Below the pieces are notes generated by a model. It was not told where the DNA came from. It ran no database searches and saw nothing but the letters and a program-made list of their open reading frames with translations. A stretch of DNA of 58,990 bases, counting the filler. It is 6 parts of 6 records of this genome, joined end to end, with 100 filler letters (N's around TTAATTAATTAA, not from the genome) between each part and the next. Parts side by side here need not be neighbours in the genome. Positions count along the whole stretch, not along the records: positions 23,141 to 29,680 come from SRR31156797_5500; 5 more parts are not named here. One strand, written 5' to 3'. This document shows, one piece after another, positions 1-58,990 of this stretch (position 1 is the stretch's first letter; every line of letters starts with the position of its first letter). Position numbers and translations under genes: made by a program.

Positions 1-408
1 CAGGGGTATCTCACTCTCGATTTCCAGGACTTTATCCACCTGTTCCTGATCCTGGCAGATGACGAAGGTTGAATCCGAGTGGGTCAGAAAATACTTGATC
101 TCCGTCGGTCCACAGTCAGAAAAAATACCTAGCACCGGCGCTCTGCAGGTTAAAGCCGCCAGTTCGAACCAGTACACATGCGGCTTGTTCTCCCCGATAA
201 TGGCCGCCTTTTCGTTCGGCTGCAGGCCCAGTTCGAGGAAAGCATGGGTCAGCCGCTCGACAATGGAATAGTAATCCGCCCAGGTATACGGCTTCCAGAT
301 GCCCCGGTCCTTCTCCTGCAGTGCGATCTTGGAATCCCCGAAACGGCGATAGTGGTGGCGCAAAAGCTGCGGCAAAGTATACGGCAAGGCCTGTGTCTGA
401 TCCGGCAT
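1..408 (-). CDS. long-chain acyl-CoA synthetase (AMP-forming), N-terminal part, runs off the window edge
   Basis: Not in the ORF track. Hand translation from ATG at 408 (GGAGG upstream): MPDQTQALPYTLPQLLRHHYRRFGDSKIALQEKDRGIWKPYTWADYY...AAIIGENKPHVYWFELAA...QDQEQVDK, open to base 1; typical FadD15-like N-terminus. Confidence 0.85.
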   Translation of the reverse strand, partial: MPDQTQALPYTLPQLLRHHYRRFGDSKIALQEKDRGIWKPYTWADYYSIVERLTHAFLELGLQPNEKAAIIGENKPHVYWFELAALTCRAPVLGIFSDCGPTEIKYFLTHSDSTFVICQDQEQVDKVLEIESEIPL

Positions 409-605
409 GGCCCTTATCCCGCCTCCTATTCCTTATACCCGATACCCGGATAGGCTGGAGTTAATCGTTCAGTTTGGCGGCCAAACCCGGCCGGGAATCC
501 TCAAGGAGTGTTAGGATTCCACTCCGGGATGTCAGCTACAGAAATGAAACCTCTTTCAATGCTTATGACCTTGAACTTAAATACAACCGCTCATTAAAAC
601 CGTAT

Positions 606-1379
606 CTACTTGATCAAGAAATTGGGTTTTCGTTTTTCTAGAAAAGCGGTGGCGCCTTCTATCTGATCCCCTACGGTAACCAGTTCGGCCATATATTTTC
701 TTTCGAGCTTCAAACCCTCGTCCAAAGATACGTTCAGGCCGTTGTCGATGGACTTTTTAGAGGCTTGTACCGCCGCAGGGCTTTTCTCGGCAATCATTCG
801 GGCCAAGCCCATTGCTTCGGGCATCAATTGGTCGGGTTCGACGACAGCGTCGACCAGGCCGATCCGAAAGGCTTCCTCAGCATCGATCATTTTGCCGGAA
901 AAGATGAGCATTTTGGCCCGGCCCGGACCGATTAAACGAGGCAGACGCTGGGTCCCGCCGCCGGCGGGAAAGACGCCGTACGCCACTTCGGGCTGCCCGA
1001 AAACAGCTGCAGTTGAGGCGATCCGCATGTCACAGGCGATCGACAGCTCAGTCCCGCCGCCCAAAGCAAAACCGTTGATCGCGGCAATGGTTGGACATTC
1101 CAGTTCTGCCGGAAGATTCAACAACCCATGGGTCATTTTCGTTATGGCCCACCCGTCTTCCTCGGTTTTCAAACCCAGGAACATATTGATGTCGGCTCCG
1201 CCCTGGAAAGCCCTGCCTGTCCCGGTGATTACTACGGCCCGAAGTTTCATGGTCTTGAGCTTTTCAAAGGTCTCGGTGAAATCATCGATCAGATTCTGGG
1301 TGAACGCATTGACCGGCGGATTATTCAAAGTCACCATGGCGATCTCTTCATTTACTTCCAAAACAACGGTCTTCCCCAT
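606..1379 (-). CDS. enoyl-CoA hydratase/isomerase (crotonase family)
   Basis: AFQGGADI, AAINGFALGGGTEL, FGQPEVAYG and GGTQRLPRLIG motifs; both catalytic Glu positions present; AGGAG RBS before ATG 1379. Confidence 0.93.
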   Translation of the reverse strand: MGKTVVLEVNEEIAMVTLNNPPVNAFTQNLIDDFTETFEKLKTMKLRAVVITGTGRAFQGGADINMFLGLKTEEDGWAITKMTHGLLNLPAELECPTIAAINGFALGGGTELSIACDMRIASTAAVFGQPEVAYGVFPAGGGTQRLPRLIGPGRAKMLIFSGKMIDAEEAFRIGLVDAVVEPDQLMPEAMGLARMIAEKSPAAVQASKKSIDNGLNVSLDEGLKLERKYMAELVTVGDQIEGATAFLEKRKPNFLIK

Positions 1380-1431
1380 AACCAACTCCTTTTCAAACGA
1401 GGGTAATGGAACCTCTCATATACGGCGTCTG

Positions 1432-1893
1432 TTATAACGGTTCGAAATACTCGATATCCAGGATGTCCCCAACCCGCTCTTCCTTCCAGACCGGTTTGAG
1501 CTTCATCCCTGGATATATCTTTTCCTCCAGCTCCCTGGGATCCTCATAATCCACGCCGGCGATGAAGTGTTGGAAATTCGTCACGGCATTTCCGACGTTG
1601 ACAATACCGGTGATACTCGGCGGGTCGGGCAGGCCCATAAATTTAACATACGTCACAGTATACGTGACCAGCGTGGCGATGCCGTCCGTCTCGGTCCACT
1701 CCACGGGCGCGACAAGGCACTCATCGCAGAACGGCCGGGCAGGGACGTAAAGCCCGTTGCACTCCGGACAAATGTTTCCCAGGATTTTTTTCTGTTTCAG
1801 CCCTTCCATGAAACGGGCATACGTTTCGCCTAATGTCACCTTGTAGGGCACTTCCCACCGGTATTCATATTTCGCGACATGTTCCTGTTCCAT
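1432..1893 (-). CDS. DUF35 Zn-ribbon/OB-fold protein (thiolase/aldolase partner)
   Basis: CPEC...PARPFCDEC rubredoxin-like ribbon and C-terminal PVWKEER-G-I-DI-YFEP; start moved to MEQEH (GAGG RBS). Confidence 0.88.
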   Translation of the reverse strand: MEQEHVAKYEYRWEVPYKVTLGETYARFMEGLKQKKILGNICPECNGLYVPARPFCDECLVAPVEWTETDGIATLVTYTVTYVKFMGLPDPPSITGIVNVGNAVTNFQHFIAGVDYEDPRELEEKIYPGMKLKPVWKEERVGDILDIEYFEPL

Positions 1894-1897
1894 AATT

Positions 1898-2413
1898 TTA
1901 CGATCCTCTCTGGACGACATCATCCGCCTGGTCGACCGGCTCATAAGACTTGATATCCAAAATGCTGCCTATTCGCTCTTCTGCCCAGACCGGTTTGACC
2001 TTCAAGCCGGCCTTAACTTTTTCGAGCAGGGAATCCGGGTCCTGGGGATCAACCCCGGAAATGAACTGAAGGAAGCACTGCTCGGATTCATTGACCCGAA
2101 TCACACCCAATACGTAAGGGGCCCGAGGATTCACTTCGGTTCCGGGGTAGACGACGCTGTTCCCATCCTGGCAGCATATGGTAAAGGCTTCCAGGGTTCC
2201 TTCCCCATTAGACTCGAGCCATTGGCTGGGCGTCTCCAGGGTCCGGTCGCAAAAAGGCCGGGGCGGGAAGAAGGTTCTCCCGCCGCACACATTGCCCATG
2301 AACTTCTTCTTTTTCAGCCCTTCCATGAATTTTGTATACACCGCCCCCAAGGAAGCGCTGAAATCAAAATCGAGACTCCATTCTTTTTTGATCATGTTCT
2401 CTTTCATGTCCAT
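1898..2413 (-). CDS. DUF35 OB-fold protein with degenerate Zn ribbon
   Basis: KFMEGLK-KK, FFPPRPFC, APYVLG, VKPVWAEERIGSILDI; paralogous to the adjacent DUF35 gene. Confidence 0.85.
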   Translation of the reverse strand: MDMKENMIKKEWSLDFDFSASLGAVYTKFMEGLKKKKFMGNVCGGRTFFPPRPFCDRTLETPSQWLESNGEGTLEAFTICCQDGNSVVYPGTEVNPRAPYVLGVIRVNESEQCFLQFISGVDPQDPDSLLEKVKAGLKVKPVWAEERIGSILDIKSYEPVDQADDVVQRGS

Positions 2414-2425
2414 CGCTTCCTTCCT

Positions 2426-3592
2426 CTAACGGCTCAGTACGGCCAAAGTGTGAAATTGCCCCATGTTGCCGCCCCAGGCCTGGGCCAGGCCGACACGTGC
2501 GTTTTCAACCTGCCGCCCGCCTTCAATCTTGCCCATGAGCTGGAGGCAAGTCTCGGCATGTCTGGTCACAGAGGCGGATATCCCGGAATTCGTGCAAAGA
2601 GTGCTTCCCGACAGGTTCACCGGCAGTTTCCCGCCCAGGTCGGTCACGCCTTCACGGACCAGCCTGGGAGCTTCACCCTCGCCGCATAACCCCAGGGCTT
2701 CATACTCGAGGTATTCGAAGCCTCCAAAGGGATTGAACAGCTCTGCGTAGTCGATCTCCTCTAAAGGATTCTTTATACCGGCCTGATCAAAGATTTCTTT
2801 GGCAAGTATCTTCAGCATGGGAAAACCTTTATAATCCCGGTACCCGGACAGATAGCAATTGGTAATACTCCCGATGGCTTTTATCCACACCGGGGTGTCT
2901 GAAAGCTCCTTGGCCTTTTCTTCCGAAGCCATGATCACGCATCCCGCCCCGGATGAAGTAGGGCATATCTCATATAGATGTATGGGTGAACATAGAACCG
3001 GAGAAGCCAGGATTTCCTCGGTCGTCCAGCCTTTACGGATATGAGCGTAAGGATTGTTGACCGCGTGCTTGTGGCTTTTTGCCGAAACCATGGCCATTTC
3101 CTCGGCGGTAACACCATATTCGTGCATGTAGCGAGTCAGATAATAAGCCGCTATATGTATTGCTCCGGCCCCGAATGGCTTCTCTATCAGTGGTGGAGTC
3201 GCACTGTTAAGAATCTGCTGGCCCTCGACGGTGGCCCCGGTTGTGCTGGAACCGTATGTGACCACAATGTCGTACAGACCGGCGGCGACGGCCCGGTACG
3301 CGTCCTTAAAAGCGCTGCCGCCGGCTGTCCCGCCCGTGTGTATGAAGTGGACGGGAGTATTCAGGCTTCGGCCGAAGCAGTCCATGCTTCTGTCCGGCCG
3401 CTGAACCCCTTCAAAGCCGTCCACACTGGCGAAATAGAAGGCATCAATGTCTTCCAGGCTCAATCCTCGGCCGACAAAATCCAGGGCGGACTTGAGGCAG
3501 GCCCTGCCGATTTCCGACCTTTCTCTGGTTTCTCTCTTGGCGCTCGTGTACTCCGTGTTCCCTACTCCTATGACGGCAACGTTTCTGGCCAT
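2426..3592 (-). CDS. SCP2-type thiolase-fold protein (Ltp3-like), no canonical catalytic Cys
   Basis: VAVIGVG, HTGGTAGGSA at the Cys loop, KSHKHAVNNPYAH, CPTSSGA, GGKLPVNLSG. Confidence 0.85.
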   Translation of the reverse strand: MARNVAVIGVGNTEYTSAKRETRERSEIGRACLKSALDFVGRGLSLEDIDAFYFASVDGFEGVQRPDRSMDCFGRSLNTPVHFIHTGGTAGGSAFKDAYRAVAAGLYDIVVTYGSSTTGATVEGQQILNSATPPLIEKPFGAGAIHIAAYYLTRYMHEYGVTAEEMAMVSAKSHKHAVNNPYAHIRKGWTTEEILASPVLCSPIHLYEICPTSSGAGCVIMASEEKAKELSDTPVWIKAIGSITNCYLSGYRDYKGFPMLKILAKEIFDQAGIKNPLEEIDYAELFNPFGGFEYLEYEALGLCGEGEAPRLVREGVTDLGGKLPVNLSGSTLCTNSGISASVTRHAETCLQLMGKIEGGRQVENARVGLAQAWGGNMGQFHTLAVLSR

Positions 3593-3595
3593 GGT

Positions 3596-4756
3596 CTAGG
3601 CCTCCTTCTCGATGATAAGAACAGAATGAGAATCTCCTCCTACGGCCCCAATCCCCAGGTCTCCGTCGTGAATCAGCCCTCTGCTGGCGTTTTCCATCCC
3701 AATTCCCGGGGTTTCACCGCTTATATGCCTGACTGCCTGGATGGTCCTGAAGATACCCGAACTGTTCGGCCCATTGGTGCACAACGATCCGCCGGAAAGG
3801 TTGACCGGCAGGTCGCCGCCCGGCGAGGTCACGCCGTCCCGAAGCAGCGCGGGCCCGGCCCCGGCCTCACAAAACCCGAGCGCCTCACAAGCGATCAGTT
3901 CGAAGGGCGAAAACGGGTTGAAGATTTCGGCGAAATCAATCTCCTCTTTGGGACTATTGATCCCGGCCATTCGGTATGCCTTGTTGGAAGCTTTCCGGAG
4001 CGCATCCATTCCTGAAATCTCCGGCCAACTCCCCAGGTAACTGTTGGTGGCAGCCCCGATGCCCGTTAGCCAGATCGGAGTCACATCCAGTTCCCTGACT
4101 TTGTCTTCAGAGGCCAGAATGATGGCAGCGGCTCCGTTGGAAAGACCGCCCACCTCCAGAGAACGCAAAGGCCAGTTGACGGGCGTTGAGGCCAGGATCT
4201 CCTCCACGGAATGGGTATCCCTTTTGTGGGCGTAAGGATTGCCGGCTCCGCATTGATACCCCTTGGATGCGGCCAAAGCGAAGTCGGCTTCCGTGGCCTG
4301 GCTCCTTCTCAAATAATCCATGGATATTAAACCGTAACTTTGGGCGGCGTTGAATCCCAGAACGCCCCTGAAAAACTGGGCCTGGTTGGAGTTGGTTATT
4401 AAATCGAAGTCCAATTCAACCGTGTCCGACGAAGCCACCACCACCACGTCGGCATGGCCGCTCATGATGGAGGCCATACCGGACATCACACAGTGAAGGC
4501 CGCTGGTTTGAACCCTGATGGATTCTTTTTTGTACGCGCCCGCAGCCGGGGCTAACAGCCCATTGCTGATGGTGATGCCATCAAAGCCGTCCATGGTCGA
4601 TATCACTACCATGTCGATATCCGCCCTGGTCAGGCCAACCTTGTCCAACGCCTGCCTGGAAACGGCAAACGTGGCTTCATCGTTCCACATCCCGATTTCG
4701 TTCGGCTCTGTGTAAGGAATGATACCGTAGCTTACAATCGCCGCTTTCTTATCCAT
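3596..4756 (-). CDS. SCP2-type thiolase-fold protein (Ltp4-like partner subunit)
   Basis: DGFDGITIS, NPYAH, AEIFNPF, GGDLPVNLSGGSL; tandem with the previous thiolase-fold gene. Confidence 0.83.
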   Translation of the reverse strand: MDKKAAIVSYGIIPYTEPNEIGMWNDEATFAVSRQALDKVGLTRADIDMVVISTMDGFDGITISNGLLAPAAGAYKKESIRVQTSGLHCVMSGMASIMSGHADVVVVASSDTVELDFDLITNSNQAQFFRGVLGFNAAQSYGLISMDYLRRSQATEADFALAASKGYQCGAGNPYAHKRDTHSVEEILASTPVNWPLRSLEVGGLSNGAAAIILASEDKVRELDVTPIWLTGIGAATNSYLGSWPEISGMDALRKASNKAYRMAGINSPKEEIDFAEIFNPFSPFELIACEALGFCEAGAGPALLRDGVTSPGGDLPVNLSGGSLCTNGPNSSGIFRTIQAVRHISGETPGIGMENASRGLIHDGDLGIGAVGGDSHSVLIIEKEA

Positions 4757-4777
4757 GTTTTCTCCTCCGAGTCGTCT

Positions 4778-4927
4778 CTATTCCTCGAATAGCTTTTCGA
4801 ACTTCTGTCCTTTATACGTGGAGCGGTCCAATTCCCCCGGCTCCTGCCAGATGATCCGAGGCCGGAGCTTCATGCGGTTATGCATGGCCTCCAGCTGCTT
4901 TTTAATTAAGGCTTTGATTATCATCAC
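4778..4927 (-). pseudogene. probable C-terminal remnant of a phenylacetate-CoA ligase (PaaK)-family gene
   Basis: Hand translation: VMIIKALIKKQLEAMHNRMKLRPRIIWQEPGELDRSTYKGQKFEKLFEE*; resembles the PaaK C-terminal 'P-I-W-EPG-L-RST-K' tail; no RBS and no N-terminal domain. Confidence 0.5.
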
Positions 4928-4948
4928 TATCGCCAATATGATATATTC

Positions 4949-5578
4949 TCATTTCGTGACGCCTCTGATTAGGATGTCGAAAGTTTCATCCAATGTTGAT
5001 CTTAGGAAATCCTTTTCAGGATTTATTTTTCTTTTTGCTTCCTCCCACATAACAAGGCCCGTGAACAGTCCCCAAAACATGTCAGCTACGGCCACATTAT
5101 GGGCTGGGATGAATTTGCCTTGAGAAACGCCATCATCATAGACCCTGGCAATCATCTGCAGCACCTTACGGCTGAGTTCGTTGATTTCCACAAGCAGTTC
5201 CGGGCTGATGGTCGCCAAGGTGTCTTCCACTTGAAGATGCATGATATTCCGTAACATTAATCCATGGGTCTGGAAGGTTTTGTACATAGCTGCCTTGAAT
5301 CCGAGTAATTTTTTTTCCACTGGAAGATTTTCGTTGTCGTATACTTCTTTCATGAGGTCGTGCATATAGCTCAGGGGGATCAATACCAAGGAGGAATAAA
5401 GTTCTTCCTTGCTCTTGAAATAGGAATAGATGGCCCCGGTGCTTAGTTCGGCCTTATCAGCGATATCCTCCATTGTGGCCGAGTTGAAACCTTTGAGCAG
5501 GAATACCTGTTCGGCCGCCGACTGAATCTGCCTGCGCCTTAAATCTTTTTCCCGTTCTCTTCTTTCCCTGGTTCCCAA
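4949..5578 (-). CDS. TetR/AcrR family transcriptional regulator
   Basis: AAEQVFLLKGFNSATMEDIADKAELSTGAIYSYFKSKEEL HTH; TTG start with AGGAGG RBS. Confidence 0.93.
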   Translation of the reverse strand: MGTRERREREKDLRRRQIQSAAEQVFLLKGFNSATMEDIADKAELSTGAIYSYFKSKEELYSSLVLIPLSYMHDLMKEVYDNENLPVEKKLLGFKAAMYKTFQTHGLMLRNIMHLQVEDTLATISPELLVEINELSRKVLQMIARVYDDGVSQGKFIPAHNVAVADMFWGLFTGLVMWEEAKRKINPEKDFLRSTLDETFDILIRGVTK

Positions 5579-5644
5579 TTATCAAATCCTCCTAATAAAT
5601 GACTTCTTCGAGGCCGCTGAGTTTTCCGGCATGCCCGACTAATG

Positions 5645-6829
5645 TTAATATGATCTTGGCAGGCCGAGTATATGTTCCGCCGTGTAGTTCAAGGTCATCT
5701 GCTGTGTAATCGGAGCCAGCCTCAAGAGTTGCGATTCACGCCACCACCTTTCGATATGATATTCCTTGGCGTATCCATAACCGCCCAGGGTCTGCATCGA
5801 GTGATAGACCGCCTCGATACCGGCCTCGGTCGCGGAATATTTGGCCATGTTTGATATATCGCCCACTTGTTTTTGCGGCGCTTCCTGATCATAAAGAACG
5901 GCTGCTTTCAGTGTGGCCAGCCAGGCGCACTCCAGTTTGGAATAAGCCGAGGCCAACGGGAACGAGATACCCTGATGTGCGCCAATGACTGTATTAAACA
6001 CCTGCCGTTGATTGGCGTATTCCACGGCCTTGGAGATCGCGGCCATACCCACGCCCACGCCGCATACCGCGGTCAGGATTCTTTCCGGATTCAGGGTATC
6101 CAGTACGTGATACCAGCCTTTGCCCTCCTCGCCCAGCAGACTGGTCCGCGGCACATGCAAATCATCGATGCCCAGTTCGAAGGTGCGAATGTAGTTCAAG
6201 GCGTGCTTGGGAATGGACGTGCTATGAATATTCTCGTTAGGAAGATCCACCAGCAGCAAGGACATGCCCAGTGTCTTTTTCGGCGACTCCTCCAGTTTGC
6301 TGGTTCGAGTAACCAGGACCATCGCTCCGGCTTGTTCAAAACCGGAAATAAATATTTTGTTTCCGTTCACCACATAATCATCACCGTCTTTTTTGGCGAA
6401 TGTCCTTACGTTCAGTGTGTTGGTGCCGGCATTCGGTTCGGTCAACCCGAGACAGACCAGTAACTCTCCCGAGCAGATTTTCGGCAGGTATATTTTTTTT
6501 TGTTCTTCATTGCCGTGTTTCAAAATGGACAGGCCGCCGAAGGCCGAACCAAACATGCCCATCAGTATAGGCGCACAACCTCCCCCTTGGGCGCACATCT
6601 CTTTATAAGCAATGACGGCCTCGGTCAGGCCGAGACCGCTGCCGCCGTACTCCTCGGGAATCCCCAGGCCGATAATGCCGGATTTGCCCATCTCCTTGAT
6701 AAATTCTGCGGGGTGCTCGTGATTCTCTTCCTTTTCCAGCCAATAGTCGGGCGGAAAAATCCTGCTGATCTTCTTCGCCGTGTCCATTATCATTTTCTGT
6801 TCATCAGTAAAATTAAAGTCCATTGTCAT
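5645..6829 (-). CDS. acyl-CoA dehydrogenase
   Basis: GLTEPNAGTN, NGNKIFISG, LNPERI, QTLGGYGYAKEY-IERWWRE; start at MTMDFNF with GAGGAG RBS. Confidence 0.95.
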   Translation of the reverse strand: MTMDFNFTDEQKMIMDTAKKISRIFPPDYWLEKEENHEHPAEFIKEMGKSGIIGLGIPEEYGGSGLGLTEAVIAYKEMCAQGGGCAPILMGMFGSAFGGLSILKHGNEEQKKIYLPKICSGELLVCLGLTEPNAGTNTLNVRTFAKKDGDDYVVNGNKIFISGFEQAGAMVLVTRTSKLEESPKKTLGMSLLLVDLPNENIHSTSIPKHALNYIRTFELGIDDLHVPRTSLLGEEGKGWYHVLDTLNPERILTAVCGVGVGMAAISKAVEYANQRQVFNTVIGAHQGISFPLASAYSKLECAWLATLKAAVLYDQEAPQKQVGDISNMAKYSATEAGIEAVYHSMQTLGGYGYAKEYHIERWWRESQLLRLAPITQQMTLNYTAEHILGLPRSY

Positions 6830-7108
6830 CTCCTCTCGCCCAACGCTATTGTGATGCTTCCTGGAGGAAACCAAGAGCCGTCAACGGGTGATCGACCAGG
6901 TCTTCCAGGCGCCGTTCGTGTATGCAGGCTGCGTCAATACCTCAAAGGTTATGTTCTCCACTACTGACGGTTATCATATTGCAGCCATATCCAGCTGCGC
7001 GGAGCCTGAATAAGGGAACTCCTCGATTCCGGCCTTGAGATCGTCCGCTGTTACGGGCGGGGCGTTTCACCAGGGCGCCGCCCGAGTCAAACGCTTACCG
7101 CCGATTTG

Positions 7109-8350
7109 TTAACGATATTTCTCCGGCCGCAGGTCGGGGACCTCAATGAAATCCGTGATCGGCAAAAAAAGCCCTTTATTACTGATTTTATAGAGCCTGG
7201 CCTTACGCAACGTCGGACGCTTTTCCGAGTAGGTCACTTCGGTTAATCCATTCAGGGGCTTAAAATCCTTGATTGCAAAAAGCACCTCTTTCAAATTGGC
7301 GGGAGTTAATCCTTCCCATCCGTATTTGTCGACCGTATCAACCATGGCTTTGTGCCACGTCAAAGCCACGGTCCAACCGAACAGGTAGAAGACCGAGCGA
7401 TCCTTTTTCGTGCGTTTATTCAGCTTGAAATACTTGTTGAGGGTTACTATGGAAGTATCATCCGTTTCATCCCAACTCTTGGTGGGCATTACGAAGATGT
7501 CGCCATAAAATAGAGGCGGGGCCATGCCAATAACACCCCAGTCATTGCCGGCGTTGTTGATCACCGGTATCTTCCACCCCATTGTTTTGAGCGCCTTTTT
7601 AATCACGATCGGCCCGTGCGCTGTCGTATTGGTCACCAGAATGTCCGGATTTTTCGCCCTTAACCTGAGCAGTTGGCTGGTGGCGTCCGTCTCCCGGATA
7701 CCGAACAGTTCGGTCCCGACAATATCGAACCCGATTTCTTTGCAATAATTATAAAATCCATCATACAGTATGGCTTTGCCATAGCCGGTATCCCAGGTGA
7801 TGATCGCCATTTTCAAACGGCGCTTTTCCTTCCAATTCTCCTTCACGTACTTCAGCGCCACAGCCGTCATTTCCGCGTATAGCGGATATATGCCAAATGA
7901 GTTGCTTGCCGGATAAATTGCATCGACGGAGGTGGGACTGAATCCTACAATATCATCATCCTTGTACCGTTCCCTCAAGGCAGCGGCCAGCGTCGACGAA
8001 CCGGCAATGGTGAATAGCGGTTTCGGCTTCATGTTGATGGCTTCGTTGTACATGGAAAGGGCCAGGTTAACCTTCCCGGCAAAATCCCGGATTACCAGGT
8101 TGACTTTTACCCCGTGCACACCGTTCAGTTCGTTGTTGATGTATTGACAGGCGTCTTTCAGACCGGGCGCGAGCGGTCCGGTAATCGGGGCATAAGGGCC
8201 GCTGACATCCAGTACCGGGGCAAGGTTAATCACTTCCGGTTTCCCGCCGGCCGCGGTTTGAGCGGGGAAGCATAAGAGCAGGCTGAAAATTAAAAAAACA
8301 CACCATGATAATACTCTTTTGTTTGACCTCGCATCTTCGCTTCTCGCCAT
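7109..8350 (-). CDS. ABC transporter substrate-binding protein, Liv/PBP1 type
   Basis: Signal peptide, DVSGPYA, INNELNGVHG, WDTGYG; start at MARSED (GGAGGG RBS); follows two permeases. Confidence 0.88.
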   Translation of the reverse strand: MARSEDARSNKRVLSWCVFLIFSLLLCFPAQTAAGGKPEVINLAPVLDVSGPYAPITGPLAPGLKDACQYINNELNGVHGVKVNLVIRDFAGKVNLALSMYNEAINMKPKPLFTIAGSSTLAAALRERYKDDDIVGFSPTSVDAIYPASNSFGIYPLYAEMTAVALKYVKENWKEKRRLKMAIITWDTGYGKAILYDGFYNYCKEIGFDIVGTELFGIRETDATSQLLRLRAKNPDILVTNTTAHGPIVIKKALKTMGWKIPVINNAGNDWGVIGMAPPLFYGDIFVMPTKSWDETDDTSIVTLNKYFKLNKRTKKDRSVFYLFGWTVALTWHKAMVDTVDKYGWEGLTPANLKEVLFAIKDFKPLNGLTEVTYSEKRPTLRKARLYKISNKGLFLPITDFIEVPDLRPEKYR

Positions 8351-8373
8351 GATCTCCCTCCTGACGTTTTGAA

Positions 8374-9432
8374 TTAATATGAGAAAGGCCAAATCCGATA
8401 GAAGGCTTTGAACCGCTCCCAAAGTCGATAAAGCCCTCTAGGCTCATAAATGATGAACAAAAGCCCGATCACGCCAAAAACGACCGGCCCCAATCCCATG
8501 GAGATCGCCGCACCCGCATCCGCGGAAAAAAAGGGCTCGACAAATGGTCCGATGTATCGGACGAGAAGGTCCAGCGTTCGGATGAAAATGACCCCGAACC
8601 ACACACCGGTTGCGTGTCCCATACCCCCGACGATGAGCATCCCCAGTAGCCAGATGGACTCATGCAACGTAAAATGATCCGGGCTTACTCCTCGCACCCA
8701 GACGGCGTATAATGCTCCGGCCAGGCCCGCGTAAACCGAGCAGATGAAAAAGGCCAGTAGTTTGTAACGAAATATTTCAATCCCCATACCTTCGGCGGCC
8801 AGATCATTATCGCGGATGGCGATAAAAGCACGGCCAATACGGGATCTTCTCAGGTTCCGGGCAAAATAGGTCGCCAGAAAAGCCGAAGTCATGCACAAAT
8901 AAAACAGCGCGGCCTGGCTTTTCAGAACAAGGCCCCCGATTCGAATCGCAGGAACGGGCAGGGTGTCAGTCCCATAGGTCAAATCCGGACGGACATTCAC
9001 AATCAGCCAGGGAATGATGAACTGGGCCGCCAATGTGGCCATGGCCAGATAAAATCCTTTAATGCGAAGCGAGGGAATGCCGAAGAGCAGACCGGCCAGG
9101 CCTGTAATCAGCATGGCCAGGGGCAAGGCCAGCCAAAAGCTGATCCCCCAGTACACGACCATCAGGGCCATGCTATAAGCGCCAACGGCCATAAAAGCCG
9201 TCTGCCCCAGGGATATCTGTCCGGTCAGGCCGGTCAGGATATTAAGTCCTTGAACGGAGATGACCGTTATGGCAATCAGGTTAATCGTATTAAGCACCTG
9301 GCCGCCGCCCCAGAGAGGGTAAAGATAGACGACCATCAGGCCGGAAAGCAAAGCTGCCCAGTGAAGGGGAGTACGCACTATGGCTTCATCCTGCTCATAG
9401 GTCGTGTCCATGGTGCCGCTAGGTCTCCACAT
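8374..9432 (-). CDS. branched-chain-type ABC permease (LivM-like)
   Basis: GLNILTGLTGQISLG, SLRIKGFYLAMATLA, GRAFIAIRDNDLAAE. Confidence 0.93.
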   Translation of the reverse strand: MWRPSGTMDTTYEQDEAIVRTPLHWAALLSGLMVVYLYPLWGGGQVLNTINLIAITVISVQGLNILTGLTGQISLGQTAFMAVGAYSMALMVVYWGISFWLALPLAMLITGLAGLLFGIPSLRIKGFYLAMATLAAQFIIPWLIVNVRPDLTYGTDTLPVPAIRIGGLVLKSQAALFYLCMTSAFLATYFARNLRRSRIGRAFIAIRDNDLAAEGMGIEIFRYKLLAFFICSVYAGLAGALYAVWVRGVSPDHFTLHESIWLLGMLIVGGMGHATGVWFGVIFIRTLDLLVRYIGPFVEPFFSADAGAAISMGLGPVVFGVIGLLFIIYEPRGLYRLWERFKAFYRIWPFSY

Positions 9433-9433
9433 G

Positions 9434-10309
9434 TCAGACCCTCTCTATCCTTTTTGTTCCGAACAAGCCTTCCGGCTTAATGAATAAAATCAGTATGAGG
9501 ACAAGGTATGGCGTGACCTCGGCATAATGAGAACCGAGTATTCCCCCGGCAAGTTGCTCTAAAACACCGACTACAATTCCGCCGATGACTGCGCCGGCCA
9601 TGGAATCGAGGCCGCCCAATATAACCCCGGGCACGGCCCGGAAAACCATGCCCGGGGTCATGCTGACCTGTAATCCGACCAGGTTGCCCAAAACTATTCC
9701 GGACAAGGCGCCTACCACAACCGATAGCATCCACGTTAAAACGAATATCCGGCTAACGTTGATTCCCAGAGCCATGGCCACATCCTGGTTCTCGGCTGTG
9801 GTGCGCATATGCAAGCCGGTTTGGGTCCATTTGAAAAACATTCCGACCAGGATGAAGCAGATTAAAGCGGTGATAAAGGTGTAGAGCCGCTCGTGGGAGA
9901 TGAAAATAGGGCCGAGGAAAATGGTCGACCCCGGAATCAAATCCAAGGGGTACGTGTAAGTATAGGTTGTCCAGGTCATTGTCATGGCGCCTTGAAGAAT
10001 ACTGTCCAGAAACAAGGTGGCCATGATCAGGGTCAGGAGCGGCTGCGAAAAAAGCGGTCTTAAAAATAAACGTTCAGCCAAAACGCCGCAAATTCCGGAT
10101 ATCCCCAAAGCCAGCGGCAGAGCGGCCCAAAAAGAGAGATTGGAATGTACCAAAATGGAAAGACAGATGAAGCCGCCAAGTGTCACCAGAGAGCCGACGG
10201 CAAAATTAAAAACCTTGGTCGCTTTATAGATTATAACAATGGCTAAACCGATCATACCGTACAGGCTTCCTGTCAGGATGCCGTTTATAATAAATTGCAA
10301 TGTCAGCAT
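9434..10309 (-). CDS. branched-chain-type ABC permease (LivH-like)
   Basis: IYKATKVFNFA, ILGGLDS-GA--GG, KPEGLFG. Confidence 0.93.
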   Translation of the reverse strand: MLTLQFIINGILTGSLYGMIGLAIVIIYKATKVFNFAVGSLVTLGGFICLSILVHSNLSFWAALPLALGISGICGVLAERLFLRPLFSQPLLTLIMATLFLDSILQGAMTMTWTTYTYTYPLDLIPGSTIFLGPIFISHERLYTFITALICFILVGMFFKWTQTGLHMRTTAENQDVAMALGINVSRIFVLTWMLSVVVGALSGIVLGNLVGLQVSMTPGMVFRAVPGVILGGLDSMAGAVIGGIVVGVLEQLAGGILGSHYAEVTPYLVLILILFIKPEGLFGTKRIERV

Positions 10310-10361
10310 AACATCAGATCTCCTGACACATCTCCGGAACCCATTCCCTGGAAATCACAGT

Positions 10362-11150
10362 TCAATACTCGGCCCCTAAATAAGCTTTGATGACCTTCTC
10401 GTTGCTGGTTATCTCTTCAGGCTTCCCTTCGGCGATCTTCGTTCCGAAATCAAGCACGCAGATCCGCTCGGATATGTCCATAATCACTCCCATATCGTGC
10501 TCTACGATCATTGTGGTGGTCTTCCAGAGCTCACGCACATCCAGGATGAACCTGGCCATGTCCTCTTTCTCTTCGGTGTTCATCCCGGCCATGGGTTCGT
10601 CCAATAACAGTATTTTGGGTTCATTGGCCAAGGCGCGCCCCAGATCCACACGCTTGCGCATCCCATAGGCCAGGCTGCCGACAATTTTTTTCCGGACCGG
10701 TTCCAGCTCCAGGAGATCGATAATATCTTCCACTCTTTCCCTGTGCTCCGTCTCCTGCCTTCGGGCCCGGCCAAAATATATGCCCCCGGCGATGGTTCCG
10801 TAACTCATGTGGTTGTGCCGTGCGGCCATCAGGTTTTCCTGAACCGACAAGCTGGTAAAAAGCTCGATGTTCTGAAATGTCCGGATAATACCCAGTTTCG
10901 AGCGCTGCACCGCGGTCAGCCTGGATATTTCATCGCCCCCATAAATGATTTTCCCTCTTTGTGGACGATAGAATCCGGTCAGGCAATTGATCAGTGAAGT
11001 CTTCCCGGCCCCATTGGGTCCTATTAATGCTAGAAGCTCTCCGTTGAATATATCGAGGGAGACATCTGATAAGACCGCAAGGCCGCCGAAACTTAATCTT
11101 ATATTCCTTAGCGAAACCATTTTGTCCTTATTTCGAACGGCTGGTTCCAT
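10362..11150 (-). CDS. ABC ATP-binding protein (LivG-like)
   Basis: GPNGAGKT, RTFQN, LAYG signature, LLLDEP, VEHDM, AYLG. Confidence 0.95.
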   Translation of the reverse strand: MEPAVRNKDKMVSLRNIRLSFGGLAVLSDVSLDIFNGELLALIGPNGAGKTSLINCLTGFYRPQRGKIIYGGDEISRLTAVQRSKLGIIRTFQNIELFTSLSVQENLMAARHNHMSYGTIAGGIYFGRARRQETEHRERVEDIIDLLELEPVRKKIVGSLAYGMRKRVDLGRALANEPKILLLDEPMAGMNTEEKEDMARFILDVRELWKTTTMIVEHDMGVIMDISERICVLDFGTKIAEGKPEEITSNEKVIKAYLGAEY

Positions 11151-11249
11151 CCTACGGCCTGCCTTGATTTCGGGAATGGTGTTGAGTCATGGCTTTCTCA
11201 ATTTAAATTCCGTATGGAACCGGTAATACAAGAACATTTTCACTCGGAA

Positions 11250-12338
11250 TCATTTTGGCCACGCCAAGGGGATAAGCGATGTCCCCCGCTTTTGGGCCAT
11301 CTCGGCCATGACCTGGCTAGCCTTTTCCGGGATGGCCTGGCGCTGGTTCTCGGGCTTGACTTCCAGGCGTAGAGACTCGGCCTGACATGTGGTCACGCAG
11401 AGGCCGCAGCCGATACAGCGGTCAAGGTTGATTTCCGCAACCTCCTGATCGTTGATGGTGATGGCCGCCATCTGGCAACGATCCAAACAGATCTCGCATC
11501 CGGTGCACAACTCCTGATCCACAGCCGCATAATAATTTGATATGACCAGTTCGGCCGGTCGAGGCTGTTTATTCAAGGCCTTAAGCACGGCGCAGCAGTC
11601 CCCGCAGCAGTTGCAAAGGGCCGCAGGATTTTGAGCTGCGGCAGGCTGTGTCACCAGGCCGGCCTCTTCTGCCCGGTCGAGAATCTCCAGGGCCTCCTCG
11701 ACCGTTATCCGCCGGCCCGCGTTCTTATCAAGAAAATACTGACCAAACGATCCGAAGGCCAAACAGACATCCAAAGGCTTGTCACAGGCTTTGTCCAACA
11801 GACCCTGCTGGGTTCGACAGATGCAGTCGGCCACGGCGATCAACTTCTGCTTTTTAACCAATTCACGGGAATCGTCATATGTCCCTACAAGGTAGGACGC
11901 ATCCACACTCCGCTTGATGGGAATGGGGCGCATAAAGACCGCACCTTGGGCAGCCGCTTCGCCCAGGGCCTCCTCTTCGTATTGTTCGAACAACTCCGCC
12001 AACTCGCGATCAATGGTCCCGAGCTGAAACTCGTAAATACCCGCCACAAAGGGAGCCGCCGCGAACTGCGCGTTTTCACCTTTGTTGATCCTGAATATGA
12101 GGCCTTTATCAGCCATCCGGTTAAGCTGAGGCGTCACCTCCTCCAGGTCGCCGCCGCTTCGTTGCGCCACTGCCGCCGGAGGTTCCGCCATCAGGCTCAT
12201 TTGAAGGAACATCCGGGCTTCCTCTTCGGTAAAGAGCTTTTTGAGAATCCTGAGTTCAACCCCTGATTTTGTGGAAGGGAAGCCGAAGGAATACTGATCC
12301 AGCTGTTCTCTGAGCTGCACATAAACGTCTCCGGTCAC
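11250..12338 (-). CDS. multi-Fe-S ferredoxin-like protein with N-terminal helical/HTH-like domain
   Basis: CICR...C...C, CNCCGDCC and two CxxCxxCxxxC motifs; GTG start with AAGGAGG RBS. Confidence 0.85.
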   Translation of the reverse strand: MTGDVYVQLREQLDQYSFGFPSTKSGVELRILKKLFTEEEARMFLQMSLMAEPPAAVAQRSGGDLEEVTPQLNRMADKGLIFRINKGENAQFAAAPFVAGIYEFQLGTIDRELAELFEQYEEEALGEAAAQGAVFMRPIPIKRSVDASYLVGTYDDSRELVKKQKLIAVADCICRTQQGLLDKACDKPLDVCLAFGSFGQYFLDKNAGRRITVEEALEILDRAEEAGLVTQPAAAQNPAALCNCCGDCCAVLKALNKQPRPAELVISNYYAAVDQELCTGCEICLDRCQMAAITINDQEVAEINLDRCIGCGLCVTTCQAESLRLEVKPENQRQAIPEKASQVMAEMAQKRGTSLIPLAWPK

Positions 12339-12468
12339 CTGACACCTCCTTAACGGCTTTTATGCAATGAACGACCCTGTACCTAAATCAGTTCTTGATT
12401 CCGTACAAGCACTCTTGCTCAAAATCGATTTCTGCGAAATTTAAAATCGGTTGTGCTCATGGAGCCCA

Positions 12469-12493
12469 GCAAATTGACTGAAAGTCAAATTGC
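12469..12493. promoter_or_regulatory. palindromic operator candidate (TTGACT-gaa-AGTCAA)
   Basis: GCAAATTGACTGAAAGTCAAATTGC near-perfect inverted repeat; a second TGAC-N5-GTCA at 12547-12559. Confidence 0.5.
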
Positions 12494-12559
12494 TCAGAAA
12501 ATTCATTAAAATAATCTTGCTCGGTAATTTACTGATAATATATTTTTGACCAACCGTCA

Positions 12560-12659
12560 NNNNNNNNNNNNNNNNNNNNNNNNNNNNNNNNNNNNNNNNN
12601 NNNTTAATTAATTAANNNNNNNNNNNNNNNNNNNNNNNNNNNNNNNNNNNNNNNNNNNN
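12560..12659. other. artificial contig linker
   Basis: 44 N + TTAATTAATTAA + 44 N; abrupt composition change. Confidence 0.99.
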
Positions 12660-13522
12660 CGTATCTCATGGGACATATTTGCTAAAAATAAAAGCTTTTG
12701 ATCTTCGTTTTTTCTTACTGTATTTAGTGCTTCTTGAAGCTGTAACTCTTTTTGCTTTATAAATTCCACATTAAGATGATCTTTTATATGAAGATCACAC
12801 TTCAATAAAAACTCTTCTGTTGAAAATGGTTTTTTTATAAAATCACGTGCACCATGTTTTAAAACTCTTGCAATTAAACTTTTATCATCTTTTGAACTTA
12901 TCATAATAATAGGAAGTTCTAAATATTTAGGTTGAGACTTTATTTTTTCAACAAGTTTTACCCCATCCATTATAGGCATCTCAAGATCACATAACATTAA
13001 TTGAACGGGATTTTCTGCTAAAATCTTCAACGCCTCTTCCCCATCTTTTGCTTCTAACACATTGTATCTCTTAGGAGTAAGCAACCCTTTTATAAGTCTT
13101 CTCATAAAAGAAGAATCATCCACAGCTAAAACATTAATATTAGAATTATGCTCTAAAGATTCTAATAAAAGAAGAATATCTTTTAAGATTACGTTAGTTG
13201 GATTACTTTTTGAGTAGTACTCTAGGATACCAGAATCAAAGATATGGGTTCTTCTTTGCATATCTGTATCACCACTCATTACAATAACTTTTGCCCGTTT
13301 TTCATCAGGTAAACTATCTATCACTTCATCTCCCTCACCATCAGGAAGAATAAGATCTAAAAGGATAAAATCAAACTCATCCTCTTGTATTAACTTTTTT
13401 GAATCTGTTAAAGTATAGCTTTGAACCACCTCATGCCCAGCATCTCTTAGACCATCTGTGATCTTTTGATTAAAAGTTTTACTATCATCGACCATTAAAA
13501 GTTTATATTTTTTTCTCTCCAA
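12660..13522 (-). CDS. hybrid histidine kinase with two N-terminal receiver domains, truncated by contig end
   Basis: Two REC domains (VDDS...LLDLILPDGEG; VDDS...CDLEMPIMDG...KKPF) then FLANMSHEI H-box at the break. Confidence 0.88.
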
Positions 13523-13531
13523 AACTATCCT

Positions 13532-14716
13532 TTAAATCACTACTTCAAATACTGCAAACCCGTCTTTGTTATATGCTTTTATCTCTCCATTATGCAACTC
13601 TACGATCTCATGGGCAATATTGAGTCCTATTCCAACTCCGCTATTCTCTTTACTACTTGTAAATGCTTCAAATATTTTTGGAAGGATATTCTCATCAATT
13701 CCACCTTTTGCATTATCTTTAAAAATTACAGAGGTCTTATCATCCTCTTGAAATATATTGATATCAATTCTTCGATCTTCAAACTCTAAAGTACTCTCTT
13801 CAAACTCATCACAAGCATTGTTTAAAATAATGATCCACACTTGCTCTAATTTTTGTCTAAAAATCTCTGCATTAAATATCTCATGATCTATTTTTAAACC
13901 CATATCAAACTTCTCACCATTTAGAAAAATAGGACTTAGGTGTTTTGCTCTTGCATACACCATCCTTGAAGTGATAACTAAAGTTTCATATACATTTACC
14001 ATTTTCCTTTTATTATCTGATTTTTTAGAAAGCTCTCTTGTGGTATCAATGATCCCTTTAATTCTTCCTAAACCAGAGTTTAGCATCTCAATGTTATTGT
14101 GAATGATAGTTTTAAGCTCTTTTATATCTTCACACTCATCGGTATCTAATTGGAAAAACTCCATAATCCCACGCATATATGTAACAGGAGTGTTTAATTC
14201 ATGGGTAATCCCTGATGCCATCTGCCCAATGGAAGCGAGTCTAATATCAGTCAATCTTTTTTCAAGTTTTTGATTTACTTTTGCTTCAAGGTCAGCATTG
14301 ATCTCCCTTAATTTTTCCTCTTCAGCTAAAAATTTCATATACAAATTTAATAAAGAGTTTACCCTAATACTAAGCTCAACCTGATCAAAAGGTTTTGAGA
14401 TAAAATCACTAATTCCTGATTTTAATGCTTTTACTTTCTCATCATGACTATCAAGGGAGCTTATCATCAAAATAGGTATATTTGAAGTCAGCTCATTTTT
14501 TCTTAAAATATTTATAGCTTCAAATCCATCCATTACAGGCATAATCGCATCCATCAAGATAATATGAGGTAATACCTCAGTAGCGATCTCTATCGCTTCT
14601 TTTCCATTGACAGCTTCATAAAACTCATATTTATTCTCTTTTCCCAAAAAGAGTTTTATAAATAGTCTTATATCCTTTTGATCATCGACAATTAAAACTT
14701 TTGGTATATTTTTCAT
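13532..14716 (-). CDS. soluble REC-histidine kinase
   Basis: REC (MDAIMPVMDG, SKPF), H-box GITHELNTP, N-box LNNACD, GIGL G2 box; no TM segment. Confidence 0.92.
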   Translation of the reverse strand: MKNIPKVLIVDDQKDIRLFIKLFLGKENKYEFYEAVNGKEAIEIATEVLPHIILMDAIMPVMDGFEAINILRKNELTSNIPILMISSLDSHDEKVKALKSGISDFISKPFDQVELSIRVNSLLNLYMKFLAEEEKLREINADLEAKVNQKLEKRLTDIRLASIGQMASGITHELNTPVTYMRGIMEFFQLDTDECEDIKELKTIIHNNIEMLNSGLGRIKGIIDTTRELSKKSDNKRKMVNVYETLVITSRMVYARAKHLSPIFLNGEKFDMGLKIDHEIFNAEIFRQKLEQVWIIILNNACDEFEESTLEFEDRRIDINIFQEDDKTSVIFKDNAKGGIDENILPKIFEAFTSSKENSGVGIGLNIAHEIVELHNGEIKAYNKDGFAVFEVVI

Positions 14717-14734
14717 AATTTCAATAACTTTTCT

Positions 14735-15055
14735 CTAATCTATTGAGATATCATCTATCTTTTGAGATAAAGTATCAATCCCACCTTGATAATCATACTC
14801 TTCCTCATTTCTAGCTTTTAACTCAATCTCTTTTGCTAACTCTGAGATCTCATTTAAAAGAAGATTTGCGGAGCTTCCTTTAATGGCATGGGCTGAGCCA
14901 TAGATAGTTTTAAGGTCATTATTTTGTAGTCCCTCATAAAGTTTTGCAACTTCCTCTTTTGATGATTCTAAAAAAACCTCCAAAAGCATCTGAACATCCT
15001 CAAGATCAAACTCTAACTCATTTGCAATAAGCTGTAAATCAATTTTATTTTTCAA
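14735..15055 (-). CDS. stand-alone Hpt phosphotransfer protein
   Basis: AHAIKGSSANL motif, 106 aa. Confidence 0.92.
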   Translation of the reverse strand: MKNKIDLQLIANELEFDLEDVQMLLEVFLESSKEEVAKLYEGLQNNDLKTIYGSAHAIKGSSANLLLNEISELAKEIELKARNEEEYDYQGGIDTLSQKIDDISID

Positions 15056-16871
15056 TTTCTTTCTCCTGTTTTAAAATAAGTAAAAATTGTGCACAATCAT
15101 AATTTTTGTTTTCATATTGTGTTTGTATAGTTTTATATTCCAAACTTCCTCCTAAATGCCTTTGTACTATCTCTTTTGAGAGATAAAGACTCAAACCTGT
15201 CCCTGAATACTCATGTTTTGTGGTAAAATATGGCTCAAAGATCTTATATTCGATATCTTTACTTATACCACCCCCATTGTCCATAACAGATAATCGTATC
15301 TCATCATCTTTTTTATATCCCTCAATCTTGATAAATCTTTTTTGCATCTCTTTTGTACTTAAGATATCAATACAATTGTTTAACAAAGAGATAATTACTT
15401 GTTTAAACTCATTCTCATAGCCATAAAACTCAAAAGGCTCCATTTCAAGCTGCAACTTTATATTATTTTGTGAAAAACTAAATCTCATAAGCTGTACTAT
15501 ACTTTCAATTGTTTTTTGAATATTAAATGATTCTTTATCATTTTGAGGTTTGAAAAATGTTTGAAACTGAGAGATAATCTGAGATAAAGCAAGGGTCATG
15601 GAACTGATCTCTTCAGCTGAGCGAATTAAAATAGTTTTTTCCACTTCATTTTCAAGTCCTATTGAGATCATCCCTGCATTTGCTGAGATACTAGAAAGAG
15701 GTTGTCTCCAGTGATGAGCAATCTTTTCTAATATATTTGATTGAGCTAGCATCACCTCTTTTTGTAAAAGCTTTTTCTCTTGTTCTGCTTTATAAGCGAT
15801 CTGCTCTAAAATCTTTTGTTCTTGTTTAAAACTTTTGATATAAAGCTTTAATCTATTGATTAAAAGATTTCTATCTACGGGCTTTGTGATATAATCCACT
15901 GCACCTAATTCATACCCTTCTTGTTTAAACCGATCATTTAGATATACTGATGTGATAAAAATAACAGCTATATGCTTTTCATATAAAGCCTGTTTAATAT
16001 AACGAGCTACTTCCCAACCATCCACTTCAGGCATCTCAATATCAAGTAATACTATATGAATCGTCTCTTTTTTTAATATATTCATCGCCTCTTTTCCACC
16101 TAAAGCTTTAAAAATGCAGATATCAGAGAAATGTTTATTTAATAAAATGTTTAAAAACTCTATATTTGTTTTTTGATCATCTACAAGTAAAACATTGATC
16201 ATCTCTTTTTGTTTTTGGGAAAAAAGATTTATTTTATATCCAAAACCACTACGATTTAAAATAAGTGTATTAGTTGTTTTTTTTCTTATATTCTTTACCA
16301 CTGTTCGTAAGGTTTCTAAAGAGCACTCAAAATGCCCGCTAAGTTCATTCATTAAGACTTCATACGATTGATAACCTGAACTATTCTTTAATAAAAACTC
16401 CACTAAAAGTGTCTCTTGTTTGGTCAAATTTATAATAGTATCATTAGTATCATATAGTTCATGTTCATCTAAAAGATAGATCATATTGTTACTCAGATTA
16501 TAAATGGTTTTTTTTACAGTAAATATCTCATTGAGTAAAGCAATTATCTCTTGTAAAAACTGCTCTTTTTCTAAATAGTATATTTTTTTATATTTTGTTT
16601 GAAGTTTCTTTCCACTCTCTTTATACAACACAACAATTGGGAACTCTTCACCAAAAGTATGTTTGATAAACTCAAAGATCACTTCTATATTTTTATTTTC
16701 AACTATATCGCAATCGATAATGATCACATCGGAGATAGAATCAGAAAACTTTTTATAAAGAAAAGAAAGATCAGATATTGAGGAAAATTTATACTCATTT
16801 TTTGAGAAAAAATCTATTAAGTTGCTATCAACATGTTCTTGAGAAAACAAAAGTATCTTTTTATTCAACAT
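15045..16871 (-). CDS. fusion protein: degenerate REC + OmpR-type winged helix + REC + histidine kinase
   Basis: LTKQETLLVEFL...LRTVVKNIRKK...GFGYKI (Trans_reg_C), then LLVDDQ...LLDIEMPEVDG...TKP, then IAHHWRQPL, DNGGG, FEPYFTTK, GTGLSL. Confidence 0.88.
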   Translation of the reverse strand: MLNKKILLFSQEHVDSNLIDFFSKNEYKFSSISDLSFLYKKFSDSISDVIIIDCDIVENKNIEVIFEFIKHTFGEEFPIVVLYKESGKKLQTKYKKIYYLEKEQFLQEIIALLNEIFTVKKTIYNLSNNMIYLLDEHELYDTNDTIINLTKQETLLVEFLLKNSSGYQSYEVLMNELSGHFECSLETLRTVVKNIRKKTTNTLILNRSGFGYKINLFSQKQKEMINVLLVDDQKTNIEFLNILLNKHFSDICIFKALGGKEAMNILKKETIHIVLLDIEMPEVDGWEVARYIKQALYEKHIAVIFITSVYLNDRFKQEGYELGAVDYITKPVDRNLLINRLKLYIKSFKQEQKILEQIAYKAEQEKKLLQKEVMLAQSNILEKIAHHWRQPLSSISANAGMISIGLENEVEKTILIRSAEEISSMTLALSQIISQFQTFFKPQNDKESFNIQKTIESIVQLMRFSFSQNNIKLQLEMEPFEFYGYENEFKQVIISLLNNCIDILSTKEMQKRFIKIEGYKKDDEIRLSVMDNGGGISKDIEYKIFEPYFTTKHEYSGTGLSLYLSKEIVQRHLGGSLEYKTIQTQYENKNYDCAQFLLILKQEKEIEK

Positions 16872-16882
16872 ATTTTTTCCTT

Positions 16883-16925
16883 TAATTGTAATATCATAAC
16901 ATAAAAAAATGAATAAAAAATGAAT
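16883..16925 (-). promoter_or_regulatory. putative promoter with 11-bp direct repeat (ATTCAT-N5-ATTCAT) and extended -10 (TG-T-TATGAT)
   Basis: ATGAAT at 16909 and 16920 on the + strand, immediately upstream of the phosphorelay operon. Confidence 0.35.
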
Positions 16926-17074
16926 ATTATAAAAAATTTGTTAATTTTTAACTTAATATTTCTTTAAGTTTTGTCAAAATTTCTGTCACAAATAGAGTTG
17001 AAAATCTTTCATTACACTTCAAAATAATGCCTATTTATAATAAGATAGTTGTAAAGTTATGATAAGATACCTTG

Positions 17075-18964
17075 ATGGTAAAATTTATAATATTTAGTCT
17101 ATTCTTTTTTTCTATTTTTTTACAAGCAAATGTAATAAAAGTTGACCATACTGAAAATTTTCAAGATATACTGAGCCATTCTAAAATCTTTATTGATCAA
17201 ACAAAATCAATGAGTATTGAAGAGATTATCAAACAAAAAGATGATTTTAAACAAAATGAAAGTGCAAGACTCTCTTTTGGATATTCACCAAATTTTCATG
17301 TTTGGTTACAAGTTACACTTCAAAACACTACAAATAAGCCACTTAGAAAAGTTATAGAATATGCTAATCCACTCACGACACATATAGACTTTTTTGATCC
17401 TCAAAGTGATTTACACCATAAAGATGGGCTATTTCAGATCAATAAACACAGAAAAACTATCAATCCCTATTTTATAGTCTCCTTACAAGCACACGAACAA
17501 AAAACATTTTATCTAAAAGTTAGATCTCATATCACAACAATGATCATTGAACTCAAGCTTTGGGATCAAATAGAGTTTTTTAATAAAGAATTCATCCACC
17601 AATCTATCTTACAGCTTTTTTTTGGAGCAATGTTTATCCTTGCTATATATAATCTTTTTATCTATTTTTTTACAAGAGATATCAGTTATCTTTTTTATGT
17701 AATATATATAATCGGTGTAATCATACATCAGCTTGCTTATACAGGTATTTTTGATATTTATTTGCTTTCACAAGAAGCCATTTTTACTACAGTTAACTAT
17801 GCGGCTATAATATCCTCTTTACCAATCTTGATGCTTGCTTTTTTTATTAAATCTTTTCTTCAGATTAATAATCATAAAAACTTAAACACTACTTTAGATA
17901 TTCTTGTACTATTTAGTATTATTTCAATGATTGTATTTAGTATTACTGACAGTGTTAACAATTATAGAAACCTACCTGCTATGTTACTAGTACTTTATCT
18001 CATCTATATCACTATCTATATGTCTTTAAAAGGAAATAGACAAGCTTACTTTATTTTAGTTGGCTGGTTATTTATAGGCTCTGCTACTCTTTTTATGTAT
18101 CTAAGTAGTACAGGAATATTTAATATTTTTCAATACCTCCCGTATTACATAGAATTTGCCTTTTTAAGTGAAGCACTTCTATTTTCCATTGCACTTGCTG
18201 ATAAAATCAATCATCTTCAAACTGAAAGAAATACAATAAATGAAGCCCTTATCAAACAAAAAGAGACAGAGAAAAAAAGACTCTCCACAGAAGTCAAGAA
18301 AAAAACAAAAGAGCTTAAAACTGCTCTTGATCAACAAACTACCCTTTTAAAAGAGCTTAACCATAGAGTAAAAAATAATATGCAAACGATCCTTTCTCTT
18401 ATAAGTCTCCAAGCCAATGAGATAGAAGATAACAATATTATGGATATGTTTCTCACTACTCAAAATCGCATACGTGCTATGACATATCTTCATGAACTTC
18501 TTTATAAACAAAGTGATATTTCCCATATTAATAGCCATGAATATTTTGATACCGTAGTTGATAATCTTCAAAGTAGTTTTGAACAAGATGTAGCTATACA
18601 CTATAATATCTCAGTAGATCTAGATATTGAAACAGCAACCACTTGTGGACTTATACTCAATGAACTTCTAATGAACTCCTTTAAACATGCTTTTACAAAA
18701 CAAGAAAACCCAAAGATCAATATTGAACTTTTTAAAGAAAAAAATCTCTATCATTTCAATATTTCAGATAATGGAGAGGGGTATGAAACTAACTCTACTT
18801 ATAATTCATTTGGGTTAGTATTGGTTTCAACTCTGGTAGAAGATCATCTAGATGGAACACTACACATTGATAGTACCAATGGTGTATCGAATCAAATAAC
18901 ATGGGAAGAGCATGAAGAAAATCAAGATACTTATAGTGGAAGACCATCCACTCACAGCAGCTGA
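17075..18964 (+). CDS. 7TM-DISM sensor histidine kinase (HisKA_2 type)
   Basis: Signal peptide, DISMED2-like periplasmic region (SFGYS...WLQVTL), YNLFIYF...YLFY 7TM block ending ALADKI, H-box ELNHRVKNNMQ, LNELLMNSFKHAF, SDNGEG. Confidence 0.9.
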   Translation: MVKFIIFSLFFFSIFLQANVIKVDHTENFQDILSHSKIFIDQTKSMSIEEIIKQKDDFKQNESARLSFGYSPNFHVWLQVTLQNTTNKPLRKVIEYANPLTTHIDFFDPQSDLHHKDGLFQINKHRKTINPYFIVSLQAHEQKTFYLKVRSHITTMIIELKLWDQIEFFNKEFIHQSILQLFFGAMFILAIYNLFIYFFTRDISYLFYVIYIIGVIIHQLAYTGIFDIYLLSQEAIFTTVNYAAIISSLPILMLAFFIKSFLQINNHKNLNTTLDILVLFSIISMIVFSITDSVNNYRNLPAMLLVLYLIYITIYMSLKGNRQAYFILVGWLFIGSATLFMYLSSTGIFNIFQYLPYYIEFAFLSEALLFSIALADKINHLQTERNTINEALIKQKETEKKRLSTEVKKKTKELKTALDQQTTLLKELNHRVKNNMQTILSLISLQANEIEDNNIMDMFLTTQNRIRAMTYLHELLYKQSDISHINSHEYFDTVVDNLQSSFEQDVAIHYNISVDLDIETATTCGLILNELLMNSFKHAFTKQENPKINIELFKEKNLYHFNISDNGEGYETNSTYNSFGLVLVSTLVEDHLDGTLHIDSTNGVSNQITWEEHEENQDTYSGRPSTHSS

Positions 18965-19607
18965 TCTTAAAAAATCACTTCTAAAACTCTCTTTTAAAGT
19001 TACTAAAAGTGTAAATTCATTTCAAAGTGCGTTGAAAGCTATTGATGAAGAGGAACCAGATATTATACTTATGGATATCAATTTAGGACAAGGGAAACGA
19101 ACAGGGATAGAACTTACCAAAGAGATTCAAAAACAATCAAATATCCCAATACTATATCTCACAGCATTTTGTGATGATGAAACAATGGAAGAAGCTTTTG
19201 TAACGAACCCTGTTGGATACCTTTTAAAACCTTTTAGAATTGAAGAGATCAAAGCAACTATTCTTTTAGCAATGTATAAAATAAATACCCTTGAATATAC
19301 AAATATTAATCAAGACTGTAAAGATATAGGGTTTGGGTATTATTTTGATATCAAACAAAAAAAACTCTATTATAAAAGCAAATATATCAAACTCGCTAAA
19401 AAAGAGCAGATACTTTTAGATATTTTGACCCTTGCAAAAGGGGATATTGTATCTTGCGAAACTATTGAACATGCCCTATGGGCTGATAATGTTCCCTCCC
19501 AAAGCTCACTTCGAACTCTTATTTATAGATTACGTGTAAAACTAGGATGTAAAATTATTGATGCTTCTTATTCCCATGGATACAAACTCTCCCATAAAAT
19601 AGCCTAA
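18912..19607 (+). CDS. DNA-binding response regulator (REC + winged helix)
   Basis: LIVED, LMDINL, YLTA, KPF; C-terminal LRTLIYRLRVKL...GYKL; overlaps the kinase 3' end. Confidence 0.93.
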   Translation: MKKIKILIVEDHPLTAADLKKSLLKLSFKVTKSVNSFQSALKAIDEEEPDIILMDINLGQGKRTGIELTKEIQKQSNIPILYLTAFCDDETMEEAFVTNPVGYLLKPFRIEEIKATILLAMYKINTLEYTNINQDCKDIGFGYYFDIKQKKLYYKSKYIKLAKKEQILLDILTLAKGDIVSCETIEHALWADNVPSQSSLRTLIYRLRVKLGCKIIDASYSHGYKLSHKIA

Positions 19608-19728
19608 TATGGTTATATTTTAACCAATTACTTTTCAATTTTCTTAAAAAAATCTTAAATTACGTGACAATTCAATCCATTTCATCTTGTAAAATTTTAA
19701 TTAGATTTTATAAAAGAAAGGATAAATC

Positions 19729-20496
19729 ATGTTTGAAATAAATATTAACAAAAACAATTCACTAGAGGCACTACAACAACTTGTAGAACAAAACTTTTCA
19801 AAAAGCATCAACTTCCCAGATAGCTTTAATCAAAAACAACAAGAAGCATTGGAACTATTTAGACAAAGAATATATCTTGAAAAGATCATTGATGAAAGTA
19901 TCTCTTTTAATAGAGCACTTAACTTTCCAAATGAAAATAAAAAACTTCATCTTACTACAACAGCAGAAGAGCTTATTGAGGTTTTTAAACTCAGAAGTGA
20001 AGTCTACGCGCAAATAAACTACCAAAGAGAATTTCCTGATCCAATTGAAGGATTAAACTTTGATAATTTTGATATGAATTCAGGAATACTGTATTATAGA
20101 AATGAGCAACAGATCACTGGTACTATTAGAGTGATATTTGACTCAGAAAAACTATTACCATCTGAAGAGAAAATCACCTTTTCGCAAGAAAGAAAAAAAC
20201 ATAGTGTTATAGCAGAGCTCTCAAGACTCACTGTTTTAAATGAGAAAAAGTCTTTAAACTTCGAGTTTAGAGATCTAACACAAGGGGTTTATTATCTAAC
20301 CACACATAATCAAATCGATCTTATACTCTCAGGCATAAAACAAGATCACTATAAACTCTATTCAAAATTTGGAGGAATAGAAATAAAAGAAGAACTCACT
20401 GCCTATGGAAGTTTTAGTATGCCTTGTCTAATATTATCTTGGGATCCACATCAAATATCTCCATTTTTCAAAAAAGCATTTTTAAAACAAAAATAA
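19729..20496 (+). CDS. FeeM-like N-acyl amino acid synthase (GNAT/LuxI-related fold)
   Basis: EELIEVFKLRSEVY, DNFD, GTIRVIFDS--LP, AELSRL and H--LY pattern characteristic of FeeM/NAS-type acyltransferases; AAGGA RBS. Confidence 0.72.
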   Translation: MFEININKNNSLEALQQLVEQNFSKSINFPDSFNQKQQEALELFRQRIYLEKIIDESISFNRALNFPNENKKLHLTTTAEELIEVFKLRSEVYAQINYQREFPDPIEGLNFDNFDMNSGILYYRNEQQITGTIRVIFDSEKLLPSEEKITFSQERKKHSVIAELSRLTVLNEKKSLNFEFRDLTQGVYYLTTHNQIDLILSGIKQDHYKLYSKFGGIEIKEELTAYGSFSMPCLILSWDPHQISPFFKKAFLKQK

Positions 20497-20501
20497 CTGT
20501 A

Positions 20502-20530
20502 AAGTAATAGTGTTAGATACACTATTACTT
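20502..20530. terminator. hairpin between convergent genes (probable bidirectional terminator)
   Basis: AAGTAATAGTGT-TAGAT-ACACTATTACTT perfect 12-bp stem. Confidence 0.65.
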
Positions 20531-20545
20531 CAAATATTTTTTGAA

Positions 20546-21202
20546 TTAATTCACATTCCCACCATAAAAATAGTACCCAAGTCCAATTAAAAATAAAAAA
20601 TTTCCATATAAACCATGTTCAATAGTTACAAGTGCTAAAGATCTTGTTTTTAAATAAGTGCTTGCAAAGATCAAACCACCAAGAAAACTTAAAAGTGGTG
20701 CCACTGGATTGATATATAGTATATGGGCATACGCAAATACTACTGCACTCATTATCACCATCACTTTCCCCTCTCCAAAAAACACTTTAAATCGTTTAAA
20801 AAAATAACTACAAAATATAAGTTCTTGAGGTAATGCGGAAATAAGAGGATAGAGTACCAAAAGAAAAGGGATGATCTCAGGACGATAATAAAACAACCCA
20901 AACATTTTCCCTGGATCATAAAAATATATAAAAAGACTCATTCCAATGGAAGCTAGAAAAAACCGTATTAAAATTGGTCTTAGATTTCTCCAAGTTACAG
21001 CACTCCAATTCCATATCTTTTTTAAATTTTCTTTATATGTTCGCAATAAAATAAAAAGTGTATATCCACTTGCAGCCCACAAAAAAAAGAACATATACAC
21101 TGCCCATTTATTAATGATAATAATGCCAGGGATTACAATACAGATAATTAAAAATTCTACAATAAGAAAAAGTGGAGCTTTAAAAAAAGTAGCATTAGTC
21201 AT
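20546..21202 (-). CDS. CPBP/Abi family intramembrane protease
   Basis: PQELIFC, FAYAH, EHGLYGN motifs; multi-TM. Confidence 0.8.
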   Translation of the reverse strand: MTNATFFKAPLFLIVEFLIICIVIPGIIIINKWAVYMFFFLWAASGYTLFILLRTYKENLKKIWNWSAVTWRNLRPILIRFFLASIGMSLFIYFYDPGKMFGLFYYRPEIIPFLLVLYPLISALPQELIFCSYFFKRFKVFFGEGKVMVIMSAVVFAYAHILYINPVAPLLSFLGGLIFASTYLKTRSLALVTIEHGLYGNFLFLIGLGYYFYGGNVN

Positions 21203-21229
21203 CTAGAAAATATTTTTAGATCACTTGTA

Positions 21230-21427
21230 TTATTCACCACTAATCTTCTCTACAAGGTTATTTGTTTTATCTTGTAGATACTCTTTTCCATCACCATTAT
21301 AGTTTTCATCTATATCATTAGCCACATAGCCCATTCCAACGATAGAACCTGCTGCTAAAATAAAAGGTCCACAACCTGAAAACATAATAACAGTAAAAAA
21401 TATAAATATAATATGAGTAAGTTTCAA
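21230..21427 (-). CDS. small lipoprotein
   Basis: FSGC lipobox after a hydrophobic signal; TTG start with AAGGA RBS. Confidence 0.6.
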   Translation of the reverse strand: MKLTHIIFIFFTVIMFSGCGPFILAAGSIVGMGYVANDIDENYNGDGKEYLQDKTNNLVEKISGE

Positions 21428-21516
21428 TATTTTCCTTTATCGAGGATTTAAATTTAAGAATACTAACTTATAGAGGTAATGATACAGTATAGAGACTAAA
21501 ACTTCAAAATACTCTT

Positions 21517-21762
21517 TTATTCTTCATCAGATTTGTTAAATTGCCCTTTCATAGCATCAGCATATTTAATATTAAAATCATTATTTATAAAATCAAGTTC
21601 TTTTTTTAGTCTTAATAACTCTTGATACTTTTGTTTTTCATGATTTTGAGATAATAATGCATCATCATCCACCGATGAATAATTAAAATATTTTAAACAA
21701 CCAAGAGACAAAACAGTATAGATAAATACACTTATAGTGGTAGTCAAATCAAAATCAAACAT
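21517..21762 (-). CDS. small hypothetical membrane-anchored protein
   Basis: MFDFDLTTTISVFIYTVLSLGC... hydrophobic N-terminus and charged helix; the longer 22023 start looks like AT-rich intergenic read-through. Confidence 0.4.
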   Translation of the reverse strand: MFDFDLTTTISVFIYTVLSLGCLKYFNYSSVDDDALLSQNHEKQKYQELLRLKKELDFINNDFNIKYADAMKGQFNKSDEE

Positions 21763-22186
21763 AATATGCCCTAATCTAATAATCATATATGAAACGCGAT
21801 CAAAACGCAACGTACAATCTAAACCTTGGCAAAGTTTCGCTTCTTTTAAGCTGACCTGCATATCATTACAATGACTATACCCATAGTAATATCCAATACT
21901 TACGTATATAACTATAAGTTTTATACAACCTTTTAGGATAAGGCTTTTAAATTTATAGAATTCTACCACCTTATTTATAAAAATAATTTTAATAAATTCA
22001 TATTTAATAAAAAATTGTTTCAAATAAAGTTTTACTTTAAAATAGCTTTTTTTGTTCCCTTTACTATTTATAGCATAAGTAAGCCAAAGTTATGATTAAT
22101 ATAAACTTTATTAATTTTACTAGTACTTTTACTACGAATTAGTTTGATAATTTGATATAATCATATTATAGAAATAAGGAGTTATT

Positions 22187-22714
22187 ATGAATCCTAAAAA
22201 ACTATTATTCCCTTTTATATGTTTAAACCTATTATTTCTAACTTTTTTAAATGCTGAAACATTAAATGATAATAAACAACTCTCCATCCACTTAGGCTCT
22301 TATATAAAACATATAGGTGGAGGAAACCACCATGAAAACTTTAAAAATAAACTTCTTGATATAGAATATAAAGTAAGTAACTATACATCTATAATAGATA
22401 GAATAAAAATAGGTACAGTCATAAATAGTTCAGGAGATAGATGCATGATAATAGGTGTTCAAAAAACATATTATGACTTCTCTTCTAGACTCTCCGTTGA
22501 AGGAACATATACATACACAGGAGAGTTTTTCTTTCATGGTTTTAGAAATTGTGGTGATGGAGGTATCTATAAAACATTTAAAAAGAAAACTGGTGTAGGA
22601 TTTGCACCTTATTTATATCATGGGTTAGAATATGATATCACTAAGAATATAAGTTTAGAGACAGGACTTTTGTTACCACATATTTATGTAATAAGTTTTC
22701 AGCTTAATTTTTAA
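22187..22714 (+). CDS. small outer-membrane beta-barrel protein
   Basis: Signal peptide, alternating beta pattern, C-terminal Phe (SFQLNF), TAAGGAG RBS. Confidence 0.65.
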   Translation: MNPKKLLFPFICLNLLFLTFLNAETLNDNKQLSIHLGSYIKHIGGGNHHENFKNKLLDIEYKVSNYTSIIDRIKIGTVINSSGDRCMIIGVQKTYYDFSSRLSVEGTYTYTGEFFFHGFRNCGDGGIYKTFKKKTGVGFAPYLYHGLEYDITKNISLETGLLLPHIYVISFQLNF

Positions 22715-22716
22715 TA

Positions 22717-22740
22717 TTTAGGTTCGTGAAATAACCTAAA
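22717..22740. terminator. hairpin between convergent genes
   Basis: TTTAGGTT-cgtgaaat-AACCTAAA. Confidence 0.5.
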
Positions 22741-22758
22741 CATGGAGCAGTTGTGGAA

Positions 22759-22908
22759 TTATTGTTGGATAGTTTTAGCTAAAAGTAATTTAGCGTCAGT
22801 TTGTGATAATGCTACTTTTGAACAAGCATCTTCAAAAGATTCATTTTTTGATAATAGATATTTTAGTACTTCTACTTTTGTTTGTGTGTCTATTTTACTA
22901 ATTGACAT
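22759..22908 (-). CDS. 49-aa small protein, possible helix-turn-helix
   Basis: Not in ORF track. AAGGAG RBS; MSISKIDTQTKVEVLKYLLSKNESFEDACSKVALSQTDAKLLLAKTIQQ*; hairpin downstream. Confidence 0.55.
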   Translation of the reverse strand: MSISKIDTQTKVEVLKYLLSKNESFEDACSKVALSQTDAKLLLAKTIQQ

Positions 22909-23006
22909 TGTATTTCTCCTTTAAAATTTTATGTAATAAAAAGTTATTGTGTACATTTTTTATGTAGTTTGTTCAAACTATAGTGAAAAATGGCAAATAC
23001 TCTAAT

Positions 23007-23040
23007 TGGTTGCGGAAACTGGATTTGAACCAGTGACCTT
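23007..23040 (-). tRNA. 3' half of a tRNA, probably initiator tRNA-Met, truncated by contig end
   Basis: Reverse complement AAGGTCACTGGTTCAAATCCAGTTTCCGCAACCA: T-arm GGTTCAAATCC and CGCAACCA end as in tRNA-fMet; anticodon not visible. Confidence 0.8.
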
Positions 23041-23140
23041 NNNNNNNNNNNNNNNNNNNNNNNNNNNNNNNNNNNNNNNNNNNNTTAATTAATTAANNNN
23101 NNNNNNNNNNNNNNNNNNNNNNNNNNNNNNNNNNNNNNNN
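23041..23140. other. artificial contig linker
   Basis: 44 N + TTAATTAATTAA + 44 N. Confidence 0.99.
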
Positions 23141-23167
23141 GCGGCGCAAGCTGTGTGGCTTAGTCAT
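23141..23167 (-). CDS. first 9 codons of a downstream gene (MTKPHSLRR), possibly a QseC/PmrB-type sensor kinase
   Basis: ATG 2 nt after the TPR gene stop; SLRR start is common in this kinase class; too short to be sure. Confidence 0.3.
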
Positions 23168-23169
23168 TC

Positions 23170-23805
23170 TTAGTCAATAGACCCTAGTAATTTGGCTATT
23201 TCTTGCTGCCTTCCAACGTCAGCCAGTGGACGGTCTGGTCGTGGTTTGGCATTTTGGGCTTTATTTAAGTAACTCATGGCTTCTTTTTTGCGCCCGTCTT
23301 GCGCTAGAAAATCCCCGTAAAAATAGTTGGGATCAATGCCATCTGGATTGATTTCAAGCGCTTTGAGTAGCATTTTTTCCGCCATTTCATCATCACCAAA
23401 TCCAATCGGCCACCCCGGTACTTGATAGTATAGCGAACCTAAGCTGGTATACGCAGAACCATTTAACGTTTCTGGCGCTTTTTCAATAACTTGTTCTAGC
23501 AATTTTTTAGCTTCTTTCACGAGGGAAAGCGCACCGAGCCCTCCGTCTGCTCCTGCTAACGAGGCTTTGTTAATCGCCAACCAAACTTTGAGCTCTTGAC
23601 GGTTGGGGTCCTGCTTTAGCGCTTTCTCGTTTCTCTTTATCAAGTTTTCTAAACAAAATACCTGATGATCACTGTCTTTAGATTCGTACTGACATACCGC
23701 CCACTTAGATTGAATGGTTTGCAATGGATCTGGCCCTCCAGCAAAAGCCGCCGGCACAAAAACGCCCTGTAATGTGACGATTGCCACCAGTAATGTGCGT
23801 TTCAT
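23170..23805 (-). CDS. exported tetratricopeptide-repeat protein
   Basis: Sec signal (PAAFA), GSAYTSLGSLYYQVPGWPIGFGD, ALEINPDGIDPNYFYGDFL TPR pattern. Confidence 0.85.
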   Translation of the reverse strand: MKRTLLVAIVTLQGVFVPAAFAGGPDPLQTIQSKWAVCQYESKDSDHQVFCLENLIKRNEKALKQDPNRQELKVWLAINKASLAGADGGLGALSLVKEAKKLLEQVIEKAPETLNGSAYTSLGSLYYQVPGWPIGFGDDEMAEKMLLKALEINPDGIDPNYFYGDFLAQDGRKKEAMSYLNKAQNAKPRPDRPLADVGRQQEIAKLLGSID

Positions 23806-23808
23806 AAT

Positions 23809-24618
23809 TTATTTCCCCTGCATCTGGTTAATAAAGTGATGAATCGTCTCTTGTTGCTTATGAATAGAGTGCGAAACAACCCCAGGTAAAATTTGGTTTA
23901 TCCGAGCAAAAAGCTTTTCTGGCCAGCCAATCCAACGAGCCGCCGTTTCGCTTTCCAGCATATTAACCACGTACATAGCGACACGCTCGGGAGAATCACT
24001 TTTGTTACCCAACTTTTCATTCATTTGATTCACAGAGCTACTGTTTAAGCCTGTGTTTGTCGCTCTCGGAGCTAAATAAAGCGTTCGAATACCAGTGCCA
24101 TCCAACTCTCGGTCTAACGCCTCACTAAAACGTTGCAAGCCTGATTTCGCGGCACAGTAAGTGGTGTAACCAGGGAAACCAATAGAACCAAAAGTCGACC
24201 CTATGTTCAAAATGATGCCAGGTCGGTTGACCCAAGATATCGCTGCCTGAGATAGCAAAATCGGTACAGTGAGATTCAAACGAACTTCCTGCTCGACGGA
24301 AGAAGTACTCCGTTGAGCCAAAAATGAAAACTGATTGCTGCCCGCATTGTTAATCAAGATATCAATCTTATTATTTTCATGAATCAGGCTTAGACATTGC
24401 TTCTTAAGATCTTCCATCCCCGCTTCGGTGGCTAAGTCCGCAGCGATAACATGATGCTGTTCAGGATGTTGTAAGCTGTTTCTCACCGCCTCTAACTTAC
24501 TGCAACTTCTGGAGACTAAAATTAAGTGAGCCCCTTTCGCCTCAAGTGCTTGAGCAATTTCACGACCTATACCACCGGAAGCGCCGGTCAACAACACACG
24601 TTTGTTATGCAAGTTCAT
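23809..24618 (-). CDS. short-chain dehydrogenase/reductase
   Basis: TGASGGIG, NNAG, GS, YCAAK catalytic motif. Confidence 0.93.
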   Translation of the reverse strand: MNLHNKRVLLTGASGGIGREIAQALEAKGAHLILVSRSCSKLEAVRNSLQHPEQHHVIAADLATEAGMEDLKKQCLSLIHENNKIDILINNAGSNQFSFLAQRSTSSVEQEVRLNLTVPILLSQAAISWVNRPGIILNIGSTFGSIGFPGYTTYCAAKSGLQRFSEALDRELDGTGIRTLYLAPRATNTGLNSSSVNQMNEKLGNKSDSPERVAMYVVNMLESETAARWIGWPEKLFARINQILPGVVSHSIHKQQETIHHFINQMQGK

Positions 24619-24627
24619 AATGACTCC

Positions 24628-25311
24628 TTAAGCCGCATTCTCTAAAGCGGTTGAAGTTAAGTCATGCAACATTTGGCCATACAGGTGAAAAACCATGTTA
24701 GCCGAATCGATGATTGCCGCCTGATCACGCTCATCGGTTATCTGGTTCATTAACTTTTCAAACAACTGGATATGATCTTGGTCTAATTCACTGTGCGAGG
24801 TTAAGTAGCTCATCGCGCTGTCTGGTAAGCTCAGTGTTTGTTTCACTAACTTAGCGACTTGTCCGCCGACTCCGACACTCGTACCTTCAAGCACCCAAAC
24901 CATACCAAAGAAGGCGATAGGGTTGCCTCTGTCGATTTGGTGATACAAATACGCCACCATCAATTCAATGGCTGAGCCTACCTTGCCTTCACCCAAATTC
25001 GCTCTCACAAAATCTGCGTTCGCACCACACGCTCGGATATCATTTAAAATCCATTCATGATGCCCCTTTTCTTCTTCAATATATTCACCTATCGCCTGAC
25101 GCAGCCATTCATAGTTTTCCGGCAATCGTCCACCACAAGCCATAAGCAGGGGAACAGTATGTTTAACGTGGTGAAACGCTTGAGTAAGAAATGCAACGTA
25201 AGTCTCTTTATCAATTTCCCCTCGAGCACAGGCTGCAAAGATAGGTGCTTGCAACATCTGTTGCTGAGCTTGCTGAGTTTGTTTTTGTAGAGTGTCGAAA
25301 AAGGCTGTCAT
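24628..25311 (-). CDS. heme-oxygenase-like diiron oxidase (TenA/PqqC/CADD fold)
   Basis: EEEKGH ... VLEG ... HSELDQDH metal-ligand pattern; all-helical 227 aa. Confidence 0.82.
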   Translation of the reverse strand: MTAFFDTLQKQTQQAQQQMLQAPIFAACARGEIDKETYVAFLTQAFHHVKHTVPLLMACGGRLPENYEWLRQAIGEYIEEEKGHHEWILNDIRACGANADFVRANLGEGKVGSAIELMVAYLYHQIDRGNPIAFFGMVWVLEGTSVGVGGQVAKLVKQTLSLPDSAMSYLTSHSELDQDHIQLFEKLMNQITDERDQAAIIDSANMVFHLYGQMLHDLTSTALENAA

Positions 25312-25322
25312 GGCAGTGTCCT

Positions 25323-26783
25323 CTATTCAATAAATTGTGTGGTGATGGTGCATGATTCGGACTGACTTTTGTTGCCAAATCGCTCCTCAAACAGCGTTCT
25401 GATTGGACGCCCATTGCTGGTGTATAGTCCTGATATACTTCTTAACTCAGGAGCAATAATCACCCTACCGATGTGAGCATAATCAGGCAGTGTCGAATTA
25501 AGCTTTCTTAATGACTCGGTCACTTGTTCAATATCTTGGTTTTCTAATACTGCAGTTAGGGTTTTATCGCCTTCTCCAAGCACCACCATGCCAAGTAACT
25601 CAGGAAATGCTTGAGCTTCAGACTCCACCCATTCAGGAGAAATGTTGCGACCAAAAGCAGTAATGATCTGGTTTTTCTTACGTCCACTGATGACTAGGAA
25701 ACCTTCTTCATCGAGATAACCTAAATCTCCTGTTGCCAGCCACGCTTGCTCAAAAGGTTCATTCACATAACCAAGTGCGGTATTTCCTGATACCCAGATC
25801 TCGCCATCATCGGCAATGTTGACATTCACGTGTGACAACGGTTTACCAGAGGTGCCCGCCTTGTTGGCTGAAGGGGTGTTAAGACTCACCACTGAAACAT
25901 TTTCTGAAAGGCCATACCCTTCGTATGCAGGAATGTTTAACTGGTGAGCGAGCTCGATCAGCTGTGGCGAAACTCGGGCTCCGCCAATCGCAACAAACTT
26001 TAGATTTTTAGTCACCACAGGCATGGATTTGGCGGCCCCAATTAAGGCCATCAATAGCGCCGGTGTTAGCACTATGGTGCTTGGCAAATGCTGAGCCAGC
26101 GCGAACGCAAACTGTGACGCATTAAATTGGCTAGAACCGGTTAAACCCACCGTTTTTCCACACACAACAACACTGGTTGTACCTAGTAATAAAGGCACAT
26201 AAATCCCGGTTATATTTTCCAGTAAGGTGGATAAAGGCAGTATCACCATATGCTTATCACAGGTTACGTCTGTAGCAATCGTGTCAGCCAATGTTCGGCT
26301 GATATTTGCAATCTGGTCTGAGCTCAAACACACACCTTTAGGCTGCCCAGTAGAACCTGACGTGAACGTGACTTTCGCTGTTTTGGGTAATAATTCTTGG
26401 GTAGACGGACAAGGCAGTTTCCATACGCATAAACGTTCCAACTCACCAACAAGAACCGGATGCCACTGCAGCCAATCACCAATCAACACATCAGCGCCAG
26501 ATTCTCTCAGAACATGATTTACCTGTAGCTGGGTAAAAAACATCGGCACTGGAACAATCGGGATGCCCGCGTACATAGCGGCTAAATCGATGATCGCCCA
26601 ATCAACACTGTTTTCTGCACGAAAAGCAATACATTGCGGCTTCAGTTCAAGAAGTTGCTCTGCCGCTTCTCTGACTTGCAGCAACAACTGTTGGTAAGTA
26701 ATTTCACAGCTATCATCAACAAATGCGACGCTGTCTGGCGAATGCGTGGAATGGTAAACCAACGATTGCAATACACAGTTCAT
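25323..26783 (-). CDS. AMP-binding adenylating enzyme (acyl-CoA synthetase-like)
   Basis: TFTSGSTGQPKG, YEGYGLSE, ATGDLG, GRKKN; ATGA overlap with upstream gene. Confidence 0.92.
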   Translation of the reverse strand: MNCVLQSLVYHSTHSPDSVAFVDDSCEITYQQLLLQVREAAEQLLELKPQCIAFRAENSVDWAIIDLAAMYAGIPIVPVPMFFTQLQVNHVLRESGADVLIGDWLQWHPVLVGELERLCVWKLPCPSTQELLPKTAKVTFTSGSTGQPKGVCLSSDQIANISRTLADTIATDVTCDKHMVILPLSTLLENITGIYVPLLLGTTSVVVCGKTVGLTGSSQFNASQFAFALAQHLPSTIVLTPALLMALIGAAKSMPVVTKNLKFVAIGGARVSPQLIELAHQLNIPAYEGYGLSENVSVVSLNTPSANKAGTSGKPLSHVNVNIADDGEIWVSGNTALGYVNEPFEQAWLATGDLGYLDEEGFLVISGRKKNQIITAFGRNISPEWVESEAQAFPELLGMVVLGEGDKTLTAVLENQDIEQVTESLRKLNSTLPDYAHIGRVIIAPELRSISGLYTSNGRPIRTLFEERFGNKSQSESCTITTQFIE

Positions 26784-27400
26784 AGCGCACCTCCACTATG
26801 ACGAAGAGCACGTTGCTCAAACAACGCATTGAGGTGACATAGCCCCTGTTTGAGGTTGCCAGCCACAATTCTTGGCTGATACTGGTAGTAGCTGCCCCAT
26901 ATTTCGGTCGCATTAGGAACTCTTGACGGATCCGCTTGTGCCAATGTGACAGTCTCAAGCCCTAAGCGAGACATCATGGCGTACAACGGATCGGTCGCAG
27001 TGAAAATGCACCATTCGTAGCCACTTTGGACCAAGAACTCTGTCATCAATAGAAAATGAACGGCTGAAAAGCCTTTTGAGAATGACGCTAGTTGACCAAA
27101 TTCTATCAACTCACTGCGATTGACTTGATTTCCATAAACGTGACTCAACAAGGTGTCTGCTGAAAGATCCAAATACTGTTCAAGGAACAGTGGCTCTTCA
27201 CTTGCCACTCGAAAACCGCACAAAGAGCGTATTTCTTCCCCTTCCACTAAGGCCATAAAAGTGGGCATGAATGCATCCAAATGAGCATCAAAAGCAAGGG
27301 AATAGCGTGCCGAGATGTAGTGTTCAACCGCTTTTCTTTGACTATGAGTACGGTCAACGATTTCAAGCTTAAACGGATGAGATTGACGAGCATCGGTCAT
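26780..27400 (-). CDS. 'thermostable hemolysin' (delta-VPH-like) family protein, likely GNAT-fold acyltransferase
   Basis: RY--AF-A, CGFR, PLFLEQYLD, IEFGQLAS, WCIFTAT, WGSYY-YQP family motifs; start at ATG 27400 (AGAGGG RBS). Confidence 0.85.
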   Translation of the reverse strand: MTDARQSHPFKLEIVDRTHSQRKAVEHYISARYSLAFDAHLDAFMPTFMALVEGEEIRSLCGFRVASEEPLFLEQYLDLSADTLLSHVYGNQVNRSELIEFGQLASFSKGFSAVHFLLMTEFLVQSGYEWCIFTATDPLYAMMSRLGLETVTLAQADPSRVPNATEIWGSYYQYQPRIVAGNLKQGLCHLNALFEQRALRHSGGAL

Positions 27401-27446
27401 AAACAAGCCCTCTGTATTTTCTATACTGAGAGCTTATTGGGAGAAA

Positions 27447-27482
27447 CTTAAGGAATACTTAAGAACAACAACTTATCTTAAG
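27447..27482 (-). promoter_or_regulatory. PmrA/QseB/BqsR-type response-regulator box
   Basis: CTTAAG-gaata-CTTAAG at 27447-27463 plus a third CTTAAG at 27477-27482, about 47 nt upstream of the operon start. Confidence 0.65.
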
Positions 27483-27489
27483 AAAAAAG

Positions 27490-27515
27490 AAAACGCTGCT
27501 CGAAAGCAGCGTTTT
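27490..27515 (-). terminator. rho-independent terminator of the helicase gene
   Basis: AAAACGCTGCT-CGAA-AGCAGCGTTTT perfect stem with T-run on the minus strand. Confidence 0.85.
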
Positions 27516-27525
27516 AAAATGGTGA

Positions 27526-28857
27526 TTACTCGTCGTCCGTCTTAGGAGCAACTTTCTTTTTCGGGATAAATACGTTATCCCCAACGGCCACATTTTGATA
27601 GAAGCTTTTATCGCGCTGAGCTGGCTTTTTAACCACTTTCTTCGCTTTCGCTTTAGAGGTTTTTGCCGTCTCAGCCTTACCTTTACGCACAGGTTGACGT
27701 GGCTTAATACCTTTAAACTTACCTTTAAGACCTTCTAACACGTCAAAGCTGATCTCTTGCTGTAGGAAAGCTTCAACTCGTTTAAAACTATCCCAGTCTT
27801 TCGGTCCAACGAATGAAACCGCATCACCCTTATTACCTGCACGACCAGTACGACCTACACGGTGCACATACTCTTCAGTGTGTTTTGGCATATCAAAGTT
27901 AATTACGTGGGTCACGTTCGCAATATCTAAACCGCGAGAAGCCACATCAGTGGTTACCAGAATCTTAAACACCGCACGCTCGAACTGGCTCATAATGGTG
28001 TTACGCTGCGCCTGATTTAAGTTGCCGCTTAACGCTACCGCTTTCAGTTTTTTCTCATTTAGCTTATCGGTCAGTCTTTCTGTATCAACACGGGTTGCAG
28101 TGAAAATAATCACCTGGCGGTAGTCCGATTGCTCCAAAACACGATCAAGCAACGCTTCTTTGTGGTCAAGGTGATCACACAAGTAGAAACGTTGGCTAAT
28201 GTCTTTGTGCTGTTCGTTAGATTCACCGATTGAAATACGCTTTGGCTCATTCAACATTTCATAAGCAATGTCGTTCACTTCGCCATGATCAAGCGTTGCA
28301 GAGAACATCAGTGTTTGACGACGACGATGCTTAGCGGCTTTGTGAATATGACGTAACTGAGGCGCAAAACCCAAATCAAGCATACGGTCAGCTTCATCCA
28401 GAATCAGAGTATCGACACCATCCAAAAACAAAGAACGATGTTCTAGGTGGTCAGCCAAACGACCGGGTGTCGCAACGATAAATCTTGGGTAGCGACGTAA
28501 AGCTTTTACCTGATCATTAAAGTTCTCACCACCAGTGATAAGCGTACCTGTGTAGCTTAAACCACCCAGCATAACGCGCAGCTCACCATAAACTTGTTTT
28601 GCTAGCTCACGGGTAGGAAGCAAAATCACAGCGCGAGGATCTTTAGCTGAAAACGCTTTTGACTTTAACGCCTTGTGCAGAGTAGGAAGCAAAAAGGCTA
28701 AAGTTTTACCCGAACCAGTTTTTGACGACGCCAAGATATCTTTGCCAGCAATGGCAACAGGAATGGCAACTTTCTGGATTTCAGTCGCTTGTTTGAAATC
28801 GTAATGAGCTAGGTTTTTCAACAAGCGATTATCTAAGCCTAAATCTTTAAACTGCAA
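27526..28857 (-). CDS. DEAD-box RNA helicase (SrmB-like)
   Basis: TGSGKT, PTRELA, TPGR, DEAD, SAT, HRVGRTGRAG; Lys-rich tail; TTG start with GGAG RBS. Confidence 0.95.
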   Translation of the reverse strand: MQFKDLGLDNRLLKNLAHYDFKQATEIQKVAIPVAIAGKDILASSKTGSGKTLAFLLPTLHKALKSKAFSAKDPRAVILLPTRELAKQVYGELRVMLGGLSYTGTLITGGENFNDQVKALRRYPRFIVATPGRLADHLEHRSLFLDGVDTLILDEADRMLDLGFAPQLRHIHKAAKHRRRQTLMFSATLDHGEVNDIAYEMLNEPKRISIGESNEQHKDISQRFYLCDHLDHKEALLDRVLEQSDYRQVIIFTATRVDTERLTDKLNEKKLKAVALSGNLNQAQRNTIMSQFERAVFKILVTTDVASRGLDIANVTHVINFDMPKHTEEYVHRVGRTGRAGNKGDAVSFVGPKDWDSFKRVEAFLQQEISFDVLEGLKGKFKGIKPRQPVRKGKAETAKTSKAKAKKVVKKPAQRDKSFYQNVAVGDNVFIPKKKVAPKTDDE

Positions 28858-29191
28858 AGGATTCTCCAAATCAGTGAGGTAGCCGAATCAAGTATGGCTA
28901 AACAAACAAAATAAAAACGCGGCATTATACCTAAGTAATAGATAGAGATCACAGAAAATAAACCCGTTGTGCTTATTAAATAGTATATGCACTAATGTCA
29001 AAAATAATGATAGAGTATCTCTTAGATTTAAGATTTCACACAATCATTTGATTCGCGGATAAAAATTTGGGTTATTTTGACTTTTCCCGATTAGGCGAAG
29101 CTTAAAATAGTGTCTACACTTTATTTCGTCACTATATGGAATAAAAATGTATAGGGCGTTTATGATACTTACTAAAATCAAGGAGTTCAGT

Positions 29192-29461
29192 ATGAACAAG
29201 ATGTTAATCGCAGCAGCAGCGTCTTCTGTACTATTACTAGCAGGTTGTGCATCAGGTCCAGACGAAGAAACAACAGCACAATTGGATGAACTAAACAGCC
29301 AAGTTAGCCAACTTAACGATGAAGTTGCGATGCTTAAGAGCGAACACCAAGCTCTAGATGCAAAAGCTTCTGCAGCGTCTGATTCAGCAATGGCTGCACA
29401 AGAAGAAGCAGCACGTGCTAACGAGCGTATCGACAACATCGCTCAATCTTACACAAAATAA
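29192..29461 (+). CDS. lpp: major outer-membrane lipoprotein Lpp/OprI family
   Basis: LAGC lipobox, EAARANERIDNIAQSYTK with terminal Lys; AAGGAG RBS. Confidence 0.92.
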   Translation: MNKMLIAAAASSVLLLAGCASGPDEETTAQLDELNSQVSQLNDEVAMLKSEHQALDAKASAASDSAMAAQEEAARANERIDNIAQSYTK

Positions 29462-29498
29462 GATTTCTAAATTAACGACTTCGGTAGTTGATTTTGTG

Positions 29499-29527
29499 AG
29501 CCTCCAATATGGAGGCTTTATTTTTTG
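29499..29527 (+). terminator. rho-independent terminator of lpp
   Basis: AGCCTCCA-ATA-TGGAGGCT followed by a T-rich run. Confidence 0.8.
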
Positions 29528-29680
29528 TGTTGAGCAAAGACAACCACTTAGTCAAAACATCCACAAAAATTAGACAGCTAACCTTCGGTAAACTGTCACA
29601 CCGCAAACTGGTACTGCTCTGCGAATCTTCGTTTTTCAGCGTACAAAGCTAACAATTGTTGCTGGGATTTATCGGCATTA

Positions 29681-29780
29681 NNNNNNNNNNNNNNNNNNNN
29701 NNNNNNNNNNNNNNNNNNNNNNNNTTAATTAATTAANNNNNNNNNNNNNNNNNNNNNNNNNNNNNNNNNNNNNNNNNNNN
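29681..29780. other. artificial contig linker
   Basis: 44 N + TTAATTAATTAA + 44 N. Confidence 0.99.
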
Positions 29781-30662
29781 ATCCATACCTTCCCAGCCAT
29801 CTGGTATATCTCTTGAGTGGAATGTAGCACGCATTGTATCGTTTGAAAATTCCTGTCCTGCTTCATTATCCACAGGCAGTAAAAGCTTTACACCTTTGCT
29901 TTCAGCCAGCTCCATCATCTCTTTAGCAAAATCAATTCTTTCAGGGTCTAACAGTGAATCTCCAATCTTGCCGCCAAGTGCCTTCTGGAATGTATAGCTC
30001 ATGCCTCCGCCTATTAGTAGAATATCAACCTTATCTAATAAGTTTTTGATTACACCTAATTTGTCTTTTACCTTTGCACCGCCTAGAATAGCAACAAATG
30101 GTCTCTGTGGATTTTCCAATGTTCCGCCGATGAATTCAATTTCCTTTTCCAGCAAGAAGCCCATTGCTGATGGCAGATACTCTGCAACACCGCAGTTAGA
30201 TGCATGTGCTCTGTGTGCAGTACCAAAAGCATCGTTAACATGAATTTCAGCAAGTGAAGCCATTTGCTTTGCCAATTCAGGGTCGTTCTTTGTTTCCCCT
30301 GCTTCAAAGCGAACATTTTCCAGCATTACCACTTCGCCCTCACCAACGTTAGCTGCCAATTCCTTTGCACTCTCTCCTACTACATCCTTTGCAAGTTTTA
30401 CTTCTTTGCCTAGTAATTCACCTAGTCTTTTGGCACATGGAGCCAATGAAAACTCAGGTTTAACTTCGCCTTTTGGTCTGCCAAGATGAGACATTAGAAT
30501 TAGTTTAGCACCGTTATCCAACAGGTATTTAATAGTTGGTAATGCAGCCTCTATACGGTTATCGTCAGTAATTACACCATCTTGCAATGGTACATTAAAG
30601 TCAACTCTAGCAATTACTTTTATTCCTTTTACGTCGATGTCTTTAATTGTTAATTTGTTCAT
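29781..30662 (-). CDS. pgk: phosphoglycerate kinase, 3'-truncated
   Basis: [43 protein letters not shown]. Confidence 0.98.
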
Positions 30663-30918
30663 GGTAAAAGCTCCCTTATATTATTGATGTGGGAAGATAA
30701 TTCTAGGTTAAGTCTGTGTTATATCTCCCCAAATTATATCCTTTGTTGCAACAATAAATCTAATTATCGCAGTATAATTATAACCTAATTATGCAATCGG
30801 TTCAAGTAATCTTTGTGAATTATATCACATATTCATTATTATTTATAGATTTGAGATAGTTTATACTTAATACAACTTTTATCCTATCATTGATACTGTA
30901 TATTATGCAAAATCTCTA

Positions 30919-30961
30919 TTGACAATATTGACCTTACTGTTTATACTCTCTATATACAGTA
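30919..30961 (+). promoter_or_regulatory. sigma-A promoter with overlapping YtrA-type operator
   Basis: TTGACA (30919)-17 nt-TATACT (30942); inverted repeat TACTGTTTATA-ctctc-TATATACAGTA at 30935-30961. Confidence 0.75.
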
Positions 30962-30975
30962 TAAGGATGTATGCT

Positions 30976-31353
30976 ATGAACATTATTATTTCAAATAAAT
31001 CTGACCTGCCAATCTATGCACAGCTAAAGCAGCAGATAAAGGAGCAGATTTTATTAGGTATAATCAAAGAAAACGAATATCTCCCGTCTATTCGTCAGCT
31101 GGCAAAAGATTTGTCAATTAGTGTAATAACTACTTCCAGAGCTTATTCAGAGCTGGAATCCGAGGGTTTTATTGCCACAATGCAGGGCAAAGGCAGTATT
31201 ATACTACCACAGGACAGCAATATGATTCGTGAACAATATCTTAGAAAAATCGAGGATTGCTTAGTAAAGGCAATTGACTATTCCAGGATAGCCAATATTA
31301 AGGAACGAGAATTAATAGAGATATTAAAAAATTTGTATAAGGAGGGTGTATAA
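30976..31353 (+). CDS. GntR family regulator, YtrA subfamily
   Basis: PIYAQL, LPSIRQLAKDL-ISVITT-RAY-ELE-EG; short C-terminus; precedes an ABC ATPase. Confidence 0.93.
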   Translation: MNIIISNKSDLPIYAQLKQQIKEQILLGIIKENEYLPSIRQLAKDLSISVITTSRAYSELESEGFIATMQGKGSIILPQDSNMIREQYLRKIEDCLVKAIDYSRIANIKERELIEILKNLYKEGV

Positions 31354-32204
31354 TGAATGCACTAAAGGTAGAAAACCTTACAAAACAGTATAATACTTTT
31401 AAACTAGATAATATAAGCTTTACATTACCAAAAGGGTACATAATGGGATATATTGGTCAAAATGGTGCTGGTAAAACTACGACAATAAATCTCATTATGG
31501 ATTTTATCAATAAGGATAACGGGGATATAGAAATATTTGGCAAACAAATACAGGATGATGAGAAAGAGTATAAAAAGCAAATCGGGTATATTTGCGATGA
31601 ATGCTATTTTATCGACACTATGACATGCACTGATATTTCAAAGATACTATCAGATTTTTATGATACTTTCAGCACTGAAAAGTTCAACAATTTTTTAAGC
31701 AAATGGAATATTCAATTGGATAAAACTATTAAATCTCTATCCAAAGGTATGAAGATGAAGCTAATGCTGGCAGGCATTTTATCACGGGATACAAAGATTC
31801 TTATAATGGACGAACCAACAAGCGGCTTGGATCCAATATTCAGGAATGAACTGCTGGGGATACTACAGGAGTACATCTCTGACGAAGAACATAGTGTACT
31901 GTTTTCCACACACATTATATCCGATGTTGAAAAAATCTCTGATTATATTTGCTATATAAATAACGGAAGAATTGTACTCAATGATACTACGGAGAGCCTA
32001 TTGCAAAGCCATATAATTCTAAAAGGACCATCGACTCTCTTAGATGCTGTAGAAGACAAATTAATATCATACAATTTAAATCGCTATGGTTTTGAAGGTA
32101 TTGCAAAAACAGAAGATACAAAAGGCATAAATGATGAAATTGTACAGGATACTCCCAGTATAGAGGATATCATGCTGTATTATAACAAAATGGAGGCAGA
32201 ATGA
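31353..32204 (+). CDS. ABC transporter ATP-binding protein (YtrB-like)
   Basis: GQNGAGKTT, LSKGM, MDEPTSGLDP, FSTH. Confidence 0.95.
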   Translation: MNALKVENLTKQYNTFKLDNISFTLPKGYIMGYIGQNGAGKTTTINLIMDFINKDNGDIEIFGKQIQDDEKEYKKQIGYICDECYFIDTMTCTDISKILSDFYDTFSTEKFNNFLSKWNIQLDKTIKSLSKGMKMKLMLAGILSRDTKILIMDEPTSGLDPIFRNELLGILQEYISDEEHSVLFSTHIISDVEKISDYICYINNGRIVLNDTTESLLQSHIILKGPSTLLDAVEDKLISYNLNRYGFEGIAKTEDTKGINDEIVQDTPSIEDIMLYYNKMEAE

Positions 32205-32839
32205 TGGAAAATATTATTAAAGTATTTAAACTAGACATGATAACTGTAAAAAAATCAAGCAAAATGTATATTCTATTTGCGATTATTTCAATAGCTTTCT
32301 TACTCTTAGTCAATTCTACATTTGGAGTCAGTTACCTTTTTCTAGTTGTTGTAATAATCACTACTGCGCCATTTACCACTGAATCAAATACCAGCCTTAA
32401 TAAGTTCACCCACTCTCTGCCCATAAAAAAATTTGAGCTAGTTGGCGGAAGGTATATGTTCCTTTTATCAGCACTTCTAGCAGCATGGTTTATTGGTACA
32501 GTTGGTGTTGCAACACAGTATTTTAGAGGTAATTTTACACAAGGGAATGTCATGCAATGCATATTAGCTGCAGCTTTGCTGTCATTTGCAACCACTATTC
32601 AGTTCCCTCTTTACTACAAGTTCGGCATCCAAAAGGGCAGAATGCTATCTATGCTTATTTATTTAGTACCAGTATTTTTATCATTTACCTTACCGGAAAT
32701 ACTAGTGAACATTACTAGTGAACAATCTATTGAACCTAATATACTTTCGATTATTATCATTTCACTGGTATTCTTAGCCATATGCATGACAGTATCCTAT
32801 AATATATCAAGAAGGATAGTTCAAGCAAAGGAGTTATAG
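32201..32839 (+). CDS. ABC-2 type permease
   Basis: About six TM segments, SLPI-K--LV-GRY, PLYYKFG--KG. Confidence 0.85.
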   Translation: MMENIIKVFKLDMITVKKSSKMYILFAIISIAFLLLVNSTFGVSYLFLVVVIITTAPFTTESNTSLNKFTHSLPIKKFELVGGRYMFLLSALLAAWFIGTVGVATQYFRGNFTQGNVMQCILAAALLSFATTIQFPLYYKFGIQKGRMLSMLIYLVPVFLSFTLPEILVNITSEQSIEPNILSIIIISLVFLAICMTVSYNISRRIVQAKEL

Positions 32840-32861
32840 CGTTTACATTCTGATAATACAA

Positions 32862-32887
32862 AGTGAGCAGGTAAATACCTGCTCACT
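32862..32887. terminator. terminator hairpin between convergent operons
   Basis: AGTGAGCAGGTA-AA-TACCTGCTCACT perfect inverted repeat. Confidence 0.8.
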
Positions 32888-32919
32888 CTCTAATTACTTC
32901 ATTACTTTTATTGATACAA

Positions 32920-34320
32920 CTATTTATCCTTTATTTTCTTGTATCTTCTATTTGTCATCCACATTAAGAAAATCATAAGTGCTGAATATGCCAGCAGCAA
33001 TACAAACGACAGGATATATAGTGATGGTTTATTCTGCAGATAGCCCTGTACAGGAACATTTAGTATCAGCATAATAGGCAATGCTAACGCTGCGGCAAAC
33101 CCGCTTCCCAAGACTAAGTTATCTGTAACTGTTGTCTTAGCTTCTGGGTCAACCTCACGAAGCAGAGCAACACCTGTAGTAATAGTTCCGGTCCACATTC
33201 CATACAGACCAGCGATATTTTCTACTATATCATCATCATAGATTCTATTAGCTAATAACACAACGTATCCCATTGTAAATAGTCCGCCAATTGTTGTAAT
33301 TATCAAAATCGGTACTAGATAATCGACTAATACGGAGATTGAAATAGCTGTGATGCTTGCTGCTATCATCAAATCAAATGCACCAGATGATATTCTCTGC
33401 AGGATGTAGTTATCAGCATAGTAAACCTTTACAACCTTTTTCTTCTTCAATCTATCCAGTATTTTCTTTGTCAGAATAGCAAGCAATGTACCAAATAAGA
33501 AGTTAAATCCCCAGAATAAGTCTGTAAGCGTTTTAGCAAAGTTTCCAAGCGGCGCACACAAGTGCTCAAGCAGTACTAATAATCCATACGTTGCAGCGTA
33601 TACTACTCCAATTAAGATTACCTGAATAGTAAAATCATCTACATAGATAGACTTTGGAACATTAGCTGAATGATCAATATTAATATCAGATTCTGTTGAT
33701 GCAACTTCAGTTTCTCTTGCATCAAATTCATTTTCTTTATTCTTTCTACGGCGCATAAGTATATTGATTAGAGGAATACCGCCTAAAAATGCCCAAATAA
33801 ATCCGAATGTAGCCATCGTCAGACCTACATTACCGCCATCAGTAAATCCATATTGTTCCCATGTCATACCAATATTGTTTGCCTGTCCGGGACCTTGTGC
33901 AAATGATAGAGGTAAAAGCATCCCTGAAATTGGGAATAAATCAGGAAAAAATGTAGCTGCTAAGAAAAGTGAAATACCTAATCCTACAATTGCCTGCCAT
34001 GCATAAGTATTAATAATAGCAAAGCCAGTATTTACGATACCTTTGTTCTTCTTCTTAACACGTTTTTTCAGGGACATAGCTATGAAGCCAATTCCCATTA
34101 AGTGATATATCAATCTGCTCAAAAATTGTCTGTCAAAGATAATAATATCAAAAACATACTCACCAATAACATTTATAAGCAATCCTGCAAATCCTGCAAT
34201 CATTGCAGTCGGTATCAGGTGCTTCTGTGTGAATTTAACGTTTAGCTTGATGATAACACCAATTCCTAAAACAACACACAATAACAAGACCTGTACAAGT
34301 TGAGACCATCCTTGGTTCAT
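32920..34320 (-). CDS. sodium/glutamate symporter (GltS/ESS family)
   Basis: IPTAMIAG, FAQGPGQA, YGMWTGTITTGVALLREVDP; polytopic. Confidence 0.8.
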   Translation of the reverse strand: MNQGWSQLVQVLLLCVVLGIGVIIKLNVKFTQKHLIPTAMIAGFAGLLINVIGEYVFDIIIFDRQFLSRLIYHLMGIGFIAMSLKKRVKKKNKGIVNTGFAIINTYAWQAIVGLGISLFLAATFFPDLFPISGMLLPLSFAQGPGQANNIGMTWEQYGFTDGGNVGLTMATFGFIWAFLGGIPLINILMRRRKNKENEFDARETEVASTESDINIDHSANVPKSIYVDDFTIQVILIGVVYAATYGLLVLLEHLCAPLGNFAKTLTDLFWGFNFLFGTLLAILTKKILDRLKKKKVVKVYYADNYILQRISSGAFDLMIAASITAISISVLVDYLVPILIITTIGGLFTMGYVVLLANRIYDDDIVENIAGLYGMWTGTITTGVALLREVDPEAKTTVTDNLVLGSGFAAALALPIMLILNVPVQGYLQNKPSLYILSFVLLLAYSALMIFLMWMTNRRYKKIKDK

Positions 34321-34341
34321 AATAACCTCCGAATAAATTAT

Positions 34342-35529
34342 TTATAATTCCAGATTAAGTATCTTCATCAATAGCTGATACTTAAATGCATTATCTCTGT
34401 TACTAAACAGCAGTCTATAGGTCACATCATCCATGTCAAATTCATATGCATTATTATTCTGAATGCTGGGACCAGCTATATCTTTGTGAGGAAATTCATA
34501 TCTATGCTCACCGTCAAATACTATTCCCCTCTTCGTGGCATATATTGCACCATGATCAATTACCCGCAGTTTCTCATAACCTCTAGCTGTATATAGTGTA
34601 ATATCCACATCTTCAAATATTTTTTCATCTTCATCTAGAGTCTCAATGTATTTTGCCAAATAGTCTTTCTGATAATTATTCCACTGTGCAAGTGATTCAA
34701 ATTTCCCGTTCATAAAGGAATACTTTTCAGTGAATTCAGCTGCATACTCGCAGCTATTGCAGTAAACAATATTACCCTCAGACGATAACGTAGATATACT
34801 CTGACACTCTGGGCATACAAATACCAATCTTTCCATGCCCTCTGCCATCTTTTCACTACTGTATGTATAGTCACTCTTCGCTACGAAGTTGTATTCATCA
34901 TTAAACAAATCTTCTTTTATTTTTGATTTGATTTGTTCTGTATTCATCTTTTTAATATCACTAGAAGACAAACTCCTAATAATATCAATGACTACAGTAC
35001 CTTTGTTTTGCTTTTTATCATGCCATCTGGGTCTTGAGGCTGAACCGCCCTTAATATTCGCAACCAGAACAGGCATCTTTATGCTCTTAATCAATGTATA
35101 TGTAGACTCTACAATATCTGCTGTAACACCGTCCCAGCATCGTCTGCCCTCAGCAAATATACAGATTATTTCACCTCTTGCCTTTGCATTATATATATCT
35201 CTTACAGTTTTTATATCTGAAGAGAACTTCTTCTTTGCAATCAGATCAAGTCGTGTCAGAAGCACACGAAGGGCAAGAACACGAAAAGCCTTATCATTTA
35301 TTACATACGCAATTGGTTTATTAATAATCTGCTGAAGAAAACAGCCGTCGAAATTTGTAACATGATTGGATAAAAGAATATATGGTTCGTCCATATCAGC
35401 AGCTTCATTTTTTCCTACTATTACATTGTACCTGCTAAAGCAGTATTTACCATATATATACGGGAAAACTTTCACAGCAAAGTGCTTAAATAGTCTTGGT
35501 TTGGTTCTCTTTCTTTTCTTCCTCTTCAA
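34342..35529 (-). CDS. PlsC-family lysophospholipid acyltransferase with Zn-ribbon C-terminal extension
   Basis: NHVTNFD (HX4D), FAEGRR, then CPEC...CNSC. Confidence 0.85.
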   Translation of the reverse strand: MKRKKRKRTKPRLFKHFAVKVFPYIYGKYCFSRYNVIVGKNEAADMDEPYILLSNHVTNFDGCFLQQIINKPIAYVINDKAFRVLALRVLLTRLDLIAKKKFSSDIKTVRDIYNAKARGEIICIFAEGRRCWDGVTADIVESTYTLIKSIKMPVLVANIKGGSASRPRWHDKKQNKGTVVIDIIRSLSSSDIKKMNTEQIKSKIKEDLFNDEYNFVAKSDYTYSSEKMAEGMERLVFVCPECQSISTLSSEGNIVYCNSCEYAAEFTEKYSFMNGKFESLAQWNNYQKDYLAKYIETLDEDEKIFEDVDITLYTARGYEKLRVIDHGAIYATKRGIVFDGEHRYEFPHKDIAGPSIQNNNAYEFDMDDVTYRLLFSNRDNAFKYQLLMKILNLEL

Positions 35530-35635
35530 TTAAGCAAAATCTCCTAAACAAATTGATTCTATCATATATCCTTAATTTTTTACAAATTCTTAATCAATAT
35601 TAATTAAGTATTCACAAATTGCTTACATTCTGCAC

Positions 35636-36355
35636 TTATGGGTGAGTCAGCTTTACATTACCCTTTACAGCAATTTTATCATTAACGATTACAATCGCTC
35701 CAATAATGTTGGGAATAGATGCAACATAATTTACAGCACTCTCAATACTTTTTTCATCTTTAGCCATATTACCAAGTAAAGTTGCGGCTGCATCTGATAA
35801 TGCTGTGTCCTTTGAAATAACCACGGCAGCATCTGCCTTTCCCAAAGATACAGATGGACCAACCTCTGCTGCACTTGTACATACACCAAATGTACCTGCA
35901 GGTATCTCAATTGCCATCTTCATACTAACGGGTGATACCCCTGCATATATCAGTACCTTTCGTGGAGTTTTAGATGATATAAATACATCTCCGCCATTTT
36001 CAACAATAACTTCGTTATTAGTTTCAAGAAGCATCTCACCTACATATTGGCTTACAGCCCCTGCAACAGCCGCCATTGGTCCTACATTGCATAGTTTTGC
36101 AGCGCAAACCATTCTCTGTGAAATCTTATTTGGAGAATTAATATTAAGTGGTGTAAATGATGTTAAAAATTCAGGATATAATTGAATAGCACTCTCTATA
36201 TCTTTTCTTGCTTTCTTTAGTGCTGCCAGAGCAATATCCTTAGAAATTTTGGAACTTGCAATATATAAATCGCTGGTTTTGATTGAGACCTGATATGATT
36301 TTAAGCCTGTATGTTTATGATAATCTCTATAGAATCGCTTTTGGTAATTGTCCAT
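35636..36355 (-). CDS. UPF0280/ApbE-like protein
   Basis: VGPMAAVAGA, IVENGGD, VCTS--VGPS-SLGKADA, DAAAT--GN. Confidence 0.88.
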   Translation of the reverse strand: MDNYQKRFYRDYHKHTGLKSYQVSIKTSDLYIASSKISKDIALAALKKARKDIESAIQLYPEFLTSFTPLNINSPNKISQRMVCAAKLCNVGPMAAVAGAVSQYVGEMLLETNNEVIVENGGDVFISSKTPRKVLIYAGVSPVSMKMAIEIPAGTFGVCTSAAEVGPSVSLGKADAAVVISKDTALSDAAATLLGNMAKDEKSIESAVNYVASIPNIIGAIVIVNDKIAVKGNVKLTHP

Positions 36356-36432
36356 CTGATAGCCTTTATTTCCCAATAATAACCGAAACCGCCCTATTAA
36401 GGCGGTACGGCGTTTGGGTGTATTGAGGGTTG

Positions 36433-36532
36433 NNNNNNNNNNNNNNNNNNNNNNNNNNNNNNNNNNNNNNNNNNNNTTAATTAATTAANNNNNNNNNNNN
36501 NNNNNNNNNNNNNNNNNNNNNNNNNNNNNNNN
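36433..36532. other. artificial contig linker
   Basis: 44 N + TTAATTAATTAA + 44 N. Confidence 0.99.
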
Positions 36533-36856
36533 TAAGAAAAATGAAATACCAATTGCTGTAATGAGAAGAGAAATTTTTGGTGCTTCTCTTAAAGGTTTAT
36601 ATGCAATTTTATCAGTTAATATACCAAGCAATGAAGAAAGAATCACTGCTAAAAGAATACCTAATGTGAAAGGTAACTGAAAAACATCAATAAATGTATA
36701 ACCTAAAAAGGCTCCAACCATCATAATATCACCATGTGCGAAGTTAATTAACCTCAAAACCCCGTAAACCATAGTATAACCAATAGCAATTAAGGCATAC
36801 ATAGATCCTAAAGAGAATCCATTTACCATTTGCTGAAAAAATGTCAATATGTCCAT
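36533..36856 (-). CDS. livH: branched-chain amino acid ABC permease, 3'-truncated
   Basis: GSMYALIAIGYTMVYGVLRLINFAHGD. Confidence 0.92.
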
Positions 36857-36930
36857 CTATACTCCCAAAAAATGTAGTAACATTTGTCATAAGAGAAAAA
36901 AGCAAGCTTTTCTTTCTTATGGCAAAAAAA

Positions 36931-36962
36931 AAGTCTAGCAACTATTTATAATTGCTAGACTT
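36931..36962 (-). terminator. rho-independent terminator after the binding-protein gene
   Basis: AAGTCTAGCAA...TTGCTAGACTT stem followed by a T-run on the minus strand. Confidence 0.75.
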
Positions 36963-36976
36963 AGTAAAAAAAATGA

Positions 36977-38092
36977 TTATGGATTTACAGTAGCTTTGTA
37001 AACCATTTTCCCATCTTTAACCTCTTTGATAACTGCTGATCTTGTAGAGTTACCAGTTTTGTCAATTGAGATTTTTCCAGAAACACCGTCAAAACCTGAA
37101 GTACTTTTAATTTGTTTGTTAATACAAACAGAATCTGTTGGGTCTTCACATCTATTCATTGCATCAATTAAGATGTTATATGTATCTGCACCTAATGCAG
37201 TAAATGAATTCATCTCTTTATTTCCAGTTTCTTTTTCGTGGAAAGCAACGAAATCAGCAGATGTTTTTGATGGTGGGTTTGAATAATCAAAGAAGTCAGT
37301 AAACATATAACCTTCTACAGCATCTCCACCTAAGTCGATAAATGTTTGGTTAGCAACACCGTCACCACTAAACATAGGTTTTTGAAGACCTAATTGTTTA
37401 GATTGTCTAGCAATCATAGAAGCTTCTGGGTGATATAATGGTAAAAACATAAAATCAGGATTTAATTGTTTGATTTGAGATACAACTGCTTTAAAATCTT
37501 TGTCACCAGAAGTGATTTTGATTTTTTTAACTATCTCTCCACCTTTTGATTTAAATGCTTTTTGGAATGCTTTTGCAAGACCTAAAGAATAAACTTGCGC
37601 TTGGTCTACAACAACAACAGCAGTTTTATAACCTTGAGCTAATGCATAGTTTGCAACAACTTCACCTTGAAATGAGTCAGTAAAACAAACTCTATTTGCA
37701 TAGTCTCTTCTTGCAGTTAATTTATCATTTGTAGCAACAGAAGCAATAACTGGGATTTTTTTCTTATCAGCAATTGCAATTGTTTGTGCCGTATTTGTTG
37801 AAGTTAATGCACCTAAAATAGCAACAACTTTATCTGAAGAGATAAGTCTAGTAGTTGCAGTTGCAGTTTCAACTTTGTCCCCTTTATTATCAGCTAAAAC
37901 CAACTTAATTGTATCCCCATTCTTAAGTGTTGGTTGTAGTTTATTTGCTAATTCTAGCCCTAAGTAAGTTACCTGACCATATTGTGCGATTGGTCCAGAC
38001 ATTGGCATTACTGCACCTACTTTAATCTCTTTTGCCATAGCAATACCGCAAGTTAATGCAGAAGCAACAGCTAAGCTAATTAATTTTTTCAT
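36977..38092 (-). CDS. branched-chain amino acid ABC substrate-binding protein (LivJ/K-like)
   Basis: Signal peptide, PMSGPIAQYG, RVCFTDSFQG, YSLGLA; upstream of livH. Confidence 0.92.
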   Translation of the reverse strand: MKKLISLAVASALTCGIAMAKEIKVGAVMPMSGPIAQYGQVTYLGLELANKLQPTLKNGDTIKLVLADNKGDKVETATATTRLISSDKVVAILGALTSTNTAQTIAIADKKKIPVIASVATNDKLTARRDYANRVCFTDSFQGEVVANYALAQGYKTAVVVVDQAQVYSLGLAKAFQKAFKSKGGEIVKKIKITSGDKDFKAVVSQIKQLNPDFMFLPLYHPEASMIARQSKQLGLQKPMFSGDGVANQTFIDLGGDAVEGYMFTDFFDYSNPPSKTSADFVAFHEKETGNKEMNSFTALGADTYNILIDAMNRCEDPTDSVCINKQIKSTSGFDGVSGKISIDKTGNSTRSAVIKEVKDGKMVYKATVNP

Positions 38093-38209
38093 TTATACTC
38101 CTTAATAAAATTATCTGAAGATATTATCATAAAATTACAAAAAGTTTTTATAAGTGTTGTATAAATTATATTTAAATTGTAAAAAAGTGGTTAGAGAGTA
38201 AATTTTAAC

Positions 38210-40081
38210 TTAAATGATACAATTCTTGCCTAAGTCTTTGGCTCTATATAGGGCTTTATCAGCTCTTTTTATTAAATCATTGATACTAATATCATCTTCT
38301 TCATATTCTGCAGAACCAACGCTTATTGTAAAATTAATATCTTTTTTATCAGTTTTAACTTTTGTTTGTGAGACTTTTGAGATTAAAAACTCACCTATTT
38401 TTCTAGCATTTATAATATTGCTATTGGGCAATAATATTAGAAATTCATCTCCACCCAATCTTACAATAATATCATTAGTTCTTATCACTTCTTTTATGGT
38501 ATTTACTAATAATAATATTACTTCGTCACCTTTATCGTGACCAAAATTATCGTTTACGGATTTAAAATTATCAATATCTAAAGCAAGAGCTGACATTGTT
38601 GCGTCTGCATTATTTTTTATATTTCGAATATAATTTCTTGAATACTCTTCCAAAAATCTTCGATTGAAAGCTTTTGTCAAAGAATCTGTGTTTGCAAGCT
38701 TCTCATTAAACGCACTTTTTGTTTCTGATTCTTTTAATTCTTGAAGTTTTTTATTTAATTTATTTCCCATTTCATTAAAATTGTCAGTCAACAAATCAAT
38801 CTCATGAATACCACACTTTTCAACCATTTTTATCTTTTTTTTCTCTCCAAAATTTTTAGTAAGGCTTATAATTGTTAAAAGTGGTTTATTAATTATTTTT
38901 ACAAAAGATTTTGCTCTGTAATGTAAAAAGAAAAAAAACCCTATATAAAAGAGAATTATAGAGATAATTATTCCATATCCTAGGTTTTTGTAATATGACT
39001 CAACATCTCTCATCTTTGCAGTAATTTTTTCCTCATCAATCAAAGATACAATATACCACGATGTTTTTTTAACTTTTTTACTAAATAACAAGTATTTTTT
39101 ACCATTCAAATAAAAGTCTGTTGTAAAAGTATTATGATCAAGTGCTTTTTTAAAGTTTGTTTTTATCACTTGATTTTCACTTCTTAGAAGGTTTATTGAA
39201 TCCTTGTCAAAAGTTTTACTGTAATTTATGTCACCATTTATATCTAAAATCTTTTTCACTTTATCTGTTGTTACTATTAAGTTTCCTTTTTTGTCTAAAA
39301 GCAAGGTTTGACCATCATAAGGTATTTTTGAAGTTACAATGTTTTTGATAATCTCATCAACAGTAATATCTATTCCACTAACACCTTCTAAAAAACCATT
39401 AACATAAACAGGAGCAATCACACTTAACATCCAACCCTTTCCTGCTGGGTCTCTATATATATCTGTCCAAATAGGTCTTTTACTTGGGTTGTTTTTTGTG
39501 TTTGCATCTTTATAAAAAGTAAAATTTTCAATATTAAAATCTGGAGGGAACACAAGATAAGAGTCATAAATAAATGGATAATACCTTGTATAGTTGTTGT
39601 GCGAGTTAAAATACGCTGCTGTAACTAAGTCATTTAAAGAAACAGTTGTTTTTAAAGTTTTATCAAACACTTCGGTATTATATATTTCAGACTTAATCTT
39701 TTCTGTTAGTTTAACTCTATTTGATACAATTACACTTGCTCCATTATTATCAACATCTTTATAAAAAACACCATTTTGTGAAGTTTTAAAACTTTCATTA
39801 TTTTTCTTAGTAATTTTATATTCAAAAAAGTTTTCATGTTCATTTTGTAAAATTAATGTAGTTTTCTCAATATTTGCAAATTTTGTTTCTATGGCTAGAA
39901 TTGAACTATTTATTGTTTGGTAAACACTTTTTTGAATATCATTCAAAAGACTATTGATACTAATATTAACTATACTTTTATTTGCTGAAAAATATATGAT
40001 AAGAAGAATTATCTCAATAAAAAGTATTGAAGAAAGGGCTGTTTTCAAATAATTTTTATATATGAGTTTTTCTAGTGTCAT
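38210..40081 (-). CDS. Cache-domain sensor diguanylate cyclase
   Basis: Two TM segments flanking WTDIYRDPAGKGW Cache region; DSLT-AFNRR, DIDNFK-VND-FGH--GD, RLGGDEF. Confidence 0.93.
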   Translation of the reverse strand: MTLEKLIYKNYLKTALSSILFIEIILLIIYFSANKSIVNISINSLLNDIQKSVYQTINSSILAIETKFANIEKTTLILQNEHENFFEYKITKKNNESFKTSQNGVFYKDVDNNGASVIVSNRVKLTEKIKSEIYNTEVFDKTLKTTVSLNDLVTAAYFNSHNNYTRYYPFIYDSYLVFPPDFNIENFTFYKDANTKNNPSKRPIWTDIYRDPAGKGWMLSVIAPVYVNGFLEGVSGIDITVDEIIKNIVTSKIPYDGQTLLLDKKGNLIVTTDKVKKILDINGDINYSKTFDKDSINLLRSENQVIKTNFKKALDHNTFTTDFYLNGKKYLLFSKKVKKTSWYIVSLIDEEKITAKMRDVESYYKNLGYGIIISIILFYIGFFFFLHYRAKSFVKIINKPLLTIISLTKNFGEKKKIKMVEKCGIHEIDLLTDNFNEMGNKLNKKLQELKESETKSAFNEKLANTDSLTKAFNRRFLEEYSRNYIRNIKNNADATMSALALDIDNFKSVNDNFGHDKGDEVILLLVNTIKEVIRTNDIIVRLGGDEFLILLPNSNIINARKIGEFLISKVSQTKVKTDKKDINFTISVGSAEYEEDDISINDLIKRADKALYRAKDLGKNCII

Positions 40082-40179
40082 ATTAGCCTTCTAATAATAC
40101 TTTATAATTTTTTAATTATTATAATAACTTATTGATAATTTTTTACTATAATTATTATTACTAAATTAAATTTTTAAGA

Positions 40180-40521
40180 TTACTCCATTTCCAAACTCAT
40201 TAAGAACATCTCTTCACCATCAATTACTTTTAATTGTGTAGATTCACATTTAGGACAACAAAAGTCATTTTTTTCTAATGTTGATTGTTCATTACAGGAG
40301 AAACACTCTATGACCACTTTTTGATGGTTTATTATAAACTCGGCATTGTGACAAACTGTTTGCTCTTTAAATGTGTCAAAAGCTGTTTGTAATAAATCAG
40401 GTTCAACTCCACTTAAAACACCAATTTTTACTATTACTTTTGTAACATTTGTAGATTTATTTTGTCTTGCATGCTCTTCACAACTTTCTAAAAGTGATTG
40501 AACAATTGAGTATTCGTGCAT
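40180..40521 (-). CDS. hypA: hydrogenase nickel chaperone
   Basis: MHE N-terminus, two CxxC motifs. Confidence 0.96.
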   Translation of the reverse strand: MHEYSIVQSLLESCEEHARQNKSTNVTKVIVKIGVLSGVEPDLLQTAFDTFKEQTVCHNAEFIINHQKVVIECFSCNEQSTLEKNDFCCPKCESTQLKVIDGEEMFLMSLEME

Positions 40522-40545
40522 TTAATATTCCTTTTTAGATTACGA

Positions 40546-41541
40546 TTAACAAATTCTAGGAAGAAGTTCGCCTGTTGGTAAGTCAATAAATCTTTGAGTT
40601 CCCCAAGCAGTATTTAGAACAACTTTCCCTTTATATTGTGAAGTTACTTTTCCTATAACACTAACCTCTTTTGATGTTTCGATTGATTTTAAAACCTCTA
40701 ATACTTTTTGCTCTTGCTCTTTTGATACAGCTAAAACAAAAGTTCCTTCATTTGCTAAGCTTAAAGCTTCAAATCCAAGTAGTTCACAAACCCCATTTAC
40801 CTCATCACAAACAGGAACTTTTTCCTCTTCGACCTCAACACAAATATCAGATTGTTTTGCCCATTCATTTAAAACAGCACTTACTCCACCTCTTGTAGCA
40901 TCTCTTAATGCTCTTATCTCAACACCTGCTTCAATAAGTTTTTCAACAACTGGCCACAAAGAAGCACAATCTGATTTTAAATCAGTTGAGAAATCTATTC
41001 CTTCTCTACTTGCAAAAATAGTTGCACCATGTTTTCCTACTGAGTTAGATACTAAAATCACATCATCTTCTTGGATGTTATTTGATGAGATACCTTTTTG
41101 TTTGATTTCACCTATTCCAGTTGTGTTTATAAATATCTTATCAACACTTCCTCTTGGAACAACCTTTGTATCACCACTTACAACAATTGCTCCATTTAGG
41201 GCTAACTCTTTTTCCATACTTGAAACAATTCTTTTTAATGTTTCTACATCAAAACCCTCTTCAATAATAACTGAACAAGTTAAGTATTTAGGTTTTGCTC
41301 CCATCATAGCAAGGTCATTACAAGTTCCACAAACTGCTAGTTTTCCAATATCTGCTCCTGGAAACTCTATTGGACTTACTGTAAAAGAATCAGTTGAAAA
41401 AGCTAAGTTACCATTTTCTATTACTGCAGCATCTTCACTTTTTGATAAAATCTCATTTTTAAAAGCTTTATAAAATATTTTTGTAATTAATTCATTATTC
41501 TCTTGCCCACCATTTCCATGAGCCAATGTAATAGTTTTCAT
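40546..41541 (-). CDS. hypE: hydrogenase maturation carbamoyl dehydratase
   Basis: HGNGG, TDSFTV, GDTKVV, RDATRGG, ANEG, C-terminal PRIC. Confidence 0.98.
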   Translation of the reverse strand: MKTITLAHGNGGQENNELITKIFYKAFKNEILSKSEDAAVIENGNLAFSTDSFTVSPIEFPGADIGKLAVCGTCNDLAMMGAKPKYLTCSVIIEEGFDVETLKRIVSSMEKELALNGAIVVSGDTKVVPRGSVDKIFINTTGIGEIKQKGISSNNIQEDDVILVSNSVGKHGATIFASREGIDFSTDLKSDCASLWPVVEKLIEAGVEIRALRDATRGGVSAVLNEWAKQSDICVEVEEEKVPVCDEVNGVCELLGFEALSLANEGTFVLAVSKEQEQKVLEVLKSIETSKEVSVIGKVTSQYKGKVVLNTAWGTQRFIDLPTGELLPRIC

Positions 41542-41543
41542 TT

Positions 41544-42260
41544 TTACCTTTCTTCTACTATTTGTCCAAATTTTTTCAAAACTAAATTTGCATAAGGTGT
41601 ATCTTCTACATTATTTAAATAAGTTTCTAATTCTTTTTTTTCAAAGTGTTTTGTTTTGTCTACTTCTTGGATATATGATTTCATAACTTTTTCATCATAT
41701 TCAGGATGAAATTGCACTCCCCAGATACAAGATGAAACTCTAAAAGCATGATTATTATCGTGGTTGTTATATGCAAGATTTACTGCACCATTTGGTAGAG
41801 TTTCAACTGTTTGAGAGTGTATTGTATGAGCTTTAAACTCTATAGGTAAAGAACCAAAAAGAATATCATCTTTTGCAAGGCTGCAAAGAGTTACATTAAC
41901 AGTTCCTATCTCTAAACCATTTTTATGATAAGTACTTTTACCATTTAAAGCTTTTGCTATAAGCTGATGCCCATAGCAAATACCTAATGTAGGAATCTCT
42001 TTTTCTACTAATAAAGGAATCCATTTTTCAATCTCTACACTCCATGGTTCTTCATCTGTAACCATTGAGTGTGAACCTGTGATTATAACTGCATCGCAAT
42101 CTTCTATCAAAGGCAGTTTGTCGTTGTTATGAATATCAATAACTTCTATATTTAAATTTTTGTTATCTAATTTCTCAATAACCCACTTGTCAAAATCTCC
42201 ATATAAAGAAGAGGTTTTATCAAAAGTTATTCCAGTTTTTATTATAAAAAGTTTTTTCAT
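41544..42260 (-). CDS. class I glutamine amidotransferase (stand-alone)
   Basis: ITGS, GICYGHQ and QFHPE: intact Cys-His-Glu triad. Confidence 0.92.
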   Translation of the reverse strand: MKKLFIIKTGITFDKTSSLYGDFDKWVIEKLDNKNLNIEVIDIHNNDKLPLIEDCDAVIITGSHSMVTDEEPWSVEIEKWIPLLVEKEIPTLGICYGHQLIAKALNGKSTYHKNGLEIGTVNVTLCSLAKDDILFGSLPIEFKAHTIHSQTVETLPNGAVNLAYNNHDNNHAFRVSSCIWGVQFHPEYDEKVMKSYIQEVDKTKHFEKKELETYLNNVEDTPYANLVLKKFGQIVEER

Positions 42261-43387
42261 TTATTTAATAGATTCCCATACTTATAATAAGCACTGCATG
42301 CACCTTCACTAGACACCATACAAGAACCTAAGGGTGAACTTGGCTTACAAGCAGTACCAAATACTTTACAATCATTTGGTTTTGCTACACCTCTCATAAT
42401 ATCTCCACAAATACAAAGTTTATGGTCATCTATTTTATCATTTGGTAAGATATCTTTATAGATAACTTCTGCATCAATAGAAGAGTATTCATCTTTTAAT
42501 CTATATGCTGAGTGTGGAATATCACCTAAACCTCTCCATCTAAAACTATCAGCTTTAATAAAAAACTTATCATTTAGTTTTTGAGCAGCTAAATTACCAT
42601 CATAAGAAACAGCCCTTGAGTACTCAATCTCTAATTCGCATTTTTCTTCATTGAATTGTCTTACAATAGCCAAGATTGATTGCATTACATCAACTGGTTC
42701 GAAACCACTTACTACTACTGGTTTTTTATATGTAGTTACAAACTCTTGATATATTTTAGAACCAGTTATTACACTAACATGTGAAGGTCCAATAAAAGCA
42801 TCAATTTTACAATCATCACTTGCTAATAATGCTCTCATAGGTTCAGGAACTGTTATGTGGTTTATATGAAAATATACATTTTCTATTTTGTTTTTAGTTA
42901 CATGTTCTAAAAGTGCCGCTGTCATTGGAGTTGTTGTTTCAAACCCTATTGCAAAAAAGACAATCTTTTTATCTGGATTTTCTTGTGCTATTTTTATAGT
43001 ATCTAAAGGAGAATATACAAATCTTACATCTGCACCTTTACTTCTAGCATCTTGTAAACTTCCCTTGCTTCCTGGAACTTTTATCATATCTCCAAGAGTT
43101 ACTAAAATCACATCTTCTTGTAAGCTTAGAATATATGCATGGTCAATTCTCTCTTTTGGCATAACACACACAGGACATCCAGGACCATGAATAAACTCAA
43201 TGTTTTCTGGCATAAGTTGGTTTAATCCATACTTCATAATAGTATGAGTATGTCCTCCACAAACCTCCATTACATTTATTTTTGAAGGAAGTTTTTTTGA
43301 TTCTTCATCAATTAGCTTTTTTAAGGCTTTGATAGTTTTAGGGTTTCTAAAACCATCATATAAATCTTTTAATTTAAGTTCAGACAT
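42257..43387 (-). CDS. hypD: hydrogenase maturation protein
   Basis: MEVCGGHT, GPGCPVC, GFETT, PSHVS, CMVSSEGAC; start at MSELK. Confidence 0.98.
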   Translation of the reverse strand: MSELKLKDLYDGFRNPKTIKALKKLIDEESKKLPSKINVMEVCGGHTHTIMKYGLNQLMPENIEFIHGPGCPVCVMPKERIDHAYILSLQEDVILVTLGDMIKVPGSKGSLQDARSKGADVRFVYSPLDTIKIAQENPDKKIVFFAIGFETTTPMTAALLEHVTKNKIENVYFHINHITVPEPMRALLASDDCKIDAFIGPSHVSVITGSKIYQEFVTTYKKPVVVSGFEPVDVMQSILAIVRQFNEEKCELEIEYSRAVSYDGNLAAQKLNDKFFIKADSFRWRGLGDIPHSAYRLKDEYSSIDAEVIYKDILPNDKIDDHKLCICGDIMRGVAKPNDCKVFGTACKPSSPLGSCMVSSEGACSAYYKYGNLLNK

Positions 43388-43414
43388 TTTAGCCTCTATT
43401 TGGACAGGCATCAT

Positions 43415-43514
43415 NNNNNNNNNNNNNNNNNNNNNNNNNNNNNNNNNNNNNNNNNNNNTTAATTAATTAANNNNNNNNNNNNNNNNNNNNNNNNNNNNNN
43501 NNNNNNNNNNNNNN
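43415..43514. other. artificial contig linker
   Basis: 44 N + TTAATTAATTAA + 44 N. Confidence 0.99.
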
Positions 43515-43558
43515 AGGAAGTAAGAAGTAAGAAGTAGGAAGTAATAAGTAAGAAGAAG
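43515..43558. repeat. degenerate 7-bp tandem repeat (AAGTAAG-like)
   Basis: aggaagt aagaagt aagaagt aggaagt aataagt aagaaga at the contig end. Confidence 0.8.
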
Positions 43559-43665
43559 CCCGATGAGTTGGGTAAATCAACAATTTTGAATTTTTGAATG
43601 TTACTTTTGCAATCTGTCAAGAATGTAATTATCGAATTATGCTCGCCTGTAATAAATATGCCTGT

Positions 43666-44577
43666 ATGAGTGCCGGACAAAAACTGGCCGCTGTTCTGCC
43701 CAACTTTTTAATTGTTGGTGCTCAGAAATCCGGGACAACATCACTATACAGCATACTGAAACAGCACAGCCAGATTTATTTACATCCTAAAAAAGAGCTC
43801 CATTTCTTTGATGTGGAAAAAGATTATGAAGACGGCGTAAAATTTTATGCTTCCTATTTTCGGGACACAGGCGCAGCAACAGCAGTTGGTGAAGCTACCC
43901 CGGCTTACTTTTTTCTTCCGGAAATTCCGGGCAGAATTGTAGAGACCCTTGGCAACGAGGTGAAAATCATTGTTATTGTGCGCAACCCGGTCGACCGTGC
44001 ATTTTCGCAATACCGAATGCTGGTGAATATGGGATTGGAAAAAAGAACGCTTGAAGAAGCCATGGCTTTTAACTTAAAGCGGTTTCAAAATCAGGGTATT
44101 ACATTTGAAAAGTCTACCAGTTACCTCGATCGCGGACTTTATTCAGTACAAATCGAAAATTACTTTAGGGTATTCCCACGTGAGCAAATCCGGCTGTTTG
44201 TGTTTGAGCATGACTTCCTGAAGCAACCCGCTAAAATGATCAGAGAAATACAGGAATTCCTGGAAGTTGATTATGAAAAATTGAATACCTTAATCAGGGA
44301 AACACCTGCCAAGCGTGTTAAAAATGAAAAGGTTGAAACGGTTTTGAATACCGCAAATCCTGTAAATCAGTTTTTTAAAAGGGCTATTCCTTCAAAAAAA
44401 ATAAGGGCGCTGATCAAACTCAAAATGAATAGACTGAATACCGATGGATCAAATTTGGAGGCTGACTGGGATGGCTGGCGCAAGCGGCTGATCAGGGAGG
44501 TTTTCATTGATGACATCAAAAAGACGGAAATCCTGATCAACCGTGATTTGAGCGGATGGTACAAGGATTTTGTTTAG
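43666..44577 (+). CDS. PAPS-dependent sulfotransferase
   Basis: PNFLIVGAQKSGTTSL, KELHFF, GEATP-Y, RNPVDRAFSQY. Confidence 0.93.
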   Translation: MSAGQKLAAVLPNFLIVGAQKSGTTSLYSILKQHSQIYLHPKKELHFFDVEKDYEDGVKFYASYFRDTGAATAVGEATPAYFFLPEIPGRIVETLGNEVKIIVIVRNPVDRAFSQYRMLVNMGLEKRTLEEAMAFNLKRFQNQGITFEKSTSYLDRGLYSVQIENYFRVFPREQIRLFVFEHDFLKQPAKMIREIQEFLEVDYEKLNTLIRETPAKRVKNEKVETVLNTANPVNQFFKRAIPSKKIRALIKLKMNRLNTDGSNLEADWDGWRKRLIREVFIDDIKKTEILINRDLSGWYKDFV

Positions 44578-44580
44578 AAA

Positions 44581-45309
44581 CTATTTTTCCATTTCAGTAA
44601 TATAATCATTGAAACGCGGCACGCCTATACGCCCATCATCCCAATATTGTTTCTGCCAGTTGACCTTTAAATTATTTTTGGTTGCGAGTTTAAAGACGAG
44701 TTTCCGGGAAACATTGGATCGCCAACCATCGTAATCCTTAAATGTTTTCATCGAAAGCACCTTATAAACTTGCTTCCCGATTTCGCCCCAATGTCTGATA
44801 AAACCCAGCCAAAGGAATTCGTGGGCACGCCTTGCATGATGGATTACAGCTTTGCCTCCCGGCCTGAGAACCCTTGAAATTTCAGTAAAGTAGGAAGCGA
44901 TTACCTTTTTATACATATGCACAAAAGAATCATACGACCAGACCAGATCAATACTTTCATTCTGAACTCCCGGTAAAGCTTTGCCATCGTTGGCAATGTA
45001 TTTGATGTGATCATGATCCTTAAACCGGTTTTTACAGAATTCAATATTGTTTTTACCCAGGTCTGTAAGCGTCAGTGCTCTCACGCGATTTGCTATATGG
45101 GCCGACCAGCGGCCATGGCCCGGTGCGATTTCAACAACTGAACAGGTTTTATCCAGGTAAGGAAACAGGATGTGGTTTACCAGGGATTGTTTCCAGGTTT
45201 CATAATCTACACCGCAGTAGGCTGCCTGTCCCTGCCATTCGTCGCCGTCCTGCGACCAGTCGTAAGTGTCATTCCATGATTCCAGATTGTTTTCGATGGT
45301 ATTCTTCAT
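44581..45309 (-). CDS. class I SAM-dependent methyltransferase
   Basis: VVEIAPGHGRW motif I, SYDSFVH, RVLRPGG. Confidence 0.9.
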   Translation of the reverse strand: MKNTIENNLESWNDTYDWSQDGDEWQGQAAYCGVDYETWKQSLVNHILFPYLDKTCSVVEIAPGHGRWSAHIANRVRALTLTDLGKNNIEFCKNRFKDHDHIKYIANDGKALPGVQNESIDLVWSYDSFVHMYKKVIASYFTEISRVLRPGGKAVIHHARRAHEFLWLGFIRHWGEIGKQVYKVLSMKTFKDYDGWRSNVSRKLVFKLATKNNLKVNWQKQYWDDGRIGVPRFNDYITEMEK

Positions 45310-46346
45310 GGTTGCTGATTCAGTTTATTCCACTTTGCCAATCCAATTTCTTTTTTGAGATTGATGAATTCCTTTTTATACAGTAACAGGTCACGGATCG
45401 TAATCTTAGTTCGCTCCAATTCAATGTGCAGGCGGCTTCCTTCAGCTTTATTACCAGGCCTGAAGACAATTATTAATCCCTGCAGCCATAATTTTAGTGT
45501 TTTGCTGATGAGCAAAAAAAGCCACGAAAATTTTATATCAATAATTGTGTTGCCGGGTTTTTTAACTTTCCTGATCCAGTATTCATAAGCCAAAAACCAA
45601 ATGATGGAGTGGCTGATGCCCCGGTTTAATTTTTTGAGATAGTTCCAATTAAGCCTGGATTTTGTGATAAAATGATCCAGTATTAATTTTGGTGAAAACA
45701 GGATTTCCCAACCTGCAATTTTAAGTGCTTTGCACATTTCGTAGTCTTCACCTGAGCTCAGGTTTTCTCCTGTACGGCCAACCAACACGCTGGTAAATCC
45801 CTTTTTACTTAAATCATCGTATGCCTTTTTCCGGATGCATAAACCAGCTCCAAACAGCCCGATTTCGTCAGGCTCCCCAAATGCTTTGGCCAGCCGGCCA
45901 ACGGCAAAGGAGTGATCAAAAAGGTGAAACCAGTCTGGTTTTTCGGATTCAAAAACGGCGTTGTTTATTCCGCCCAGGGCAGCGCACTTTGGGTGGTTTT
46001 CAAAAACTGCAACCAATTCGATAAGGTAATTTTCATTCAGGCGGTTATCATCATCCACAAAAACAATGTAAGGATATTTACTCATTGCCAGTCCTTTTTT
46101 TCGCGCGAACATTAATCCTGGCTGATTCTCATGATGGATATGTTGTGGAAAGGGCGTATTAAGTTCCTGCCATAAAGTTTTGGCAACCTGGCCGGTTTCG
46201 TCATCAGAGGCATTGTCTATCACAAGCAGCTCAACCTGGTAGCTCTCAGGGATCTTAACCAGCGCAAGATGTTGCAGAGTTTCAGGTAGCAGAAGGCTAC
46301 TGTTGAAACCGCACAAAATAATGGATATTCCTTTTGGTGAATTCAT
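45306..46346 (-). CDS. GT2 glycosyltransferase
   Basis: SIILCGFN, IDNASDD, FVDDD, GAGL, SGED. Confidence 0.92.
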   Translation of the reverse strand: MNSPKGISIILCGFNSSLLLPETLQHLALVKIPESYQVELLVIDNASDDETGQVAKTLWQELNTPFPQHIHHENQPGLMFARKKGLAMSKYPYIVFVDDDNRLNENYLIELVAVFENHPKCAALGGINNAVFESEKPDWFHLFDHSFAVGRLAKAFGEPDEIGLFGAGLCIRKKAYDDLSKKGFTSVLVGRTGENLSSGEDYEMCKALKIAGWEILFSPKLILDHFITKSRLNWNYLKKLNRGISHSIIWFLAYEYWIRKVKKPGNTIIDIKFSWLFLLISKTLKLWLQGLIIVFRPGNKAEGSRLHIELERTKITIRDLLLYKKEFINLKKEIGLAKWNKLNQQP

Positions 46347-47395
46347 TTAACGTTTCGCAAAATAAACAATGAAAACCTGCGGATAAACTTACGGAGCCGA
46401 ACCGGGAAAAGGTAAAAGTACAAGACCGCCAATTGTTTCGTTTTGGAGGCTTTTTTATCCCTCACAAGTTTACGCCATGCTTGCCTGCGATAGGATATGG
46501 CGTATTTCGATTTAAAATTATCGTATTCGAATTGATGATCGCTTTTCAGTTCAAGTGCATAGTTCTCACACAGCTTAAGCAGGGCAGGGTTCTCTCCCGG
46601 GTAAATCCTGTTGAAATGATCGGGGCTGGAAAATAAACCGGGCTTTGTGGGGTTAAAATCTGCAAAGTGCACAAATACAAGCTTTTTAGTTTTGTTTACA
46701 AAATAGTGATCGCCCTTTTTTGCCAGGTCTCTTTCATGGACATTCCAATAGGCAAAGTTGTATCCAGGATGCCTGATGATTTTCACATTTTCGAAAAACA
46801 AAGGTGCAAGGCTCATCCACATTTGGTCGGCTGTGAGCCCAAGGTCATGATTTTCGTAGCCAAATTTCAGCACACGTTTTTTCCACCAGGCTAATATTTT
46901 GCGTGCATTATCCGAGTTTTTAAAACCTGCAAATCCCATGTTGAAAAGCCCGGTGCGCAGGATGTCGAGTTCTGTTGGAAATTTGTTATCCTCAATCGGA
47001 TGTGTGAAATGCGGTGTCAGGATCAGGTCGTGGGTCGTTAACAATGATTCTGCTTCCTCCAGGCGGTTATAAATCCGCATATCGCCGTCAAAATATAACA
47101 GGTGGTCAGTTTCGGGGAATTGATTCAGGATGTATGCTGCGAGTATGGGTTTAAGACAAAAACTGATCTCCGAAATATTCAGGTTGCCGATTAAATCAGG
47201 CAAGTATTCGAGTTCAAGGCTTTCAATGCTGATGAATTCCAGGTTAGGCCTCACGAACGGTTTTATGCGATCATCCTTTGGGTCGATCAGGAAAATATAA
47301 AACCGGTATTCCGGATGGTGGTACAAAAAGGAGTGGGCGAGTGTACAGGCCCGAGGTAAATAGTTGATCGTTGCCGTGCTGTATGCGACATTCAT
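46343..47395 (-). CDS. putative GT-A glycosyltransferase
   Basis: NYLPRA, LKP, YFDGD (DxD), LTPH, FNMGF, DQMW, GYNFAYWN-HER. Confidence 0.78.
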   Translation of the reverse strand: MNVAYSTATINYLPRACTLAHSFLYHHPEYRFYIFLIDPKDDRIKPFVRPNLEFISIESLELEYLPDLIGNLNISEISFCLKPILAAYILNQFPETDHLLYFDGDMRIYNRLEEAESLLTTHDLILTPHFTHPIEDNKFPTELDILRTGLFNMGFAGFKNSDNARKILAWWKKRVLKFGYENHDLGLTADQMWMSLAPLFFENVKIIRHPGYNFAYWNVHERDLAKKGDHYFVNKTKKLVFVHFADFNPTKPGLFSSPDHFNRIYPGENPALLKLCENYALELKSDHQFEYDNFKSKYAISYRRQAWRKLVRDKKASKTKQLAVLYFYLFPVRLRKFIRRFSLFILRNVK

Positions 47396-47408
47396 CCGGC
47401 AAAACTAG

Positions 47409-48140
47409 TTAAAAATACTTGCTGAGCTCCCTGTAGGTTGCTGTGGCTTCGATTAGCAAATTTTGAATAAACCTGAAACCAACACCCTGCGGTTCAGAAA
47501 TTATCCGGCTGTCAAAAAACTTCTTGAAAAGTTTGGAGTTGAAGTTGAATTCTGTCCGGTTGCTGATTTTTTCAAGAGATACTACCGGATTTGATATCAG
47601 GTCCTCAAAGCTCACCACAGCCATATTTTTTTGCTGATGCTTTTCAAGAAAAGTAATTATGTGCCGGTTATAGTAGATATAAGTTTTGAGATATCTTGAT
47701 TTTTGCCTGAGCGACCATTTGGTTTTGAGTAACCTGCACAACGAATTGACCACATCCTCCGGTTTCCTGACCAAGAAAATAAATGCTGCTTCCCTGTCGA
47801 TGGCATGCCAGTGATGTAAAAAAACGCTGGTACGTGGGTCTTTCCATCCCCAGGGGTTGCCCCTTTTACCATCTGCTTTTTGCCGGTAAAGTTCTTTCGA
47901 TGATCGCACAAAATCCAGTGAAATCGGGAAGTCTTCATAAACCAGGTAATCCTCTCCATCAAAATGCCGGGCCAATTCTCTGCGTTGAAGGTTCAAAAAA
48001 TCAAGATCCTCATAATGTCCATATTTGTTGGAGGTTTCGTCGCGGTAAAAATCCTCACCCATCCTTATTCCGGATTCGTGCATGAATCTGGCAAACATTG
48101 AAGTTCCGGAACGGTGCATGCCTGTGAGGATGATAGTCAT
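47409..48140 (-). CDS. sulfotransferase family protein
   Basis: TGMHRSGTS, WGWKDPR, R-P--V--S. Confidence 0.88.
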   Translation of the reverse strand: MTIILTGMHRSGTSMFARFMHESGIRMGEDFYRDETSNKYGHYEDLDFLNLQRRELARHFDGEDYLVYEDFPISLDFVRSSKELYRQKADGKRGNPWGWKDPRTSVFLHHWHAIDREAAFIFLVRKPEDVVNSLCRLLKTKWSLRQKSRYLKTYIYYNRHIITFLEKHQQKNMAVVSFEDLISNPVVSLEKISNRTEFNFNSKLFKKFFDSRIISEPQGVGFRFIQNLLIEATATYRELSKYF

Positions 48141-48280
48141 AAGGGTTGTTAGGTTGTTAAGAGCGATGGTTACAGTGTTATTAAGTTGATTTTGCTTATT
48201 CTAGTGAAAATGTAAAAATATGTTATTCGCATAAGCTTCAAAGCCTGATTGATTACTTTTGTTAAGCAAAGTCTTCGATC

Positions 48281-50188
48281 ATGGCTAAAAAACGATCCAA
48301 AAATAAACAACCTGTCCAAACCAAACAGCCGATAAACCTTTACATTTTCATGGGTTTAATGATCATCCTGTTGCCATTACTATTTAGTCAAAAAACCATG
48401 GAACCGGTTTTGGGAATTCGTATGCTTGCCTGGAATATTTTCACGATCGTATTGCTGGTTCCGCTGGTGTTTGGGTTCATGGAAAAAAAACTTGATTTCG
48501 GGTTTTTGCGCCAGCATCTTTTCAAGGTATTTACCATTTACTTTTTTGTGGTTATCCTTTCGATGTTCTGGGCCATAAATCCGGCTGAATCGAATTACGA
48601 CATATCCAAAACACTCTTTTCGCTGATTACACTTGTTACAGCCACGGCTCTGTTTATTAAATACAACAACTTCAAAGCATTGATCGCCAAAGGATTTATT
48701 GTGAGTACAATTATTGCCGGCGTGTTTGGAATTTTTCAATACCTGCGGATTTCGCCGGTGCAATCGGAAGCTGAAATGTTTTCGACATTGTATGAAATTG
48801 GCGGAATAATGGGGCATAAAAACCAGTTTGCCATTTCGTTGTTTCTGCTGCTGCCATTTGTTATTTATGGTATTTACAGTTTTCGGAAAACATGGTTTTA
48901 TCTGAGCATTATTGCGGTATTGTTTATTATGATGAATATCGTCCTGTTGCAAACCAGGTCGGTTTGGGTATCTACAGCAATTTTTATTGGAATGTCAGCT
49001 GTTCTGATGTTTTTTGAGCACCGTGGCAAGGGTGTGGGTTTGAAACAGGCCTGGTACAGGAATCCTTTTGTAGTAGCTGCTTCATCTTTTGTGTTGATTG
49101 CAATTATTGCGTTTGCTCTGCAATCAGAAGAAACCCGCGGGGTATTTAGCTATAAGATAAGCAGTTTGTTAAGGATTGACTCCCACGATAACCGGGGCCG
49201 TCTTGAAATCTGGGAGTCCACTTATGATATGATCGCAGAACGGCCTGTTACCGGCGTTGGAGCAGGCAACTGGAAAATCAATATTCCGGCATATATCGCA
49301 CAAACACATGGGCAGAGTTATAAAAACTGGAATCAGCCACATAACGATTTTCTCTGGGTGTTGAGCGAAAAAGGAATTCCGGGCTTACTTGCCTACATCG
49401 CCATTTTTATTTTTGTGTTTTACTACGGATTTAAACTGATCAGGCAACCCCAATCAAAGCGGCAGTTTGTTTTTTATATGCTCATTTTATCGGCGCTTAT
49501 TGGATATCTTTCCCTTGCCATGGTTTCATTTCCTTACGACCGGGTAAACCACCAGGTAGTGCTGATGATCATGTTTGCTTCCATAGCGGCAGGTTATCAT
49601 GGAATGCAGGAAAGGATTATCCGGATTTCAAATAAAATGATGTACTCCATTTTTGGCGTTATGGCTGTATTGCTGATTGTTTCGATGGTTTATAATTTCC
49701 GTGCATGGAATACCAGGAAAAACGTTTGGATGGTTTATGCTGCCATCGATAAAAACAATCCAAATGCTGTTATCAAGTATGCTACAGATGCCATCAATCC
49801 GTGGCTAACTTTGGATGAACAAACCTCACCAATATACAAACACAGGGGAACAGCCTTGTCAATGCTGAACCGCCATGCGGATGCGCTTAAAGATTTGCAA
49901 AAAGCACTTGAAGATCATCCAAATCATGTGAACACACTGATTAATATTGCTACCATTTATGCACGTGAAAAACAGTACGATCAGGCCATTAAATATTTTA
50001 AGCAGGCCATGGTATTGTTTCCGAAAAATCAGCCCACCATCAAAAGCTTATCAAGGTTATATTATGAATTAGGTGACTGGGAAATGGCTTATGCTACTAT
50101 CCTGAAATACGATAACAACGAACCTAATCCCCAGATTGAAAACTATACCAAGACGTTAAAGGAAAAACTCAATACTTCCGGAGAGTAA
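48281..50188 (+). CDS. O-antigen ligase family protein with C-terminal TPR
   Basis: Multi-TM, GHKN, TRS, R-EIW, GVGAGNW, PHNDFL--L-E-G; TPR-like tail. Confidence 0.88.
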   Translation: MAKKRSKNKQPVQTKQPINLYIFMGLMIILLPLLFSQKTMEPVLGIRMLAWNIFTIVLLVPLVFGFMEKKLDFGFLRQHLFKVFTIYFFVVILSMFWAINPAESNYDISKTLFSLITLVTATALFIKYNNFKALIAKGFIVSTIIAGVFGIFQYLRISPVQSEAEMFSTLYEIGGIMGHKNQFAISLFLLLPFVIYGIYSFRKTWFYLSIIAVLFIMMNIVLLQTRSVWVSTAIFIGMSAVLMFFEHRGKGVGLKQAWYRNPFVVAASSFVLIAIIAFALQSEETRGVFSYKISSLLRIDSHDNRGRLEIWESTYDMIAERPVTGVGAGNWKINIPAYIAQTHGQSYKNWNQPHNDFLWVLSEKGIPGLLAYIAIFIFVFYYGFKLIRQPQSKRQFVFYMLILSALIGYLSLAMVSFPYDRVNHQVVLMIMFASIAAGYHGMQERIIRISNKMMYSIFGVMAVLLIVSMVYNFRAWNTRKNVWMVYAAIDKNNPNAVIKYATDAINPWLTLDEQTSPIYKHRGTALSMLNRHADALKDLQKALEDHPNHVNTLINIATIYAREKQYDQAIKYFKQAMVLFPKNQPTIKSLSRLYYELGDWEMAYATILKYDNNEPNPQIENYTKTLKEKLNTSGE

Positions 50189-50359
50189 AATGCGTCTTTC
50201 AGACGAATATCTTAAGCCGGGCTTCAATTTCCCCTATTTATTTTCAATAAAAATTAGTCTTTTCAGGTACAAAGTCCTATGTGTTTGCATCGAATAACTA
50301 TTTTTGTTTGTTCAATTAAACTAACTGAAATAGTCATTCAATTCATCAAATAAATAGTT

Positions 50360-51352
50360 ATGGCAGACCTGAGTACCAACTACATGGGCTTTAAACTAAG
50401 AAACCCCATTATTGCCGGGAGTTCCGGGCTGAACAAAACCGTTGATAATTTAATTAAACTCGAAAAAAGTGGTGCTGCTGCAGTTGTGCTGAAGTCCCTT
50501 TTTGAAGAGCAGATCATGCATGAGGTGTCGAAAACAATGATACACTCCGAGAATGCGGAGTCGTATGCTTATCCCGAAGCCCAGGATTACATTGGCAACT
50601 ACACCCGCGAAAAAGACCTTGGTGAATATCTCAGGCTTATCGAAGACGGTAAGAAATCTGTTACCATTCCGATTATTGCAAGTATCAACTGCATTTCATC
50701 AGCCGAGTGGACCAGCTTTGCCCAAAAAATTGAAAATGCAGGTGCCGACGGCATTGAGTTGAATATTTTCATTTTGCCTTCCGATACCAAAAGGGATTCC
50801 GAACAAAATGAGCAGGTTTATTTTGATATCGTGATGGAGGTGATGCGTCAGGTTTCCATTCCTGTAGCCGTAAAAATCAGCTACTATTTCAGCAGCCTGG
50901 CAAAAACCACTTTAAAGCTTTCCTGGACAGGAATAGCTGGTATGGTCCTTTTCAACAGGTTTTTCTCTCCAGATATCGACATTGATAAATTTGAAGTGAC
51001 ACCAACACACGTATTCAGCTCACCTGAAGAAATAGCTACCTCACTGCGCTGGGTTGCCATGCTTTCGGATAAGTTGCATTGTGATATTGCCGCTTCAACA
51101 GGGGTGCACGATGGAGAAGGGGTTGTGAAACAACTACTTGCCGGAGCTAAGGCCGTTCAGGTAGCTTCAACGCTTTACAAAAATGGTTTTGAGCAGATTG
51201 GAAAAATGACCGGTTTTCTTGAAAACTGGATGGATAAACACAAATTTGCCACTACCGAAGATTTTATCGGTAAACTCAGCCTGAAGGCGGCAGAAAATGC
51301 TGCATCATACGAGCGTGTTCAGTTTATGAAGCATTTTTCGGGGATTGAGTAA
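50360..51352 (+). CDS. dihydroorotate dehydrogenase-like flavoprotein
   Basis: LRNPIIAGSS, VLKSLFEEQI, IELNI, VLFNRF, STGVH, LLAGA-AVQ. Confidence 0.88.
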   Translation: MADLSTNYMGFKLRNPIIAGSSGLNKTVDNLIKLEKSGAAAVVLKSLFEEQIMHEVSKTMIHSENAESYAYPEAQDYIGNYTREKDLGEYLRLIEDGKKSVTIPIIASINCISSAEWTSFAQKIENAGADGIELNIFILPSDTKRDSEQNEQVYFDIVMEVMRQVSIPVAVKISYYFSSLAKTTLKLSWTGIAGMVLFNRFFSPDIDIDKFEVTPTHVFSSPEEIATSLRWVAMLSDKLHCDIAASTGVHDGEGVVKQLLAGAKAVQVASTLYKNGFEQIGKMTGFLENWMDKHKFATTEDFIGKLSLKAAENAASYERVQFMKHFSGIE

Positions 51353-51503
51353 AGCCTCACTTCCTTCGGCGTCTTTGGTTATCGCTGCGCTCGAACGTAA
51401 TTTGTTTCCCGTTGGACAGCGTAGTTTGAATTCGCTTCGCTCATGCGTCAGTTACCTCGCTTCGCTCGGTGTCATTGGTTCACGCTTCGCACGAACGTAA
51501 TTT
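51353..51503. repeat. degenerate ~24-bp tandem repeat with CGCTTCGCTC core
   Basis: Units such as ggttatcgctgcgctcgaacgtaattt, gaattcgcttcgctcatgcgtcagtt, acctcgcttcgctcggtgtcatt, ggttcacgcttcgcacgaacgtaattt. Confidence 0.7.
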
Positions 51504-51513
51504 TACTTCCTCA

Positions 51514-51537
51514 AACCTTCCAACCTTCCAACCTTCC
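51514..51537. repeat. 8-bp tandem repeat (AACCTTCC)x3
   Basis: Three exact copies. Confidence 0.85.
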
Positions 51538-51607
51538 ATTACTCCATTCCTCTCACTCTCTACCAATAAATCTTCCAAAACCTCTTTAAAACACCCTTCC
51601 TCTTTTC

Positions 51608-52231
51608 CTAAACTAAAATAGGCCTGCGCTTTGGAGATTTAAAAAAATCCCTGAACTCAGGCGGGCCAGTGAGATACTTACCCGTAAAGTCGTCAATTTC
51701 ATCCAGGGTTTTATCCGATAATAAATCCGAAACATCATCCATGGCTCCGGCACCAATCATGAAAGGAGCCATGTTGGGGTTGATGTAACTGCCATTAAAC
51801 TGGCCTACAATCTGGTACTCATCCAGTTCTGTAACCGACTTTCCGGTGATTGAGCATTTCGAAAGATGTTCCTGGATATCCCTCTCCGATGCTAAATTGA
51901 TTGTTTTCTGCTGTTCAAGATTGTCCTGCACATTTTCTTTGAAAAATCTTTCCAGGTTTTCTTTGGATTCTTTGGAGTAACTCTGCGTGAGCTTCATGGC
52001 ACAATCGAAACAAATGGCATATTCGAAGTGGGCTTCAATTTTTCCGCTGGCAATATTTTTCCGAAATACCTTTTCGATGATGTAATTGGAATTGGTGTCG
52101 AGCAGCTGTTTTTGACAAACCTGACAGACTTTAAATGGTTTCCCGCTGATGGAGTCGAAAAATAATGACGGGATTTCGATACCGCGATTGTTGTAGTGAA
52201 GATTCTGGTTTTCCATGATTGTCGAGTTCAA
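51608..52231 (-). CDS. hypothetical protein with CxxC motifs
   Basis: CQVC, EYAICFDCA, CSITG; start uncertain (MENQ likely). Confidence 0.7.
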   Translation of the reverse strand: MNSTIMENQNLHYNNRGIEIPSLFFDSISGKPFKVCQVCQKQLLDTNSNYIIEKVFRKNIASGKIEAHFEYAICFDCAMKLTQSYSKESKENLERFFKENVQDNLEQQKTINLASERDIQEHLSKCSITGKSVTELDEYQIVGQFNGSYINPNMAPFMIGAGAMDDVSDLLSDKTLDEIDDFTGKYLTGPPEFRDFFKSPKRRPILV

Positions 52232-52265
52232 TAAAATTCAAAAGTACAAAGTTTTTGAGTAACCT

Positions 52266-52346
52266 TTGAGATTTGATCGGTGAGCGGTGAGTTTGCCTCG
52301 CCGGGGATGGATTTTGAGTAGTGAGCGGCGAGAAGTGAGTGTGAGG
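52266..52346. repeat. degenerate 7-bp repeats (GTGAGCG-like)
   Basis: ttgagat ttgatcg gtgagcg gtgagtt ... ttgagta gtgagcg gcgagaa gtgagt. Confidence 0.55.
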
Positions 52347-52416
52347 TTTATATCAACAACGCAATACAGGAACGGGTAAAATTGACTTATTTTGCAAATT
52401 AGATAAGGCTGAATTT

Positions 52417-53298
52417 ATGCATATTTCCATCGATCAAAAAGCTGGGTTTTGTACAGGAGTAAAACGGGCTATCGGGAGAGCTGAGAAGGAACTTGCAGCA
52501 TCCGGATCGCTTTATTGCCTGGGTCAGATAGTGCATAACGAGGAGGAGGAACACCGGCTAAAGACTATGGGGTTAAAGGTGATCGATCAAAATCAGTTTA
52601 AATCTCTTAAAAATGTGAAAGTGTTGATTCGCGCCCATGGTGAACCTCCTGAAACTTACCGGGTAGCCCGCGAAAATAACATTGTATTGATAGATGCAAC
52701 CTGCCCGGTGGTATTGAATTTGCAGCAAAAAGTTAAAAACACTTACCAGGCCGGGAAAGCTGATAAAACACAAATGGTGATCTATGGCAGGGAAAATCAC
52801 CCAGAAGTAATCGGGCTGAATGGCCAGATTGATTTTGAAGCCGTTGTGGTGGAAAAACCTGAAGATGTGGAGAAAATTGATTTTTCCAGACCAGTGAGTT
52901 TGTTTGCACAGACCACCCAAAATAAATCGGTTTATAATCAGATTATCCGCAGCATCGAAGATCAAAAAACAAAGCTCGAAACAGTCGGGGACTTACACTT
53001 TTCGGCCAGCAACAGTATTTGCGGACAAGTAAGTAACCGGGATGAAAACCTGAAGGTGTTCGCCAGGAAAAATGATGTGGTGATTTTTGTGGGTGGTGAG
53101 CATTCATCCAACGGGCATTACCTTTTTTCGATATGCAAAAATGAAAACTCCAACTCATATTATATTGGCGCCCCGGATCAGATTGATGACGTTTGGTTCA
53201 ATAAAAATACCAGGGTTGGTATTACCGGCGCAACTTCCACACCCGAGTGGCTCTTGAAAAGCACGGCTTCGGCCATTGCAAAACTAACCCGAAAATAA
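52417..53298 (+). CDS. ispH: 4-hydroxy-3-methylbut-2-enyl diphosphate reductase
   Basis: GFCTGV-RA, IVHN, RAHG, DATCP, HPEV, QTT, IC, SSN, GATSTP. Confidence 0.96.
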   Translation: MHISIDQKAGFCTGVKRAIGRAEKELAASGSLYCLGQIVHNEEEEHRLKTMGLKVIDQNQFKSLKNVKVLIRAHGEPPETYRVARENNIVLIDATCPVVLNLQQKVKNTYQAGKADKTQMVIYGRENHPEVIGLNGQIDFEAVVVEKPEDVEKIDFSRPVSLFAQTTQNKSVYNQIIRSIEDQKTKLETVGDLHFSASNSICGQVSNRDENLKVFARKNDVVIFVGGEHSSNGHYLFSICKNENSNSYYIGAPDQIDDVWFNKNTRVGITGATSTPEWLLKSTASAIAKLTRK

Positions 53299-53310
53299 AC
53301 AGAAAAGCTG

Positions 53311-54438
53311 ATGTATCTGAAGGAACTACAACTGTTTAACTTTAAGAATCTATCCAACGCGGATTTTGATTTCTCTGCGCGCATCAACTGTTTCATCGGA
53401 AATAATGCTGCCGGAAAAACCAATATTCTCGATTCGATTTATTACCTGTCGTTTTGCAAAAGTTATTTCAATGCCATCGATTCCCAAAACATCAAACACG
53501 GCGAGCCCTATTTTTCTGTTTTGGGAAAATATGATGTTAATGGTGATAAAACGGATAAAATACAATGTGTGCAAAAGCGAAATCAGAAAAAGAGTTTTAA
53601 GCTGAATACCAAGGAATACGATCGCCTTTCTGACCATATCGGATTGTATCCGCTGGTGATGATTTCGCCATACGACCGCGACCTGATCAACGAAGGCAGC
53701 GATGTGCGCCGCCGGTTTATCGACAGTGTGATTTCACAGTTCGACAGGCTTTACCTGGACAATCTGATCAACTACAACAAGGTGCTCATGCAGCGAAATG
53801 CGCTACTAAAATCCTTTGCTGACAGGAAAAATTTTGACCGGGAATCGCTCGAAATCTGGGACAAACAGTTGGTCGACCTGGCCGGTAGAATCTTTCCGGT
53901 TCGTCAAAAATTTCTTGAAGATTACATTCCAGTTTTTAACCGCTACTTCGAAATGATTTCAGGTGGCAGCGAAACCGTGCATATCGAATATCAGTCGCAA
54001 CTCTTTGGCCACAGCATGGATGAGTTGCTTGCAGTTTCGTTGGATAAGGACAGGGTTCTGAAATACACCACAGTTGGTATCCATAAAGATGACCTGAACT
54101 TTACCATTTTAGGACACCCTGTGAAAAAATTTGGGTCGCAGGGACAACAAAAATCGTTTATCATTGCCTTGCGCCTGGCGCAATACGAATACATCAAAAA
54201 TCTGAAAGGATATAAACCGATCCTGCTGCTCGATGATATTTTTGATAAACTCGACGACAGCCGTGTGGAGCAGCTCATTCAGCTTGCCAGCGAAGACACC
54301 TTTGGGCAGGTATTTATCACAGACACCCAGCGAGAGCGCATTGAACACCTGCTTGAAAAAGTGCAGGCCGATCATAAGATTTATCGCGTTTCGGCAGGAA
54401 GTGTAGAAGAAGTAAAAGCAAAATTCAACGGAAAATAA
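53311..54438 (+). CDS. recF: DNA replication and repair protein RecF
   Basis: NFKN, GNNAAGKTN, RRRFID, GIHKDDL, GSQGQQK, LLLDD. Confidence 0.96.
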   Translation: MYLKELQLFNFKNLSNADFDFSARINCFIGNNAAGKTNILDSIYYLSFCKSYFNAIDSQNIKHGEPYFSVLGKYDVNGDKTDKIQCVQKRNQKKSFKLNTKEYDRLSDHIGLYPLVMISPYDRDLINEGSDVRRRFIDSVISQFDRLYLDNLINYNKVLMQRNALLKSFADRKNFDRESLEIWDKQLVDLAGRIFPVRQKFLEDYIPVFNRYFEMISGGSETVHIEYQSQLFGHSMDELLAVSLDKDRVLKYTTVGIHKDDLNFTILGHPVKKFGSQGQQKSFIIALRLAQYEYIKNLKGYKPILLLDDIFDKLDDSRVEQLIQLASEDTFGQVFITDTQRERIEHLLEKVQADHKIYRVSAGSVEEVKAKFNGK

Positions 54439-54734
54439 TGGGATACTACGATCGTAATGTAACCAGTGTGGGAGAGGCTATTAAGGAGTTTTTAAAACGG
54501 AATCGTCTTGACCGTGGCCATACCGAAGCAATCCTGATCAGCAAATGGGAAAAGGTGGTGGGCGAAATGATTGCACGGCACACCACGAATATGAACATTT
54601 ATAAACGAACACTTTACGTGCAACTCGATTCTGCCGCCCTGCGCAACGAGCTCACCTATGCCCGCGAAAAAATCCGTAAAGCTCTCAACCGTGAAGCCGG
54701 CGAGGAGGTGATTGATGAGATTGTTTTTAGGTAG
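54438..54734 (+). CDS. DUF721/DciA family protein
   Basis: W--VVG--IA-HT, S--LRNEL; directly after recF. Confidence 0.85.
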   Translation: MGYYDRNVTSVGEAIKEFLKRNRLDRGHTEAILISKWEKVVGEMIARHTTNMNIYKRTLYVQLDSAALRNELTYAREKIRKALNREAGEEVIDEIVFR

Positions 54735-54822
54735 CTAATGATCACGGCATAACGTTAAATTCACGTTACAGATATGTTCATTATCAGGATTAATATTTAT
54801 TTTTGATTTTCAAATTGTAAAC

Positions 54823-55131
54823 ATGCATCAGATTATCGAAAATAATAAAACCAGACTTATCGAGCTTTGTAAAAAGTATGATGTACAGTCGATGTATGTA
54901 TTTGGATCTGCTGCGTTTGGTGATTTTAGCGAGAGAAGCGATATTGATATTCTGGTGTCATTTAAAAAAGATATTTCTATTGAACAGTATACGGATAACT
55001 ACTTTGACCTCTATTATCAATTGAGAGCACTTTTTAGTAAAAAGGTCGACCTGGTTACAGAAAATTCCCTATCCAATCCCTACTTCATCAAAAGTATTGA
55101 TGAAACCAAAAAACTGCTTTATGCCGCATAG
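54823..55131 (+). CDS. MNT minimal nucleotidyltransferase (MntA-type antitoxin)
   Basis: YVFGS...SDIDILV, KVDLVT; 102 aa. Confidence 0.88.
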   Translation: MHQIIENNKTRLIELCKKYDVQSMYVFGSAAFGDFSERSDIDILVSFKKDISIEQYTDNYFDLYYQLRALFSKKVDLVTENSLSNPYFIKSIDETKKLLYAA

Positions 55132-55153
55132 CATCGAAAAGCACAATGATTGA
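55121..55153 (+). pseudogene. possible 10-codon stub of the cognate HEPN toxin gene
   Basis: ATG overlapping the MNT 3' end gives MPHSIEKHND*; position typical of hepT but no coding space remains. Confidence 0.3.
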
Positions 55154-55187
55154 ATTTTACGGTTTTTGTTTTTCAAACCTATGCTAA

Positions 55188-57416
55188 CTAAAACCCAACC
55201 CTCAAACTCACAAAATAATTCCTCGGCGTTCCCGGGTAATAATACCTGGGCAAGTTCCCGCCGAAAGATGGTGCATTTACAAGGATCATGGAGGCGTAAT
55301 GTGCATCAAAAACATTTCGGATTCCAAAACTTAAATCTACATTTACCTGTCCCAAATTTTTCACAAATCCAGCTTTGAAGTTGGCCAGGTTAAAAGCTCC
55401 GTAACTTTTGTCGTTAGAATCATTCATGTATTGTTTACGCGTAAATTGATACTGAGGGATGAGGTAAAACCCAAACTTTGAATCGATCGTTGCAGATGCC
55501 CAAATGGTTTGTTGCGGAATTCCGGGCAGGGTATTTCCTGAGTATTCCACGCCATCATCCACAAAATCAGTAAATTTCGCTTCAATGAAATTGTAACTAA
55601 AATCGACAGATACAGGAAATTTGCTGTTGGCGTCAGTGAACAAGAATTTTGAACTGATTTCAATTCCCAAATGTTTTGTTTTGCCTGCATTGGCGCCATA
55701 AAAAATGTCTTCGGTTTCGCGTTTGGTGACCAGTAAATTCTGTGCCCACAACCGATAAACACAGGCATCGACAAATACCCGCTTATTTTCGCTTTCGAGC
55801 CTGAGTCCTGCTTCGGCATTTATTCCTGTTTCAGGTTTCAGGTCGGGATTGATGCTGCCTTCGGGCAATAGAGTTTCTTCAACCGAAGGAGCCGAAAATC
55901 CATGGCTGACTGAGCCATACATGCGTACACCAGGCAACAGCTGAAAGTTAAAACCGATGAAGGGCGAATACACCAGATCATAGCTGTAATCTCCGGATAG
56001 ATCTCTGGAATCATCAAACTGATCCTCGAGGCTATATTTTAAAGTATTCAGGCTGATGCCGGCCTCAATTACTGTGCTATTGAGGAACTTATACTGCCCA
56101 TTCAGGAAAACGGAAAGAGGGGTTCGTTTTTCTGAAAATTGATTTAGCAGATTGCCTTGCACACCCTGCCGGGTTTCATAATTTTTCCATGCGTAATTTT
56201 CCAGCATGCTTTCGAAACCCGCCTGTATTTTTAACGCTGAAAACTGCAGGGTAGTGATGTTTCGGATGCCCCACGAAAATGCTTCATCATCAAGGATGTT
56301 AAATGGGCGTGATTCGTATCCGTCATAAATCTGAAAAAACAAATGGGTGGAGTTGGTGATTTTTTCGTTGAATTTATGCCTGTATTTTAAGCCTGCAATA
56401 TATTTGCTGTAATCTTCAAAGCCTTGAACCGCTTGCCAGTTGGGAGCTGCCATTTCCGGTGCGTTCTCAAAATCCTCCTCATTCAACGAACTGGGGATTT
56501 GGGCTCTTGTGTTGATGGCCAGCAGTGTGAAATCCAATTGGCTTTTTGCATCTGCAAATCCGGCATTCAGCGTAAAATTCTGCCGCGTGTATTCACTGTT
56601 TTCGCGCCATCCACCCGAAATCGCACTGGCATAATTCCCACCGGCATAATATCCATTTTTCCAGTATTGGATGCCGGCTTCGTATGTCAGGGTTTGGTAT
56701 GATCCGGCGCTGATTCCGCCATAGCCATGCAGGCCGTTTTTGTAGGTGGGCTTGTTCAAAATAATTACACCGCCAAGTCCTGATCCGTAAAGCGCAGATT
56801 TTGATCCTTTCAAAACTTCAATGGAGCCAATGATCGAGGCGTTGATATCCTCGATTTCTGTATTTCCATCTCCCGTGGTGAGCGGAATCCCATTGTAGTA
56901 TGCTTTGATGCGGTTTGTGTTGTAGGGTGTTCGCGACCCGATGCCCCTGATGGTAATCCGGTTGGTATTTAATGTGCCGCTGTGGGCATAAATTCCCGGA
57001 ACCCGGTTCAGATGCTCCGTGTAGGAAATCGTGTTGATGTTTTGTTTATCCAGCTCACTGATGTAACCCACGGCTGACGGCATCTGCATCACCGGGAATT
57101 CATTTAAATTTCCACGGATAATGACTTGTTCGATAAGCTGTGCTTCAGGTTTGAGTTGAACAATGATTTCACCAATATCTTGAGCGATAAACAGTGTGTC
57201 TGAAAAATATCCAATGTGCGAAACAACCAACTGTGTAGCCGGCTTTTTAAGTTCGAACCGGCCATCAGGCCCGGATGTGGTATTCTCACTATCAGCCAGA
57301 ATGTGTGCACCTGTAAGCGGATTGAAGGTTTCTATATCCACAACTTTACCCCGAATCTGGGCAACAGCCGGTTGGAAAAAGAACAGAAGGATAAGAAAAA
57401 GCAAGGAGTTTCTCAT
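55188..57416 (-). CDS. TonB-dependent receptor
   Basis: Signal peptide, carboxypeptidase-regulatory-like N-domain, plug (RITIRGIGSR, IEVLKG--SALYG), LKPE, N-FD, C-terminal Phe. Confidence 0.93.
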   Translation of the reverse strand: MRNSLLFLILLFFFQPAVAQIRGKVVDIETFNPLTGAHILADSENTTSGPDGRFELKKPATQLVVSHIGYFSDTLFIAQDIGEIIVQLKPEAQLIEQVIIRGNLNEFPVMQMPSAVGYISELDKQNINTISYTEHLNRVPGIYAHSGTLNTNRITIRGIGSRTPYNTNRIKAYYNGIPLTTGDGNTEIEDINASIIGSIEVLKGSKSALYGSGLGGVIILNKPTYKNGLHGYGGISAGSYQTLTYEAGIQYWKNGYYAGGNYASAISGGWRENSEYTRQNFTLNAGFADAKSQLDFTLLAINTRAQIPSSLNEEDFENAPEMAAPNWQAVQGFEDYSKYIAGLKYRHKFNEKITNSTHLFFQIYDGYESRPFNILDDEAFSWGIRNITTLQFSALKIQAGFESMLENYAWKNYETRQGVQGNLLNQFSEKRTPLSVFLNGQYKFLNSTVIEAGISLNTLKYSLEDQFDDSRDLSGDYSYDLVYSPFIGFNFQLLPGVRMYGSVSHGFSAPSVEETLLPEGSINPDLKPETGINAEAGLRLESENKRVFVDACVYRLWAQNLLVTKRETEDIFYGANAGKTKHLGIEISSKFLFTDANSKFPVSVDFSYNFIEAKFTDFVDDGVEYSGNTLPGIPQQTIWASATIDSKFGFYLIPQYQFTRKQYMNDSNDKSYGAFNLANFKAGFVKNLGQVNVDLSFGIRNVFDAHYASMILVNAPSFGGNLPRYYYPGTPRNYFVSLRVGF

Positions 57417-57425
57417 AAACCGGGT

Positions 57426-58838
57426 TTACTCATTCACCGGGATCAGTTTTATTATTCGTCCCGGGTTTTCAACCCCGACATAGATGTAGCCATCAGGGCT
57501 AACCTTCACTTCCCGGACACGGCCAATGCCTTCCAGCAGCCTTTCGTGGCCAACCACCTTGTTGTTTTCGATTATGCAGCGTTCGAGGTACTCAAAACGG
57601 AGCGATCCGATCAACAGGCTGTTTTCCCAGTCGCAATAACGATCACCGGTAACAAAAGCCATTCCGCAGGGAGCGATGGAAGGAACATAGTAGGTGAGGG
57701 GTTGTTCCATGCCGGCTTTGGCGGTGTCGTTTGTAAAGATGGTGCCATTGTAGTTGATGCCAAAAGAAATTTCCGGCCAGCCATAATTGAGGCCGGGTTT
57801 AACGATGTTAATTTCGTCACCACCCCGCGGGCCATGCTCGTGGGTCCAGATTTCGCCGGTTACCGGATGCATGGCAATGCCCTGGATATTCCGGTGCCCA
57901 TAGGAAAAAATGGATTTTTCAGCGCCCTTTGTATCGTAAAAAGGATTGTCGGGCGGGATGGTTCCATCATCCAGCAGGCGGTGCACCTTGCCATTTGAAT
58001 TGTCGAGTTTCTGGGGAAATACATCGCGCCTGCCCCGGTCGCCAATGGCAAAATAAAGATATCCGTCTTGGTCAAACTCCAGTCGCGACCCGAAATGGTA
58101 ATTTGTAGCAATCGCCGGGGTTCCTTTGTAAATGGTTTCGATATCAGTTAGCCGATCTTGTTTTAGCCGTACTCTGATAATTTGGGTATTTGAGGCGCTG
58201 CGGTCTTTTTCGTCGGCATAGCTGAACGAAATGTATATCCATCCGTTTTGGGCATAATCAGGATGAAGCTGCAAATCCATCAAGCCGCCCTGGCCGATTA
58301 CTTTGATATCCGGCAGCCCTTTGATTTCTATCAGCTCATTATCGGGGGTAAGCCTGGATAAAGTCCCGTTTCTTTCTGCAATCAGCACATCGCCATTGGG
58401 CAAAAACTCAATACCCCAAGGGATTTCGAGCTCGTCAGTTAATACTTCAGCTTTGTATTTAAAGTCGGCGCCATAAATCCCGTTTTTGGGCAGTTCCACA
58501 ATGTTTTTATCAATGTTCCGCTGTTTGCTTTCAGCCAGAAGATATTCACCCAAAGCCCTGATTTCGTCCTTTGTAAAAGTTGAATCGAAACCCGGCATGC
58601 CTTCCCTATCTATTCCTTCGGCAATGATCTGTTCAACTTTTGCAGGATTTTTTCCATAAATCCATTTCCTACCTACAAAATCGTTCAGGTTCACACCATG
58701 GCAACCGGCACAATGCATTTGATAATTTTCGGAAGCGCTTTTGGTTTGAGGTGGGCCAGCAGATATTCCTGCAACTATAAATACCAGTAATCCTATTATT
58801 GGGAAAGTGTAGAGCAATTTCCGGATAAGTTTGTTCAT
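57426..58838 (-). CDS. PQQ-dependent sugar dehydrogenase (GSDH/YliI type) with N-terminal cytochrome c
   Basis: CAGCH and distal MPGF; PWG, GQGGL, HFGSR, GDRG, YGHRN-QG, EHGPRGGDEIN, NYGWP. Confidence 0.92.
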   Translation of the reverse strand: MNKLIRKLLYTFPIIGLLVFIVAGISAGPPQTKSASENYQMHCAGCHGVNLNDFVGRKWIYGKNPAKVEQIIAEGIDREGMPGFDSTFTKDEIRALGEYLLAESKQRNIDKNIVELPKNGIYGADFKYKAEVLTDELEIPWGIEFLPNGDVLIAERNGTLSRLTPDNELIEIKGLPDIKVIGQGGLMDLQLHPDYAQNGWIYISFSYADEKDRSASNTQIIRVRLKQDRLTDIETIYKGTPAIATNYHFGSRLEFDQDGYLYFAIGDRGRRDVFPQKLDNSNGKVHRLLDDGTIPPDNPFYDTKGAEKSIFSYGHRNIQGIAMHPVTGEIWTHEHGPRGGDEINIVKPGLNYGWPEISFGINYNGTIFTNDTAKAGMEQPLTYYVPSIAPCGMAFVTGDRYCDWENSLLIGSLRFEYLERCIIENNKVVGHERLLEGIGRVREVKVSPDGYIYVGVENPGRIIKLIPVNE

Positions 58839-58990
58839 CAGATATGATTTTAGATTTGAATTGTAAAAATAGTAAATCATTTTTTCTGACCTACCTTATA
58901 CACAAATCGCTATTCACTAAAAACCAAAACACTGTTATTTGTTTATTATGATCTTTTATAGACGCTCCAATGTCCAAAAGGACGATTTGC

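Follow-up and report, generated by a model that had tools for sequence, protein, structure and literature searches.

Five co-oriented minus-strand genes on a Vibrio contig (positions 23170 to 27400) encode a T_hemolysin/delta-VPH protein (Thl), an adenylating enzyme, a heme-oxygenase-like protein (HDO), a short-chain dehydrogenase/reductase (SDR), and an exported TPR protein. Our tentative reading is that they constitute one enzymatic pathway feeding a PmrAB-type envelope response, not a toxin locus. The label "hemolysin" looks like a misnomer for Thl, apparently an acyl-transfer enzyme heading a deeply conserved five-gene set.

Results

The window, that is, the whole 58,990-base stretch of DNA analyzed, consists of six unrelated contigs (GC, 0.29 to 0.52) joined by N..TTAATTAATTAA..N linkers, so that the surroundings of the operon comprise positions 23141 to 29680 only (Table 1). 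The contig tail has an ATG 2 nt past the TPR stop codon, as in the closest relative, and the 9 codons read from it gave no match to the N terminus of the regulator. Contigs of four public runs part from the window sequence at about 23180; together with the contig end, this divergence makes the tail unreliable and places the end of the operon outside the window. RNA evidence is weak, consisting of assembled contigs, 90 to 99% alike, from one run recorded as RNA and two for which RNA is a guess.

Table 1. Features of the operon and its surroundings, in window coordinates
Feature	Position	Strand	Remark
N..TTAATTAATTAA..N linker	23041..23140	.	Artificial join to unrelated contig, GC 0.29
Contig tail, 29 nt past TPR stop codon	23141..23169	-	Operon cut here
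Exported TPR protein, Sec signal peptide, 211 aa	23170..23805	-	TPR_19 and related
Classical SDR, 269 aa	23809..24618	-	adh_short, E 6e-39
HDO, heme-oxygenase-like oxidase, 227 aa	24628..25311	-	PF14518 iron-containing redox enzyme, E 1.2e-30, 107 bits
ANL-superfamily adenylate-forming ligase, 486 aa	25323..26783	-	PF00501 AMP-binding, E 3e-45
Thl, T_hemolysin/delta-VPH family, 206 aa from ATG	26780..27400	-	PF12261, E 2.3e-59
Candidate -10 hexamer TATAGA	27420..27425	-	21 nt downstream of box; putative, read from sequence
PmrA-format operator	27447..27482	.	Tandem CTTAAG-N5-CTTAAG at 27447-27463; third CTTAAG at 27477-27482
Intrinsic terminator of upstream DEAD-box helicase gene	27490..27515	-	11-bp stem, 4-nt loop, T-rich tail
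Second linker	29681..29780	.	End of 6540-bp Vibrio contig

The first-pass annotation had described five tightly coupled genes with an ATGA overlap followed by gaps of 11, 9, and 3 nt, a terminator upstream, a regulator box of their own, and no carrier protein gene. All of this held: the families were assigned by profile matches or sequence, the gene coordinates agree exactly, and neither a carrier protein nor an exporter gene is encoded with the five. The terminator shields the operon from read-through of the helicase gene. The overlap of the Thl and ligase genes, indicative of translational coupling, recurs in 24/35 loci, with the two genes 0 to 20 nt apart in 10 more. Ligase and HDO form a single open reading frame in 11/39 loci, and Pfam found both domains in all 4 fused frames tested; this fusion ties the two steps more tightly than the linear scheme first suggested.

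Conservation was assessed in a close set of 21 loci (19 complete, 2 cut by contig ends) and a distant set of 20 (GC, 0.41 to 0.69; Thl identity, 26 to 52%), the 39 with enough DNA serving as the denominator for synteny. The five genes run colinearly in 19 close loci, the other 2 ending at contig edges, and in every distant locus, giving a conserved neighborhood in 39/39 that extends far beyond Vibrio. A bare five-gene cassette lies on one Citrobacter and one V. parahaemolyticus plasmid, and in one sampled small-genome subgroup the cassette is nearly always present, amid housekeeping genes. Across close and distant loci, the beta-oxidation enzymes thiolase, enoyl-CoA hydratase, and acyl-CoA dehydrogenase are missing from the conserved set, and the cassette has no conserved siderophore-type receptor or exporter alongside it.

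For Thl, the open reading frame listing picks a TTG start at 27406, whereas the family alignment favors the ATG at 27400. The R-Y, G-R, E-F-G-Q-L-A, and F-T-A-T pattern remarked on earlier is real: R34, Y35, G64, E102, F103, G104, L106, T136, and T138 do not vary among 51 close homologues. In the alignment widened by 20 distant orthologues, only G64, E102, W170, G171, Y173, and P178 are invariant. A structure model (pLDDT 90.9) and fold matches agree with the GNAT/LuxI/FeeM fold proposed for the "hemolysin." Quorum-signal synthases, among them the CoA-dependent RpaI, BjaI, and MesI, have the closest folds, and the matches include Rv1347c, the GNAT of mycobactin synthesis. The Pfam LuxI and FeeM models gave no match to Thl, and the protein has no signal peptide, as claimed from the start. 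As modeled, Thl looks like a cytoplasmic LuxI/FeeM-like GNAT acyltransferase. In a sampling of the phylum, 100 of 401 genomes carried PF12261 (control genomes, 0 of 14), and the family is present in many genomes of 1.3 to 3 Mb.

The top NCBIfam matches of the ligase are MenE (164 bits) and long-chain FACL (159 bits), both under cut-off, and comparison with MenE structures gave an E value of 2.5e-23. Motifs A3, A5, A7, and A8 are kept in 40/40 sequences, while the canonical A10 lysine position is Arg in 35/40, so that the chemistry of this ligase may be atypical. HDO is probably a dimetal oxidase, with invariant H47, H48, E80, E81, H84, E142, H173, D177, and H180 and HxxxDxxH spacing; its model (pLDDT 89.1) has TM scores of 0.84 to 3dde, an uncharacterized protein, and 0.80 to the 4-aminobenzoate synthase CADD, its closest relatives, and 0.73 to UndA. 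The SDR scores 363 bits against NCBIfam NF006565 (cut-off, 238) and conserves the TGxxxGIG and YxxxK motifs. The TPR protein has a hydrophobic N terminus ending AFA|GG and finds its best natural match in sterol-binding BstC (NCBIfam, 33 bits; E 3.3e-7 to the BstC structure PDB 7t1s over residues 45 to 170); clusters neighboring it are labeled RMD1-3 and TRAP T-component. It probably binds a hydrophobic ligand in the periplasm.

The tandem CTTAAG-N5-CTTAAG box, 47 to 63 nt upstream of the Thl ATG, is the single match in the window, and 0/100 shuffles gave one; it is exact in 17/19 close loci, with one mismatch in the other 2. A sigma-70 consensus scan of the operon strand gave no match; activator-dependent promoters usually lack one. 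The box fits the format of published PmrA boxes, given as CTTAAG/xTTAAT half-sites 5 bp apart in PMC3973317 and as HTTAAD-N5-HTTAAD in PMC9431647. In 19/19 close loci, the TPR gene is followed by genes for a response regulator (RR) and then a kinase (HK). The RR best matches the NCBIfam model PmrA (251 bits, below the cut-off of 330), then QseB, and the HK best matches QseC, then PmrB. The operon had been called an orphan, which stands insofar as topical full-text literature searches found no paper assigning a product to this cluster type. It is not self-contained, however: in Vibrionaceae-type relatives, the operon numbers seven genes, with the five in the promoter-proximal position and the PmrA/QseB-like RR and QseC/PmrB-like kinase at the end. 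The genome of the closest relative has no close paralogue of this RR (the next is 41% identical), and we infer that the operon's own regulator would bind the box. Among distant loci, RR and HK lie within 7 kb in 11/20; 8/20 have no RR/HK match within that distance, and a ninth (L070) has a weak RR only. The strict box is absent from 12/20 distant loci, three of them with a two-component system.

In the 5.3-Mb genome of the closest relative, the box occurs four times (reversed-pattern control, 0): at this operon, 48 nt upstream of eptA, before pepSY-cytochrome b561, and inside a TRAP/TAXI transporter locus. Altogether it precedes eptA, the lipid A phosphoethanolamine transferase gene, in four relatives, with second boxes in the HK-eptA spacer of L009 and L010 and in the divergent eptA-Thl spacer of L018. 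The eptA gene of V. cholerae, VCA1102, has an uncharacterized HK/RR at +1/+2 (PMC12064563), and Table 3 of PMC8357300 has VCA1102-1111 gained or lost as a single block. Cluster and eptA are thus linked by box, adjacency, and co-inheritance in the loci examined here and in these two papers. In V. vulnificus, eptA is under CarR via a different motif (PMC10433830).

Discussion

In the pathway we tentatively propose, the adenylating enzyme would activate a fatty or aryl carboxylic acid, with a CoA thioester as the most likely outcome, and Thl, as a LuxI/FeeM-type GNAT, would move the acyl group onto an amine, yielding an N-acyl amide. HDO would use O2 at a dimetal site to make or tailor the acyl substrate, and a redox step of the keto/hydroxy type would fall to the SDR. 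The product, hydrophobic in this scheme, would pass to the periplasm, where the BstC-like TPR protein may bind or carry it. Activation of the operon probably comes from an envelope-stress regulator, the PmrA/QseB-like protein probably acting through the box on operon and eptA together. This probable shared control makes an envelope-stress output, of the acid, metal, or cationic-peptide type, the most likely role for the product. Counting against this reading, the PmrA link is not universal, and small-genome loci lie amid housekeeping genes.

The enzymes could instead make a diffusible acyl-amide signal that the TPR protein and QseC-like kinase sense and the RR feeds back on via the box, in the manner of agr/phc/cqs-style synthase-plus-sensor operons. 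The quorum-signal synthase folds nearest to Thl, the QseC model heading the kinase matches, and the joining of synthase, kinase, and regulator genes behind one upstream operator in all complete close loci fit such an autoinducer circuit. We nevertheless consider it unlikely, as the cassette persists without a two-component match at the distant loci described above and without the adjoining two-component system on both plasmids examined, so that the product must do something besides signaling to this system. The box is, moreover, shared with the envelope-remodeling gene eptA, and in Thl, beyond its lack of a LuxI or FeeM model match, the SAM-binding acidic residues of LuxI enzymes were not located. 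Conjugation, detoxification, or catabolism is likewise improbable in our view. Here the ligase would activate an exogenous carboxylic acid, fatty or aromatic and of environmental or host origin, and Thl would attach it to an amino compound, much like the acyl-CoA ligase/glycine N-acyltransferase pathway of mammals; alternatively, the set would feed beta-oxidation. In P. alcaligenes, the ligase, HDO, SDR, TPR, and RR genes rise together 38- to 389-fold in fungal-exudate medium (PMC8304167, Table 4); the authors interpret the cluster as beta-oxidation and report the ligase gene necessary for growth in exudates, results that catabolism or detoxification also fits. Elongation of fed C13 fatty acid was altered in a V. 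cholerae vca1110 transposon mutant (PMC12208996), detoxification by a CoA-ligase working in series with a GNAT has precedent (PMC8003330), and the plasmid copies lie amid stress and redox genes. However, the exported TPR partner, present in 39/39 loci, and the fused O2-activating HDO are foreign to beta-oxidation or simple conjugation; the conserved set lacks the beta-oxidation enzymes named above, and its near-constant presence among housekeeping genes in the sampled small-genome subgroup also argues against this reading.

A metal-handling amphiphile narrows the envelope-response reading to one case: HDO would N-oxygenate an amine, Thl would acylate it with the product of the ligase, and the resulting lipid, of hydroxamate type, would bind Fe(III) or another metal in the envelope. 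The two-component system here is of the PmrAB kind, whose signals in enterobacteria are Fe3+, Al3+, and mild acid. The box at pepSY-cytochrome b561, the heavy-metal sensor pair adjoining the Citrobacter plasmid copy, the N-oxygenases among HDOs, the Rv1347c fold match, and a high-affinity iron transporter in the Pseudoalteromonas cluster (PMC6262041) all point this way. Yet the sequences specify nothing toward N-oxygenation, the nearest HDO relatives are 3dde and CADD, and siderophore-type receptors or exporters are not conserved with the cassette, leaving this version very unlikely.

That the delta-VPH-family protein itself damages membranes, its neighbors being unrelated, is extremely improbable. 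Besides the historic naming, this reading draws on E. coli clones carrying the gene, which were reportedly hemolytic in the work of Taniguchi in 1990 and of Fallarino in 2002 (cited in PMC12208996). Hemolysis caused by a single cloned gene could be an intrinsic activity. Against a protein hemolysin stand the missing signal peptide, the compact enzyme fold predicted by the model, the translational coupling to the ligase, the phylum-wide synteny with three more enzymes, and the spread of the family among small genomes; a V. cholerae paper referenced in PMC12208996 denies the gene, by its title, a direct contribution to virulence. In the envelope-response reading, hemolysis by cloned delta-VPH/dth may be a surfactant-like side effect.

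Organization of the operon

The first-pass annotation had described five co-oriented genes and named their families, and both are confirmed by Pfam and NCBIfam on the minus strand: Thl (the delta-VPH "thermostable hemolysin"), an AMP-binding ligase, a heme-oxygenase-like oxidase (HDO), an SDR and an exported TPR protein. The tight coupling it reported, an ATGA overlap followed by spacers of 11, 9 and 3 nt, is borne out by the gene coordinates. Upstream, a strong intrinsic terminator ends the helicase gene, and between this terminator and the operon stands the regulator box that had been assigned to it, CTTAAG-N5-CTTAAG. The family alignment places the start of Thl at the ATG at 27400 and not at the TTG at 27406. 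The contig that carries the operon, the third segment of the window (6540 bp), aligns colinearly over 6435 bp with a Vibrio sp. metagenome-assembled genome (L001) at 86.9% identity, and its Lpp-like lipoprotein and DEAD-box helicase genes are identically placed in the four closest relatives.

Positions of the operon, its surroundings and other features of the window
Feature	Position	Strand	Remark
Thl gene	26780-27400	-	PF12261
Ligase gene	25323-26783	-	PF00501
A10-like motif T-x-N-G-R-P-x-R	25407-25430		ligase residues 455-462
HDO gene	24628-25311	-	PF14518
SDR gene	23809-24618	-	
TPR protein gene	23170-23805	-	exported
Regulator box	27447-27463		CTTAAG-N5-CTTAAG
Intrinsic terminator	27515-27490		end of helicase gene
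Sub-threshold His_leader match	27399-27528	-	
DEAD-box helicase gene	28869-27526	-	operon contig
Lpp-like lipoprotein gene	29147-29461	+	operon contig
Operon contig	23141-29680		third segment
Contig tail	23141-23180		short direct repeat
Phosphoglycerate-kinase-like ORF	29733-30662		enters linker
Linkers	12560-12659, 23041-23140, 29681-29780, 36433-36532, 43415-43514		N runs

The hemolysin has a predicted acyltransferase fold

Thl matches PF12261 at E 2.3e-59 (200.5 bits against a gathering cut-off of 27, profile positions 2-173 of 174), its sole Pfam family at E <=0.01, and comparison with the Pfam families Autoind_synth (LuxI) and FeeM gave no match, leaving it outside both. A profile of 51 homologues found no solved structure related by sequence; the best PDB sequence match, to mTOR FRB fragments, reached E 0.37 and was set aside as chance. 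When the AlphaFold model (pLDDT 90.9, pTM 0.87) was searched with Foldseek, LasI came top (E 4.6e-8), followed by TofI, MesI, FeeM, RpaI, BjaI and EsaI and then by generic GNATs, a ranking that supports the earlier suggestion of a GNAT-, LuxI- or FeeM-like protein and places the model with the LuxI/FeeM sub-fold. Ordinary acetyltransferases scored at most 12.8 against the fold, over ~132-139 residues. Identity to AHL synthases is 7-13%. By its modeled fold, Thl is thus a putative acyltransferase resembling LuxI and FeeM enzymes from outside their sequence families. A FeeM label on 12% of the members of one neighboring Atlas cluster serves as a lead only. In a Psychromonas metagenome-assembled genome (L021:8001-8497), the match to Thl is split between two overlapping stretches that lie in different frames, which points to a frameshift or a misassembly close to the end of the contig.

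LuxI enzymes have conserved N-terminal acidic residues. Like the AHL synthases compared here (the CoA-dependent RpaI, BjaI and MesI, PDB 6wn0, 5w8a and 6wns, and LasI, 1ro5), Thl has an invariant Glu in the central strand region (E102). Unlike them, it carries a C-terminal WG-YY-P motif confined to its own family, and its operon has no LuxR-type receptor gene. The acyl-CoA donor used by RpaI, BjaI and MesI fits the CoA-ligase-like enzyme that adjoins Thl. FeeM (PDB 2g0b), also among the fold matches, is a long-chain N-acyl amino acid synthase. E. coli carrying cloned enzymes of that kind shows surfactant or antibacterial phenotypes, which would account for the "hemolysin" phenotype. FeeM takes acyl-ACP from a dedicated carrier; in contrast, a carrier gene is absent from the operon, as the annotation had remarked. 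A further fold match is MbtK (Rv1347c, PDB 1yk3). The mycobactin mbtK-N module, in which the FadD33 ligase, a carrier, the GNAT MbtK and a dehydrogenase put a lipid tail on an amine, shares with the operon the combination of adenylating enzyme, GNAT and redox tailoring enzyme. It differs in using a carrier protein and an acyl-ACP dehydrogenase, in having neither an HDO nor a TPR protein, and in serving a siderophore pathway with NRPS/PKS genes, none of which stand at the Thl operon.

The ligase and its fusion to HDO

The ligase belongs to the ANL adenylate-forming enzymes (PF00501, E 3e-45, 155 bits). Across the window protein and 39 orthologues, motifs A3 (TSGSTGxPKG), A5 (GYGLSE), A7 (TGD) and A8 (GRxK) are invariant or nearly so in 40/40. 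ANL enzymes usually carry a catalytic Lys at A10; here the candidate A10 motif, T-x-N-G-(R/K)-P-x-R, equated with A10 by motif resemblance only, has Arg in 35/40 and Lys in 5/40. The nearest named models, MenE and long-chain acyl-CoA ligase, score far below their equivalog cut-offs (164.5 against 330 bits and 158.9 against 476, respectively) and do not specify the acid activated.

The overlap of the Thl and ligase genes recurs in 24 of 35 loci. Ligase and HDO form one ORF of 684-788 residues in 11 of 39 (L007, L008, L011, L014-L017, L019, L062, L063 and L068; for instance L007:8585-10798), and Pfam found both domains in each of the four fusions tested. We know of no characterized HDO fused to an ANL adenylating enzyme. 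To enzymologists, these natural fusions would offer a new case in which adenylation is paired with dimetal chemistry of the heme-oxygenase-like kind. In Pseudoalteromonas, "two acyl-CoA synthetase genes" are reported beside the hemolysin gene (PMC6262041).

Tailoring enzymes and the exported TPR protein

HDO falls in PF14518 (E 1.2e-30, 107 bits against a cut-off of 28.9), and its model (pLDDT 89.1) superposes with a TM of 0.84 on 3dde, an uncharacterized Shewanella protein (Sden_3740), 0.80 on CADD, ~0.76 on bacterial heme oxygenases and 0.73 on UndA. By sequence, 3dde is a clear relative (E 1.3e-19) and CADD a marginal one (E 1.5e-3). Nine residues are invariant among 20 diverse orthologues (H47, H48, E80, E81, H84, E142, H173, D177 and H180), a His/Glu/Asp set that fits a dimetal site. 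With CADD/4-aminobenzoate synthase (1rcw, 8va9), UndA (4wwj) and 3dde, HDO has in common the fold and the carboxylate/His positions, including HxxxDxxH. Score, modeled fold and predicted ligand residues thus all point to a heme-oxygenase-like dimetal oxidase. Canonical heme oxygenases have the proximal heme-ligating His on the first helix; the first 46 residues of HDO contain no invariant His, PF01126 covers just residues 123-217, and HmuO matches by fold. CADD-like self-sacrificial chemistry is unlikely as such, since F25 of HDO aligns with CADD Tyr27, the sacrificial residue.

The SDR is of classical type (NF006565, 363 bits against a cut-off of 238), with TGASGGIG (TGxxxGxG) and YCAAK (S...YxxxK) motifs conserved among orthologues. 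The TPR protein has a cleavable-looking signal peptide, and its best natural match is BstC (PDB 7t1s, E 3.3e-7 over 125 residues), the periplasmic sterol-binding TPR protein of Methylococcus. Both are exported and encoded beside lipid-making genes. The TPR protein nonetheless lies far under the BstC family cut-off (NF045602, 33 against 350 bits), and the BstA and BstB partners are absent from the operon. The BstC match, together with RMD1-3 and TRAP T-component labels on neighboring Atlas clusters, suggests a TPR type that binds hydrophobic ligands, and no more.

Conservation and spread of the cassette

The expectation of conserved five-gene synteny held up well beyond the closest relatives. 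Among 21 close loci, taken from one genome per species in Vibrio, Photobacterium, Psychromonas, Moritella, Motilimonas, Thorsellia and Psychrobacter, the genes are colinear in 19, and the other two are interrupted by contig ends. The order Thl-ligase-HDO-SDR-TPR is likewise kept in 20 of 20 distant loci, which were picked from PF12261-positive places for spread of genome size and in which Thl identity falls to 26-52% and GC ranges from 0.41 to 0.69. HDO is the most conserved of the five proteins (47-95%). A profile search recovered 1712 representative clusters of the Thl family at E <=1e-3. PF12261 turned up in 100 of 401 genomes sampled from the phylum and was absent from all 14 control genomes, a count that is not a prevalence estimate; the positive genomes are mostly of 1.3-3.1 Mb, so that one subgroup of the sample is nearly always positive.

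The bare cassette, without a two-component system, is also found on two plasmids, the mobilizable Citrobacter freundii plasmid NZ_CP026058 (L074) and the conjugative V. parahaemolyticus plasmid pLH214-1 (L075). The former copy adjoins a heavy-metal sensor pair and genes for flavodoxin, DUF4405, cupin and carboxymuconolactone-decarboxylase-family proteins; beside the latter lies a cytochrome b561 gene (L075:6151-6699). In two distant loci (L064:5051-6850, L065:7700-9514 and neighboring genes), an ArnT/PMT-like glycosyltransferase, GT2 or DedA/VTT protein is encoded directly upstream of the cassette, and downstream of it in L065 are another TPR paralogue and a gene for HMG-CoA reductase.

A PmrA-format box and the link to eptA

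In relatives, the operon continues into a two-component system. A response regulator (RR) gene begins 2-3 nt after the TPR gene in L001 and L013 and is followed by an overlapping kinase (HK) gene; the RR is of the OmpR family, and the HK has 2CSK_N, HisKA and HATPase domains. The pair follows the TPR gene in 19 of 19 close loci and, of the 20 distant loci, 11 have it no more than 7 kb away. Within that distance, eight of the 20 gave no RR or HK match, among them the small-genome loci, which are set among housekeeping genes, and L070 gave a weak RR match alone. The best models are PmrA (251 bits against a cut-off of 330) and then QseB (216 against 345) for the RR, and QseC (209 against 475) and then PmrB (173 against 314) for the HK; all are below cut-off, and the pair, seen in relatives and absent from the window, falls outside the PmrA and PmrB equivalogs. 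An E-x-x-E-(V/I/L)-(Y/F)-D motif follows the first membrane helix in 27 of 30 aligned kinases; it looks general to 2CSK_N sensors and gave no hint of the ligand.

The box is the sole copy in the window, none arose in 100 shuffles, and a third CTTAAG stands 14 nt further upstream. It lies 36-131 nt upstream of Thl in exact form in 17 of 19 close loci and with one mismatch in the other two, and the strict form YTTAAK-N5-YTTAAK precedes Thl in eight of 20 distant loci. Its two xTTAAx direct repeats, 5 bp apart, have the format of a PmrA-type operator, to judge from the motif. In P. aeruginosa PA4773-PA4775-pmrAB, small-molecule (polyamine) biosynthesis genes stand upstream of pmrAB. Like Salmonella and Klebsiella pmrCAB, the operon has effector genes ahead of a pmrA-pmrB-type pair in what would be one autoregulated unit, with eptA co-regulated; by analogy, its layout resembles pmrCAB with five genes in the place of pmrC. 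It differs in its effectors, here the GNAT, ligase, HDO, SDR and TPR set, in an RR below the NCBIfam PmrA cut-off and in an HK that has a large QseC-like periplasmic domain. The Salmonella PmrA box is reported as CTTAAG and xTTAAT half-sites at 5-bp spacing (PMC3973317) and the Acinetobacter box as HTTAAD-N5-HTTAAD (PMC9431647).

A genome-wide count in the closest relative (G001, 5.3 Mb) found four exact boxes and none of the reversed pattern. They stand before the operon, 48 nt before eptA (581 bits against a cut-off of 500 for the phosphoethanolamine--lipid A transferase model), before a pepSY-cytochrome b561 pair and inside a TRAP/TAXI transporter locus. The operon RR has no close paralogue in this genome, the next being 41% identical (PmrA model, 180 bits). 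In two V. hepatarius loci (L009, L010), eptA directly follows the kinase gene with a second box in the spacer, and in Thorsellia (L018) eptA and Thl diverge from a spacer that holds two boxes. The boxed pepSY and cytochrome b561 genes lie at L081:4034-4856 (G001 contig 17).

The literature agrees with a link between operon and eptA. PMC12064563 describes cytB-pepSY-eptA-dgkA neighborhoods in Vibrio and, at positions +1 and +2 from V. cholerae eptA (VCA1102), a "distinct and still uncharacterized" kinase/regulator pair. Other work identifies VCA1110 as DthC, "next to" the hemolysin in the dth hemolysin gene region (PMC12208996). VCA1105, which encodes a response regulator, is induced in infant rabbits and shows differential expression in infant mice (PMC4441509). 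Of the strains covered by Table 3 of PMC8357300, every V. cholerae and V. metoecus strain carries the VCA1102-1111 block and every V. paracholerae strain lacks it. In P. alcaligenes grown in fungal-exudate medium, Table 4 of PMC8304167 lists the ligase as 389-fold, HDO 373-fold, SDR 318-fold, TPR 107-fold and regulator 38-fold up. CarRS was considered as the operon regulator and rejected, as V. vulnificus CarR binds GACA-N6-TACA and is itself located beside dgkA-eptA (PMC10433830).

A proposed pathway and its alternatives

The operon couples Thl, a putative LuxI/FeeM-like acyltransferase, to an adenylating enzyme that can be fused to an O2-activating type of heme-oxygenase-like protein. It also encodes an SDR and an exported TPR protein resembling BstC, and it has an operator of PmrA format in common with eptA. 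We propose that the ligase would activate an acid, probably to a CoA thioester, which is favored because the nearest folds to Thl include CoA-dependent synthases, and that Thl would transfer the acyl group to an amine to give an N-acyl product. Oxidative and reductive tailoring might follow, the hydrophobic product may arrive in the periplasm and could there serve an envelope-stress response, and hemolysis would be a surfactant-like by-product. Taken whole, from acid activation to by-product hemolysis, this account is tentative and falls a little short of an even balance in our judgment.

The fold neighbors of Thl are in good part AHL synthases, and an autoinducer circuit would suit them; such a circuit is improbable, as the cassette is often present without the sensor and the same predicted box stands before eptA. 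The conjugation, detoxification or catabolism of exogenous acids is comparably improbable. The authors of the P. alcaligenes study interpret the cluster as beta-oxidation (PMC8304167). An exported TPR partner is invariably present and HDO can be fused to the ligase, both of which argue against catabolism. A metal-handling lipid of hydroxamate type would be a special case of the N-acyl pathway, and one we hold to be quite improbable. As for a true protein hemolysin, which the family name implies, Thl has no export signal (the annotation had seen no signal peptide, and the N-terminus is indeed hydrophilic), no toxin-family Pfam match and an enzyme fold, and this explanation is very improbable. 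Ornithine-lipid synthesis was rejected, V. cholerae using the OlsF homologues VC0489 and VCA0646 for it (PMC12186959).

Returning to the N-acyl pathway, a bolder version is doubtful, though worth stating. The cassette may make an undescribed class of O2-tailored N-acyl amides (lipo-amine or aryl-amide), passed to a periplasmic TPR carrier and active in the outer envelope as a core and ancient output of PmrAB/QseBC-type signaling. Together with lipid A phosphoethanolamine, it would help cells withstand metal, acid or cationic-peptide stress. In this version it belongs to a cassette that is spread widely through Pseudomonadota, nearly always present in one small-genome subgroup of the sample and mobile on plasmids. 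If this version is true, the ligase-HDO fusion would be a new coupling of adenylation to dimetal oxygen chemistry.

Already known are the genes and their name, with remarks on the neighborhood in V. cholerae (the "dth region"), Pseudoalteromonas and P. alcaligenes. In a full-text literature search, with most subscription papers outside its scope, we found no product assigned to this cluster type, in line with the annotation, and no paper giving the Thl fold, the conservation of the five genes across the phylum, the fusion of ligase with HDO or the link to a PmrA box; among the papers that one of the searches listed, none combines "thermostable hemolysin" with LuxI, FeeM or GNAT. The cassette is among the more widespread enzyme sets without an assigned product. 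Many genome surveys of Vibrio and Aeromonas list the "hemolysin" among virulence markers; it is most likely an acyltransferase of a metabolic pathway, and virulence tallies that include it may mislead. The PmrA-type regulator and the eptA link would put the metabolite inside the polymyxin and cationic-peptide tolerance regulon.

Contig joins and minor observations

The six segments of the 58,990-base window have GC contents of 0.52, 0.29, 0.44, 0.35, 0.30 and 0.42 and are unrelated contigs, joined by N runs around TTAATTAATTAA. ORFs that enter a linker are join artifacts, such as the phosphoglycerate-kinase-like ORF with X residues at its end. A tRNA scan of the window found none, and a sigma-70 consensus scan of the minus strand upstream of the operon gave no match. 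Rfam returned only a sub-threshold His_leader on the operon contig (34.5 bits against a gathering cut-off of 49, E 0.009), which is probably chance because it covers the terminator hairpin and T run.

The operon contig ends 29 nt past the TPR stop codon. An ATG occurs 2 nt past that stop, as in L001, and its nine codons differ from the regulator N-terminus. The tail 3' of the TPR gene, in which the short direct repeat TGACTAAG occurs twice, was judged unreliable because contigs from four public runs match the window only to ~23180 and then diverge; the contig end may be chimeric. Assembled contigs from three public runs (X16 recorded as RNA, X15 and X17 guessed to be RNA) were not counted as evidence of expression, since assembled contigs cannot show a transcript, and the stretches they leave uncovered carry no weight either. 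They are 90-99% alike over portions of all five operon genes, and one X16 contig spans the SDR/TPR junction.
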